From a virus (taxonomy: Duplodnaviria > Caudoviricetes): a stretch of 50,318 nt of DNA. The stretch is taken from the IMG/VR virus record IMGVR_UViG_3300045282_000259, positions 1-50,318 of that record; one strand, written 5' to 3'. The notes under the pieces were generated by a model. The model searched no databases. It worked only from the letters and a program-made list of their open reading frames with translations, and was not told where the DNA came from. The position numbers were made by a program, and so were the translations under genes. Below, piece by piece: positions 1 to 50,318 of this stretch (positions are counted from its first letter, which is position 1; every line of letters begins with the position of its first letter).

Positions 1-127
1 CACAGTCACCTTGTCCTTGCGCTTAATGGCCCGACGCAACGCGGCTCGGTCATCTGCCGTCCGCTTCTTCGGCTTGGCTTTCATGTGAGACCTCCGTCTC
101 CACCGTAGTCTTACGGATAACGCAGGA
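1..127. repeat. 127-bp terminal direct repeat (copy 1), probable circular-assembly overlap
   Basis: 1-127 is identical to 50192-50318; 127 is a common maximum assembler k-mer. Confidence 0.95.
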
Positions 128-187
128 CTTGCGTATACGCGGGAATGGCGTATGTTGTGTTCATTGAAACGGCGAGCGCATAGACCA

Positions 188-394
188 ATGACCCATGAGG
201 AAAGGATCGAAGGCGAGTTGTCCGGCATCAATCATCGGCTCGCGGGAATCGAGTCAAGGTTTGCCGGAATTGAGAGCCGCGCTGCCGAGATCGAAAATCG
301 TCTGATGCACCTGCAGACAATTGGTACATGGTTGTTCGCGGGTCTATTGGCCTCCTATGCCGCCATCCTGGCTGTTGCACTACGCGTCCACTAG
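188..394 (+). CDS. small coiled-coil protein with C-terminal TM helix (moron-like)
   Basis: ATG at 188; heptad repeats LAGIESR/FAGIESR, then a hydrophobic C-terminus. Confidence 0.65.
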   Translation: MTHEERIEGELSGINHRLAGIESRFAGIESRAAEIENRLMHLQTIGTWLFAGLLASYAAILAVALRVH

Positions 395-597
395 TGACTC
401 CCACCCAATACCGCGACGCCATCAAGGCTCTCGGCCTCAGCCAAGAGCGGGCTGGGGATTGGCTCGGTATCGGCAAACGGACATCTCAGAGTTACGCGCT
501 CGGGGAAAGCCGCATTCCCGAACCGGTAGCCAAGCTATTGCGGATCATGATCGAATTGAAACTTAACCCAGACAAAATTGAAGGAATTACCAAGTGA
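394..597 (+). CDS. XRE/Cro-family HTH protein
   Basis: GTG at 394 overlaps the upstream stop; AIKALGLSQERAGDWLGIGKRTSQSYALGESRIP is an HTH pattern. Confidence 0.75.
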   Translation: MTPTQYRDAIKALGLSQERAGDWLGIGKRTSQSYALGESRIPEPVAKLLRIMIELKLNPDKIEGITK

Positions 598-830
598 AGA
601 AATTACTAATGACGACTCTTGCTTTCACTGCGCTGTTTGGTGGCGCGGCGTGTGCTGCTGAGCGCAGTCCATATACGGTTCATGAGATCAATAAGGCTTT
701 AGAGTTTTTTGGTCGGCCCAGCCTTGGAACGTCCAAGATACTGCACAATGACCGCGACGGGATCCGCGATAAAGAAACGACCAAAACCTTTACTGAGAGC
801 ACGATAACCTATCACTCCGGCAACAAATGA
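594..830 (+). CDS. small secreted protein
   Basis: GTGA overlap; N-terminal signal peptide MKKLLMTTLAFTALFGGAACA. Confidence 0.6.
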   Translation: MKKLLMTTLAFTALFGGAACAAERSPYTVHEINKALEFFGRPSLGTSKILHNDRDGIRDKETTKTFTESTITYHSGNK

Positions 831-841
831 ACCCTACGCGG

Positions 842-943
842 TCAGCTCCATAGCGCCCATCCCAGCAGCACCAACCCCCACACGATTGCGAAATACATCA
901 GCGCACCGTGTGGGGTTCCAAGCCACTGCCGGAAGGCTTTCAC
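842..943 (-). CDS. 33-aa membrane peptide (not in ORF track)
   Basis: Read by hand: GGAAGG RBS, GTG start, MKAFRQWLGTPHGALMYFAIVWGLVLLGWALWS. Confidence 0.45.
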   Translation of the reverse strand: MKAFRQWLGTPHGALMYFAIVWGLVLLGWALWS

Positions 944-1004
944 ATGAAACCTTCCATTTACGGAACTGTGCTATAGTCCGAGCCCAAGGACACCGGACAC
1001 CGCC

Positions 1005-1223
1005 ATGACCGACGGTCCGAACTTCAACCAGCACGGGCTCGATATCCGCGAACAGATTGCCCGTATCGACCACCTGCTGGCCGATATCCATCGTATCGAT
1101 GCCGACCGCGACCGCAAACGGCAAGAGATCAGATATCAACCATTCCTGATGCTTGCCAGCGGCCTTACCGCTGGCGCCGCTATCTTCGCGGCCGGGGCTG
1201 CATTCATGAAGCTGTTTGGATAA
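1005..1223 (+). CDS. small coiled-coil protein with C-terminal TM helix
   Basis: AAGGA/GGA upstream; TATAGT -10-like hexamer at ~971; hydrophobic C-terminus. Confidence 0.65.
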   Translation: MTDGPNFNQHGLDIREQIARIDHLLADIHRIDADRDRKRQEIRYQPFLMLASGLTAGAAIFAAGAAFMKLFG

Positions 1224-1435
1224 ATAGATCGCGTCGAGATCCGGCTGAGACGATAGACTACCACACCTCACGCGACAGGTGGTATGTCCGCTCTCGCGGT
1301 GTGGCCGGTTCACGCTTACTGCCGTATTGCTGGCACTGCCTTGAACAGGGAAACCCTGACCACGTCGGTTCCTACATCCAGGTGGAACCGAACGGGCGGC
1401 ACACTACACCCAGATCAAACGGCCATACAAGTGAG

Positions 1436-2098
1436 TCATGCCACGGCCTCCACCATCTCAGCCGGCATGCTGTGCCGAATCATGCCGAACAGCACCTCGA
1501 TCCGGCCGTGCCTGCCAATGCGGTTAACCGTCGCCACCAGACCGGAATAGACCCCATTATCAGCGACACGGACCCAATCTCCCGCCGCAAAATTGTGGCC
1601 CCGCAAGCGAGCTCGTTCGGACGTGATGAATCCGTCGAGTTCTTCCTGTTGCTTGGCATAGACCGCCAACACAGCATCGTGCGGCAACGTCACCAGCTGA
1701 TTGCGCTCGTTGCGCAAGAAATCGCGCACACCACGAACCGCGAGAATGCTCGCCAGATTGCGGGCATCGGATTGGCGAATGAAGCCGTAGGACGGAAACA
1801 TCGGACGCGCCACCAGCCGGGTGATGGCGCGGCCATTGTGGATGCGGCCGGTTTTGATGCGCCGGCGGATCACCGGCGAAAACAATTCCAATCCGAGCAA
1901 ATGGCAGCGCCAGACGGACGGATATTCCTGCTGTGGTTCGGTCAGAACCACGTACCAGGGCGACATAACCTCATAGGGATCCTCGACCTCGACCTCGACG
2001 ATGTGGCCTGCGGAACCGCGGCTGATCTCCCTGGCGCGCCGGTCGTGGACTTGGGGGCCCTGTGAAGCAGGATCGTACGGGCTGCGGCCCTGGCTCAT
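1436..2098 (-). CDS. NusG/RfaH-family transcription antiterminator (probable late regulator)
   Basis: NGN motifs WYVVLTEPQQE and PMFPSYGF, plus KOW-like GDWVRVADNGVYSGL; start moved to 2098 on the ATGA overlap. Confidence 0.88.
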   Translation of the reverse strand: MSQGRSPYDPASQGPQVHDRRAREISRGSAGHIVEVEVEDPYEVMSPWYVVLTEPQQEYPSVWRCHLLGLELFSPVIRRRIKTGRIHNGRAITRLVARPMFPSYGFIRQSDARNLASILAVRGVRDFLRNERNQLVTLPHDAVLAVYAKQQEELDGFITSERARLRGHNFAAGDWVRVADNGVYSGLVATVNRIGRHGRIEVLFGMIRHSMPAEMVEAVA

Positions 2099-2346
2099 GT
2101 CGGATGCCCTTTTTGGATTAAAGCGATGAAGTCCTTCCATTGACTCAGCTCGGCGCCCTCAACCACCCGCATACCGTCCTTGACACAGTACCAGACATTT
2201 TCCGGCCGTTCTGTATCGTGTACCCGAAACAGAATAATCTCCGCCTCACGGTCCACCTGCACACGATCGGAACAATTGGCGTGGACACCGAAGCACAGGC
2301 TATCGAGATATCCCGGCGGGCGCCCGCAAACTTTGCAGACGATCAT
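2095..2346 (-). CDS. hypothetical protein with CxxC
   Basis: MIVCKVCG start; stop coupled to the nusG-like start. Confidence 0.55.
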   Translation of the reverse strand: MIVCKVCGRPPGYLDSLCFGVHANCSDRVQVDREAEIILFRVHDTERPENVWYCVKDGMRVVEGAELSQWKDFIALIQKGHPT

Positions 2347-2347
2347 A

Positions 2348-2548
2348 TCAACCGTTCCCTTTCCGCCTCTGCCCGCAGCCACGCCGCAGTCGCTTCGATC
2401 CGGTTGATACGGCCCGGTCAATTAGCACTTCCTCGATCTTGATAATGCGGGCTTCCAGGAATGGTGATTTATCCAGCCTGCGGAGGGCGATCAGCATGGT
2501 TTGCAGCCGCGCGGTTGATAGCTTTTCAAGGGGCTCTGCGGTGGTCAC
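2348..2548 (-). CDS. hypothetical protein
   Basis: fills the operon slot between neighbours. Confidence 0.45.
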   Translation of the reverse strand: MTTAEPLEKLSTARLQTMLIALRRLDKSPFLEARIIKIEEVLIDRAVSTGSKRLRRGCGQRRKGNG

Positions 2549-2560
2549 AGCGTGGCTTCA

Positions 2561-2713
2561 TCAGCCATCCTCACAGGCCTGGCCGACCGCCAAACCCTCC
2601 GGCTTGTCCAGTGGAGGCGTGCCCCGCAAAATTGTGGCCCCGCAAGCGAGCTCGTTCGGACCGGTCAGGACCACGTACCAGGGCGACATAACCTCATAGA
2701 GTTTCCTAACCAT
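2561..2713 (-). CDS. small chimeric ORF containing two copied nusG-like fragments
   Basis: GGGGG RBS; 2624-2661 and 2662-2699 match the nusG-like gene. Confidence 0.4.
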   Translation of the reverse strand: MVRKLYEVMSPWYVVLTGPNELACGATILRGTPPLDKPEGLAVGQACEDG

Positions 2714-2726
2714 CACGCTTCCCCCT

Positions 2727-3344
2727 CTAGTCGTTTCTCGCCCAGCCGAGTTCCGGCATTTCGTCATCGAGTGAAAGGTTGGAGTCCACGATAGCGTCGA
2801 GTGGGTCTTCGACCGACCGCCGGATCTGGGTGACCGTGGCGCCAGGGAACGCTTCCTTAACCTCAGTGACAGCCCGGTAGTTGGTCAGCATCCGCCCCAG
2901 CTCATCGAGGGTATAGACCACCACCTTGCGCCCATCCCTCACCACCGCCCTGGCCTCCTCCGCAGTACGGACGATCGCCACCACGGTGCCGTCCTCCAGC
3001 GCCGTCTCCCAGACCACAGTAGCCAACTCGGGCGCGTGGTTGTCTGTGGCCACCCTGTCGAGCGCCTGCCACGCCGCAATCATGCGGGAACTTTCGCGCC
3101 GCACTGCTTCAAGGTCGCCGTGCCAAATAGCTTGATTGAATAGGTAACGCTGCCTGTCGTATTTCTCCCTCAACTCCGCGGAGACCAGCAGCCGCAAACG
3201 GCCGGCGCCCCACCTTGTTTCCATCGCCATGGCCACAGCGTCTGCGCCATCGATGTGCGCCTGTCCGGCAATGTAGGTTCCAGGGGACATCGCCCATGAG
3301 CGAGTTCGTCCCCGCGGAGCGATCCCTTCTTTGACTTTACCCAT
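2727..3344 (-). CDS. conserved phage protein downstream of primase-helicase
   Basis: 205-aa ORF with GAGGA RBS, in a typical position. Confidence 0.7.
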   Translation of the reverse strand: MGKVKEGIAPRGRTRSWAMSPGTYIAGQAHIDGADAVAMAMETRWGAGRLRLLVSAELREKYDRQRYLFNQAIWHGDLEAVRRESSRMIAAWQALDRVATDNHAPELATVVWETALEDGTVVAIVRTAEEARAVVRDGRKVVVYTLDELGRMLTNYRAVTEVKEAFPGATVTQIRRSVEDPLDAIVDSNLSLDDEMPELGWARND

Positions 3345-3384
3345 CGAGTTCCATCCTCGCTTTTAGATTGCATACAACCAAACA

Positions 3385-3585
3385 CTCTCACCCCCCATAC
3401 CCCCCTAGGAAGGGAAGCGATACGATACAACAACGGAACCAATCCCGTTGTATCGTAGATCGATACAAAATAACGAAAGCAAATCATGAGCTTATCCGAA
3501 TTTGTATCGAAAAATCGGTCTCTGTATCGGGGCCGATACAACGACAAATGGAACCGGTTTTGTATCGCGGTTTCGCGATACAGAT
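3385..3585. repeat. putative replication origin with inverted TGTATCG/CGATACA iterons
   Basis: 8 heptamers (3423, 3449, 3461, 3503, 3523, 3534, 3561, 3576) in an AT-richer intergenic gap right after the primase-helicase gene. Confidence 0.65.
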
Positions 3586-3614
3586 GATCCCCTTTTGTTC
3601 ACGTTGGAACTTTG

Positions 3615-5681
3615 TCATCCAAAAGCTCCTGACCCGATTTCGGTCTCACCCTTCTTGGTGAGCTTGTATTTGCCGTTGCGGTGTTTGCTGACAAAACTGA
3701 ACTCGAGCAGGCTCTTTATAATGCGCTGCACCTTTGACCGGCTTGGCCGGCCCTCATTAACGAACCCGCATCGGACGGCGATCTGCTCAAACGTGGCGTT
3801 GGGACTGGCAGCCATAATCTTGAGCACCCGGTTTTCGTCATTCTCGAGTTTGCGCCGACCTTCCTCCATGGTGAGGTCGGCAACCGGAACGGCAACCACG
3901 GACGGCATCAGCCTGCCGTCGGCGTCATGAACCCGCACGCTGTCCGCCATTCGAAGCTCGAAGGCCAGCGGCTCGAACTCTGGCCCGCGGAACTTGCCCA
4001 GCCAATGCAGGCTGACCTGCCTTTCGGCGTCAGCCCACAGCGTCAAGTTCCCATCCACCTCATTGAGGAAAGCGGACCCTCCCATAGGCAGCAAATTGTC
4101 TTGGGCGGCGTTCTTGATGGGATGGCAGTTGACCAGCACGGCGGGCTTGCCGTGCAGGAAGGTCAGCTCCCTAAGCAGGCGAGCATAGGCGCCCTGCTGG
4201 CTGTTGGAGTTGGTTTCATCGCCAGGGAAGTAAGCCGCGGCGGTGTCGACAATTACCAGCACCAGGTCGTCGATGGCGTCAGCTTCCGCCCGGATCTCGA
4301 CCATTCGGGTGGCGATATTGACCACGCCGGCGATGAACCGCATTTTGAGCTGTTCCGGCACAAAACCATAGGCCTCGCCCAGCACCAGGAACCGGGCCCG
4401 GATATCGTCTGGATTCTCGCCGGCGAGGAGCAGCACCGTGCCCTGCTTGACAGCTCGACCGTGCATGTTCTCGGCGCGCGCCACGCATTGCGCCACATAC
4501 ATGGCCACCGCGGTCTTGCCGTGCCCGGTGCGGGCCGTCAGGCTGTACAGATAGCCGCGCTGCAATATGCCGTCGATGAGATAGGCGGGCGGCGTAAAGC
4601 CATCGATGAACTGCTCGGCGTTGAGCAATAGCGGCAACGGCTGACCGGTCTTGGGATCGATCGGCGGTGGCTGTGGCGGTGGCTCATCTTTGGGCTTTGG
4701 ATTGGGCTTAGCCGCCTCCGCGACCATGCGAGGCGATCCCCAGTGGCGTAGGGTGGCGCGCCATTTTTGCCGGAACGCGGTGGGCCCTCGCCCTTCTCGC
4801 TCCAGCCCCTCGAATTTGGTGACGCCTATGATGCGACTGGTGACCCGGCGCTCGTAGATCTCGTAGGCCTTCTCGGCCGCGGGTAGCCACACCTCTATGG
4901 TGGGAGGTATTGGGCTTTGCCGGTACAGTTCCAGCACCGCGCGCCAAATCACGTTTCGCATCACCTTCTCACGGCCGTCCTGGACGTTGCCAAAGCCGTC
5001 ATAGTCACTTCCAGGCGAGGCGGTGTGTTCGTGCGGCGTACTGCCCTGGTCGCCTCCGTAGGCCCCCGCCAGCGCCTCTACAGCGTCCAGCAACCATGGC
5101 TCGGCGATGGCGATAGGGATCTCCCACGGCGCACAGCCTGGCGCCCATTGGTAATGCCGGCCGCTTTCGTGGAGACTTGCTGGCATGACGGCAAAGCCGG
5201 CCTGTCCGCGGATATCGATGCCTAGCGAGGTGCGGTTGGTGGGGACGTGATAGTTCGTCGGAGCGCGGAACAGTTTTTGCCGTCCGCCGCCACCGGTTTG
5301 CTGCTCGGCGGTTTCCGGATTTATGTTGTTGTTTTCGACGCTGATGAGGCCGCGCCACCATTGGTCGGCTTGCGGTCCTTTGTGGTCGTCGAAATCGAGC
5401 ACAAACACGTTGCCGCTGGCTTCGCCCGTGACGATGCCAAGATTGTCACGTGTGACATGCTCGCCGCCGGGGGCGTACCAGCGATCGAACGTGGTTTGCG
5501 GCGCAAGCTTGTGGTGATACTCGGTCCACTCCGACAGCTTGGGGCGTTTCCATGGCCCTGTGGTTTCGCCAGGTATCCAACTAGGAATCACCTGCAAGCC
5601 GAGGGTGCGGTACATGCAAGCCCAATCCGCCGGACTGGCGAAATCTGGATCGAAGTCCGGCGGGCAAAAGGCGTGGTGCAT
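3615..5681 (-). CDS. bifunctional Prim-Pol primase / RepA-like AAA helicase
   Basis: Prim-Pol motifs NLGIVTG, VLDFD, QTGGGGRQ, IDIRG; Walker A ARTGHGKT; Walker B LVIVDT. Confidence 0.9.
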   Translation of the reverse strand: MHHAFCPPDFDPDFASPADWACMYRTLGLQVIPSWIPGETTGPWKRPKLSEWTEYHHKLAPQTTFDRWYAPGGEHVTRDNLGIVTGEASGNVFVLDFDDHKGPQADQWWRGLISVENNNINPETAEQQTGGGGRQKLFRAPTNYHVPTNRTSLGIDIRGQAGFAVMPASLHESGRHYQWAPGCAPWEIPIAIAEPWLLDAVEALAGAYGGDQGSTPHEHTASPGSDYDGFGNVQDGREKVMRNVIWRAVLELYRQSPIPPTIEVWLPAAEKAYEIYERRVTSRIIGVTKFEGLEREGRGPTAFRQKWRATLRHWGSPRMVAEAAKPNPKPKDEPPPQPPPIDPKTGQPLPLLLNAEQFIDGFTPPAYLIDGILQRGYLYSLTARTGHGKTAVAMYVAQCVARAENMHGRAVKQGTVLLLAGENPDDIRARFLVLGEAYGFVPEQLKMRFIAGVVNIATRMVEIRAEADAIDDLVLVIVDTAAAYFPGDETNSNSQQGAYARLLRELTFLHGKPAVLVNCHPIKNAAQDNLLPMGGSAFLNEVDGNLTLWADAERQVSLHWLGKFRGPEFEPLAFELRMADSVRVHDADGRLMPSVVAVPVADLTMEEGRRKLENDENRVLKIMAASPNATFEQIAVRCGFVNEGRPSRSKVQRIIKSLLEFSFVSKHRNGKYKLTKKGETEIGSGAFG

Positions 5682-5690
5682 GGCGGGGGT

Positions 5691-5783
5691 TCAGTCGAAT
5701 GGGAAACCTATTAGTGTGATGGCTTTCAGAAGCAGGACGCAGAACACCAGCCAGCCGAGCAGGAAGAGGAGGTCGGCGATCAT
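5691..5783 (-). CDS. 30-aa hydrophobic peptide (not in ORF track)
   Basis: ATGA overlap with 5780; MIADLLFLLGWLVFCVLLLKAITLIGFPFD. Confidence 0.4.
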   Translation of the reverse strand: MIADLLFLLGWLVFCVLLLKAITLIGFPFD

Positions 5784-6043
5784 TGCAGGACTAAAAACGG
5801 TTGCCTGCACTTGCCACAGATCCCTTTCGTATCAGGCTTCCCCCACATCTCTTCGCCGCACGAGCATATAAATTTTGTAGGTTCGCCATCACCATCCCAG
5901 TCGGGAAACTCGGCTTGAATCTCTTCTTTTGAACGAACTAGCCGAGTGCTGTTTGGAGCAGGTGAGTTGTGTTCGATCGGCATGCTGTCGATGTGAGAGC
6001 CGTGTTGCTGAAACCAGGGCGGTTTGTCTTTATCTCGGGTCAT
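5780..6043 (-). CDS. hypothetical protein with C-terminal Zn ribbon
   Basis: CxC...CxxC; ATGA-coupled. Confidence 0.55.
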   Translation of the reverse strand: MTRDKDKPPWFQQHGSHIDSMPIEHNSPAPNSTRLVRSKEEIQAEFPDWDGDGEPTKFICSCGEEMWGKPDTKGICGKCRQPFLVLQ

Positions 6044-6624
6044 GGGGGTGTCTCCAGTATATCGCGGAGTTGCTCGCGTTCGTGTTGGGTTAGCTTGGGT
6101 AGCTGCTTGAGAATGATTTCGAGTGGTGTTGGCTGTTTACGAAAGCCAGCGTCGATCGCAGCAGCGTGAGCTGAGAGTTCGCCACGCACCACCTTCTCGG
6201 CGAGATCGGGGCGGTCGCGCTTTAAGCGTTTGAGCGTGTAGGTAGGGTCTGTCCCCCGAAAGCCAGTAATATTATCACTGGCTTTATTCCCTCTACCGCC
6301 TTTTGCTCCAGCCTCACTGTAATCAACAAGTGGTGCCGGATCGACTGCTTCATCAATTAGCCGTCGCACATCATCATGCTTGATGCAGAACGCTTTCAAT
6401 TCGTTAACAGTAGAGTTCAGCCCGAACCAAAAAGGCGCAGCCGCAAAAGCTTCAAACGACTTGAACGGCTGACCATTTTTGTCGTGACATTCCTTCCACA
6501 CCTTGTGCTCGATTAAGGTCTTCAAACTCATGGGCACCAGCTCAAAGGCGCGCTCGCCTCCATGCATGATGCTGCGTTGAAGATTGCGCAAGGTATTGAT
6601 CGGCTGTCGCGCTTCACTAAACAT
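6040..6624 (-). CDS. putative DNA-binding protein
   Basis: C-terminal YTLKRLKRDRPDLAEKVVRGELSAHAAAIDAG helical motif; coupled to the helicase gene. Confidence 0.65.
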   Translation of the reverse strand: MFSEARQPINTLRNLQRSIMHGGERAFELVPMSLKTLIEHKVWKECHDKNGQPFKSFEAFAAAPFWFGLNSTVNELKAFCIKHDDVRRLIDEAVDPAPLVDYSEAGAKGGRGNKASDNITGFRGTDPTYTLKRLKRDRPDLAEKVVRGELSAHAAAIDAGFRKQPTPLEIILKQLPKLTQHEREQLRDILETPP

Positions 6625-8500
6625 TTTCGCTGCTCCCTACCCAGGATTTGAGCAGCTCTTCAACCTGCTTCATTACCTCGATGCCGCGGTTATCCATGAG
6701 GTCATTGAGATCACGAACACCGGTCAACTTATAGATATCGGTCCACACTTTTCCAAAATCCGGCTCACTGGAATTGCGCCGAATAGCAAGTCGCCTAGCA
6801 AGTTTATTGATGTCGCGGCGTAAAGCTTTCTTTTGAACTTGTAATGGTTTTGCCGGTGCTTCAGTCGGATCGATTGTCACACCAGCTTTGCGCATCACAC
6901 ACGCAATTGCGGATGCAGCAACACCAAACAATTGCGGCGCCTCTTCCTTGAGTTTTTCAGCAGCATTGATTTCTGCTGCTGAATAGGCGTCACCAAAATA
7001 GATTGCACCACCGTCTTGATGGGTTGACCCCAAAGCAATAAATGGTTTTGGCTCCCCACCTTCACCACCCTTTCTTTTTTTGCGCTCCTTCAAACCGGCA
7101 TCCGCTTCCTCTTGAATACGTTCTGCCCACTCGACGAGTTGCGGAAATTTTGGAATGAAGATCACCGCGTGCTCTTCGGCATCTTCTTTTATAACACTCA
7201 TGACCCGGCCACAGAGCTGCCGAAATAAAAGCTCTGTGGTAGGGCGCGTTGCCATAATCAGTACCATGAGGCGCTTGATATGAACGCCTTCACTGACTTT
7301 GCGGACGGCACACAGAAATTTTTCAGCGCTTTTACGGAAGTTTTCGATTATTGCTGCTCCGTCTGTATCGTCATGACTCACAACAACCGGTTCGTTACCG
7401 GTTACTCTGTGCGTCAGTTTGCCGATCTGACGAAGATGTCGCGTATCATCTTCATCAATGCCAGGACGACAAACAACCAAGCAACCGGCATTGGTGTACT
7501 GAATCCGAAATTCATCCAGCTTGGCCTCACCCCTGGCAATAAAGGTTTCTAGCCATGTTGAATCACCGCGCATAATCGTAGCGCTTGCGCCACGAACGTC
7601 ATCTTCCATTTCGGCTTCAGATAGTTTGACCTTTACAGCGCGTCGCTGGCTCTCTATTTCCTCATCCTGCTGTCTGACAAACTCTGCAATGCCATCGTCA
7701 GTGACGAACTCAACAGCGCGGCAAACTCCGTCAGCCACAGCTTCCTGATAGCTGTAAGTGTAGTGAGCGACCGCTTTTCCTGCATCGTATTTGATGAAGG
7801 AAATGCGCTGGCCATCGCCGCGAAACACAGTGCCGCTAATTGCCAATACTTGAACCGCACAGTCCTTCAATTGTTCACCAGCTTGGCCCCAGACATTCAA
7901 TTCGGTCAGATGGTGAACCTCATCAAAGATCACGAAAAGGCGAACACCATTTCGCTTCCATGTCTGAAAGGTACTGATCAAGTTTGGCAGTTGCGAATAT
8001 GTGATGACGGCACCGCGAAATTCAGTCGGGCACGCCCGACTTTCATGAAGGACCGTCGTAATCTCAATACCGACCTTGTGGTAATCGCCAAGAAAACCGG
8101 AATCTTCATCACCTTTGATGCTTGTGAGTGGAGCAACGGCAACGACAAAGTCGGCTTGATTTGATTCAAGCAGCGACTTGAAGCAGAACGCGGAAAATAT
8201 CGTCTTTCCGCACGCCATAGTGGCGTTAAGCAAAAAGGCGCGGTCAGTACAATTTTCGAATTTTTCGAGCGCTTCTGCTTGCCATTCTCTGAGAACAATC
8301 ATGCTACTTCTCCTATGTGTTAAACGGTGACAGCGCCTGCACAGCGCCATTCCGTTGGTGATTTCGGTAACACCGCCATCGGCGTACCGAATCTTGTGAT
8401 GACCATCCCAATCCCTGAGAAGCTCACCACATTGTTCACACCTGCCATCCGCACGGATGAACAAATGTCGTCTTTGAGAGCGATTGAATGATCGCAACAC
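6617..8500 (-). CDS. HNH endonuclease fused to SF2 (DExH, ResIII-like) helicase
   Basis: CEQC...DGHHK...NGMALCRRCH; Q-motif LREWQ; ATMACGKT; DEVHH; SEGV; QLCGR. Confidence 0.85.
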   Translation of the reverse strand: MLRSFNRSQRRHLFIRADGRCEQCGELLRDWDGHHKIRYADGGVTEITNGMALCRRCHRLTHRRSSMIVLREWQAEALEKFENCTDRAFLLNATMACGKTIFSAFCFKSLLESNQADFVVAVAPLTSIKGDEDSGFLGDYHKVGIEITTVLHESRACPTEFRGAVITYSQLPNLISTFQTWKRNGVRLFVIFDEVHHLTELNVWGQAGEQLKDCAVQVLAISGTVFRGDGQRISFIKYDAGKAVAHYTYSYQEAVADGVCRAVEFVTDDGIAEFVRQQDEEIESQRRAVKVKLSEAEMEDDVRGASATIMRGDSTWLETFIARGEAKLDEFRIQYTNAGCLVVCRPGIDEDDTRHLRQIGKLTHRVTGNEPVVVSHDDTDGAAIIENFRKSAEKFLCAVRKVSEGVHIKRLMVLIMATRPTTELLFRQLCGRVMSVIKEDAEEHAVIFIPKFPQLVEWAERIQEEADAGLKERKKRKGGEGGEPKPFIALGSTHQDGGAIYFGDAYSAAEINAAEKLKEEAPQLFGVAASAIACVMRKAGVTIDPTEAPAKPLQVQKKALRRDINKLARRLAIRRNSSEPDFGKVWTDIYKLTGVRDLNDLMDNRGIEVMKQVEELLKSWVGSSENV

Positions 8501-8507
8501 CTCTCAC

Positions 8508-9215
8508 CTACCCAAAATCATCGTCCGCCATCTCGTTCGACGGCACTATTGTAACGTGAGGCTTAGGCGGCTCGGCCCGCGTAGATCCAGTTGCAGGCGC
8601 AGTTCGCGTGTCTGTAGCGTCAGAATGCCCCGAGGGTACGTTCCCGCTTTTGGGCACAAACACTAGATCCCCTCGTGGCGACCAGCCTGAGATCTTGAAA
8701 GTCGGATGATAGTTGGTCGACTTCTGCGCGCCTGTTCCGGTCGTTACAGGCGTGATTTTCTCCACCACCAGCACAGGAAGTTTCCCCGGATACTTGCCGT
8801 GCTCGGCGAGATACTGCTCATAGACAACCTCGACGCCGGACAGAAACGCCTTGCTGGTGCCGGCGATTTCGCGAAGGGGTTTGTCACCGCCGCAGTCTTT
8901 CGACAGCTTCACCATGAACCTGATGCCATTCTTGTGGTTGGGGCTTGGCCGATCCGGCAATTGCGTGCCCATGGGCACTAATCTGAAATCTGGCGCCGTG
9001 CTTGGCGTGAACAATATCCAGCCGGTTTCGAGATTGTCGAAGTCGGCAATGAATTTCACGATCGGCGTAATATCCACCGGCTCATTTTCGAAGACGCCGT
9101 TATTATCGACGCGCTCCATGCGGAAGAACCGTCCTGCGCGGGCGTCGTATTTTAGGACTGGTGTGAAGTCGCCGCCACCTGTAGGCTCAGTAGAAAATCC
9201 AAACACGTTGCTCAT
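8508..9215 (-). CDS. putative single-stranded DNA-binding/annealing protein
   Basis: follows the exonuclease; Pro-rich linker and acidic-aromatic tail ADDDFG. Confidence 0.6.
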   Translation of the reverse strand: MSNVFGFSTEPTGGGDFTPVLKYDARAGRFFRMERVDNNGVFENEPVDITPIVKFIADFDNLETGWILFTPSTAPDFRLVPMGTQLPDRPSPNHKNGIRFMVKLSKDCGGDKPLREIAGTSKAFLSGVEVVYEQYLAEHGKYPGKLPVLVVEKITPVTTGTGAQKSTNYHPTFKISGWSPRGDLVFVPKSGNVPSGHSDATDTRTAPATGSTRAEPPKPHVTIVPSNEMADDDFG

Positions 9216-9257
9216 TTTGACATCTCCTAAAAGCTGCGATGGGCTCGCAGCGCGCCG

Positions 9258-9992
9258 TTAGATTCGCCAGTGTTCATAAGCGAGTTGTCGCGCAGCCGGC
9301 GCCGTCCAGTAGAATGAATCGAGATCCGGTACGGTGATATCGACGTAGAATTGCGGATCGTCCGACAACGACAAGAATTTCTCGACACGCAGCGCCACCT
9401 GATAGAGCGCCGCCCGGTGCGCATCGATGTTCTCGACTGCGTAGGTCTGGCATTTCTTAGGGGTGCAGTAGGTTATGCGAGCGTCGGCGTTGTTACTGGT
9501 GACATACAGCGAAACCTGCTTGGCGTGATTGACCTTCACCTCGGACGGCATACGCTCGGAGGTCTTTAGATCCGTGGTGATGTTGTGATCACTCCAATGG
9601 AAATCGAAATAGCCGATGATCGGCAGTGTCAGGCCCTCCGGCTTCCATTCCACCAGACCCTGGGTATGCGAGGGCACGCCATAGGGGCGCAGTTCGATCA
9701 GCGCCTGCTTGATCATGTCGGGAATGTTAGCGCGGTATTTCTCGCGACGCTCGTCCGTAGACATCGCGGTAATGGTGTCATAGCGCGTGTAGGCAACGTC
9801 GACGCACGCTTCCAGTAGGGCATCCGGTTTCAATAAGCCAAGCGTCACGCCATCCTCGACAGCTGCGCCCCGATGCGCGGGAACGCCAACCGGCTGCTTA
9901 AGGCCAAGGATCTTTTCCAGCACCCACATGGCGGGCGCAGCAGCAAACAGGTTCAGCGACGATGGCGAATGATGTTTGTAAATTTCAATCAT
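9258..9992 (-). CDS. PD-(D/E)XK exonuclease (Cas4/RecB-like)
   Basis: SPSSL, RG, GYFD...DLKT, QVSLY motifs. Confidence 0.85.
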   Translation of the reverse strand: MIEIYKHHSPSSLNLFAAAPAMWVLEKILGLKQPVGVPAHRGAAVEDGVTLGLLKPDALLEACVDVAYTRYDTITAMSTDERREKYRANIPDMIKQALIELRPYGVPSHTQGLVEWKPEGLTLPIIGYFDFHWSDHNITTDLKTSERMPSEVKVNHAKQVSLYVTSNNADARITYCTPKKCQTYAVENIDAHRAALYQVALRVEKFLSLSDDPQFYVDITVPDLDSFYWTAPAARQLAYEHWRI

Positions 9993-10153
9993 TCCTGCAT
10001 CTCTTTCTGCTTGCGCTGAAAATATTCCTCGCGGATTTCAGGCATTACCGCTCCGCAAGTGCATTCCCACCAGTACTGATCGGTGTGCCAGTCGCAGTCT
10101 GGTTTGTGATTGAGCGTAAAGATGCTTTCGTAGAATTCCTTGTCTGACATCAT
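9989..10153 (-). CDS. small Cys-containing hypothetical protein
   Basis: ATGA overlaps at both ends; HKPDC...CTCG. Confidence 0.5.
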   Translation of the reverse strand: MMSDKEFYESIFTLNHKPDCDWHTDQYWWECTCGAVMPEIREEYFQRKQKEMQE

Positions 10154-10626
10154 GCCGCTTCCTTCCGCGCAAACTGTGCGGCGTAAAGCGCGAGTAGTGC
10201 AGCCTCCGCTCGTCCTTGATCCTTCTTCCGCGCAAACGATGCCGCGCATGCCGGGAACGACTGAAGCGCCAAGGCCCGGCATTGCTCCTTGCCTTCGGGA
10301 CCGCCTCCAACCTTCATGGTCTTTTTCCACGCGCCAGGCGTGACCAGCGTGGTTGGAATATTGAGCAGGCTCACCACCACCCGGGCGGACGTGTAGGCCG
10401 AGCCAAACCGCCATGCCTGCTTGACGCCATCGCGCGGCATCGGACCGACACGTTCGATGTAGGCGATGTCGGGACCGAACGAGCGGATCATGTGGCTGAG
10501 TTGGTGGTGGTTGATTTCACCGTCCACCACCGGCATGTCGTAAACCGCAACACGATCCGGAATGCCGGTCATCAGCACAGCGAGCGCGCCGCCAAGTCCG
10601 GGATCGATAGCAAGGATACAGGTCAT
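10150..10626 (-). CDS. ruvC: RuvC-like Holliday junction resolvase
   Basis: ILAIDPG, AYIERV, FG, PGAWKK, GRAEAALLA. Confidence 0.85.
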   Translation of the reverse strand: MTCILAIDPGLGGALAVLMTGIPDRVAVYDMPVVDGEINHHQLSHMIRSFGPDIAYIERVGPMPRDGVKQAWRFGSAYTSARVVVSLLNIPTTLVTPGAWKKTMKVGGGPEGKEQCRALALQSFPACAASFARKKDQGRAEAALLALYAAQFARKEAA

Positions 10627-10919
10627 GTTGGCACCCGTTCGATCCGGTAGTGTCCACGCCGGTCGGGCCCGTCACCGCTGATGCGGATACGCACGTTGCT
10701 CTCCATCAGCATGCAGTTGATCTGGCAGACGTTGACGCGAACCGCGTTGGCGGTGGCGTTGCCCTGATAGCATTTGGCAATGATGCCCAGCGTGGTGATG
10801 CCTGGATTGCGGTCGATGGCGTCGAAGATCTGAGCTTTTCTTGGTGGCAGATAAACGCCACCGCGCTTCTGCGAAGGCATCGGTTGCTGGCAGCACGGAC
10901 AAAGCGGGTATCTGCTCAC
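10623..10919 (-). CDS. Zn-finger plus winged-HTH protein
   Basis: CPCCQQ then IFDAIDRNPGI...VRVNVCQIN. Confidence 0.6.
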   Translation of the reverse strand: MSRYPLCPCCQQPMPSQKRGGVYLPPRKAQIFDAIDRNPGITTLGIIAKCYQGNATANAVRVNVCQINCMLMESNVRIRISGDGPDRRGHYRIERVPT

Positions 10920-11000
10920 GGATCGTTGTGTTTCCCTTGTTTCTCTTGTTGGTCAGGTCGGCCACCGGGGCGAAAGGGACGCCATCACCCCGGTGACTTC

Positions 11001-11037
11001 ATCCGCGCGTGATGGTGGGACCGCTGCGCGCGGAATT
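11001..11037. repeat. intergenic hairpin repeat, copy A
   Basis: ATCCGCGCGT...GCGCGCGGAATT, also at 12299-12340. Confidence 0.7.
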
Positions 11038-11585
11038 CACTTATCCCACATCTTCCGAACATCATCCTCGCTCAGAACGTCACGAACAATCTCAGTCGGT
11101 TTTACCCGCGCGACGATCTTCGCTATCCAAGGCGTCACCTTTCGGCCAAACTGGCGAACCTCGTTACCGGTACAATCACCTATGGCCTTGCCATTCGGCA
11201 TGATCCAATCGAGCAATATCAACTCCGCCTGCTCCTTGATTTTCTCCCGCACCGCCTCGCGGATCGTTTCCTGCTTTGCAGCACGAACCTTTTTCGCCTC
11301 GCTTTGGCGCTTTTCGTCGCCCGGTCGCGGATAGAGTGCACACAGATAGTTGTGGTTGTTGGTGAACCAGTATTCGATGATGTTGACGAGACGGCGCTCT
11401 TCAGCCTCGCTTTCGAATGCCTCACGCACGGCAGCCGGCAATATTAGAGGTAGAAAATCCTTGAACAGCGCCTTGCCTTCGTGCGGGTCTTTAGCCTCGT
11501 CCATGAGTGACTTGAGCAGTTCGCGCGGCCCATGGCGCCAGCTTTGCTTCGATGCTCCGGTGCGTCCGACTTCCAATAAGGTCAT
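11037..11585 (-). CDS. hypothetical protein
   Basis: 182-aa ORF with AAGGAG RBS. Confidence 0.7.
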   Translation of the reverse strand: MTLLEVGRTGASKQSWRHGPRELLKSLMDEAKDPHEGKALFKDFLPLILPAAVREAFESEAEERRLVNIIEYWFTNNHNYLCALYPRPGDEKRQSEAKKVRAAKQETIREAVREKIKEQAELILLDWIMPNGKAIGDCTGNEVRQFGRKVTPWIAKIVARVKPTEIVRDVLSEDDVRKMWDK

Positions 11586-11596
11586 GGCGAGTCTCC

Positions 11597-12298
11597 TTAT
11601 ATGTTGAGGTTTGGTAGTTCTGCTTTTAACGCCAGATAAACGATCCTTCGGTCGCGTCTCGAAACTGAAAATCCCATCTCGCGATATACTTTCAGTGCCG
11701 CCAGTTCTCTTTGGCGTCGTATCCTGTCACTCTTCCGGCGCTGCTCTCTTTGTCGTTCGTTCATCTGCTCGCGAGTGAACTTGCGCGGTTGCCATTTCCT
11801 GTAGAGGCCGACGCCGTATAGATGCCAGTTTAGCGCTTCCATCTGGCGCGCTGCCTCCAAAATAAAAATATCAGTGCGTTTCGGAGCCAGTTGGTAACGA
11901 CTGCTCTTCCCAGCGTTTATTCGTCCTAATTTGCTGAAGCAATTCTTGCCGCAAGTCTGGCTCGACCAGCGAGTAATAAAAGCGCTTCCACAGATCACAC
12001 AGGTTTTGGTCCGTGACGGACGAAAATACTTACCGCTGTCTTTCCTCCGCTGGCGTATCCGTTCACGATTCAATTGGCCATACTTGCGATCCCTGGCGCG
12101 TATCTCTTCGAAATTCCGCTCTCGATAGCGACGACATCTATCTCTTTCATGCTCCTGAAGGCATAGCTTCGAACAATATAGAAACCGGCCTTGTCCTCGG
12201 TCAGGAAAGGCAATTCCGCAAGTGGCGCAATTCAGAATCCTACGCCTGAGCAGTTCACGCAAATAGCTGCACTCCTCTTCCGTCAGCTTCGGCAACAT
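11597..12298 (-). CDS. Arg-rich protein with two CxxC...CxxxC zinc-finger repeats (homing-endonuclease-associated type)
   Basis: CATCG...YCSKLC and CVICG...TCGKNC; lower GC. Confidence 0.6.
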   Translation of the reverse strand: MLPKLTEEECSYLRELLRRRILNCATCGIAFPDRGQGRFLYCSKLCLQEHERDRCRRYRERNFEEIRARDRKYGQLNRERIRQRRKDSGKYFRPSRTKTCVICGSAFITRWSSQTCGKNCFSKLGRINAGKSSRYQLAPKRTDIFILEAARQMEALNWHLYGVGLYRKWQPRKFTREQMNERQREQRRKSDRIRRQRELAALKVYREMGFSVSRRDRRIVYLALKAELPNLNI

Positions 12299-12340
12299 AT
12301 CCGCGCGTCGGATAGTGGGGATTAGTGGGCGCGCGGAATT
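12299..12340. repeat. intergenic hairpin repeat, copy B
   Basis: same ends as 11001-11037; lies immediately after the cro stop. Confidence 0.7.
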
Positions 12341-12342
12341 TC

Positions 12343-12576
12343 TTAAGCTGCGCGTTTGCGCTTCTCGTAACCGCGCATCCGCCACAGATGCGGCGGTGCG
12401 GTGTAGTCGAGCGCCGTCAGCGCATCGGTCATGATTTTGTAGGTATTGGAAGGAAACGACTCGAAGACGTAGAGCCAGTTTAAAGTCGCTGACTTGGTGG
12501 CGCGCGTTAGCGCGGCGACCTTCTTGATTCCGCCCAAGGCTTCGACAATTTCCGCTGCGCTGGTGAGGTTCTTCAT
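12343..12576 (-). CDS. cro: Cro-like repressor
   Basis: IVEALGGIKKVAALT...W...FP pattern; divergent from the CI-like gene. Confidence 0.75.
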   Translation of the reverse strand: MKNLTSAAEIVEALGGIKKVAALTRATKSATLNWLYVFESFPSNTYKIMTDALTALDYTAPPHLWRMRGYEKRKRAA

Positions 12577-12614
12577 GGGAAGGAAGGCCACCCCGAATGG
12601 ACGAGACGGGAGCC

Positions 12615-12644
12615 AGCCTATTACCAAGCCGTTTGGTAAGTCAA
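12615..12644 (-). promoter_or_regulatory. PR-like promoter with operator between -35 and -10
   Basis: TTGACT-18-TAGGCT; the spacer is the palindrome TTACCAA-GCCGT-TTGGTAA. Confidence 0.7.
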
Positions 12645-12701
12645 TTAACCTTTACAAAATTTCTTGTTAGTTTGCCCAAAGTCCTAATTGAAAAGTGTTC
12701 C

Positions 12702-12740
12702 AACCAAATATATTGGTAACTGGTGCCAAATCATTTGGCG
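12702..12740. promoter_or_regulatory. two further operators (CCAA-N5-TTGG)
   Basis: AACCAAATATATTGGTA at 12702-12718; TGCCAAATCATTTGGCG at 12724-12740. Confidence 0.65.
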
Positions 12741-12758
12741 TCAGCGCAGAAGGACAGT

Positions 12759-13007
12759 ATGAAATCGGCGAAGACTAGGAACGACAGGAGCGAAGCGATC
12801 CGGCGGCGATTGATGACGGTCCGCACCAAGGAGACCGGCGACAATCGATCCGCGTTCGCGCGCAAGCTAGGCCTATCGGTCAACCGCTGGAACAATTACG
12901 AGCACGGCTACCCTGTTCCCTTGAGCGTGATTATCGACATCATCAATCTCCCCACCGGATACACGGCTGGCTATCTCATTGATGGCGATATGGGAAGTTT
13001 TGATTAA
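12759..13007 (+). CDS. CI-like XRE HTH repressor (short, no peptidase domain)
   Basis: AAGGA RBS; RSAFARKLGLSVNRWNNYEHG HTH; divergent from cro. Confidence 0.75.
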   Translation: MKSAKTRNDRSEAIRRRLMTVRTKETGDNRSAFARKLGLSVNRWNNYEHGYPVPLSVIIDIINLPTGYTAGYLIDGDMGSFD

Positions 13008-13192
13008 GAGACTGGCGGATGAGTTGGATGGGCTAGAAGCTCAATTGTTCGCACCCAAAGGGAAACGCTCTTCGTAACCTTCGAAATGTGCTGGCAGTAC
13101 ATTTTTGCGGTTTTTGAAGCGAGTTCCGGATTAGCTGGCGTTGCTCTCATCAGTTGATCCATCGCCAGTTCTACCTCTTCTTTTTCTGTCAT
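13004..13192 (-). CDS. hypothetical protein (low GC, convergent on repressor)
   Basis: GGAGG RBS before the ATG at 13192. Confidence 0.5.
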   Translation of the reverse strand: MTEKEEVELAMDQLMRATPANPELASKTAKMYCQHISKVTKSVSLWVRTIELLAHPTHPPVS

Positions 13193-13537
13193 GTGCAAAA
13201 TCCCTCCCACGTCCGGGGGAGCCCAGAACTGATACAACAATGCTTTCCGCCTGATTGTTTTTGATGAGCGTTCAACCTTACGCTTTTTTAATTTTCCGTG
13301 AAGGTGAAATGTCAGGCCGGTGACAAATTTTTTCCAACTGCGACTCTCTTGACTTAGATCAAGCGCGAACGCAGCGAACCGAGTCGCCCTCTTCAAACAA
13401 GGTCAGCGCTGCTACCTTTTGACATCGTATAATTACAGACCTGGCTTAGAGATTCGTGCAGCCCGTCACGCGAAAGCACGCCATCTGCACATCATTCTGT
13501 TCATGTGTAAAAATTTTTTCCAAAGGAAATTTGGAGC

Positions 13538-13567
13538 TAGACCTACCAAGTCATTTGGTATTAGGCT
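13538..13567 (+). promoter_or_regulatory. PL-like promoter with operator
   Basis: TAGACC-18-TAGGCT with TACCAA-GTCAT-TTGGTA as spacer; same layout as PR. Confidence 0.7.
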
Positions 13568-13597
13568 CCGACGCTGTTCATCGAGTGGAGGGGGGTA

Positions 13598-13888
13598 ATG
13601 AGCTATATGACCCGCTTGCCAGGCATCCCCGACACCGACGAAATTAAGCCAGGGATGGCCTTCTTTGTCGGCACCGGGCCATTAGGAAAAACCTGCGGCG
13701 ACTGTGCGCACCGCGGCTATTGGCGGCCGGCCAAGGACAAGTTTAATCCACGCATACAGCTGCTCGAAGAGAAGCATTACAGAACCCAGGCGTGCCGAAA
13801 ATATTTCGAACTCAGCATGAGGCACGGGCTGCCGGTCAAGGCCGACTGGGCGGCGTGTAAGTATTGGGAGGGGAGGCCAGAGAAGTGA
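13598..13888 (+). CDS. Cys-rich hypothetical phage protein
   Basis: GGAGG RBS; TCGDC...C...ACKYWE. Confidence 0.7.
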   Translation: MSYMTRLPGIPDTDEIKPGMAFFVGTGPLGKTCGDCAHRGYWRPAKDKFNPRIQLLEEKHYRTQACRKYFELSMRHGLPVKADWAACKYWEGRPEK

Positions 13889-14133
13889 CAACATCCATAG
13901 AGTACGCCGTACCGCGCCGCATGCTTACCATTGCCCAGGTGCTTGAAATCGTCCCAGTGGGGCGCACAACGCTTTTCAAGATGGAACGTGAAGGCACCTT
14001 CCCGGCCAGCCACTACGTCAGCGCCAACCGCCGGTTCTGGTACGCCGACGAGGTCGCCGAGTGGCAGGCCGCCCTGCCACTTAACCGCCGTATCCGCCGC
14101 AAGCCCGTTCAAGTCCGTTCAGTGAACGGATAA
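13885..14133 (+). CDS. AlpA-family excisionase/regulator
   Basis: LTIAQVLEIVPVGRTTLFKMEREGTFP...WYADEVAEW; upstream of attP/int. Confidence 0.85.
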   Translation: MTTSIEYAVPRRMLTIAQVLEIVPVGRTTLFKMEREGTFPASHYVSANRRFWYADEVAEWQAALPLNRRIRRKPVQVRSVNG

Positions 14134-14473
14134 GGACTATTCTAGTGCTGGAGTAGTGCTAGGGGCCTTTTGGCCCCTTTTTCTTTGTCGTCAAAAATCC
14201 AAGAAACCCCCATCGTTATTGACTTTCTTGCATTTCCGAAAAAGCTTGACCGCATCACATAGTGCCGCTATAAGTTGTAAAGTTGAACCGGGGTGAACAG
14301 ACAAAACTCTATAAAACTAGACACCACTTGATAGGCTCGTTCAAGCCCGTTCGACGACGTTTCCGCCACCTTAGTGCAATTCGCACTAAAAACCATCGCA
14401 AAAACCATCGTCGCATCGGCGAACGTGATGCGACCTAGAGCCGCTAGCACTACTAGCACTAACCGGAGCCAAC
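14134..14473. other. putative attP region
   Basis: intergenic between xis and int; TAGTGC/GCACTA arm-type repeats at 14143, 14154, 14260, 14372, 14383, 14447, 14456. Confidence 0.6.
14161..14186 (+). terminator. rho-independent terminator after xis
   Basis: AGGGGCC-TTTT-GGCCCCT followed by a T run. Confidence 0.7.
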
Positions 14474-15796
14474 ATGCCCCAGCTTACCGTCAAACTCTGT
14501 GCCCAGCCGGTCGCCAAGCAGACCAAATACTTCGATGAAAAATGCCCCGGCCTCTATGCTGGTGTCGGCCCCAAGGGGAGGGTGACCTTCTTCTACAAGT
14601 TCTGGAACAAGCAAATCGGCAAGCAAGAAACGGTTGAGATCGGCCGCTGCGAGCAGGACCAGTTGACCGCCGAGGTCATCAATCTTGTTCGTGCCGATGC
14701 GCAGGATAGAAGTTCCAGGATCAAGCGAGGCCTGGTCAGTCAAGTCAAGGTGCGACACGTTCAACAGAGGACCGAGATCGGCGGGGCTAGCGTCGATCGC
14801 GTAATCGATGACTTCGTTGCCTACATCAGCAAGCCGGTCAAACAGCCGGACGGCGAGATGCGCCCGCGGCTGGCAAGCTGGAAAAATATCGAAGGCTTTC
14901 TGGAACGCGAAGTGCGGCCCGACATCGGCAAGTATATTGCCGCCGAGGTTACCAACAGCGACATTGCCCGCATTCAGAAACGGATCGCTATTCGCTCGAC
15001 CAGCGGCGCGCGACAAGTTCGCAGCGTCATGATTCGTCTGTTCAAGTTCGGTGCCGAGGCAGACAACCCTTATGGTCTGAAGATCAGTCCGTGCCACAAC
15101 CTGCCCAAGGTTGACAAGGAGCACCCATGTACGCGTGTTCTCAATGTCGAGGAGATCCGGACGCTATGGTGGGGCCTCGACGATCCTAGCCTGCCGTGCA
15201 TCCGGTCAGTGGCGCTCGCCATTAAGTTCGAACTGGTTTCGATGCTGCGGACTGCCGAGTTCCGCCAAGCTCGACGCAGCCAGATCGATGGCTTTGGAAC
15301 CTCGACGCCGGTCCTTCGTGTTCCAATGAAGCTTGTGAAGAAGCGCCGCGCGATCCATCAGCCGCTCAACAGTCTCGCGGTCGAGATCGTCAACGAGGCG
15401 CTCTCGTTACACAATAACGACGTGATCTTCTCGCCTCGCATGCTCGACCCGGAGGCCGTGCTGAACCGCAGCGCGCTCAACCATGCCCTCGCCGGCAAGG
15501 AGGGCCGTCCTGGAATCATCCAGCTTCTCGGCATGAAACGGTTTACCCCGCACGATCTGCGCCGCACCGCGGCGACACTAGCGAGCGATATCGGTTGCAC
15601 CGATGCCGAAATCGCCAAGTGTCTTGATCATGCCAAAGGAGCGGGCGAGAACGTCGCGGAGGTTCCGTCCGTAACCGGGCGCGTCTATATCCAGTCGGAG
15701 CACCTCGACAGAAAGCGCAAGGTTCTCAGCGCCATCGACGCTGCGTTGCGAGAGATTATTGGCCCGCGTCCAAGGAAGCTCAAAATGGTTGCTTAA
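14474..15796 (+). CDS. int: tyrosine integrase with N-terminal arm-binding domain
   Basis: YFDEKCPGLY arm domain; catalytic R (LRTAE), HDLRR, LDH, VY. Confidence 0.93.
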   Translation: MPQLTVKLCAQPVAKQTKYFDEKCPGLYAGVGPKGRVTFFYKFWNKQIGKQETVEIGRCEQDQLTAEVINLVRADAQDRSSRIKRGLVSQVKVRHVQQRTEIGGASVDRVIDDFVAYISKPVKQPDGEMRPRLASWKNIEGFLEREVRPDIGKYIAAEVTNSDIARIQKRIAIRSTSGARQVRSVMIRLFKFGAEADNPYGLKISPCHNLPKVDKEHPCTRVLNVEEIRTLWWGLDDPSLPCIRSVALAIKFELVSMLRTAEFRQARRSQIDGFGTSTPVLRVPMKLVKKRRAIHQPLNSLAVEIVNEALSLHNNDVIFSPRMLDPEAVLNRSALNHALAGKEGRPGIIQLLGMKRFTPHDLRRTAATLASDIGCTDAEIAKCLDHAKGAGENVAEVPSVTGRVYIQSEHLDRKRKVLSAIDAALREIIGPRPRKLKMVA

Positions 15797-15812
15797 AGGG
15801 GCGGTGCCAAAA

Positions 15813-16046
15813 CTAGCGGCCCTTCTTTGGCGGCGTCGGCTTGATGTCGATGCCAGTCGTGCCCAGAAACCGCACCCCGGCAGTTTCCAGCGCACCCCGC
15901 ATCGCCGTCAAGTTATTAGGATGCGGTTCCCGCCGCCCGGCCTCAAAGTCGAGGATCGTGTTTACAGACACTTTTGCTTTGGCCGCGAGTTCAGCTTGGG
16001 TCCAACGTAGCAACGCGCGAGCTGCCATACATTGTTCTGGCGACAT
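15813..16046 (-). CDS. XRE-family HTH regulator
   Basis: QCMAARALLRWTQAELAAKAKVSVNTILDFEAG...ALETAGVRF. Confidence 0.85.
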   Translation of the reverse strand: MSPEQCMAARALLRWTQAELAAKAKVSVNTILDFEAGRREPHPNNLTAMRGALETAGVRFLGTTGIDIKPTPPKKGR

Positions 16047-16244
16047 CACCGAATTGTAGTAACTCTTTGAAATTTCGTCAAAATTCGTTATTTTTTCCAA
16101 CATGCGACATTATACCACAGATTGAAATTTAATCGCATAATGCCACAAAATTTGCAATGTTCTTTATTTTATTTAGAGAGGCCTCGCGCCCGCCGCGCGA
16201 GGATGCCTCGTCGCACTTCCACGCGACCCAACAACGAGGCCAAC

Positions 16245-16274
16245 TGGGAGCCGTGCGTGCGGCTCCCATTTTTT
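16245..16274 (+). terminator. rho-independent terminator
   Basis: TGGGAGCCG-TGCGTG-CGGCTCCCA then TTTTTT. Confidence 0.7.
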
Positions 16275-16354
16275 CGTTAAAAACAGAATTGACGCATTTC
16301 GCATGGAAGATCGCCCGCGTAGCCTATGCGCGCAAGCCAGGGAGGGGCGGCGGT

Positions 16355-16609
16355 ATGACCTACGATGAACATTGCAAGCTGCTCGACGTACTGGCCGAAC
16401 AGGGTTTAGCCGCGCTCGATCACGCCGACGAGGATGCCGCGCTGCTCTATGTCACCGCGCTCATCGATCTTGTGATCAGGCACGGCGATGAATTGCGTCG
16501 CGACGCGCCGCCAGTCGACCAGATAAGATTGCAGGAAATGAAGCGGCTGTTCCGGCCGATCCTGCAGGCGATCGAAGAGCGGCTGGGACCGCGCAAGTCA
16601 TGGCAGTGA
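16355..16609 (+). CDS. hypothetical protein
   Basis: GGAGG RBS; ATG at 16355. Confidence 0.6.
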   Translation: MTYDEHCKLLDVLAEQGLAALDHADEDAALLYVTALIDLVIRHGDELRRDAPPVDQIRLQEMKRLFRPILQAIEERLGPRKSWQ

Positions 16610-17067
16610 TCGGCGATGATGGCGGCAAACCGAAAATGGACGAGGTCACCGAGGCGCGCCTCGAGGCGGCGATCGTGGTGGTCGCGCGCGCGATCGACAA
16701 GACCGGGGAAACAACCTGGGTGCCGCTGCTGGAAAAGCTCGAGGCTGAACTGAAGAAAATGAAAGGCGCGCGCGACGGTGTTGCGCGCGCGCGCCAGATC
16801 ACGGAAGCCTACAACGCAAAGGGGCTTGACGATGATCAGACGCGAGCAGTGCGGCTGGTGCAAATGATCCGGCCGCTGCTCGCCGGTAACCAGCCTGAAG
16901 CGGTCGGCGCCGCGCTTGGCGAACTGGTCGCGATCTTCCTCGCCGGCCATCATCCATCGACGCGCGCTGAGGCCAGGCAGACGCTGCTCGAACTGATCGA
17001 CGAACTGGTGCCGGTCTCGATCGAGGAAATGATCGAGCAAGGCCGAGTGCCCATGGAGTGGCAATGA
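16600..17067 (+). CDS. hypothetical protein
   Basis: 155-aa ORF in operon; ATGA-coupled to the next gene. Confidence 0.65.
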   Translation: MAVIGDDGGKPKMDEVTEARLEAAIVVVARAIDKTGETTWVPLLEKLEAELKKMKGARDGVARARQITEAYNAKGLDDDQTRAVRLVQMIRPLLAGNQPEAVGAALGELVAIFLAGHHPSTRAEARQTLLELIDELVPVSIEEMIEQGRVPMEWQ

Positions 17068-17324
17068 GCAACATCAAGGTTAGTTTTGTCAGCCACCAGC
17101 GCAAAGCCAAGGTTGCGCCAAATCCGCAATATCCGGATGGGATCGACATCGATTTGAGGAACGGCGCCAAACAGGGTTGTGAAACGCCGTTGCCTTATCC
17201 GGCCCAATGCTGCGGCATCCTGCTGGTTCGCTGCTCGACATGCGGCGCCAGCGCAGCAATCACGACAGCCGGTCGCGCCGACGATCCGCGCAGCGTCAAA
17301 CTGGCTTGCAAGACATGGCAATAA
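17064..17324 (+). CDS. Cys-rich conserved phage protein
   Basis: LPYPAQCCG...CSTCG...TTAGRADDPRSV. Confidence 0.65.
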   Translation: MSNIKVSFVSHQRKAKVAPNPQYPDGIDIDLRNGAKQGCETPLPYPAQCCGILLVRCSTCGASAAITTAGRADDPRSVKLACKTWQ

Positions 17325-17737
17325 ACCCGCCCAGAGCCATAGTACCTGCCGCCGTGCTGGTATGGTCCGGCCTTGCGGTGGCGGCGCTGTCGGCTCGTCA
17401 AAGCGAGCCGGTGGCGGCGCTGGCCGAGGCCGAGCCAGCTCACCCCTTTCAAGCGCGCTGGGACGACGCGACCCTGGCCGATCAGCCGTTGCTGAAGAAG
17501 CAAGATCGTCTGCCGCTGGCGACGGTGGCAGATGTCGTAGTTACTGAGCGCATCAAGCCGCCAGCCCCGGATGCGCCGGTGAGCGTGCCGCCTGTGATCC
17601 TGGTGCAGGACGACGATGACAAGTCGCCGCCTGCATCGCGACACAGGCGGCAGCACGCGGAAGTTAATACCTGCACCAAGCATCACATGAGGAAGGTCGT
17701 AGTGCGAGGCGGGAAATCATGGCGATGCAGGAAATGA
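17315..17737 (+). CDS. membrane-anchored or exported protein
   Basis: N-terminal hydrophobic segment; C-terminal CTKHHMRKV...SWRCRK. Confidence 0.6.
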   Translation: MAINPPRAIVPAAVLVWSGLAVAALSARQSEPVAALAEAEPAHPFQARWDDATLADQPLLKKQDRLPLATVADVVVTERIKPPAPDAPVSVPPVILVQDDDDKSPPASRHRRQHAEVNTCTKHHMRKVVVRGGKSWRCRK

Positions 17738-18009
17738 GTGATCTTGTAAAGCGGCTTCGCAATTTTGAAGGAATGCCTGAGGCGCAGGGATGGAATATGA
17801 TTGAAGCTGCCGACCGCATCGAGGCGCTGGAAGCGGCGCTGCGGGAGCCAACCATCGTCACCGACGAGATGGTGATGGCTGGTGCAAAAGCCATGGTCAG
17901 ACTTGGTCATGACCATCGGACAAGGGGCGAGCCGATGCCGACCCGGCTTCAAGAAGCCCGCGCCTGCCTGATCGCTCACGCCGCGCTCGATAAGGACACA
18001 GGGCAATGA
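17734..18009 (+). CDS. cassette gene, Ead/Ea22-like coiled-coil scaffold
   Basis: MSDLVKRLR...EAADRIEALEAALRE...AALDKDTGQ. Confidence 0.7.
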   Translation: MSDLVKRLRNFEGMPEAQGWNMIEAADRIEALEAALREPTIVTDEMVMAGAKAMVRLGHDHRTRGEPMPTRLQEARACLIAHAALDKDTGQ

Positions 18010-18278
18010 GCTTGCTGACAGAACTTCTCAAGGGCTACGCCGACCCCACGTACAAGACAGAGCTACTCGGCAAGGGAAGCCTCGATAATACAATCTCCGA
18101 TCTCTTGGAGGATGCAGTGGAGGCTGGCCATCGCATCGAAGCGCTGGAAGCCGCGCTGCGGGAGATAGCAACCACTGTCTCAACGTCGCGGGAGCCGTTT
18201 CTTATAAAGCTGGCTGTCATAGGCAATGTAGCCCGCGCCGCGCTCGATAAGGACACGGGGCAATGCCGGGAACCGTAG
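18006..18278 (+). CDS. cassette gene, coiled-coil scaffold
   Basis: LTELLKGYADPTYK N-terminus; RIEALEAALRE; ARAALDKD. Confidence 0.65.
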   Translation: MSLLTELLKGYADPTYKTELLGKGSLDNTISDLLEDAVEAGHRIEALEAALREIATTVSTSREPFLIKLAVIGNVARAALDKDTGQCREP

Positions 18279-18511
18279 ACATGAGGTGGCGCAGCCCGGT
18301 TTGCGACGCGTGTCGGCGCGAAGTCGATTATGTCCGCGGCTCGGTCTGGCACGGCGACAGCCGGATTTGCACGGAATGCTTCATGCAGTGGTACGACCCC
18401 GATAACAGCACGTTCGATAATTGCGATCCGGTTGAACTCGGCAACTACATTCGCAGCAAGCACGGCTTGCCACCATTACCAGCCGCGCTCGATAAGGACA
18501 CAGGGAAATGA
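18263..18511 (+). CDS. cassette gene with CxxC...CxxC
   Basis: starts at a repeat ATG; ends AALDKDTGK. Confidence 0.65.
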   Translation: MPGTVDMRWRSPVCDACRREVDYVRGSVWHGDSRICTECFMQWYDPDNSTFDNCDPVELGNYIRSKHGLPPLPAALDKDTGK

Positions 18512-18792
18512 GCAACAAACATCAATTAGGTGATGCACCAATCCAGCCCGAATTTTACGTGAAGATGAATGACCTCGCCAAGGTACTCGATAAATTTTTA
18601 AATGGCGAAGCAAAGGGCAAGGACCGCAAGAACGGTTTTGTGCTGATGGTGTACGCATTTGGCAATCTAGCTAGCGGCGATGCGCGCTGCAATTACATCT
18701 CAAATGGTGCAGATCGCAGGGATGTAGTCACCTTGATGAAGGAAATGATTGCCCGTTTTGAAAGCCAGCCAAAACAATCCGGTAAGGCATGA
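18508..18792 (+). CDS. cassette gene, conserved phage protein
   Basis: GFVLMVYAFG...CNYISNGADRRDV. Confidence 0.75.
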   Translation: MSNKHQLGDAPIQPEFYVKMNDLAKVLDKFLNGEAKGKDRKNGFVLMVYAFGNLASGDARCNYISNGADRRDVVTLMKEMIARFESQPKQSGKA

Positions 18793-18833
18793 TCGCCCGC
18801 GCCGCGCTCGATAAGGACGCAAGACTTTTATGA
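18789..18833 (+). CDS. 14-aa minigene made only of the junction repeat (empty cassette)
   Basis: ATGATCGCCCGCGCCGCGCTCGATAAGGACGCAAGACTTTTATGA = MIARAALDKDARLL; ATGA overlaps at both ends. Confidence 0.55.
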   Translation: MIARAALDKDARLL

Positions 18834-19375
18834 CAATCCAGTTCAGCCGATGCTTCGCAATGCCGAACGCTGAAACATTCAGCGTTAAGCCCATTGGCGA
18901 GTTCGTGAAGCGATACCTGGCCATGACGAAGGTTAGCGTTGATCCATTCGCTTGTAACCGGGATTGGGCAACCTACACGAACGACATTAATTGCAACACG
19001 TTAGCGCAAACACACATGGATGCCGAAGAATTTCTGTTTCACTTGGCTCATCGTGGCGTGATTGCTGATTTAGTGCTGTTCGATCCACCTTATAGTCCCA
19101 GGCAGGTTTCCGAGCACTACAAAGCCGCTGGCCGCAAAGTCATTGCGGAAGATACACAGAACGGCAGACTTTATCGCCGAGTTCGTGATGCCATTGGTTG
19201 CATCGTCCGCCCTGGCGGGGTCGTGCTTTCGTTTGGCTGGCAATCGGTCGGCATGGGCATTGGTCGCGGTTATGAGCTAATTGAAACGATGCTCGTTGTT
19301 CACGGCGGTGGCCACAACGACACGATCTGTATTGCCGAAATCGCCCGCGCCGCGCTCGATAAGGAAAAAAAATGA
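18830..19375 (+). CDS. putative DNA amino-methyltransferase (N6A/N4C)
   Basis: VDPFA SAM-binding motif; LFDPPYS catalytic motif; tail IARAALDKEKK. Confidence 0.75.
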   Translation: MTIQFSRCFAMPNAETFSVKPIGEFVKRYLAMTKVSVDPFACNRDWATYTNDINCNTLAQTHMDAEEFLFHLAHRGVIADLVLFDPPYSPRQVSEHYKAAGRKVIAEDTQNGRLYRRVRDAIGCIVRPGGVVLSFGWQSVGMGIGRGYELIETMLVVHGGGHNDTICIAEIARAALDKEKK

Positions 19376-19647
19376 GACTGACAGAACTTCTCAAGGGCTA
19401 CGCCGACCCCACGTACAAGAAAGAGATCATGGGCTACGTCTTTGCTACCTCGTCATGTATCGGCTGCGGCCGACTGTTCTCGTACAACCCGCACCGCGTT
19501 CCGTCATGCAGCGCGGTGACCGGCAAGCGCGAGCCGATCTGCCTGGATTGCGTCGAGCGGGTAAACCCGGAAAGGGTGAAGAAGGGTCTCGATCCGATTG
19601 TGATCCAGCCCGACGCCTACGAGCCATTGCCGGAGGACGAGCTGTGA
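19372..19647 (+). CDS. cassette gene, Zn-binding
   Basis: CIGCG...FSYNPHRVPS...PICLDC; N-terminus shared with the gene at 18006. Confidence 0.7.
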   Translation: MRLTELLKGYADPTYKKEIMGYVFATSSCIGCGRLFSYNPHRVPSCSAVTGKREPICLDCVERVNPERVKKGLDPIVIQPDAYEPLPEDEL

Positions 19648-20018
19648 GCGAGTGGCCGAGAAGCGAGTGGCCGAGATACTACATCCTCGTTGATCGTCTG
19701 CCGGTCGCGGTTGACTTCATGACGTGGGCACCCTGGTTCGGGAACATCGACGCCCGGCGTGTCGCGCGAACCGTTATCGACGCACACTGCTCGGTCTCAA
19801 CCGTGTTCTGCGGCTTCGACCACAATTTTGGCGGCGGCGAGCCGCTCCTGTTCGAAACTCTGATCTTCGGCGGCCCGCTCGCTCACGAGATGTGGCGCTA
19901 CTCAACCTATGCCGAGGCCGAAGGCGGGCACGCCGAAGCCGTGACGCAAGCCAAGATCGCAGCGGCCAAGATCAAATCGATTGCAGACAATGCCGGAGCG
20001 AAAAATCAGAAGCCATGA
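19644..20018 (+). CDS. conserved phage protein
   Basis: GTGA overlap; VSTVFCGFDH...PLLFETLIFGG...RYSTYAEAEGGH. Confidence 0.7.
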   Translation: MSEWPRSEWPRYYILVDRLPVAVDFMTWAPWFGNIDARRVARTVIDAHCSVSTVFCGFDHNFGGGEPLLFETLIFGGPLAHEMWRYSTYAEAEGGHAEAVTQAKIAAAKIKSIADNAGAKNQKP

Positions 20019-20521
20019 GACTGTACGACCTTAAATCGCTTATCGAGTTCGCATCCGTGCAGGCGGAAAAATTCTTCCGCAGGAACGGCGTTCTATACCT
20101 GATGTATCACTGCATCAAGGCCGATGGCGAGACCGCGATCCTTACCCCGCCGCCAGACTGCGACAAGGACACGTCCGTCGCTCTGATGAAGGCGTGGTTC
20201 GCGATCGAGAACGTCGACCGCTACGTCTTCATGGACGAGGCGTGGATCGTTGATGATAGGCGCGGCCAGATCGGACTGGATATTGCGAAGGTCAAGCGCG
20301 AAGGCGTGCGCAACCATCCAGAGCGCCGCGAGATAGTGCTGTTCTCGGCTGAGAACATCCGTGGCGAGCAACTGATGGCGACACGCTTCATCTTGCGCCC
20401 GGAGGTCGGCAAGCCGAAGCTCTCGCCGCTCAAGATCGATGAGCCGTTCGACCACAGCGAGGGCCGCATGGTCGGAATGCTCAACTGGAGCGCCGTGCTC
20501 AATAAGGACGCCAGCGAATGA
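20015..20521 (+). CDS. cassette gene, hypothetical
   Basis: ATGA overlap; ends in the degenerate repeat AVLNKDASE. Confidence 0.7.
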   Translation: MRLYDLKSLIEFASVQAEKFFRRNGVLYLMYHCIKADGETAILTPPPDCDKDTSVALMKAWFAIENVDRYVFMDEAWIVDDRRGQIGLDIAKVKREGVRNHPERREIVLFSAENIRGEQLMATRFILRPEVGKPKLSPLKIDEPFDHSEGRMVGMLNWSAVLNKDASE

Positions 20522-20823
20522 GTGAACTTGTAAGACGTTTACGTAAACAGGCTTCTGACGCCATCGATTGGGATGGCGAAACGTTAAAGAGGTGGGATGA
20601 AATCCGGGGCATGATTGAAACGCGTAAGGGCAGCGACCTTCCACGGCTGATGTTCGAAGGCCTGATTGAGAATTTAACCGAACTCATAATCGAAGCCGCC
20701 GCCCGTATCGAGGCGCTGGAGACGGCGCTGCGGGAGATCGAAGATTGTCTCGACTATGTCAAAGACAAAGGCGTTGTATGGAAGATCGCCCGCGCCGCGC
20801 TCGATAAGGACAATGAGAAATGA
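20518..20823 (+). CDS. cassette gene, coiled-coil scaffold
   Basis: MSELVRRLR...EAAARIEALETALRE...IARAALDKDNEK. Confidence 0.7.
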   Translation: MSELVRRLRKQASDAIDWDGETLKRWDEIRGMIETRKGSDLPRLMFEGLIENLTELIIEAAARIEALETALREIEDCLDYVKDKGVVWKIARAALDKDNEK

Positions 20824-21023
20824 ATGATGAGCATAACATCATTCAAACCGAGAATTGGCGACGGTATGCGGCTTGGGATCTGGTGCGCCAAGCCGTCATT
20901 GATTTACGCCGGGGCGGCGACATTACTGGCGTGACGACCGAGAAGATGAAGCGATTGTTTCCCGAGATTCAGACTGGGTATGAAACGCTTCGCGCCGCGC
21001 TCGATAAGGACGCGGGGAAATGA
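20820..21023 (+). CDS. cassette gene, hypothetical
   Basis: bounded by repeats; ends RAALDKDAGK. Confidence 0.65.
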   Translation: MNDEHNIIQTENWRRYAAWDLVRQAVIDLRRGGDITGVTTEKMKRLFPEIQTGYETLRAALDKDAGK

Positions 21024-21229
21024 ACGATACTCTTGTCGACCGTTTGCGTTTTCACAGCGCGACATTGGATCGATCGCTGTGCATGGAAGCCGCATCCCGC
21101 ATCGAGGCGCTGGAGGCGGCGCTGCAAAGGATTGTCGGGATAAGCGAACATTACGTCGTTATGCCGTCAGTCTTGTGTGAAGCGATACAGGGCGCCCGCG
21201 CGGCGCTCGATAAGGACGCAGGACAATGA
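21020..21229 (+). CDS. cassette gene, coiled-coil scaffold
   Basis: LVDRLR...EAASRIEALEAALQRI...ARAALDKDAGQ. Confidence 0.7.
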   Translation: MNDTLVDRLRFHSATLDRSLCMEAASRIEALEAALQRIVGISEHYVVMPSVLCEAIQGARAALDKDAGQ

Positions 21230-21822
21230 TTGCGCTGCTCGACACCAGCCACGACCTTGACGACTGTGCCGCCGAGCTTGACTGCGCAGTAGGACAATTG
21301 CTGACGCCGCTGACCCGTTTCCGGTTACGCGATCCTGTGAGACCATGGGCGATCGACAACGGAGCCTTTGCCGGGTTCGATGTCGACGCATTCATGGCGT
21401 TGCTGGCGCGCGAGTTCGTACACCGGCAACACTGCCTGTTTGTTACCGTGCCCGACGTGGTCGGCTCGGCACGGCGAACGCTGGAAGTATTCGAACACTG
21501 GCGGGCACGACTTGGCGGCTGGCGGCTGGCACTGGCATGTCAGGACGGTCAGGAAGATCTGCCGGTGCCGTGGGGCCGGATCGATGCGGTATTCATCGGC
21601 GGCTCAACCAACTGGAAAGGCTCGCTTGCTGCGGTGCAGATCATCCGGGCGGCGCAATTGCTCGGCAAGCACGTCCACGTCGGCCGCGTCAATGACGGCG
21701 TGCGTTGGAAGCATTTCGAGCAACTCGGCGTCGATACCATCGACGGCACCGGCATTTCCCGCTACTCGAATATGCGTGAGGCGGTCGCCGACCGGCACCG
21801 GCAACTGGAATTTCAGACATGA
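21226..21822 (+). CDS. TIM-barrel protein, possibly TGT/DpdA-like base-exchange family
   Basis: DNGAF, VPDVVG, QDG, FIGGS, HVGRVN and DGTG motifs; family call tentative. Confidence 0.5.
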   Translation: MIALLDTSHDLDDCAAELDCAVGQLLTPLTRFRLRDPVRPWAIDNGAFAGFDVDAFMALLAREFVHRQHCLFVTVPDVVGSARRTLEVFEHWRARLGGWRLALACQDGQEDLPVPWGRIDAVFIGGSTNWKGSLAAVQIIRAAQLLGKHVHVGRVNDGVRWKHFEQLGVDTIDGTGISRYSNMREAVADRHRQLEFQT

Positions 21823-22043
21823 ACAAGCATCCAGATTATCGCGGTGTTTACGTTCGCACCTCACCGCGACCGTCACCCTATTTCGCTCGTCTCAGCCGCA
21901 AAGGCCAATGGATATTTTCGGCATACTTCAAGCAGCCAGAAGATGCGGCAAAAGCCTATGACCAAATCGCAGGTTCGATATGGGGCAAGCATGCAACTCT
22001 GAACTTTCCACGCGCCACGCTCGATAAGGACACGGGGAAATGA
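21819..22043 (+). CDS. stand-alone AP2 DNA-binding domain
   Basis: YRGV...YFARL...PEDAAKAYD...WGKHATLNFP plus the repeat tail. Confidence 0.8.
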   Translation: MNKHPDYRGVYVRTSPRPSPYFARLSRKGQWIFSAYFKQPEDAAKAYDQIAGSIWGKHATLNFPRATLDKDTGK

Positions 22044-22312
22044 AGTTTTTCATCGATACAATAACTCCATGTCCAAGTGAAGTGCGTGTCGGCAATGTAT
22101 ATCACGTCAAAGGCGGTTACGGCACAAAGGCCGGGCACATGATGGTCTTGATGGCTATTACGGAAGGCGAGACTTGCCTTCTTATGGTCGTAGATAAACA
22201 TGGCAATCCCGTTGGGATCACCAATTACGGAATGCACTCTCTCGATGAACGCATGCCGATAGCTTTTTGTGAAGGTCTGGACGCTTTGGAGTTTCGTATC
22301 AGGAGCTTGTAA
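22040..22312 (+). CDS. cassette gene, hypothetical
   Basis: starts at a repeat ATG. Confidence 0.65.
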   Translation: MKFFIDTITPCPSEVRVGNVYHVKGGYGTKAGHMMVLMAITEGETCLLMVVDKHGNPVGITNYGMHSLDERMPIAFCEGLDALEFRIRSL

Positions 22313-22325
22313 GGACGTAAGAGAG

Positions 22326-22667
22326 ATGAGCGACCGCAAAAGCGCCGAACGCGCTATCGAGGCTTTGAGAAACCCCGACCCATCGTTGGCGCATGTCGTA
22401 AACACTGTCAGGCAATCACTCGCTGAAGTAGTTGAAGACCAACAAAACCGCATCGAGGAGCTGGAGGCGGCGCTGCAACGCATCGTACAATGGAGCGAGG
22501 CTTATCCGCTTGACATCTTCCCAGAGCCTGACTGGAAGAAAGCGCGGTCGCTGCTTGAAGCTGGCGGCATTACCCTTGATGCGGTCTCCGCGCATTGCAT
22601 GCGGCACGTCATCGAAGGCGTCGGCAAGATTGCCGGAGCCGCGCTCGATAAGGACGCAGGGAAATGA
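22326..22667 (+). CDS. cassette gene, coiled-coil scaffold
   Basis: RIEELEAALQRI...WSEAYPLDIFPEP...AALDKDAGK. Confidence 0.7.
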   Translation: MSDRKSAERAIEALRNPDPSLAHVVNTVRQSLAEVVEDQQNRIEELEAALQRIVQWSEAYPLDIFPEPDWKKARSLLEAGGITLDAVSAHCMRHVIEGVGKIAGAALDKDAGK

Positions 22668-22906
22668 GCGAACCGGTAGAGATCAGGCGCAATCCGGATC
22701 AGTCGATTGACGAAATCTGTATTGATGGCGGTAACGTTCACATCGAGCAGATGGACGGTAACAGTTGGTTCATGGGCGTCGAGGCGAAAGACGGTTCATA
22801 TTGGCAATTCTGGTTCGGTGCTAAGAACCGCAAATCTCTTGTGGAATTCAGACATGCCGAAATGACGCCAGCCCGCGCCGCGCGCGATAAGGACGCAGGG
22901 AAATGA
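22664..22906 (+). CDS. cassette gene, hypothetical
   Basis: IDEI...VHIEQMD...WFMG; ends ARAARDKDAGK. Confidence 0.7.
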   Translation: MSEPVEIRRNPDQSIDEICIDGGNVHIEQMDGNSWFMGVEAKDGSYWQFWFGAKNRKSLVEFRHAEMTPARAARDKDAGK

Positions 22907-22916
22907 GCGAACATCA

Positions 22917-23150
22917 TCAGCACCCACGGCAAATATCGGGCGGTCGTGGTGGCACCGGCGGCAGGTCTTCAACCCTGCTTCGGCATCGCTCAGCATCCCT
23001 GACTGACCGGCCGATGGGAGCACAGTTCGGATTATCTATATGGGATTGATCGGCAGGCATGGTCGGAGATTCCAGCACGCCAGCGAGCCACAACACCACT
23101 ACAACGAGGAGTAATAATCCGACGACCACGCCCCATTTCATTACGCTCAT
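22917..23150 (-). CDS. small bitopic membrane protein
   Basis: N-terminal TM; Cys/Pro-rich C-terminus. Confidence 0.55.
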   Translation of the reverse strand: MSVMKWGVVVGLLLLVVVVLWLAGVLESPTMPADQSHIDNPNCAPIGRSVRDAERCRSRVEDLPPVPPRPPDICRGC

Positions 23151-23317
23151 CTATGCAACGGTGGCCCGAACACCTGCCATCCCAAGATCAGGAACAACAC
23201 GAACAGCAACAGCGTGCCTCCGATAACGCCGTACCCTCCAGCCATACCAAAATGCACGAGCAATCCGAACACGAACCAAATCAACATCAGAATCCAGTAA
23301 GCTAATCCAAGGGTCAT
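23147..23317 (-). CDS. 56-aa two-TM membrane protein (not in ORF track)
   Basis: AAGGAGG RBS; MTLGLAYWILMLIWFVFGLL...LLLFVLFLILGWQVFGPPLHR; ATGA overlap. Confidence 0.7.
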   Translation of the reverse strand: MTLGLAYWILMLIWFVFGLLVHFGMAGGYGVIGGTLLLFVLFLILGWQVFGPPLHR

Positions 23318-23392
23318 GTTGGGTCCTCCTTTTCAATCAACACATGCGGCTCATAGCCAAGCGATTTCCTCCTACCGCCAGGGAAGTGCGAA

Positions 23393-23596
23393 ATGGGAAT
23401 GGTAATGTGGGTGATCCAGCAATGGCCGGACCTGTATGTTGCGCGCAAGGTTCTCGGCGACGCACGCCGTCCAGAACGCGAGATCTGCCACCGGGATCTC
23501 GACCGCTTGCGCGAGCTGTTTATTCAGGCCGGCTACAACCCGGAGCCGCGCCATGACGACGACGCCGACTACGTGGTCGAGTGGTGGACATCATGA
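23393..23596 (+). CDS. hypothetical protein
   Basis: PDLYVARK...DDDADYVVEWW; coupled to an ORF at 23593. Confidence 0.5.
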   Translation: MGMVMWVIQQWPDLYVARKVLGDARRPEREICHRDLDRLRELFIQAGYNPEPRHDDDADYVVEWWTS

Positions 23597-23718
23597 CCTG
23601 GTGGCTTTGGTTCATAGCCGGCATGTGGTTTGGCGGCACGATCGGCGCCGTGGTGGTCGCGTTCTTCTGCGGCGCCCGCGATCTTAACCAGCCATCGCAA
23701 CGGGATCGGATCGAGTGA
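23593..23718 (+). CDS. small membrane peptide
   Basis: ATGA overlap; MTWWLWFIAGMWFGGTIGAVVVAFFCGA. Confidence 0.4.
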   Translation: MTWWLWFIAGMWFGGTIGAVVVAFFCGARDLNQPSQRDRIE

Positions 23719-23879
23719 GCGGCGGCCATCCCAAAGCACAAAAGCGCCGTGTCTGCTGATGCGCCCGATCACGCCGCACCGCCCGCGCCAGTCGATGCGC
23801 CCCGGGTGCATGTTGTTGTTGAGCGAGACGGCGGCGCGTTTGTTCAAGGTGACACGGTCACCGGGCTGGAAGCGGGCCA

Positions 23880-24002
23880 TCAGAACGCCCATAGCAGAAG
23901 GAAAACAATCGCCGCCATCAGCGCGACATAAGCCACAAAGATCAGGATGAGCCGCCAGAACGGGCCGCGCCACCAGGGCTCACGCGAGGGGATCTGGTTC
24001 AT
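23880..24002 (-). CDS. 40-aa membrane peptide (not in ORF track)
   Basis: MNQIPSREPWWRGPFWRLILIFVAYVALMAAIVFLLLWAF. Confidence 0.45.
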   Translation of the reverse strand: MNQIPSREPWWRGPFWRLILIFVAYVALMAAIVFLLLWAF

Positions 24003-24177
24003 CGCCAACGTTGTCTGCGGCACTTCTCAGCATCTCGATCAGGCCGACGATGGCCGCCAGCGCGGCATGCTGCGCGTCAGCATCGCCGTCCTCGATCGCA
24101 TTGTGCAGCCGCGTGGTGACATCTTCCATGCGCTCGATGAACTGGCTGACGGCTTCCTTCAATACGGCATCGGCCAT
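23980..24177 (-). CDS. hypothetical protein
   Basis: GAGGA RBS; directly after the endolysin. Confidence 0.55.
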   Translation of the reverse strand: MADAVLKEAVSQFIERMEDVTTRLHNAIEDGDADAQHAALAAIVGLIEMLRSAADNVGDEPDPLA

Positions 24178-24180
24178 GGT

Positions 24181-25152
24181 TTAAAGTTCCTCGCGATAAG
24201 GGTAGGTCACGGTTACTTCGTCGTCCGTGGCGATCTCAAGCGCATCCATCAGGCAAGGCGAGAGGTCCGCCGCTCTTCCGGTTTTTTGCTCATGCGGGCC
24301 CCAGTCAGCCGGAAAAGCCTTGGCACTCAACCCTGTCTTTGTCGCGCGCACCAGCGCAACATTGTCCGATGACGCGAGCATTTCCTTCGAGGTAATCGAA
24401 TAATCCCAGCGGCAAGCGACATAATTAACTGCCACAGAATTAAGCCTTCTGGCCAACCCTGTCGTTCCGTCTGGCTGATAGGGGAGGAAGAGATGTGGTG
24501 CATCCATGACATCGTAGATAAAAGCCAGCCCCTCGTCCGGCGCCACACCGGTATCATCCGGCCCTCCAAAATGCGAGCACTTGCCGGTGACGTGCAGCCC
24601 CTGATCCGGTGGCGGCAGGGGGATGACGTTCTCCTCACCAGCCAGCAGCGCCGCGATGTTCTCGCAGATCAGATCAAAATGGGTCTTGTAGATCTCGGCG
24701 TCCGCCTCGCTATCGACAAATGCCACCTCAATTAAAATCGCCGGCATCGCGGTGTTGTTAAGGAAGAACAGATCGGTGCGCTTTTTCGGTCCCCGGTCGA
24801 TGAAGCCACAATCGGCAATCGCGGATGACATCTGCTTGGCGAGCGAAGACTGCGTGACATATAGGCACTCGGTCCCCATCGGCTTCGCCGTTTCGGTGTA
24901 GGCGTTGAAATGGACCGACACATCGAGCTGCCGGGTCTGCGCATTATGATAGTTCACGATGCGGTTCAGGTTCTCGTTCTGCGTCGTGGAAACGGTATCG
25001 TGAAACGCCTTGACATCAATGCCCCGATCCTTCAATTCCTTGGCGACCCGATCGACTACGCGCGTCGCCTCGGCCACTTCGTTGAGGATACCGCTGGCAC
25101 CCTGGCATTTGGTCGAGTGGCCCGACGAGATTACTATGCTTGAATAAGTCAT
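24181..25152 (-). CDS. endolysin: N-acetylmuramoyl-L-alanine amidase (Amidase_3) plus C-terminal domain
   Basis: ISSGH...E, SVHFNA, PAILIEVAFVD Zn-amidase motifs. Confidence 0.9.
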   Translation of the reverse strand: MTYSSIVISSGHSTKCQGASGILNEVAEATRVVDRVAKELKDRGIDVKAFHDTVSTTQNENLNRIVNYHNAQTRQLDVSVHFNAYTETAKPMGTECLYVTQSSLAKQMSSAIADCGFIDRGPKKRTDLFFLNNTAMPAILIEVAFVDSEADAEIYKTHFDLICENIAALLAGEENVIPLPPPDQGLHVTGKCSHFGGPDDTGVAPDEGLAFIYDVMDAPHLFLPYQPDGTTGLARRLNSVAVNYVACRWDYSITSKEMLASSDNVALVRATKTGLSAKAFPADWGPHEQKTGRAADLSPCLMDALEIATDDEVTVTYPYREEL

Positions 25153-25382
25153 GGCCTGTCCTCCTTCGGCAGCGCCGCCATGCAACGCTGCATCATTTCA
25201 TCGACCATTTTGTCTTTGCGCAATGACGCGCTTTCCAGCCGCGTAAAGAAATCTCTACTGACCCATATTCCCGCCGCCAGGAACATCAGGTTGATTACGA
25301 TCAAAGCCAATGCCAGCGGCTGGTTTTTCAGCGCATCAGTCACGCCGCTGACGACCTTGCCGGCCTGCTCTGGCATGCTCAT
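25149..25382 (-). CDS. single-TM protein, holin candidate
   Basis: PLALALIVINLMFLAAGIW; precedes the endolysin. Confidence 0.55.
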   Translation of the reverse strand: MSMPEQAGKVVSGVTDALKNQPLALALIVINLMFLAAGIWVSRDFFTRLESASLRKDKMVDEMMQRCMAALPKEDRP

Positions 25383-25651
25383 GGGTTGATTTTCAGCGTG
25401 CGGGTCATCACATCCTTGATGCGCTCAATGCTTTCCTTATTGCTGTCAGTCTTGCTTTCCAGCACCGTCAGCCGGTTGTCGATCACGTTGAGATGCGGCG
25501 AGCCGCGGGTCTCCAGCGTGTCGACCCTGGTTTCCAGCTTTACCATGTAGGCAGTCATGCTGAGCACCGCAGCGCCGATTGCGATCGTCTGCGCGATAAG
25601 GAAATAGACCAGCGTCGCGTTCTCGCGGACCCAGACCTTGAGCTCGGTCAT
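25379..25651 (-). CDS. TM plus coiled-coil protein (lysis module)
   Basis: hydrophobic N-terminus, coiled-coil C-terminus. Confidence 0.6.
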   Translation of the reverse strand: MTELKVWVRENATLVYFLIAQTIAIGAAVLSMTAYMVKLETRVDTLETRGSPHLNVIDNRLTVLESKTDSNKESIERIKDVMTRTLKINP

Positions 25652-26976
25652 GTCAGCGTCACCAGCGGATCAATGTAAAACGTACTGCTCGCTTTGCCGA
25701 CCTTGACTCTACAATACACCCACCCCTTTTGCTGCGGCGTGAACGACACGTTGAGCTTGAACTTGGTAGTCGAACCGCCCCATGTCGCTGAGCTCGATGT
25801 CTGGCCGGCCGCAGTTGCCAGTAGATCGGCCTTGCCGTCGTTGACGAATGAGGCTTGCGGCGACGACGAACTGCCGAGATATTGGACATCAAGCCAGACA
25901 TCGTCGTCATTCGGCACCGCGCCGCCGCCCCAGATGCCTTCCACCGTCGCCGTGACGCTCGATCCGATGGTATCATTCCAGATCGCGATCGGCGGGCACT
26001 CGAAAGGTATCGAGTAGTAGCAATTGGCGGTGGTGACGATCTTCCAGGAAATCGGCGTCGTGCCATCGGAGGCGCCGCCACTGCGGACAATAGTCGTGTC
26101 GTGGTCGAGCGTACCGGAGATGCGATGCCGAAAGGTACTGTAATTGATGCCGCTCGCGCCGCAGCGAATAAAATCGATCTCGCTAGAGCCGTGGGACAGC
26201 GGCACCGCCGACTTAGTCACGGCGGCGTCGAGCTTGCAATCTATGAACCTAAACCTATTAGCGGTAACTGGGGCGGACGAACCAGCAATGGTCTTGCCGG
26301 ATGTAGCGGCCGAGAAATCGACGCCAATGCATTCGACATCGGCACCGCGCGTCGCCAAACCACTTGGAACGAGCAGGGTGGTCGGAATTGTGCCGAGCAG
26401 CGCCGATGCCGTATTGCGCCATTTCATCTCGGCGGTAAGATCAAAAGCCTGGTTAATGTTACCAAACGATGCCGTCGTATTGTTCAATTCGACATAGGAA
26501 CCGCCGGTACCGCCCAAATTGCCGAAAGAGATTCTGCTGGTCGTGGATGTCGTGTTCAATCGCAACGAGCAATTATCGAAACGCAGCGACGCGGGGGCTG
26601 AGCCTGGAATTATGATGTGCGCCACATTAGCCGCATTGCCAGCAACAAAAAGAATGCCATCATAGTGCGTATAGCCGTTGAACGTAATGCTGGAGGCGCC
26701 GGTGGTGGCCACCTGCGCCGTCGCCAACCGATCGGCGCTGACCGGCGGCACGGAGCCTGCGCGGTTGACGCAGATAACCTTGGTCGGATTGGATACCGTT
26801 CCGCTGGATGTCAGCGTGATCGCCGCCGCCGTCGACTCCGCATGATCGTGCGCAACATAAAGCGTGTCACCCGCCGCCTCGGTCGCAAACGCGGTCGTCA
26901 GCGTCGTGAAGGCGTTCGCCCAGCTCGACCCGTTGTTGGAACCGCCGGCGCCCGAGTAGACGTAATAGACAGCCAT
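25648..26976 (-). CDS. virion/tail fibre-like beta-rich protein
   Basis: YVYSGAGGSNNGSSWANAFT N-terminal motif; Ser/Thr/Gly-rich; end of tail module. Confidence 0.65.
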   Translation of the reverse strand: MAVYYVYSGAGGSNNGSSWANAFTTLTTAFATEAAGDTLYVAHDHAESTAAAITLTSSGTVSNPTKVICVNRAGSVPPVSADRLATAQVATTGASSITFNGYTHYDGILFVAGNAANVAHIIIPGSAPASLRFDNCSLRLNTTSTTSRISFGNLGGTGGSYVELNNTTASFGNINQAFDLTAEMKWRNTASALLGTIPTTLLVPSGLATRGADVECIGVDFSAATSGKTIAGSSAPVTANRFRFIDCKLDAAVTKSAVPLSHGSSEIDFIRCGASGINYSTFRHRISGTLDHDTTIVRSGGASDGTTPISWKIVTTANCYYSIPFECPPIAIWNDTIGSSVTATVEGIWGGGAVPNDDDVWLDVQYLGSSSSPQASFVNDGKADLLATAAGQTSSSATWGGSTTKFKLNVSFTPQQKGWVYCRVKVGKASSTFYIDPLVTLT

Positions 26977-26980
26977 GCGA

Positions 26981-27436
26981 TCACCTGGAGTTAATCATGA
27001 CGCCGTCAACGTTGGCATCGCGCGGCGTGGTCGAGGTATTGACGGCCACGGCCTCAAGCCCCATCAGGGCAGCACTTCGCGCCGTAGCGGGTGCACTGGT
27101 AATCGGCCCCATGCCGAGCGATGTGGCGCTGGCGTTGCCCGCCACGTTGGTGGCCGTCACCGTTACCGTAATTGTCGTGGTGAGGTCGGCAATGACCAGC
27201 AGATAGTTGTTCGATGTGGCACCGCCTATGCTCGTGCCATTGCGCTTCCACTGATAGGTGTAGGTGATCGGCAACGTGCCGGTCCAGGTTCCATCGGTCG
27301 TAGTCAGCGTCGACGTGACCGCCGTCGCGCCGCTGATGACAGGCAGCACGGTATTGACTGGCGCTACCGGCGCAGCAACGCCGCCAGCGATCGCACCGCG
27401 GCCGGCGATGAATCCATACTGCGCCTGCCAGAACAT
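26981..27436 (-). CDS. Ig-like domain virion protein
   Basis: PVNTVLPVISG...GTWTG...YTYQWKRNG...ITVTVTATN. Confidence 0.75.
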   Translation of the reverse strand: MFWQAQYGFIAGRGAIAGGVAAPVAPVNTVLPVISGATAVTSTLTTTDGTWTGTLPITYTYQWKRNGTSIGGATSNNYLLVIADLTTTITVTVTATNVAGNASATSLGMGPITSAPATARSAALMGLEAVAVNTSTTPRDANVDGVMINSR

Positions 27437-27892
27437 TTATGTAAAGTTTCCGATCCCGATGCAGGACACATTAGCGCCGGTGGTGATTTTCCAGGCACCA
27501 TTCACCGAGATCATGCCGAGCGGAATAAAGAACGGCACAAGATTAGTGACGCTGCTGGCGCCGCCGGTAAACACCGTGATCGAGGTCGCGCCGTCGAGCA
27601 GCGCGATCGTCCCCGGCGAAGTTGATGCGGGAACGGCCAGGATGCCGGAAATGTAATCGCCGGCTGCACCTAGCGGCCCCAGCGTCTGCGCGGTCTGCGA
27701 GGCCGCCACCGTCTCATATTCGCCGGCGCCCATGTTCGCCAGCGCGATGTCGCCGCTGCCGCCGCTGGTATCGAGCAGCGTATGGACAAACGACCACGGC
27801 CCCACACCCGTGCCGCTTTCGTCCCAGACCCGCATCGGGCGACTTGTGCCGAGCGCGTCCTTGACGCTGAGTGTCGCCATTACTCCGGCCAT
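27437..27892 (-). CDS. virion structural protein
   Basis: tail-module position; beta-rich. Confidence 0.6.
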   Translation of the reverse strand: MAGVMATLSVKDALGTSRPMRVWDESGTGVGPWSFVHTLLDTSGGSGDIALANMGAGEYETVAASQTAQTLGPLGAAGDYISGILAVPASTSPGTIALLDGATSITVFTGGASSVTNLVPFFIPLGMISVNGAWKITTGANVSCIGIGNFT

Positions 27893-28081
27893 CTATAGCG
27901 CTCCCAGGTAAGCGGAATCATAAAACCGCGAGAAAACCAAGCTCCATTCGACATCGTCGATCGGATAGTCCTCCGGCGTGTAGATCGTCCCTGGACGGAT
28001 CGTAGTCGGCGTTTCGCCAAACGACGCCCCGATATTGCCCGGCTCGAACAGCGCCGTAATGCAGTGGTCAAGCAGCGGCAT
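27893..28081 (-). CDS. hypothetical protein
   Basis: abuts both neighbours. Confidence 0.5.
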   Translation of the reverse strand: MPLLDHCITALFEPGNIGASFGETPTTIRPGTIYTPEDYPIDDVEWSLVFSRFYDSAYLGAL

Positions 28082-30159
28082 TATGCTGACCCTTCGCGCG
28101 GAAATGCGTGCGTCGGCGGTGTGAAGCCCGCATCGGTCTTGTAGCGCGCGACACCTTTGCTGATGCGCACCTCATCGATCCATCCTGCTAGCGGATTGCC
28201 GCCGAACCCCGTACCGGCGCCGATTACCACGATATTGCCGGTGTTATGATTAATGATGCTGTTGGCTGGCGTGGCGCTGCCGACGACCGCACCATTGACA
28301 TAAAGCCGTATCTTGCCGGTGGGATCCTTGTCGACCGCGAGGTGGTACCATACGTCAGTAACGAGAAGAGTAGTGCTGGCAGACCGCACGTCGACATTGA
28401 TCACGCCTTCGACCGACGCCGACTGGAACATCAAGCCACCAGTAGTGCCGCTTGGACAAAACGCCGCGAGTTGCCAATCGACATCTGACAGCGCCTTGGC
28501 GACCAGTGAGTTGAAACTTGGCAGCAATCTGAACGAACTAAAACGCGCCCAGCATTCGATCGTGAACTGATCCGAATTGGAGTCCGACAGAAAGAAATCG
28601 CTGTTGCCGGGAAACGGCACCTGCGGAAGCGAGCCGGATATTAGTGCTGACGAACTGCCGAACTTGAATTGCGCAGTGTCGATCTGTGGCCCGCCGGCAA
28701 CCCCAGCCGTACCCTGATGCCGCGAGCTTTGATCAGTGAAGCCAGGCGCTCCAGTCGAGCCATCGACCCCCTCAAACCCCAGCAGCAGCACGACCGCGGC
28801 GAAATCCGGATCGACGCTGTCATCCGGCACCATCGAGCAGCGCAGGATCGATTCCAGCATCAGTTCCACCGCATAGTTGACGCCGTGCGTGGTCTCGATA
28901 ACCTTGAATACCTCATCAACGAAATCATCACCGAGGTCGAGCAGCGCCACCATGTCGCCGGGCTCGATCTCGAGCCCGTACAGCATTGCAGTCGCCGCCA
29001 CGCGCTTGCGGGACACCTCCTGCTGGTACAGCGCGTAGGTTACCAGCGACTGCCGGGTATGCGCATCCAGGATCGTCGGCAAGAACACCGACTCGCTTGC
29101 CACCGAGCTCGACACCGCCACCGGCACGCGCGGAAACACAGCTTTCGATGGCACGATGGTGTAGTCGGCGTCAGGATCGATGGTAGTTAGCTCCAGTTCG
29201 CGAGGCACACTGTCCCGCGCCGCCCGCGACAGCGTCACCTGCCCGCTCATTCGCGAACGATTCAGATTGATGTCCGCAGTGACCTGTGCGCCGCGATCAA
29301 CAATGCGCAACTTGTCGGTCTGCAGGATATCCCAATTGAGATAGAACCGGCCGAATTGCTGAATGGTTGCCAAGAATTCCGCATCCGCCGCGAAGATCAT
29401 TCCGCCGCTGGCGTCGGTGATGCCGACCGTCTCAAACTGCGCCGAGGTATAACCAACCCATGGCGACACCGCTAGGCGAGTGAACCCTTCTCCCATGTTG
29501 ATCATGTCGCCGACAGAATCAGAAATCAAAGCCGCAACGTAAGGGATCTTCTTGAACTTGGTAGCCTGTAACGGCAGATCCTGAAACCAGATCAGCATCT
29601 GTGGCCGATAGGCAATGGCATCGGCACCATAGTGCGCGATCTCGATCGGGTCGGCGGCCTGCGTCAATGTCCCCGAATACCATCGGTAGGTAAATCCCTC
29701 GGTCGAAAATCCATCCGCTGCAGTCCACACCACCTCCGAATCGAATGCGATCTCCCGCAGAGTTCGTGTGCCAGCAGGATCGGCCGGCACGCCGAACGAA
29801 ATGCAGAATGTGGCATTGCCGTTCTCAAGCCAGGGTCCAGAAATTATCTCCCCACCTATACGTGCTAGTCCGAGCACCGAGAGCGGAATTGGATGGCCAT
29901 ATAGACTGTACGATGTCTCAGTCGGATTAACGCCGGTCGAGGTCGAAACGACCGGACTGCTCGCAGGCGGAACGGCCTGACTAGCAACCGGGTACCACGC
30001 CATATTATTCGGATCAGCCCGTCCGGCGAGAATATCGGCAGGGTCCGCCTGTCGATAGATGTATGAACCCGGCGCGAACTTGCCGCCGGCACCCCACTCG
30101 GCAAGAATATTGCCACCGCCGAGTGGCGTATATTTTACCGGATCATCTTGCCACGCCAT
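28081..30159 (-). CDS. tail tip/central fibre protein with C-terminal LamG-like domain
   Basis: follows DUF2163; FTIECW...WYHLAV...LYVNG...GWIDEVRISKG. Confidence 0.8.
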   Translation of the reverse strand: MAWQDDPVKYTPLGGGNILAEWGAGGKFAPGSYIYRQADPADILAGRADPNNMAWYPVASQAVPPASSPVVSTSTGVNPTETSYSLYGHPIPLSVLGLARIGGEIISGPWLENGNATFCISFGVPADPAGTRTLREIAFDSEVVWTAADGFSTEGFTYRWYSGTLTQAADPIEIAHYGADAIAYRPQMLIWFQDLPLQATKFKKIPYVAALISDSVGDMINMGEGFTRLAVSPWVGYTSAQFETVGITDASGGMIFAADAEFLATIQQFGRFYLNWDILQTDKLRIVDRGAQVTADINLNRSRMSGQVTLSRAARDSVPRELELTTIDPDADYTIVPSKAVFPRVPVAVSSSVASESVFLPTILDAHTRQSLVTYALYQQEVSRKRVAATAMLYGLEIEPGDMVALLDLGDDFVDEVFKVIETTHGVNYAVELMLESILRCSMVPDDSVDPDFAAVVLLLGFEGVDGSTGAPGFTDQSSRHQGTAGVAGGPQIDTAQFKFGSSSALISGSLPQVPFPGNSDFFLSDSNSDQFTIECWARFSSFRLLPSFNSLVAKALSDVDWQLAAFCPSGTTGGLMFQSASVEGVINVDVRSASTTLLVTDVWYHLAVDKDPTGKIRLYVNGAVVGSATPANSIINHNTGNIVVIGAGTGFGGNPLAGWIDEVRISKGVARYKTDAGFTPPTHAFPREGSA

Positions 30160-30993
30160 CTAGCTGACCTGCTGGGCTGCAGCCGCGGTCCCAGTGAAGT
30201 GTGGCTCTCCCTGGAAATTAATAGCATTCGAAAATTTCTGGCATCCAGTTGCCGTCATCATCGTCTTATCGCAGCCGGGATACATCGTTAGTGCGCCGCC
30301 CACCGTCAGCAATCGAAAGCTCGGCAAGTACGTCGTCACCGTCTGGCTTGACTGCACCCAGTTGGCGACCTGCAGCGCGGTGCCGCTGTCCAGCACAAAG
30401 ACGCCCTGGTTGAACCAGCCATCCGGCTGCGACACGCCCGTCACCGTGAAATTGAACTGATCGACGATCGCGGTAATCGTAGTGTGCACCGCATAGCTGG
30501 CCGGATTAACGCCGCACAGCACCGAGAACAGATCGGTGCGGCACATTGGCGACCGCTTCTGCGTCATCAGAATTTTCGCGAACGCCACCGGTCCCTTGAC
30601 CTCGAGCGAAACCTGATTTTCGATCGAATAGGAGATGTCGCCGATCGCGCCCGTGAACAGCAATTTCGGCGTCGTCAGATTCATCCGGTCGACGATGTAG
30701 ATCTGCACCGCCGCCGAATCGAACAGCCCGATGTCGATATCGTTGGAGTCCAGCACGGTACCGCGATTGTGCACCGCCACGATCTGACAGCTCGGCATCT
30801 CGCCGTTCGAGGTATGCTTGACCGCACTGATCATGATGCCCGGCACCACCTGCCAGGTTTGCCCGCCGATCGTAATCGGCACGTCGGATTCGGCGATCCG
30901 GTAAACCTGCCCGTCCCGTCGCGTAATGGTGCACAGCCGCGCCGGGAAGCCGACCGCAGCGGCGGTGAAGTTGAGCGGAGAGAAGTCTTTCAC
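30160..30993 (-). CDS. DUF2163 / GTA-like tail hub protein
   Basis: ITRRDG; C...CG; PGCDK...C..KFSNAINFQGEP. Confidence 0.85.
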   Translation of the reverse strand: MKDFSPLNFTAAAVGFPARLCTITRRDGQVYRIAESDVPITIGGQTWQVVPGIMISAVKHTSNGEMPSCQIVAVHNRGTVLDSNDIDIGLFDSAAVQIYIVDRMNLTTPKLLFTGAIGDISYSIENQVSLEVKGPVAFAKILMTQKRSPMCRTDLFSVLCGVNPASYAVHTTITAIVDQFNFTVTGVSQPDGWFNQGVFVLDSGTALQVANWVQSSQTVTTYLPSFRLLTVGGALTMYPGCDKTMMTATGCQKFSNAINFQGEPHFTGTAAAAQQVS

Positions 30994-30994
30994 T

Positions 30995-31627
30995 TCAACT
31001 CTCCCCGATCACTTCCTTGATCGGAATGTTCTGCAGCGAAGTCAGATCGGCTTCATTCATGACGACCGGGAGAGTATCCGTATCGAAGCGGCACGGAACG
31101 TCGAATTCTCCGGACCAAGTCAACTGCTGGCCGGCCGCCGGCGCGGTCGTGAATGTCACCAGTCCGGAACTAGAGATCGTGTAGGCGGTCGTGATGACGT
31201 TATTAATCTTGATGACCGGCGTCGAAGCCAATAGCGTGATGCTGCGAACGTAGAAGAACGAGCCCTGCGTGCCGAGCAGGATCAACTGCGGATCATAGGT
31301 CATCGTCAGTTGGAAGGCGGCCTTCGTTCCGTCGCCAGTACCAAAAACCTCGTTCGTGGCGACATAGTCACTCCAATCACGAAACCGAAAAGGATAGACC
31401 GAGCCGAAGTGCGCGCGGAACAGCGAAAGGATGGCACGGAAGTCTCCGAGCTTGTCAGTTGAGTCTTGCAATCCATACCCAAAATTGCCGACGCCGCGGC
31501 ACTTGGTCCATTGCGCAAATCGCTGTTCGTTGCCGCTGACCGCCTCGTGAATCACATTGCGATAAGCCGGGCCGAATTGCGCGCCACGCTCAATGTGTTC
31601 AGGCAACCGGTAGGCTGGAATGGTCAT
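30995..31627 (-). CDS. DUF2460 distal tail protein
   Basis: SGNEQR..W; FRFRDWSD; GTGDG; EFDVPCRFDTD. Confidence 0.88.
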   Translation of the reverse strand: MTIPAYRLPEHIERGAQFGPAYRNVIHEAVSGNEQRFAQWTKCRGVGNFGYGLQDSTDKLGDFRAILSLFRAHFGSVYPFRFRDWSDYVATNEVFGTGDGTKAAFQLTMTYDPQLILLGTQGSFFYVRSITLLASTPVIKINNVITTAYTISSSGLVTFTTAPAAGQQLTWSGEFDVPCRFDTDTLPVVMNEADLTSLQNIPIKEVIGES

Positions 31628-34600
31628 CGTGCCGTCGCCGCGCCGATTTGCTTGGCGAGCCCCTGATTGCTCTGGAACAGGGTCCGCCCTAACTGATCCC
31701 TATCGGCATTACCCTGGATCAGGATCGGCTGAGAAATGTTGATGGTGGTGTGACCCGGGCCGGTTGCAGTGCGCCTCGCTCCCATCGGGTCGACAAAGAT
31801 GCGCTCGCCGCTCGCCACTGGGATCGTCGCGATCATGTTGTCGTTCGCGCTATAGCCGCCCGGCACATCGACCCAGCCGCCAGTCGCCATGCCCTGGCTG
31901 CGGAAACCGATATGCGAGGTTCGCGGGTCCTGGGTGTAATACGGCGACAGCAATTCCTGATTAGTGGCGTTGAGCTGATCGGTCGATTTAGTGAGACCTT
32001 GGATCGATTGCTGTAACTGCGCAATCGCCTGCTGCTGCGCAATGCTGGTGGGGCGGCTCTGCAGCCATTGCATTTCGGCCTGCATGTTAGCCGCCTGCGC
32101 CGCCGGATTCTGCTGATTCAGGGTCTGGTACAACGAGGTGACCTGGCTGATGATGTCCTGCTCCGTTACCGCCTGTTGCGTGGTATAAAACTGCCCCGTC
32201 GGGATGCCCTGACCACCAGGGGCCACGCCGGCTGCCTGTTGCTGAAACGCGCCATGCGCCTGCGCCCCCATGGCGAACGCTAGCCCCGCCTGAATGCTTC
32301 CCATCGAAGCAACCTGATCGCTAAAGCTCTTGGCATTTGCCGCCTGCTGCGCCAGCGACTCCGCCGCCGCGCGCGGCCATAGGCTGGTCTCCACGCTACC
32401 GCCGCCGCTACCGCTTCCCACGAAGCTGCCGGGTTCCCCTGCGGCGCGGGACTGGAAACTCGTGGCTACGTAGGTCTGGTCTGGCGTCCAGCCTCGTCCG
32501 GCCGCGCCCATCATTGCCTGAGTTGCCGCCTGCATATTACTGGCATAACTACCGGCGCTCGCTGCCGCCTTCGCCATCTGGTTCGACAGCATCGCCGAGC
32601 TGAGCGCCGCAGCCTCGGTGGCGTTAGCGCCGGACTTGATCGCGTTGTCATAGGCAATCGCCCGCTCTTCCGATTCACCCATGCCGCGCGCCTGCGCCTT
32701 GATCAGTCGAGTGGAATCCTCCAGCGACTGAATCTGCTTTTCAACGGCGGCATTCGCTTGCGCATGCGCATTCGCCAATTGCTTGGCGGCCACCTGTTGC
32801 GCTATCAACCAATCGACACCGTCGTGCACCAATTGATTATAGGTCGCCGCAGCCTGCGCCTTCATCTGCTCGGCCCCAGTGACAGCCGCTGCTGCCGCGG
32901 CCTGGTTCTGCAGATTGAACAGCGTTTCCTTGGCTTGCGCGTTGACCTGGGCCTGCGCAATCGCTTGTCTCTCCGTAGCCACCGCGACTGCTACAGCCGC
33001 ATTCTTGGCTTGATCGAGCACGGTCGCATAATCCAGCGCGTATTGCGCGCTCCTTCTTTGCGCGCCGCCGACCGCGTTGGCCACGCCCAATTGTTCTTGC
33101 ATATTTTTAGTGGCCTGCGCGATCGCCTGCGCGGTAACCTTGGCTTGCTCGGCTATCGCATTGGCCGGAGCGTTCGCCATTTCCTCTTTCAGTTGCGCGA
33201 CTTTCTGCCGTGCTTTATCAAGTTCCGAAGTGTCCATCTGAGGCCCGCTGAAAAACATATTCTTGGATTGCTCTTCCAATGCCTCTAATTCCTTTTCCGC
33301 CTCCTTCAATTTCTCGGTAATGCCGACCGGTCTCGTCACCGGTGTCGCCAACAGATTGACGAAGTCACGCCACCCTTTCGTCCAGAATCCAGCGGTATCA
33401 GCCGCCTTCTGCAATTCCGGCGTCAACGAATTGACGATGATCTGCATCGCCCTTGTCTTGTCGCCTGCCGCCTGTGTGGCCAGCGCTGCATTGCGCGTTC
33501 TCTGATCGAATTCACCGAAGGTCTTGGCAAGTTCGTCCATCGCCTTTACTGGGTCGGAGCCGAACTTGACCCATGCATCGCTGGCTTCAGCAACGCTAAC
33601 TTTGGTTTTTTCGGCAAACCCCATTACGGCAACATTCATGCCGCTGACATTCTTGACGACGATATCACCGGCTGCGGTAAACGCTTCGCCGAGCGCCCGC
33701 ACCTCCTTTTCCGACATCCCGCCAGAAGGACGCTCGGCTGCGGTTCGCGCAGCGAATTGATTGATGTCCGCGGCCGTCGAGCCGGTTCGCCTGCCGGCGC
33801 CAATCATGGAGAGATCCATGGCCTTCTGTGCCGCGCCAGCTTGCGAAGCCGCATAGGCGAGAGCCGCGCCGACCGCCAGAACGCCAGTTACAACGCCAGG
33901 CAACGACGTTATGAACGATGCCATACCCGACGCGATTCCCTTGAAGATGTCTCCGGCCTTTCGGCCCGAGGAAGCAAATACGTCCCAGATCTGAGAGCCC
34001 TGCTGAATCGCCACCATCAGAATATTTTGGCCGCCGGCCAACGAAACAAAGACATCCTGCGCCTGACGACCCAAATTGATCATCTCATAGCGCGCCATCT
34101 TGGTGGAATTACCCATGGCATCGGTTACTTGCTGATGCCTCCGAAGCGCCGCCCCCGCTTGTTCCTGCGCAGCGGCATATTCGGTCTGAGAGATCTTGCC
34201 GTCCTTAAGCGCCGTCCGGTAGATCGCCATCTGCGTACCGATCTTACCCTGCTCAACCTCCAATGGATTCATCGCAGCGCGCAGCCGATTGATAGATGCA
34301 ACCTGTTCGTCCTGGGCTTTCGCTGCCGCCTCGAACTGCGCCGCGTAAGCGTCCATGCCGCCAGCGCGTTGAGCAGTTATGCCGGGACCAGCCGCCGTCG
34401 TAGCCTGCGCGCGGCGCACATTCTCGTTCGCCACCGCAAGCTCTTCGAGCTTCCTGGTTTGCTCCGCTATTTTGTTGTTGGTGACTTCGTAATAGGCCGC
34501 TAATTGTTGTTGCGTGCCAAGGCCGGCCTGCGTGCCAAGGCCGGTCTCGGCGTAGCGCTCATAGCTTTCCGCGGCCTTGCGGATATTCTCCATGATCCTG

Positions 34601-34779
34601 ACGGTTTGATCGCCACGGGCAATCTGGTCTTGCAGGCCTTGTGAGAACTTCCGGGTCGATGATGTTGCTTTTTCCTCGGCTATCGCCAACCCGTCGATAT
34701 GCGATGTCAACTCCCTGATCTGCGCCATGCCTTCGACTTGGAGACGATAAATCGCAGTCTCGACGGTGTCCTGGGCCAT
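31624..34779 (-). CDS. tail tape measure protein
   Basis: 1051 aa, Ala/Gln-rich; NLGRQAQDVFVSLAGGQ...IQQGSQI lambda-like TMP motif. Confidence 0.92.
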   Translation of the reverse strand: MAQDTVETAIYRLQVEGMAQIRELTSHIDGLAIAEEKATSSTRKFSQGLQDQIARGDQTVRIMENIRKAAESYERYAETGLGTQAGLGTQQQLAAYYEVTNNKIAEQTRKLEELAVANENVRRAQATTAAGPGITAQRAGGMDAYAAQFEAAAKAQDEQVASINRLRAAMNPLEVEQGKIGTQMAIYRTALKDGKISQTEYAAAQEQAGAALRRHQQVTDAMGNSTKMARYEMINLGRQAQDVFVSLAGGQNILMVAIQQGSQIWDVFASSGRKAGDIFKGIASGMASFITSLPGVVTGVLAVGAALAYAASQAGAAQKAMDLSMIGAGRRTGSTAADINQFAARTAAERPSGGMSEKEVRALGEAFTAAGDIVVKNVSGMNVAVMGFAEKTKVSVAEASDAWVKFGSDPVKAMDELAKTFGEFDQRTRNAALATQAAGDKTRAMQIIVNSLTPELQKAADTAGFWTKGWRDFVNLLATPVTRPVGITEKLKEAEKELEALEEQSKNMFFSGPQMDTSELDKARQKVAQLKEEMANAPANAIAEQAKVTAQAIAQATKNMQEQLGVANAVGGAQRRSAQYALDYATVLDQAKNAAVAVAVATERQAIAQAQVNAQAKETLFNLQNQAAAAAAVTGAEQMKAQAAATYNQLVHDGVDWLIAQQVAAKQLANAHAQANAAVEKQIQSLEDSTRLIKAQARGMGESEERAIAYDNAIKSGANATEAAALSSAMLSNQMAKAAASAGSYASNMQAATQAMMGAAGRGWTPDQTYVATSFQSRAAGEPGSFVGSGSGGGSVETSLWPRAAAESLAQQAANAKSFSDQVASMGSIQAGLAFAMGAQAHGAFQQQAAGVAPGGQGIPTGQFYTTQQAVTEQDIISQVTSLYQTLNQQNPAAQAANMQAEMQWLQSRPTSIAQQQAIAQLQQSIQGLTKSTDQLNATNQELLSPYYTQDPRTSHIGFRSQGMATGGWVDVPGGYSANDNMIATIPVASGERIFVDPMGARRTATGPGHTTINISQPILIQGNADRDQLGRTLFQSNQGLAKQIGAATAR

Positions 34780-35472
34780 TTAGATCGGCGCCTCAAAGAA
34801 GATTGCGGGCGAGGTAACGACTGCGCCCTCTAACCGATCGGGACGCTGTCGCTTGCTATAAGCATAACCGCGCGTAGTTTTAATCAGCGATCGTTGGTTC
34901 TTAGTCAGTGTCCAGGCACCGAGATCGACATATCCCATCCTGATCTTTGCTCTGCCCTTGCCTTCCGCCTTGGTCATTTCGGTTACCCGTTCATAAATCC
35001 GATTAGGCTTTGAAACCAAAAATGCCCGCGCCCCACCTTTGGTTCGTCCAACTTCCAGTCTGCGCGCATACGGCACCGGGTTGGCAATATAGATTCGATC
35101 GCCGGCCTTGATCGAATTCGGAATGGTATCCCCGACCGGCTGATCATTGACGTACACAGTATGGCTGCGCTTGTAGTTGCCGCTGTCGGTCGGCGACTGC
35201 CGCCGCAATTCCGTCAGCGCGAACAGGATCAGGTCGACGAGATACCGGTAATTGTAGACAATCGGCCCCGGCAGCCGCACCGTTTCCAGATTGGAATTGC
35301 CGGGCGTGTTGGCATACGCCTCCCAGCTTGGCTGCAGCCCCTTCGACGCCGCATCCGCCATGATCTGCTGATGACCATTGCGTGCAGTTGAGATCAACAG
35401 CGCCTTGCCATCGGTCTCGACCTGCTTCGGCCAATCGACCGTGACAATCCGGCGGATGAGTTGGGTGCTCAC
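34780..35472 (-). CDS. HK97 gp10-like tail completion protein
   Basis: SPTDSGNYKRS...IYIANPVPYARRLEVG. Confidence 0.7.
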   Translation of the reverse strand: MSTQLIRRIVTVDWPKQVETDGKALLISTARNGHQQIMADAASKGLQPSWEAYANTPGNSNLETVRLPGPIVYNYRYLVDLILFALTELRRQSPTDSGNYKRSHTVYVNDQPVGDTIPNSIKAGDRIYIANPVPYARRLEVGRTKGGARAFLVSKPNRIYERVTEMTKAEGKGRAKIRMGYVDLGAWTLTKNQRSLIKTTRGYAYSKRQRPDRLEGAVVTSPAIFFEAPI

Positions 35473-35804
35473 TTCTTCTGTTTCCGCTCTGCTTCCATTT
35501 TCTCAACGTGGACGTTGGCGCGGATGCAACTCAACTGCATCATCAAGTCGACTTCCCACGGCTCGAGCTCGATTTGCAGCAACTGCGACCACGCCCACAA
35601 GCCTTCCCAGGTGATCACCGGATAGGACATCCCGGTTGCCGCCAGCCCCATCGAATGCTGCGAGAACCAGAGCCAGAGATAACCCAGCACCTCCGGAAAT
35701 GGCGGTCCTTCGGAATCGATCAGCGCGGCAATCTTCTTCTTACCGAGCAGCGTCAATTGCCGCGCTGCGGATTCGAACAGATCGCCCTCGAGATCGCCGC
35801 TCAC
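35469..35804 (-). CDS. tail assembly chaperone, gpT-like frameshift extension
   Basis: reached by a -1 shift from the upstream chaperone; YLWLWF...ITW...LEPWEV. Confidence 0.75.
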   Translation of the reverse strand: MSGDLEGDLFESAARQLTLLGKKKIAALIDSEGPPFPEVLGYLWLWFSQHSMGLAATGMSYPVITWEGLWAWSQLLQIELEPWEVDLMMQLSCIRANVHVEKMEAERKQKK

Positions 35805-35845
35805 CGTCTTGCGGCTGCGCCTAAACTCGACCGTGGCCCACTCGA

Positions 35846-36268
35846 TCAGGTCGTCGATGAGCCCTTGGAGAAATTTGCCCGGTCGGCCGCGCTTTCGTCG
35901 ATCTGCTCGCGCAGCCAGCCGACCGCAGAGTTGCCGTACAGCTCGCGCGCGTTCTCCTGGGTGAATGGCAAGTCGATCGGGTTGCCCTTGAGATCAACTA
36001 GGTACCAACCCGCGGTCAGCGCCGCCAGCACCTCGGTGGCTTCGGCCTCGAGCTCTTCCGGCGTGATCTTGAGCCGGCCGCGCATTGCCAGCCTTCGCCG
36101 CTGCACCGCGCGCTGATGCTTTCGTGCGATCTCGGAATCGGCGGAATAGTGATCGATATAAGCTTCCTTGCCCTCGGTATCACGTAATGGCTGTCGGGTC
36201 ACGGGATGTAATAGCGTCAGACGAAACGGTGCTTCAACTTCGAGTTCGAGTCCGGAGAATTTTGACAT
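35846..36268 (-). CDS. tail assembly chaperone (gpG-like)
   Basis: LHPVT...ADSE...FTQENARELY...WLREQI...NF; between tube and TMP genes. Confidence 0.8.
   Translation of the reverse strand: MSKFSGLELEVEAPFRLTLLHPVTRQPLRDTEGKEAYIDHYSADSEIARKHQRAVQRRRLAMRGRLKITPEELEAEATEVLAALTAGWYLVDLKGNPIDLPFTQENARELYGNSAVGWLREQIDESAADRANFSKGSSTT
35870..35876 (-). other. -1 programmed frameshift slippery site A AAT TTC
   Basis: X XXY YYZ in frame; the -1 frame is open (LQGLIDDLIEW...) into the 35469-35804 ORF. Confidence 0.75.
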
Positions 36269-36390
36269 GGTTCACCTTTGGCGGAAGGGTGAACCGGGCG
36301 ACCCGCCAGCCGCCCGGTTCGATTGCAGGGAGGTTCTTCTTGCAATCACCCGGCGGATGCCAGGCAGGATTCCCCGCAGCTAGCGGGGAT

Positions 36391-37716
36391 TCAGGCGGCG
36401 CGCTCCTCACGGTGCTCCTCACGGGGCTCTTCACCCTCCGCAAGATTCGGTATCGTCGTCGCCGCGACTTCGGAGTCCCAGATCTGGATGGTGGTGTTGT
36501 CGATGCCGCTGGTGGCGAGCGGCGTTGTTTCATATTTTAGCGCCTGAAATGGGATGGTGATCATCTGCCCGCCCTCCCCAGTGGTGGCAAGGTCCGCGCC
36601 TCCCAATTTCACGCGCGGCAGGAAGAAGCTCATCGCCGGCGAATTCGGCGCCGAGCTCGTGGTGAGATAGGCCATGATCTGGATTTCGGACTCGTTCTTG
36701 AAATCATTGATCAACGTCGGATCGTTGAAGAATGCTGTCATCTGGCCAGTAACATTTGAGCGCCCAGAGAAAATCTCTGGCACTAAATTACTTCCGACTA
36801 CTGGGTCTGCAGTCTGCTGCAGCGTATGGGTGATATCCAACGAAGTGATGACGGCGATATTCGTACCATCGACCCGCAGCAAGCCATTGACCGCTGCCAG
36901 CAGGCCGGTAGTGGCTGCAGGCGCGGGTGCGGTGAAGAACGGTGCGGCCGCTCCAGTATAGAGCTCCATATCGCGTCCAGTTGCGGAAAACTCAATGGTT
37001 GCCATACCCGTGGCCGGGAGCTTCGCTGCAAAGCCCCCCACCCTGCATTCCGTGAAGACTCTGGCGATGTCCACATCGTCATTATAAATTTCAAATGCGA
37101 CCTTGCGCCGGACATGACCCGTTGATGGAATCGATACCGTCGAGCCGACCGAGGTCACCGTGAACGTACTTTCGGAAGCGGCCGTTGTCGGCGGCGGATA
37201 GACCGACACGGTGCGGTTGCTGGTGCCACCGAAACCGGTGATGACGAAATTGGTACCATTGTTGGCCGTTGCCGTCAGTCCGGAAAACCGGAGGCCCATG
37301 CCCGAACGCATGCCAGCCGCCACCGGATCGCCGCCGCCAAAGGTCAGTGTGCTGGTGGTCCCGTTGGCCGTCATCGAGGTCAGCACGGTATTGCTCGAAC
37401 TCACCGCGGGCACCCAGGTGCCACGCAGCGAGGCCTCGAACAGGCTTTGATAGGAATGTGGTGACAGCTCGCCGGAGACATTGCCCGCGACCCTTCTGAC
37501 GCCGTGCCGAAAATCAGCGATCTGCCGATCGCTCCTGATTTCGTTCGACTGGTAGGTGTCCTTGGTAAACGCCAGCGTTGAGGCAACGCGCCGCAGGATC
37601 TGGCCGCCGCTCGGCCCCGGATCGGTCGCCGAAACCGCGGGCGTGCCCGGCACGATGTCGGGGCTCGTATAGAACTTGTAGGCGATCCTTGCACTTACGC
37701 CTTCTGCGAGGGGCAT
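36391..37716 (-). CDS. major tail tube protein
   Basis: QSNEIRSDRQ...GNVSGELS; large insertion domain; position in tail module. Confidence 0.85.
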   Translation of the reverse strand: MPLAEGVSARIAYKFYTSPDIVPGTPAVSATDPGPSGGQILRRVASTLAFTKDTYQSNEIRSDRQIADFRHGVRRVAGNVSGELSPHSYQSLFEASLRGTWVPAVSSSNTVLTSMTANGTTSTLTFGGGDPVAAGMRSGMGLRFSGLTATANNGTNFVITGFGGTSNRTVSVYPPPTTAASESTFTVTSVGSTVSIPSTGHVRRKVAFEIYNDDVDIARVFTECRVGGFAAKLPATGMATIEFSATGRDMELYTGAAAPFFTAPAPAATTGLLAAVNGLLRVDGTNIAVITSLDITHTLQQTADPVVGSNLVPEIFSGRSNVTGQMTAFFNDPTLINDFKNESEIQIMAYLTTSSAPNSPAMSFFLPRVKLGGADLATTGEGGQMITIPFQALKYETTPLATSGIDNTTIQIWDSEVAATTIPNLAEGEEPREEHREERAA

Positions 37717-37747
37717 GGTGATAAACTCCGATTAAGAGGAACGACGA

Positions 37748-38197
37748 TTAACCAACCAGGTCGAAGACCACAACGGCTTCGGCCACAGCGCACTGGTAGT
37801 TGGAAATGTCCGACGACAAACCCGGCACCGAAAGCGTGGATCCGGAGCCGACCGGGAACACGCCCGCGCCGAAACACGAGATCACATCGTCCCGATACGA
37901 GCGCAACTGAGCGGCCACAGGTTCGGCATATGCGGCCACGGTTTCGGCGCCGTATCCCATCGGCGAGAATACGAAAGCCTCGACCCGCATCCGGTTGCGA
38001 TAGACATTGTTGCCACGCCCGCCGCCGAAGCTAACCGCGATCTCGCCCTCGTTGTTAAACGCTACGAACGCAAACGGGCTCGGGGTGTCAGGCAACAGCG
38101 CTGCGTCGTCACCTTCGAAGTAGAGGGGAAATCCATAACTGCCCGCGTTGAGCCGCTCGCGAACCCGCGCGATGGCTTCCGAGGTGGTGACGGCCAT
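37748..38197 (-). CDS. tail terminator-like protein
   Basis: position before the tail tube gene; VFSPMGYG motif. Confidence 0.65.
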   Translation of the reverse strand: MAVTTSEAIARVRERLNAGSYGFPLYFEGDDAALLPDTPSPFAFVAFNNEGEIAVSFGGGRGNNVYRNRMRVEAFVFSPMGYGAETVAAYAEPVAAQLRSYRDDVISCFGAGVFPVGSGSTLSVPGLSSDISNYQCAVAEAVVVFDLVG

Positions 38198-38198
38198 G

Positions 38199-38603
38199 TC
38201 AGCCCACCGCAACCATCTTCAGCGCGATCAGCGTCCCGCCGGGCATGATCTCCATCACGCTTTTGATCGCCATCTCTTTACCACTAGAGACGTGACCATC
38301 AGTCAAGGGCGGCGTCGCGTTCGAATCATCGCAACCGAAAAACCGGGTTACCAGACGATCGTTGGTGTTGACCGGCGGCACCATCGCGGCAAAGCTATCG
38401 ACCAGCGCCAAAACCAGCAGATTGCCCTGCACCACGCCGCCAACCAGCGCGCTATCAGGCGCATAGACCACATAGGCCCGTGCCAATGTGTCGGTGGATG
38501 TTCGCGCCGGCCCAGTGCCGATGTATCTGCGAACGCCGATCCACTGCCCAACCTTGGCGATCTTGGTCTTGTATTGCGCGAGCAGTTCGCTGGCACGGCT
38601 CAA
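38199..38603 (-). CDS. head-tail joining protein
   Basis: size and position. Confidence 0.55.
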   Translation of the reverse strand: MSRASELLAQYKTKIAKVGQWIGVRRYIGTGPARTSTDTLARAYVVYAPDSALVGGVVQGNLLVLALVDSFAAMVPPVNTNDRLVTRFFGCDDSNATPPLTDGHVSSGKEMAIKSVMEIMPGGTLIALKMVAVG

Positions 38604-38956
38604 GGCGCGGCGCTCTCGACGATGATGCCGAACTCGCGCGGCACGCCCTGCGGTATCGGCGGCTTATCATGACTGCCCGAACGCAACCGGATGGCCATGC
38701 AGCACCGCAGCCGGTTCGGATTGATCGCAACCATCGTGCCGGGGCCGACATTGAATCTCAAGTCGGTTGCAGCCATGCCATCATAGATCGGATAAAAATC
38801 CGTACCATTCGCCGAGCCCTCTATGGTGACGATGGCCGGGGTCCAGTCTGTCGGCATGATGATGCCGACAACATTCGCTACCGTAGAAATATCGAGCGCG
38901 TTGGAGATTCCGGTTTGACCGCCAAACCACAAGGGAAGCACAGTTGGCTTAGGCAT
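38600..38956 (-). CDS. virion protein, hypothetical
   Basis: IMPTDWTPA...IRLRSG; head-tail module. Confidence 0.6.
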   Translation of the reverse strand: MPKPTVLPLWFGGQTGISNALDISTVANVVGIIMPTDWTPAIVTIEGSANGTDFYPIYDGMAATDLRFNVGPGTMVAINPNRLRCCMAIRLRSGSHDKPPIPQGVPREFGIIVESAAP

Positions 38957-38972
38957 GGTTGTTTTCCTTGTC

Positions 38973-39617
38973 CTAGACCCAGATCACGCGATAGGTCGAC
39001 AACAAACTCTGCACGGTGTCGTCGATCACCTTGAACACCTCGGCGGTGACGCCGTAGCGGGTCTGGCCGATGCCTTCTTCGGCCTCCATCGTGACCGCTG
39101 GGTTTCGCGACGCTATGTGATGGATATGGCCAACCGCCAGCGCGATCGCGGTCCTGATCGGCTCCGGGACATCTGAACCGGCATCGCCATAGCCGGCGAT
39201 GAATTCGATTGTGATGGCGTCGGCCTGAGTTCCGCCCGCAGGCCAGGATGATCCGGTCGGCACGATGAACGGTCGCGGTCCCATCACCAACTGGTAGTCG
39301 CCGCTCGCCACCGCAATCGGCAGGCCGTTGGAGTCCAGATAACTTACCGAGCTGATCGACTGCAACGGCGGCAATGGGATATAGATTCGGCCGCCGTCGA
39401 CATTGGTCACCGGAAATTCATCCAGCTTGCCCTGCCAGGTTTGGGTGTTGATGGCGCGGCCGAGCCAACCATCGGCGCCGTCGATACGCTGACGGGAAGC
39501 GGTAATGTAGGCTTGCATGACCTCGTCGGAGACTTCACTACCGATATTCAATCGGGCTTTGGCCTCGGCCGCCGTCAGCGGCTCGACATCCGGGCCGGTA
39601 ACAAGGGTCAGACGCAT
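38973..39617 (-). CDS. head-tail connector (HK97 gp6 / SPP1 gp15-like)
   Basis: EPLTAAEAKARL...LPLPPLQS...AGYG..VPEPIRTAI. Confidence 0.88.
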   Translation of the reverse strand: MRLTLVTGPDVEPLTAAEAKARLNIGSEVSDEVMQAYITASRQRIDGADGWLGRAINTQTWQGKLDEFPVTNVDGGRIYIPLPPLQSISSVSYLDSNGLPIAVASGDYQLVMGPRPFIVPTGSSWPAGGTQADAITIEFIAGYGDAGSDVPEPIRTAIALAVGHIHHIASRNPAVTMEAEEGIGQTRYGVTAEVFKVIDDTVQSLLSTYRVIWV

Positions 39618-39618
39618 C

Positions 39619-40518
39619 TCAGCGCCTCAACTTCGTTAGTACCGGGTAGAGATCGCAAGTGACTACCAGCCCGTCGCTGTTGATCAGCGTCACCAGTCCT
39701 TCGCCGTCTATGCTCATGCCGACCACCGACGGACCCGGCGGCCCGCGCTCGCCTCGCTGCCCCGGCAAGCCTCGCTCGCCCGGCTTGCCCTGTTTGCCCT
39801 GGCTCGCCATCAACTGCCAGCCATCGCCTGGACATGGGCCAGGATCATCCCGCTTCGCCACGAACGACCCGCCATTCAGGATGACGACATCGAGCGCCTT
39901 GTATTGCTTGTCAGCACTCCAGGTGCCGCAGATCTTGAACGAGACACCGTCCATGCCGTCGTGCCCCGAGCGAGCAAGGCAGGCCCAGTCCTCATGGGGA
40001 GGGGCTCGTCCAGTGTCACACTGGGCCTGCCAGGTCGCACCGTCCTGCGTCACGACGGAGCCCTCGTAATGAACCTGGTCTGTCCATGCCTTGACGATCG
40101 GCAGCTTGCCGGGAGAACCAGGTTCGCCGCGATCCCCGGGGAGGCCAGTAAGACCGTCCAGACCCCGCTCGCCCGGCTCGCCCGGCTCGCCGCGCGTGCC
40201 TTGTTCGCCCGGCAGTCCATCCATGCCCCTCTCGCCGCGCTCCCCAGCAAGCCCCGGAGGGCCTTCCGGACCCGCTTCGCCGGGAGAACCTGGCGCGCCG
40301 TCCATGCCCCTCTCGCCGCGCTCCCCAGCAAGCCCCGGAGGGCCTTCCGGACCCGCTTCGCCGGGAGAACCTGGCGCGCCGTCCATGCCTTTCTCGCCCG
40401 GCGGTCCTGGCGTTCGCACCAGCTCGGCCAGCTTGGCCTCCAGTGCGATCCGCTGCGCCCGCTCCTCGGCGAGCTGTTCGCCGACCGCGGCAATGATCGA
40501 CCTGGCATCAAGCTGCAT
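39619..40518 (-). CDS. collagen-like (Gly-X-Y) virion protein
   Basis: long GXY runs; contains an exact 81-bp tandem duplication. Confidence 0.85.
   Translation of the reverse strand: MQLDARSIIAAVGEQLAEERAQRIALEAKLAELVRTPGPPGEKGMDGAPGSPGEAGPEGPPGLAGERGERGMDGAPGSPGEAGPEGPPGLAGERGERGMDGLPGEQGTRGEPGEPGERGLDGLTGLPGDRGEPGSPGKLPIVKAWTDQVHYEGSVVTQDGATWQAQCDTGRAPPHEDWACLARSGHDGMDGVSFKICGTWSADKQYKALDVVILNGGSFVAKRDDPGPCPGDGWQLMASQGKQGKPGERGLPGQRGERGPPGPSVVGMSIDGEGLVTLINSDGLVVTCDLYPVLTKLRR
40220..40389. repeat. 81-bp exact tandem duplication
   Basis: 40221-40301 is identical to 40302-40382. Confidence 0.9.
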
Positions 40519-41920
40519 GATAACGATCCATGTCCTGCCTCAGCAGAAACCGGGCAAAGTTCTTCTGCTCGTCCTGCTGCTGCTGATCCCCCGAACTGTC
40601 ATTAGCTGTCGGCTTGACCTCGGCCGGCGGCGCTTTGCCGGCGTTGGGATCGGGCGGTTGCATCGCGGCGCCATAACTCAATGGCACGACCTGCTGTTGA
40701 ACCCTGGGCTGTTCGCCATAACCGCCAGGTGTCTTTGCCAGATCGAAATCCGCCCGCGCCTCGTCGGAGGAGAAGATACCGCCCAACACGCCGGCGGCCA
40801 TACCCTCGACCCGCTCCTTGAAGGCCGAGCGCAACAGTGCCCTGGCGTCGAACTCGGTGTACTCGTCGGGCACGCCGCGCAGCCTGAACATCAGGTCGAA
40901 CGCCTGCTCGATGTGATTGAGGCAGAAGCCAAGCCCCTGCGAAATCCACGACTGCATAAGCGCTTCGGTCGACGCGAATGGCGTGCCGCCGATGCCGAGC
41001 ACCTGCAGCGGCATCCGGAAAGCCAGTGCAATCGCCTGGTCGGTCATCTTCAGCATGTCGGCGAGCTGGCCATCGCGCGCGCTTGCCACCACCGGATTAG
41101 CTTTCAACCCATCGGTCAGGATAACCGAACCGCCGGCATTGAGCCCTTGCGTCTGGTCATTCCAGCGCTTGCGCAGTTCCTTGATCTGATCTTCATTGAA
41201 TTTATTAGGGCTTTCCAGCATGAACGACGGCCTGGCTTCGTTCATGTAAAAGGCAACCTGCTGGTTCAGTACCGCGCCCGACATGGCGCGCGCCAGTTCC
41301 GTCGCCAGAATTGGACTGACGCCTTTCAACGGATGATACGGTGTATGCAGCTTGACGTGCAGCACATCGCGCGCCGGGATCGGGTACGACAGATCGTAAC
41401 GTTGCTGGACGATCTGGTTGCCCTGCAGGCTGTAGAACACCGAACCGTCCCATGCAACATTGGCCACGCCATGCTGCATCAAATGCAGTTCGGATACCTC
41501 ACCGCGATTATTGCGGATGGCGACGGCAAATGCCTCGCCATACAGATACAGCCGCCGCGTCAGGTTCAGCAGCACATCGGAGATCGACTGATAGTCGTTG
41601 GGCTGGCGCAGGATGCGACTGAGGTCGGAATTGGTAACGCGGGTACGGCCGCCGTCGTCGTCGGAAAGCCAATGATTGCCCGGACACATCGCCACCGTCT
41701 GCGCGTATGCCGATACGCATGCTTCCACCATGGCCGACGTATCGGAAGACCTGATCCGCGTGCCGCTCTGCCACCAGTTCCACGGCGAGCCAGCCGGCAG
41801 CCAACCGCCGGTCACCGGCAGATAATACGGCCCAGGACGAATCTCGCCCTCCCCTCTAACGAGAGGAGGGCTGAGCGACCGCAACAGCGGCGCCGAGATC
41901 CGCGACAGCAGATTGGCCAT
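40508..41920 (-). CDS. HK97-family portal protein
   Basis: VEACV; LRQPND; GEAF; DVLHVK; GVSPI; IALAFRMP; DEARA. Confidence 0.93.
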   Translation of the reverse strand: MANLLSRISAPLLRSLSPPLVRGEGEIRPGPYYLPVTGGWLPAGSPWNWWQSGTRIRSSDTSAMVEACVSAYAQTVAMCPGNHWLSDDDGGRTRVTNSDLSRILRQPNDYQSISDVLLNLTRRLYLYGEAFAVAIRNNRGEVSELHLMQHGVANVAWDGSVFYSLQGNQIVQQRYDLSYPIPARDVLHVKLHTPYHPLKGVSPILATELARAMSGAVLNQQVAFYMNEARPSFMLESPNKFNEDQIKELRKRWNDQTQGLNAGGSVILTDGLKANPVVASARDGQLADMLKMTDQAIALAFRMPLQVLGIGGTPFASTEALMQSWISQGLGFCLNHIEQAFDLMFRLRGVPDEYTEFDARALLRSAFKERVEGMAAGVLGGIFSSDEARADFDLAKTPGGYGEQPRVQQQVVPLSYGAAMQPPDPNAGKAPPAEVKPTANDSSGDQQQQDEQKNFARFLLRQDMDRYHAA

Positions 41921-42229
41921 CTAGCTCTTCGACCGCGCCGGAGCCGGGTGTTGAGCCGGGTGTTCGGCCTCTGTGCTACGGGTGGTATAGCCACCCGCAG
42001 GTTTTGCCGGCTCGGATTGCCTGGTGATCGTTACACGAACTTCCGGCGACGGGCCGGAGCCGTCGTCCTCGTGTGGATCGACCACGACGCCGAGCGCGGC
42101 GAGATCGTTTTCCTCTTGTGTCGGCGTCGGCTTGCCCTGGTGGGCATAGGCCTCCTCGACACTCTTGGCCTTGGCCTCGGCGGCCTTTTTCTGCTGCTCT
42201 TTGGCGTGTGCTGTTACATCATCTGCCAT
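41921..42229 (-). CDS. hypothetical head-associated protein
   Basis: KPTPTQEENDLA; between MCP and portal genes. Confidence 0.65.
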   Translation of the reverse strand: MADDVTAHAKEQQKKAAEAKAKSVEEAYAHQGKPTPTQEENDLAALGVVVDPHEDDGSGPSPEVRVTITRQSEPAKPAGGYTTRSTEAEHPAQHPAPARSKS

Positions 42230-42258
42230 TTGCCGTTCCTTTCAGATTTGAGTTGCTG

Positions 42259-44241
42259 CTATGGCGACCAGGTGACCGCTGCCATCCAGGCAAGAGTGCC
42301 GGTTCGCGACAACGTCCAGTTCATCGGCAGGATCATCCGCAAGGCCATGCTGTCGGTCTGGAACATGCTTTGCGCCGGTGCGGCGACGACGGCGGGCGTG
42401 CCGACCGTGCCGATTTGCACCGGATTGGTATCTTCCATGTGCAGCGTGGCTTGGTCGCTAACCTCGAACCGCGGATTGTCGCCTTCGACGGAGACATAAT
42501 CCGCCGCATCGAGCGCGATGATCGTGCCGGCTGGCACCGTACCCGACTGAATCACCTGATAACCGATCAGGCGATTGTTGGCGATCTCCTCCCGGAACGG
42601 CAACAGACCAACTGTGCCGCTGGGCTGGATCAGGGAAATCGCCAGACCTTCCTTCGGGTTCATCAGGAACACCAGATTCCTGACATTGCCGTTGGTCGCC
42701 GTGACGATCGCCCCGACCAGCTTGCCGAGATCGCCGACCAGGGCGTTGAAGCCGCCGCCCGCTGTTGGCGTCAAACCAGAAACGCCGTTGCGCAAGCCTG
42801 CGGGCCGGATCGCCGTCGCCGCATTGGTGTCGAGCAGGACGGAATCAATCGAGATCGACGTATCGATGCCGATCTTTCGCTCGATCAGCGGCTGGATGGC
42901 GGGAGTCGAGTGCTCGTCCATCTCGCGCGACCAAACGGAGATCACGGCCATCTTCTTCGGGACCAGCGAAACCGAGCTGAAATGCCCCTGGCGAACCGGG
43001 ATCGGCGCGCCTTCGCCGACGAACGAGCCCGCGATCGTCGGCGTCGCATCCATGGTCGGAATGCTGATCGAACCGTTGCGGCCGAACGCCAGCCGCAGGC
43101 CGATCGAGGACAGCGGATTATAGACCGAGGCAGGCGCCAATTGCGTAATCAGCGGCGCGATCAGACGGCTGGCCGCCAATTCCGCCGCCCATCCGGTCGC
43201 GGTGGTCAGCGCCGGCGCGGAAGCCGCCTTGCAGTAGATGTTGCAGGCGGCGCGGGTGAGGTCGTGGTCATAGACGCCGCCCGCCCGCTGGCAGGCCGCT
43301 TCGATCGGAATGCGCTGGGCATGCGCCAGCAATGCCATCGCTGCCGCCCGCGACATCAATTCGTTGCGGCTGACCTCCTTGTCGCCGAGCGGTTGGCGAA
43401 TAATGGCCGGGGCTGACGGCACGAAGGGGGTGGCGTTCCTGACCGGCGCGACATATTCCGCCACCACCGTGCCGGTAATGGTCGCTGCGCCGTTGCGGGC
43501 TTCCGCGTCCTTCAGGACCGAGAGATCGCGGGTGTGCTGATCGATCTGGCCGTTCAATTCGGCGAGCGCGTCGATCGACAACTCGGGGCCGCCTTCGGCA
43601 AGGCGGTCGCGCAACTCATTGAGTTTGGTTTGCGTATGCTCGATACGCTGCGAGAGGGTCGTCATGACCTTGGGTCTTTCGATTGGAGTCGTGACGGCGT
43701 GCTTGCCGATGGCAGTCGTCTTCCATGGCCTCGCTTCGGCATGCTCGCCAAAGGCCAGAGAAAGAATATCGCTGGAAAGGTTGAGAGAGCGCGCAATTGC
43801 TACCGCGTTCGGGTTAGCCGGCACCGATACAATTGAGCATTCCAGCAGCGCCTGCTTGATAAATCGCTGCCCCGCATAAGGCTTGTCCTTGTCGAGCGGC
43901 TCGCTCTCGATCGGCTCAAAACCGACAGATGTCGCGCGCAGGATGTCCTGGTCGATCAGCTTGCGAACGCTGTCGGCGAGCTCGCTAGTGCCAGGCTCGG
44001 CCGGCACGAACTTGCCGACCAGCTTACCGTCGCTAACCTTCACATTCGCCCACGAACCGACCACCTGGTCGGCCTTGTGGTTGAACAGCGCGATCGGATT
44101 GAACTTGCCGCCGGGCTTGAAACTCGACAGATCCCAGCCATCCGGCTCGATCATATCGCCCATGCGGTCGATCGAACCATCAGACAGCACGAATTCTCGC
44201 CGGTCGCCACCGGGAGGCGGCGCCGATTTGACCTTGCGCAT
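42259..44241 (-). CDS. fused HK97 prohead protease and major capsid protein
   Basis: DRMGD, LFNH, SVGF, LLECSIVSVPANP protease motifs; C-terminal HK97-fold FVGEGAPIP...SMFQTD. Confidence 0.92.
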   Translation of the reverse strand: MRKVKSAPPPGGDRREFVLSDGSIDRMGDMIEPDGWDLSSFKPGGKFNPIALFNHKADQVVGSWANVKVSDGKLVGKFVPAEPGTSELADSVRKLIDQDILRATSVGFEPIESEPLDKDKPYAGQRFIKQALLECSIVSVPANPNAVAIARSLNLSSDILSLAFGEHAEARPWKTTAIGKHAVTTPIERPKVMTTLSQRIEHTQTKLNELRDRLAEGGPELSIDALAELNGQIDQHTRDLSVLKDAEARNGAATITGTVVAEYVAPVRNATPFVPSAPAIIRQPLGDKEVSRNELMSRAAAMALLAHAQRIPIEAACQRAGGVYDHDLTRAACNIYCKAASAPALTTATGWAAELAASRLIAPLITQLAPASVYNPLSSIGLRLAFGRNGSISIPTMDATPTIAGSFVGEGAPIPVRQGHFSSVSLVPKKMAVISVWSREMDEHSTPAIQPLIERKIGIDTSISIDSVLLDTNAATAIRPAGLRNGVSGLTPTAGGGFNALVGDLGKLVGAIVTATNGNVRNLVFLMNPKEGLAISLIQPSGTVGLLPFREEIANNRLIGYQVIQSGTVPAGTIIALDAADYVSVEGDNPRFEVSDQATLHMEDTNPVQIGTVGTPAVVAAPAQSMFQTDSMALRMILPMNWTLSRTGTLAWMAAVTWSP

Positions 44242-44252
44242 GATTGGATTTC

Positions 44253-44534
44253 CTAAACTGCGATCGTTTCACCACTCTCTGTTTTCACTTCAAGAGAGAT
44301 AGGAGGGGTGACGATCATGATCTTGACCCCCTCAGGAACAAGGCATTCGACGGCTTTCCTGATTTCTTTTACCTGATCCGGAACAAGTCGATGCTCGCTC
44401 TTGACGACAAGCGTATCACCCGATTTCAAATTCAGTTTGGCAACTTGAATCCTGTTGATTTTGAACAGAGACCCTGCCTTGCGCAACCGCTCGCGCAGAT
44501 ACTCAATTTCCGAAGTTTTGGTTTTGAACAACAT
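44253..44534 (-). CDS. hypothetical protein (low GC)
   Basis: ORF between terL and capsid genes. Confidence 0.55.
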   Translation of the reverse strand: MLFKTKTSEIEYLRERLRKAGSLFKINRIQVAKLNLKSGDTLVVKSEHRLVPDQVKEIRKAVECLVPEGVKIMIVTPPISLEVKTESGETIAV

Positions 44535-44537
44535 CTA

Positions 44538-46226
44538 TCACCCAATCATTCCAGCGATATCGACCACGGTCTTCCGATCGCGGCTCTTCAGCCCGCACAG
44601 CATCGCCAACGCCACCGCGCCGTCGATCCTGAATCGCGCCTTGTCTTTATCCAGTTTCCTGTTGCCAGCAGGGTCAGTTCTGACAACGGCGTTTGCAATA
44701 TTCCAGTTCAATGCCGGATTGTTGGGATGCTCCAGCGTGCGCTCTACAACCTCACGTTCCAGCGCAGAGATGGCAGGCCCCATCGAGACATAGCCCTGTC
44801 CCCAAGGCACGATCCGCAAGCCGGAGCCGGTTCTGCTGTCGCTGCTGCCCTTGTCTTCCCAGGTGGGGAAATTGAGCTCGTCGAAAACCCGAAGCAGGTC
44901 CCGAATGGCGTATCGATCGTATGCCAGCCCCAGCACGTTATAAGTCTGGGTCAGCTCGATGATCTGGTTTGCCACCACCGTCATCGAGATCGACGGTCCC
45001 GGCGACGCCAATAAATGTCCCTCCCGAACCCACTGCGTATAGCGGTCGCTCGCCGAGCCGAAATCCCTGTTGCCGTGTTCGCGCAACCGGTCCTCCGGCT
45101 TCCACAGAAACGCCTTCACCCGCGTCCGCTCGCCCGCCGAGCCCATCACCAGCGCCGTCAAGTCCACCACGTTCGAAAGATCCAGCGCAAGATAAACGTC
45201 TTCGCCAGGCTGGAATGCCGCGTCGCCAGTGCATGCCATCCATTCCTTGCGCGAGATCATCGAACTAACGGGAGCAACACGCTGGTTGCAGTACAGGTTG
45301 CGAAATCGTGGCTCTTCAGCCGGGAGGCGCTCTGCCTTGTCGGCAATAGCGCGGAAGTCAGACAGAGAACGAAAATCTCCCAGCGCCGGATTGGCCAACT
45401 TCCAGACGCGAGGATCAAACACATCCTTGTCTTCCGGCACCTCATACAGATGACAAACAATTCTCGGATCGTTGGCGTGTAAACCGTCGTCTATCAGTTT
45501 GCTGAGAATATGCTCAGCGTCGTTCGACTGCGTACTGATCACGACAAACAACGGATCAGCACGGGCACCGAATGACGTATCGAGCGCATCATACAAGTCG
45601 CGAGATCGAGCCATACTCAGCTCGTCATACACAACGAACGTCGGGTTGAGCCCCATTTTGGTGCCGCTCTCCGACGACACCGCGCGATAGAACGAACCTG
45701 TTGTTGGACACGAAATAGTCTTGGTCGAATCGATACACTTTAACAGCGCACTCAATTCCGTATTGGCTCGCACAATCTGTGCAGCGACCTTGTATATAAT
45801 TCCAGCTTGATCACGATCGTTGGCGGCGCTGTAGATCTCGCCGTTCTGGATTGCTTCGGGGCCAATCAAGTGTACCAAGGCGAGGGCAGCAATCAGCGCA
45901 CTCTTACCATTCTTCCTCGCCACACTCAGGATGGCGCGGCGAACGATCCTCCGCCTGGTCTCAGGATCACAAGGTTCGTAGACATCGCGCAGAAAGCGCT
46001 TCTGCCACTCACGCAGATGAAACTTCTCGCCCTGGCCTATTCCAGAAGGGACGGTGAGTTTCTCGATGAACTCAATAACGCGGTCTGCCCGAGCAGCCCA
46101 GCGAACTGACTTTTCTGTTGTCTTGCGCCGGGCAGTTTGAGCGCGGCTCGACTTGCCGGATCGAGGCCCAACCGATCGCCCAGACTCGCCATGATCAACG
46201 CCTGTTTGCTTAGAACCGTCACCCAT
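44538..46226 (-). CDS. terL: terminase large subunit (start uncertain)
   Basis: LREWQ; VARKNGKS Walker A; YDEL Walker B; ISTQ; LALDLS; RIDGAVA. Confidence 0.93.
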   Translation of the reverse strand: MGDGSKQTGVDHGESGRSVGPRSGKSSRAQTARRKTTEKSVRWAARADRVIEFIEKLTVPSGIGQGEKFHLREWQKRFLRDVYEPCDPETRRRIVRRAILSVARKNGKSALIAALALVHLIGPEAIQNGEIYSAANDRDQAGIIYKVAAQIVRANTELSALLKCIDSTKTISCPTTGSFYRAVSSESGTKMGLNPTFVVYDELSMARSRDLYDALDTSFGARADPLFVVISTQSNDAEHILSKLIDDGLHANDPRIVCHLYEVPEDKDVFDPRVWKLANPALGDFRSLSDFRAIADKAERLPAEEPRFRNLYCNQRVAPVSSMISRKEWMACTGDAAFQPGEDVYLALDLSNVVDLTALVMGSAGERTRVKAFLWKPEDRLREHGNRDFGSASDRYTQWVREGHLLASPGPSISMTVVANQIIELTQTYNVLGLAYDRYAIRDLLRVFDELNFPTWEDKGSSDSRTGSGLRIVPWGQGYVSMGPAISALEREVVERTLEHPNNPALNWNIANAVVRTDPAGNRKLDKDKARFRIDGAVALAMLCGLKSRDRKTVVDIAGMIG

Positions 46227-46546
46227 GCGCTCTGTGCCACTGCTCGTCCGCCAACTTCATGGCAAACCTTAAAACTGGGACTATTGACCTTGTGCGCCGC
46301 CATTTTGTGCAGCGCCCAGGCCGTTCCGAACGCCGCCAACAGATAACTATCCAACGCTGAATAGACCTTGTCCGGCATCGACCGCATGATCATCTCGATG
46401 CACCCACGGGCGTCGTCAGATAAATGCTCCGGAATGAAAGGCTCGCCTTGAGCCTCGATTCCAACATCTCGAACGGCCTCTTTGCACGGGAATCCCTCAA
46501 GAGCTTCCAAATACACCGATTTCTTCCGTGGACCTCGTTTTCCCAT
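46037..46546 (-). CDS. terS: terminase small subunit (P27 family)
   Basis: MGKRGP...PEHLS...LGLDPASRAAL. Confidence 0.85.
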   Translation of the reverse strand: MGKRGPRKKSVYLEALEGFPCKEAVRDVGIEAQGEPFIPEHLSDDARGCIEMIMRSMPDKVYSALDSYLLAAFGTAWALHKMAAHKVNSPSFKVCHEVGGRAVAQSAWVTVLSKQALIMASLGDRLGLDPASRAALKLPGARQQKSQFAGLLGQTALLSSSRNSPSLLE

Positions 46547-46574
46547 ATGGAACAACCTTCTATTCACCAAAACC

Positions 46575-46680
46575 CGTAACCTCCGGCCGCTAAAATGGCT
46601 GCCCCCATGCGGTCTGGGACCTCCAAGCCCGGATTTTAGCGATCCCCCCCCCGGTCAATCGATCGAGAGACGCGCCCCGC
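46575..46680. other. putative cos/packaging region
   Basis: intergenic between HNH and terS; GCTAAAAT/ATTTTAGC inverted repeat (46589/46633) and a C9 run. Confidence 0.45.
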
Positions 46681-46762
46681 ATCACTTTGATTTTGCTAAC
46701 GATCTTGCGTTATAGCCGCGCAGAGATAGCGGCGCTGCGATCGAGCGCCGATCCTACTCGCA

Positions 46763-47086
46763 TCAATCTACATTCGAAGGCCAACCATCGAGGCCGACCC
46801 TACCCCTCCCCCGTCCCCCGCCTTCGATGCGTTGCTGATCTGAGTCATGACACTGCTTACACAATGATGATAGTGCACCATGCCAGAAGAGATCGGCATC
46901 ACCACGATGAGGCACGATGTGGTTGGCAACAGTAGCTGGCATGTCTATGCCTCTGCTCTTGCACATGCAGCACATAGGCTCACGCCTTAGCTGTGCTGCC
47001 CGTACGTTCTGCCAGCGTTGCGTCTTGTACCAACGTCGCCAGGGTTGCTCATCACGCTTTGCATCATAGGCTTTGCGTGCATCCAT
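46763..47086 (-). CDS. packaging-associated HNH endonuclease (HK97 gp74-like)
   Basis: WY...W...EPMCCMC...VANHIVPHRGD...LCKQCHD...GLDGWP. Confidence 0.9.
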   Translation of the reverse strand: MDARKAYDAKRDEQPWRRWYKTQRWQNVRAAQLRREPMCCMCKSRGIDMPATVANHIVPHRGDADLFWHGALSSLCKQCHDSDQQRIEGGGRGRGRVGLDGWPSNVD

Positions 47087-47128
47087 TGTTTTATTCGCAG
47101 AATGTTTGAAGATAATTCTACTTTCCGG

Positions 47129-47157
47129 TTGACAAGTAGGAAAGGCCGCACTAGATT
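47129..47157 (+). promoter_or_regulatory. sigma70-type promoter for the early cluster
   Basis: TTGACA-17-TAGATT with an AT-rich upstream element. Confidence 0.75.
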
Positions 47158-47234
47158 GCTGACATCGAAACGCAGAACGCCGTTCGGCCTAATTCTCTCC
47201 GAGTGTTGAAGCACTCGCAAACCAAAGGATCGAA

Positions 47235-47333
47235 ATGACAATCAATCGCGCTGTGTTTATCTTTCGAGCTGTGCTTACCGCGCAGGCCTTAAGCTTGTTC
47301 GCGTATGCCTCTTACGTGACGGCGGTTAACTAA
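47235..47333 (+). CDS. 32-aa hydrophobic peptide (not in ORF track)
   Basis: leader repeat plus ATG; MTINRAVFIFRAVLTAQALSLFAYASYVTAVN. Confidence 0.55.
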   Translation: MTINRAVFIFRAVLTAQALSLFAYASYVTAVN

Positions 47334-47378
47334 ATCCCTCGCGTGTTAAAGCACGCTCAAACCAAAGGACTAAACGCA

Positions 47379-47630
47379 ATGTTTGTTGTGATCTATGAAC
47401 CTTCCACCAATGTTACTCTGTACTCTCGCCGTATGGGCCCAAACGAAACAATGGATACTCGCAAGTTCGCAGACATGATTGCCGCTGAGTATGACCGCGA
47501 GATTGCCGAAGCAAACGGACATATCCCGAATTGTTGCGGAGATATCCGAGTCGAATTCCGCCCGCGCAAAAACGTGGCTTGGCACATCTGGAGCGGCGAA
47601 AGTTTCTACTTCAAACGCGACGACGACTAA
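47379..47630 (+). CDS. early hypothetical protein
   Basis: leader repeat plus ATG at 47379. Confidence 0.7.
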   Translation: MFVVIYEPSTNVTLYSRRMGPNETMDTRKFADMIAAEYDREIAEANGHIPNCCGDIRVEFRPRKNVAWHIWSGESFYFKRDDD

Positions 47631-47743
47631 ACCTAAACCAACATCGTTCCTATGCCCCGCAGCGAAAGCTTACGGGGCTTAGGGCATTAGGAACATCCGT
47701 TCCGCGAGTGTTGAAGCACTCGTCAAAACCAAAGGACCAAACA

Positions 47744-48550
47744 ATGCGCAACGCGCAAACGGCAACCTATGACTCCAAATCTCCGAACGGTTTTATCTTC
47801 TATCGTGGTCCGTCAATGCTAGACGGATCTCCCATTGTCGCCATTGCTACGCGCGTTACCAGCGCGTCAAAGAATTCAAAGACGGGTGCATTAGTCGCAA
47901 CCTATATCCTGCGCGATGACATCAACCCCGTTGATGCCGTTCGCCAAGGCTTGGACAAATCGGTGTGTGGCTCATGCGTTCATCGTGGCTGGTACGACGC
48001 AACCACGAATAGCTGGAAAGATCGTTCCTGCTACGTTGTGATCGGACAAGGACCGCTCGGCGTTTTCAATGGTTTCGAGCGTGACATCTATCCGCAGGTA
48101 TCTCCCGAACAGGCATGCGAGTGGTTAGCTGACCATGCCGTGAGGCTTGGTACCTATGGCGATCCCGCCGCCGTCCCTGCCGATGTTTGGCACGTCATGT
48201 TGCGCAAGGTGAAGGCGAAAGCAGGATACACGCACCAATGGCGCACGTTTCCCGAATTCAAACGCCATTGCATGGCATCATGCGACACGGCGGAGGAACA
48301 ACAAGCCGCAACAGCGTTAGGCTGGCGCACGTTCCGGACGCGGTTGCCGTTTGAGAACAAGCAATCAAACGAAATTGCCTGCCCGGCATCGATGGAAAAG
48401 GGCTATGCGACGACTTGTGCGCTCTGCAAAGCTTGCGGCGGCCGATCGGCAAAAGCAAAAACATCCATCACAATCATAGCTCACGGAGGAACCGGACAAA
48501 TTCGCGCCTATAACCGCACGCGCGCGCGACTAGATGCGGCTGCAGCTTAA
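47744..48550 (+). CDS. Cys-rich early phage protein (gp88-like, possible Fe-S/radical-SAM-related fold)
   Basis: leader repeat plus ATG; NSKTG, CGSC...CYV, VRLGTYGDPA, GYTHQW, CPA...CxxCxxC, IIAHG. Confidence 0.7.
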   Translation: MRNAQTATYDSKSPNGFIFYRGPSMLDGSPIVAIATRVTSASKNSKTGALVATYILRDDINPVDAVRQGLDKSVCGSCVHRGWYDATTNSWKDRSCYVVIGQGPLGVFNGFERDIYPQVSPEQACEWLADHAVRLGTYGDPAAVPADVWHVMLRKVKAKAGYTHQWRTFPEFKRHCMASCDTAEEQQAATALGWRTFRTRLPFENKQSNEIACPASMEKGYATTCALCKACGGRSAKAKTSITIIAHGGTGQIRAYNRTRARLDAAAA

Positions 48551-48697
48551 AATCTCAACTCTCAAACCAAAGGACCAAAACCAAATGGCAAAGACACAAA
48601 CCACGATTCGATTCTCGGTTACGCAATGCAGTACGACACTCTGCTGACCTGGGCCTGCGACCATGGCAACGGCGGCGCCGAATGCGGGGAGGACTAA

Positions 48698-48844
48698 ATG
48701 AAAAAACACGATGCCCTCTATAGCGTCGAATTGACGATTGACGAACTGAATCGATTGTATGCCGCAATACTCTATCGCGAAAACGATTCTGCGCTTGCGA
48801 GAAAACTCGAAAAAGCAATGATTGATGCAGGGAGGACTAAATGA
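48698..48844 (+). CDS. 48-aa hypothetical protein (not in ORF track)
   Basis: GGAGG RBS; ATGA-coupled to the gene at 48841. Confidence 0.6.
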   Translation: MKKHDALYSVELTIDELNRLYAAILYRENDSALARKLEKAMIDAGRTK

Positions 48845-49107
48845 AATATACCGATAAAAACGGCAAGCGCCGCGCCCATTATTGGGGTTTAGCTCGCCGT
48901 TGGTTACCGATATCAATCGACGCTGCGGAGCTCGAGCTAGCAACTGGCAAAGCATTGCCGGCCGAAACGGCAACTCCCGGTCAATCGGCCTATGAAGCGG
49001 ATTGCCTAAAAGAGCCGACATACAAAGACGGTTCACAGCGCAAACCATGGTCGGCATTGCCAGAGCACGCGCGCTATTCATGGGAACGGAATCCAACCCC
49101 GCGCTAA
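48841..49107 (+). CDS. early hypothetical protein
   Basis: GGAGG RBS; PTYKDGSQRKPWSALP...SWERNPTPR. Confidence 0.7.
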   Translation: MKYTDKNGKRRAHYWGLARRWLPISIDAAELELATGKALPAETATPGQSAYEADCLKEPTYKDGSQRKPWSALPEHARYSWERNPTPR

Positions 49108-49197
49108 CCCGTTCCACCATAGCTTTACGCCGCGCGCTGGTAACAGCTGCGCGGCTTAGGGCATTGCAAGAGATCACAAACCAAAGGACCTAACCAA

Positions 49198-49371
49198 ATG
49201 TATTGTGTCAATATTTATGATCCAAACGGCGTTTTGCGCTTTTGGGTCGGAGGTAAAACAAAAGGCGAAGCAATCGAACAAGCACGATGCAAGGTGGCGG
49301 AACATTGTCTCGCAAATCCAGATGAACCGCCCGCAGACAAATGGCACCTAGGCAATGTCATGCGGCAATAA
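49198..49371 (+). CDS. 57-aa hypothetical protein (not in ORF track)
   Basis: leader box plus ATG; MYCVNIYDPNG... Confidence 0.6.
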   Translation: MYCVNIYDPNGVLRFWVGGKTKGEAIEQARCKVAEHCLANPDEPPADKWHLGNVMRQ

Positions 49372-49482
49372 CGGCACCGCACCATGCCTGAAATCATCGG
49401 CCCCGCTAGTGTTGAAGCACAAGCGGGGCCTAACGCTATTCCGCAACACATGAGACCAAAGGACCAAAGGACCAAAACTCAC

Positions 49483-49695
49483 ATGTCACGAAAAGCGCTG
49501 TCCAACCATGACGCGACCAAAGCGGCCGCGCAATCCCTGTTGCGCCAAGGCCTGGCGACCTATGCGGAGATCGCCGCACTATCGGGCTATTCCCGCCAGA
49601 CGATCCGCTTCTTTGCGGGCGAACTAGGCGCGGAAAACGCACGCGAGGAACATCTAGCCAAGCTTTGGGACCGCGCGTTGCGGCGCAACGAATAG
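49483..49695 (+). CDS. small HTH DNA-binding protein
   Basis: leader box plus ATG; LLRQGLATYAEIAALSGYSRQTIRFF. Confidence 0.7.
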   Translation: MSRKALSNHDATKAAAQSLLRQGLATYAEIAALSGYSRQTIRFFAGELGAENAREEHLAKLWDRALRRNE

Positions 49696-49904
49696 GACGG
49701 CCCATGGCGCGCTTTATCCGCTTAGCGCTACTGGAATAGCCCGACTCTGGATAGCCCTTCACGGGGCTTCCCAGAGCGTTCTGCTATGGTGTGGCGAAAA
49801 GCTAAGTCTTTTCAACGGCTTGCCTATGCACGCAAACGTGTACTTCCGCACTGCACAATCGGTCCGTTTCGGCCGGATCGGACCATTGTGGGCCGCCCCC
49901 CCCG

Positions 49905-50020
49905 TCCGCGTTTATGAGCCCCATCCGCGTTTATGAGCCCCAAATGGGGTATCCGCGTTTATGAGCCCGCTACCCCCGTCCGCGTTTATGAGCTGCGATC
50001 CACCCCGTCCGCGTTTATGA
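49905..50020. repeat. five direct copies of TCCGCGTTTATGA
   Basis: copies at 49905, 49924, 49952, 49979, 50008; a hairpin (49855-49890) and a C8 run lie alongside. Confidence 0.92.
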
Positions 50021-50035
50021 ATTTCGATTTTCGTC

Positions 50036-50131
50036 TCAGCCCAGTACGATCGCCCAGAACGCCAGCATTATCGCCAGTACGACAGCTGCGTAGACCACCA
50101 TCGCCCATGGGCTGTTGAGATAGTCCCACAA
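50036..50131 (-). CDS. 31-aa membrane peptide (not in ORF track)
   Basis: TTG start after AAGGA; WDYLNSPWAMVVYAAVVLAIMLAFWAIVLG. Confidence 0.4.
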   Translation of the reverse strand: MWDYLNSPWAMVVYAAVVLAIMLAFWAIVLG

Positions 50132-50152
50132 TTCGGTAACCCGTCCTTCAGC

Positions 50153-50275
50153 TCAGCGCCCGCGCTTGGTCGGCCTGCTCAACGTGCGAACCACAGTCAC
50201 CTTGTCCTTGCGCTTAATGGCCCGACGCAACGCGGCTCGGTCATCTGCCGTCCGCTTCTTCGGCTTGGCTTTCAT
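50153..50275 (-). CDS. 40-aa basic peptide spanning the circular junction
   Basis: GGAGG RBS; MKAKPKKRTADDRAALRRAIKRKDKVTVVRTLSRPTKRGR. Confidence 0.5.
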   Translation of the reverse strand: MKAKPKKRTADDRAALRRAIKRKDKVTVVRTLSRPTKRGR

Positions 50276-50318
50276 GTGAGACCTCCGTCTCCACCGTAGT
50301 CTTACGGATAACGCAGGA
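50192..50318. repeat. 127-bp terminal direct repeat (copy 2)
   Basis: identical to 1-127. Confidence 0.95.

Follow-up and report, generated by a model that had tools for sequence, protein, structure and literature searches.

What reads a short sequence that a phage repeats, in one orientation, before gene after gene of a single operon? The window, by which we mean the whole 50,318-nucleotide stretch that was analysed, is a complete 50.2-kb temperate soil phage record, and it poses this question at a sigma70-like promoter, TTGACA-17-TAGATT (47129-47157, + strand), that matches 10/12 positions. This is the top promoter-like site within 46500-50318 and the single 10/12 site on the + strand of that region, with two further 9/12 sites located away from the repeats. 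Its −35 hexamer is flanked by the short inverted repeats CTACTT/AAGTAG and CTTTCC/GGAAAG. Judged from the promoter sequence, transcription of the downstream small genes would start here. Their description as an "early" cluster is an assumption about the timing of expression; among the sequencing runs, none of RNA is listed with 47100-49800, and the contigs that match this region are of DNA.

Two motifs recur 3' of the promoter, and on reading the sequence both they and the promoter lie where a sequence-only reading had placed them. The hairpin core GTGTTRAAGCAC, with at most one mismatch, is present four times (47203, 47343, 47708, 49409), all on the + strand, where 0.36 copies are expected by chance and 0/100 shuffles contain four. 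The leader box ACCAAAGGA is present seven times (47221, 47361, 47728, 48566, 49180, 49455, 49463), again on the + strand only, with a chance expectation of 0.18 and seven copies in 0/100 shuffles. All copies are confined to 47.2-49.5 kb, are intergenic and lie 5' of a start codon, the boxes standing 5-11 nt before the six ATG codons at 47235, 47379, 47744, 48585, 49198 and 49483.

The reading that we favour, and hold tentatively, is that the repeats make up a modular leader of the mRNA, with the hairpin as the place where a protein binds, most likely the operon's own helix-turn-helix (HTH) protein, as in the Aca regulators. A single promoter would drive an operon of small accessory genes, and every independently translated block would open with an A/C-rich, nearly structure-free stretch consisting of the box AAACCAAAGGAC, which carries the Shine-Dalgarno (SD) core AAGGA, then 5-11 nt and ATG, a leader that would provide uniformly open and efficient start sites. 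A small hairpin, found in four of the six leaders, would present a fixed top, made of three GUG/CAC pairs and a UUGAAG loop, on a lower stem that is free to vary. This fixed top would serve as a sequence-specific site for a protein, for which a 70-aa HTH is the best candidate. The HTH protein would bind the polycistronic mRNA that encodes it, and perhaps also the inverted repeat in its DNA form, and may in this way feed back on how well the cistrons behind a hairpin are translated or how stable they are, for which Aca1 and Aca2 on anti-CRISPR operons provide the model, and the leader-plus-gene units would be portable cassettes. That the repeat acts as RNA, and which protein reads the hairpin, are steps that we infer.

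Four hairpins share a fixed top

Hairpin 1, CGAGTG-TTGAAG-CACTCG (47200-47217, + strand, as are all four), lies in the 5' UTR, where ~35 nt separate it from the inferred transcription start on its 5' side and 17 nt from the first ATG (47235) on its 3' side. Hairpin 2, GCGTG-TTAAAG-CACGC (47341-47356), begins 7 nt past the stop codon of a 32-aa ORF and carries a compensatory A-T to C-G pair along with a G-to-A change in the loop. Hairpin 3, GCGAGTG-TTGAAG-CACTCGT (47704-47723), has G.U as its outermost pair. Hairpin 4, GGCCCCGCT-A-GTG-TTGAAG-CAC-A-AGCGGGGCC (49399-49430), is located 24 nt from its leader box and places the shared GTG-TTGAAG-CAC top over an A.A mismatch, followed by an unrelated 9-bp GC-rich lower stem. 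Minimum-energy folding of the respective regions recovers all four hairpins. Stem length is 5-7 bp (13 bp in copy 4), the 6-nt loop is fixed in length, and the UUGAAG loop is probably a UGAA tetraloop closed by U.G. G.U pairs form only on the + strand: every copy has the U.G that closes the loop, and copy 3 has its outer G.U as well.

The 12-nt top has changed at one of 48 positions; the lower stems differ and yet pair. Pairing is retained in 24/28 cells of the stem alignment and two of the seven pairs have changed on both sides, values reached in 26/500 and 10/500 shuffles (2-5%), while slid registers of the alignment all pair worse (14-54%). Searching the genome with a covariance model of the four copies returns these copies alone, at 29-32 bits, the next best match scoring 12 bits. 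Rfam gave no match at the gathering score anywhere in the window, and at E up to 1 within 47100-49800 the sole match was a partial SECIS_4 (19.6 bits, where the gathering score is 38). The earlier proposal of an RNA element with a conserved loop and a covarying stem holds within this genome to a modest degree, the covariation coming from four copies with two compensatory pairs and from the separate 9-bp stem of copy 4. Since the four copies all belong to one genome, the constancy of the top may be due in part to their having been copied recently.

Predicted open start sites and a possible passive element

Each leader box lies on the + strand. Box 1, AAACCAAAGGAT (47219-47230), lies 5 nt before the ATG of the 32-aa hydrophobic ORF (47235-47333, + strand), which has no family match. 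Box 2, AAACCAAAGGAC (47359-47370), precedes an 83-aa gene (47379-47630, + strand), and box 3 (47726-47737) precedes a 268-aa viral protein with no assigned function (47744-48550, + strand; phrog_2554), whose nearest Atlas clusters are partly DUF7227/GP88. Box 4 (48564-48575) is without a hairpin; a related locus, L007, has a homologous leader, CTCAAAGGATAAACCCAATG, in the corresponding place. Box 5 (49178-49189), also without a small hairpin, precedes a 57-aa gene that has no family match (49198-49371, + strand). The last leader carries tandem boxes, AGACCAAAGGACCAAAGGAC (49453-49472), 11 nt before the ATG at 49483. Hairpins thus accompany four of the six leaders, and that the other two do without one counts against the favoured reading.

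From its sequence, the A/C-rich box reads as an extended SD leader. As pointers to a host, neither tRNA genes nor prophage relatives were found. The 25 nt before each of the six starts are 72-84% A+C. The predicted energy needed to open positions −18 to +10 averages 6.0 kcal/mol for the six leader genes versus ~10 kcal/mol for 32 other genes, hand-picked from a crude gene list (Mann-Whitney p = 0.0016), and the SD is predicted to be unpaired with a probability of 0.63-0.84. An antisense complement of the box was found only as − strand matches with two mismatches, at chance level.

Two longer structures also occupy the intergenic spaces. Hairpin A (47647-47685, + strand) is a long three-tier hairpin capped by GAAA, and hairpin B (49122-49162, + strand) is capped by GUAA; both are followed by TTAGGGCATT. 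They form one covarying family with members in two related loci (L005 and L011), and across the four sequences 8 of 15 pairs show compensatory changes.

These structures bring forward the strongest of the alternatives, which is, in our estimate, somewhat unlikely. The small hairpin could be a passive RNA element that has no reader and either insulates the ribosome site against the coding sequence before it or protects the 5' end of a processed cistron, with the long GNRA-capped hairpins protecting the upstream 3' ends. Such processing or stability punctuation is known from the early transcript of T7, where hairpins at RNase III junctions punctuate a polycistronic phage RNA. The intergenic order of stop codon, long covarying hairpin, small hairpin and open leader is what this explanation calls for, and it is in keeping with the 8/15 compensatory pairs of the long hairpins and the predicted openness of the leaders. 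Under a passive role, however, structure would be conserved, whereas the constant feature here is a stretch of 12 nt whose 6-nt loop is not palindromic, and the two hairpin-free leaders are predicted to have start regions as open as the others. Stems of 5-7 bp are also too short for RNase III.

Homologous loci and a 232-nt cassette

The repeats may instead be nothing beyond a good ribosome-binding site, multiplied as a footprint of assembly, either by recombination of cassettes at shared junctions or by copying of a leader within the genome. We consider this unlikely, and its evidence comes largely from the relatives. Homologues of the 268-aa protein are found at four viral loci and three metagenome loci (one being the L007 contig again) and are absent from the genome collection, while those of the 83-aa protein lie in nine viral contigs; elsewhere both stand behind unrelated leaders. 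Neither motif is present in any of 15 distinct related-phage loci with homologues of either gene. The composite of hairpin plus box has no match in the viral, genome and metagenome collections. The covariance model, run over 15 of the 18 relatives' loci (all except L007, L013 and L018), gives nothing better than E = 0.9, and protein searches with two reading frames through hairpin 3 for upstream translations in relatives found nothing. A looser pattern picks out nine stretches in viral contigs, several of which are one sequence recurring in different contigs, and in each stretch both motifs occur just once; on reading, these were judged chance or coding matches.

The clearest sign of assembly is a 232-nt insertion (48621-48852, + strand; contig joint 48620 to 48853) that is missing both in L007 and in a contig of run X3. 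Inside it are a 23-aa ORF (48626-48697) and a 48-aa gene (48698-48844), as well as the two occurrences of the ATGC.GGGAGGACTAAATGAAA linker (48682-48703 and 48825-48846, + strand). The part GGGAGGACTAAATGAAA has exactly two copies (48687 and 48830), where 0.04 would be expected by chance. The insertion cuts a gene that is intact in L007: a 20-aa remnant (48585-48647, + strand) is its N-terminal end, and an 88-aa gene (48841-49107, + strand) is its C-terminal part, with 32/37 residues identical to the L007 55-aa protein. The second linker copy gives the cut gene a new SD and ATG. Because this third linker bounds an insertion that splits an ancestral gene, it supports the idea that linkers are cassette joints. 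The proposal that the leaders are recombination joints therefore stands for the ATGC.GGGAGGACTAAATGAAA linker, where the 232-nt indel bears it out, and is only suggestive for the hairpin leaders. Another linker family, the second, is found at 13 gene starts between 18 and 23 kb.

Further points fit assembly. The presence of a homologue of leader 4 at the orthologous L007 position means that this leader could be the source copy, a second linker family recurs at gene starts, and the positions where the similarity of short contigs sets in, 47201 and 49379, coincide with or slightly precede hairpins 1 and 4. The loose ends of these contigs, on the other hand, amount to just 11-13 letters, and assembly leaves unexplained both the diverged lower stems that still pair and the presence of the same top on a different stem in copy 4.

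Candidate readers of the hairpin

The candidate reader is encoded by the last gene before the repeat region of the record (49483-49695, + strand), a 70-aa three-helix HTH-like protein. Its best domain match is HTH_28, at E = 7e-4 and a sub-threshold 20 bits against a cut-off of 25, and its structure model contains three helices (pLDDT 76). It has no match among the Aca families and none above threshold in Pfam, and a fold search with the model yielded no significant PDB match (best E = 0.37). Homologues of the gene are absent from the viral contigs searched; contigs of two other soil runs align over 49331-49758. A 69%-identical homologue, P0005, is called with an N-terminal extension, IGPVSVEALAGP...PKDHKDQSQM, for which the same frame here reads IGPASVEAQAGP...PKDQRTKTHM. 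Read back from this translation, in which third codon positions are not visible, the P0005 locus appears to retain hairpin 4 and the doubled leader. The minimal base changes inferred for P0005 convert a C-G pair to U.G and mend the A.A mismatch.

The suggestion that the repeat is connected with this HTH protein gains some support from the apparent joint travel of hairpin 4, the doubled leader and the gene. In the form originally put forward, GTG-N6-CAC would be an operator for the HTH protein at 49483; as a duplex-DNA site it could serve this protein or some other repressor, which would act as a roadblock to RNA polymerase inside the operon. We regard that form as improbable. The element is an inverted repeat, an HTH-like gene lies beside copy 4, and hairpin 4 appears to be conserved with that gene. 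None of the copies, however, overlaps the promoter, the first lying ~35 nt past the inferred start. The TTGAAG centre is asymmetric, and all four copies face the same direction just before a ribosome site. Complementarity extends into copy-specific flanks, which a duplex operator does not need, and the C-to-U change inferred in P0005 breaks the dyad symmetry and keeps the RNA pairing.

The window also encodes a NusG paralog (1436-2098, − strand; PF02357, 29.8 bits, cut-off 22.2), which the sequence-only reading had named; it was missed by a whole-genome family scan and caught by a protein-level scan. No copy was found in five related records, in a search that recovers this genome's own. Homologues of 61-62% identity occur in two phage loci, both partial contigs, and neither carries the hairpin (best match 14.2 bits, E = 0.9). 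Directly downstream, the paralog has its own conserved non-coding leader, shared with locus L021, where it runs straight into HNH and packaging genes. The possibility that the hairpin is a loading site for this paralog, as the UNCG hairpin is for LoaP, and promotes read-through of the terminator-like long hairpins draws on the presence of a NusG-family protein, of hairpin 1 in the 5' UTR and of terminator-like hairpins downstream, and is very improbable given its absence from both (partial) paralog loci, the paralog's own downstream leader as a more natural target and a one-hairpin-per-cistron arrangement unlike that of known NusG paralogs.

Comparison with known systems

Short hairpins with a conserved loop read by a protein are known from lambda nut boxB. 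Nut sites do not stand before each ribosome site, and no boxA-like sequence was seen beside the hairpins on reading 47160-47240.

As far as the available text of the reports goes, the nearest analogue appears to be the SAS/ESAS repeats of Cluster K mycobacteriophages, described as known since 2011 and still not explained in function in 2025. SAS and the boxes here are both short and asymmetric and contain an SD core; both are repeated facing one way, within a few bases of the ATG that opens a non-structural gene, and the genes concerned come from unrelated families. Both sets of repeats are private to one phage group, and in both an inverted repeat precedes about half of the boxes. The differences, within the same sources, lie in number and structure: SAS has 11-19 copies over half a genome, against seven in a single operon here, and in ESAS the inverted repeats are 17 bp long, imperfect and separated by a variable spacer of 4-13 bp, against 5-13 bp and a fixed 6-nt loop here. 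Departures within ESAS are reported as not supporting RNA pairing, whereas the stems here do pair (24/28 cells, two compensatory). The two boxes are unrelated in sequence: the 13-bp SAS consensus GGGATAGGAGCCC, with up to two departures, has one match in the window (− strand, 349-361), with a chance mean of 0.92 and a match in 65/100 shuffles.

The Aca1/Aca2 operons, in the accessible portion of the report (PMC13551039), share with this locus small accessory genes, a strong promoter and a small HTH gene in last place. The Aca RNA motif is given there as a ~20-nt 5' UTR hairpin that ends ~20 nt before the first start codon (PMC13551039), and hairpin 1, placed relative to an inferred transcription start, ends 17 nt before its ATG. 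In both cases one three-pair tier of the hairpin is conserved and the other covaries (PMC13551039). Unlike the operons in that portion of the report, this one has an HTH protein outside the known Aca families and no known anti-CRISPR gene; its hairpin recurs before internal cistrons, and its promoter inverted repeats differ in sequence (PMC13551039). Two further systems are comparable, again within the text available. The PeSL cassettes of T4-type phages are likewise intergenic stem-loops that recur among small accessory genes, at places where genes are gained and lost (PMC2839356, PMC4122927), but they are promoter-terminator composites, whereas here the cluster has one good promoter and the repeat is fused to a ribosome site. 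For LoaP, the operon leader must contain a small RNA hairpin with a tetraloop, placed before a terminator (PMC12691694), and this phage too has a small hairpin, probably with a tetraloop, in an operon leader, terminator-like hairpins after it and an encoded NusG paralog; the LoaP loop is UNCG, whereas the hairpin here has a loop of another type, occurs once per cistron and is absent from the two partial phage loci with homologues of the paralog.

Implications

The case is small and clean, with one promoter, six leaders, four hairpins and a candidate reader in the same operon. The 232-nt cassette brings a ribosome site and a start codon with it and re-starts the gene that it cuts, so that shared linkers allow small genes to be added and their neighbours not to be silenced. 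A more far-reaching version of the favoured reading, rather unlikely as it stands, is that the HTH protein reads one top before four cistrons, its own included, and exerts translational feedback cistron by cistron, with the same hairpin-leader units acting as the joints at which cassettes are swapped. If this is true, the dual DNA/RNA mode of Aca1/Aca2 would apply to an entire operon and not just to one 5' UTR. A fixed top on a free lower stem points to a reader, and it bears on the wider matter of what reads start-associated repeats, and whether they are read as RNA or as DNA.

Operon layout

Every element listed in the sequence-only reading is present, and TTGACA-17-TAGATT (47129-47157, + strand) is the top promoter-like site within 46.5-50.3 kb. 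Two elements recur behind it: a small hairpin with the fixed top GUG-UUGAAG-CAC, and a box, an A/C-rich leader with a Shine-Dalgarno core. The + strand order is hairpin 1 (47200-47217), box and 32-aa ORF; hairpin 2 (47341-47356), box and 83-aa gene; long hairpin A (47647-47685); hairpin 3 (47704-47723), box and 268-aa gene; a hairpin-less box, a 20-aa remnant, a 232-nt insertion with a 48-aa gene, and an 88-aa gene; long hairpin B (49122-49162); a hairpin-less box and 57-aa gene; and hairpin 4 (49399-49430), a doubled box and the 70-aa HTH-like gene (49483-49695). The gap from hairpin to box is 1-3 nt in three copies (AAACCAAAGGA) and 24 nt in copy 4, which makes the two separable. The -35 hexamer of the promoter is flanked (47118-47144) by short inverted repeats, CTACTT/AAGTAG and CTTTCC/GGAAAG, a possible operator unlike the hairpin in sequence.

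The small hairpin

The pattern GTGTTRAAGCAC matches four times in the window, always on the + strand, against a chance mean of 0.36, and none of 100 shuffles reaches four. A covariance model built on the four hairpins recovers no others in the genome: they score 29-32 bits, and the next match 12 bits. Rfam gives no match at gathering scores anywhere in the window, and a single partial chance match in the operon region at E up to 1. All four copies are predicted to fold into a hairpin in which a U.G pair closes a UGAA or UAAA tetraloop. The 12-nt top carries one change in 48 positions, while the lower stem varies among copies with pairing retained.

A conserved loop on a covarying stem had been proposed as an RNA element, and within this genome the proposal finds modest support: 24 of 28 cells are paired and two of seven pairs have changed on both sides (A-U to C-G, G-C to U-A), a suggestive count from four paralogous copies. 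The observed values were reached in 26 of 500 and 10 of 500 shuffle controls, and registers slid by 1-3 columns pair just 14-54% of cells. The competing proposal, a GTG-N6-CAC duplex operator for the HTH protein, fares less well. In copy 4 the same top sits on an A.A mismatch, below which comes a perfect 9-bp stem of unrelated sequence; the TTGAAG centre is asymmetric; all four copies share one orientation; and the G.U pairs form on the + strand only. Together with the stem pairing, these features favor an RNA hairpin, and one with a sequence-specific reader is the preferred reading, which four paralogous copies suggest and do not prove.

The long hairpins A and B are a separate family with three tiers, GNRA tetraloop caps and TTAGGGCATT-like tails, also seen in two related phage loci (L005, about 3630-3670; L011, about 2927-2967). 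Across these four sequences 8 of 15 pairs show compensatory changes, and the family lacks a U-tract. Contigs of runs X2 and X4 resemble the window only over about 47651-47692, their flanks being unrelated; the long hairpin therefore occurs in other contexts.

The leader box

The box pattern ACCAAAGGA has seven matches in the window, all on the + strand, for a chance mean of 0.18. At two mismatches, extra matches to AAACCAAAGGAC outside 47.2-49.5 kb are at chance level, and its complement on the other strand has no convincing match. The 25 nt preceding each of the six starts are 72-84% A+C, and the core AAAGGA lies 5-11 nt upstream of ATG. The predicted energy of opening -18 to +10 has a mean of 6.0 kcal/mol among the six leader genes and of about 10 kcal/mol among 32 others of the same phage, chosen by hand out of a crude list of genes (Mann-Whitney p = 0.0016), a difference for which the lower G+C of the operon region accounts in part. 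Predictions leave the Shine-Dalgarno unpaired with a probability of 0.63-0.84. The box is, we conclude, a ribosome-binding leader that is extended and deliberately kept open. The related locus L007 has a related leader, CTCAAAGGATAAACCCAATG, at the sole comparable orthologous position, and in L022, a further phage with the shared NusG paralog, at least six genes are preceded by one uniform leader of its own, CTCAAAGGAGATCAA. Phages of this group seem to make a habit of uniform leaders.

Relatives and cassettes

The 268-aa protein has homologues (48-92% identical) at four viral and two further metagenome loci, and the 83-aa protein (42-71%) at nine viral loci. None of these 15 loci carries the hairpin or box motif, and the composite motif has no match in three collections; only this phage and its near kin thus have the element. 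The 268-aa gene of L005 and L007 instead lies behind a terminator and a promoter of its own. A looser hairpin-box pattern gave nine matches, single copy each, taken as chance on reading. Around the promoter of its 268-aa gene L005 has three TGAGCA-N-TGCTCA operators, and L019 (about 1470-1990) and L020 (about 990-1700) repeat their own motif, GATTGCAGCC.ATG, near several gene starts.

An important exception is the 70-aa protein, which has six homologues (64-84% identical). One, P0005, is called with an N-terminal extension that translates upstream DNA, IGPVSVEALAGP...PKDHKDQSQM; the same frame in the window reads IGPASVEAQAGP...PKDQRTKTHM. The P0005 locus thus apparently retains hairpin 4 and the doubled box. 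By fewest base changes, the two differences would create a U.G pair and repair the A.A mismatch, as read from a protein that does not determine third codon positions. Contigs from two other soil runs align over 49331-49758.

The leaders had also been read as recombination joints, which stands for a third linker, an ATGC-type repeat. Aligned to L007, the window has the 232-nt insertion in a gene intact there (32 of 37 residues match between the 88-aa protein and the L007 55-aa protein), and a run X3 contig joins 48620 to 48853 without the same 232 nt. Both linker copies (about 48682 and 48826) lie inside the insertion in different reading frames of upstream ORFs, so the signal lies in the nucleotides and not in a conserved peptide; the second copy supplies the new Shine-Dalgarno and ATG of the interrupted gene. 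The case for the hairpin leaders is weaker: similarity between short contigs and the window sets in at 47201 and 49379, positions at or immediately ahead of hairpins 1 and 4, after 11-13 unlike letters. Elsewhere (17986-22894), 13 small genes of the + strand each follow a linker of a second and larger family, GCCGCGCTCGATAAGGACRCGGGNAATG; CTCGATAAGGAC has 13 + strand matches there with at most one mismatch. At 18807 this linker is intergenic, so what is conserved is a nucleotide signal, not a C-terminal peptide.

Candidate readers

The 70-aa protein has sub-threshold HTH matches, a model of three helices, the last long (pLDDT 76), and no significant match among solved structures. In acr-aca operons, Aca1 and Aca2 bind hairpins in their own 5' UTR (PMC13551039). 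Because the layout of the phage operon is that of acr-aca operons, the preferred mechanism, by analogy, is that the 70-aa protein would read the hairpins of its own operon as Aca1 and Aca2 do.

The other candidate is the NusG paralog, whose presence hmmscan bears out: the 220-aa protein scores above the Pfam cut-off for PF02357, and the lack of a candidate in the whole-genome scan for that family was a false negative of the first-look filter. LoaP shows that a NusG paralog can read a small hairpin of RNA (PMC12691694). However, the hairpin is missing from both loci examined with NusG-paralog homologues, which are partial contigs. Downstream of the paralog gene, moreover, lies a conserved non-coding leader that L021 also has; there it leads directly to the HNH gene. 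This leader (1435 down to about 1250, - strand; 10516-10720 in L021) is a candidate for the paralog's own loading or antitermination site.

Genome setting

The window is the entire virus record (50,318 bases) and has a terminal repeat of 127 bases. The phage is temperate, with an integrase (14474-15796) and, on the - strand, primase/polymerase, helicase and resolvase genes (3.6-10.6 kb) and HNH, small terminase and large terminase genes (47086-44538). The operon directly adjoins the HNH gene on its right, on the opposite strand. A gene search found no tRNA genes in the window, and the genome collection held no prophage relative; the runs containing phage DNA are labelled soil metagenomes.

The + strand island from 47165 runs on across the terminal repeat, past the record end, to about 1223, and ORFs at 188-394, about 400-597, 594-830 and 1005-1223 resemble the + strand genes after the 268-aa gene in L005, L007 and L019. 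It therefore sits between the NusG-paralog leader and the HNH/terminase genes in opposite orientation, and late transcription starting at that leader would need to cross it antisense. The stretch 46500-50318 yielded no promoter-like site on the - strand. Five direct repeats (core CCGCGTTTATGA, periods 19 and 29 nt) at 49900-50020, past the HTH gene and ahead of the terminal repeat, look like iterons, as of an origin, a partition site or a packaging site; L007 has a different array, of CTCGAGA units, at the equivalent position upstream of its operon.

Comparison with known systems

The nearest described thing is the SAS/ESAS of Cluster K mycobacteriophages, which follow the same logic but differ in repeat geometry, are unrelated in sequence and are there of unknown function (PMC3203893, PMC12699233). 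A pattern search of the window for the SAS consensus gave nothing above chance level. The sequence of the hairpin-box leader is new, and we rate the feature as real. Its value is that the question of what reads the hairpin looks testable here.
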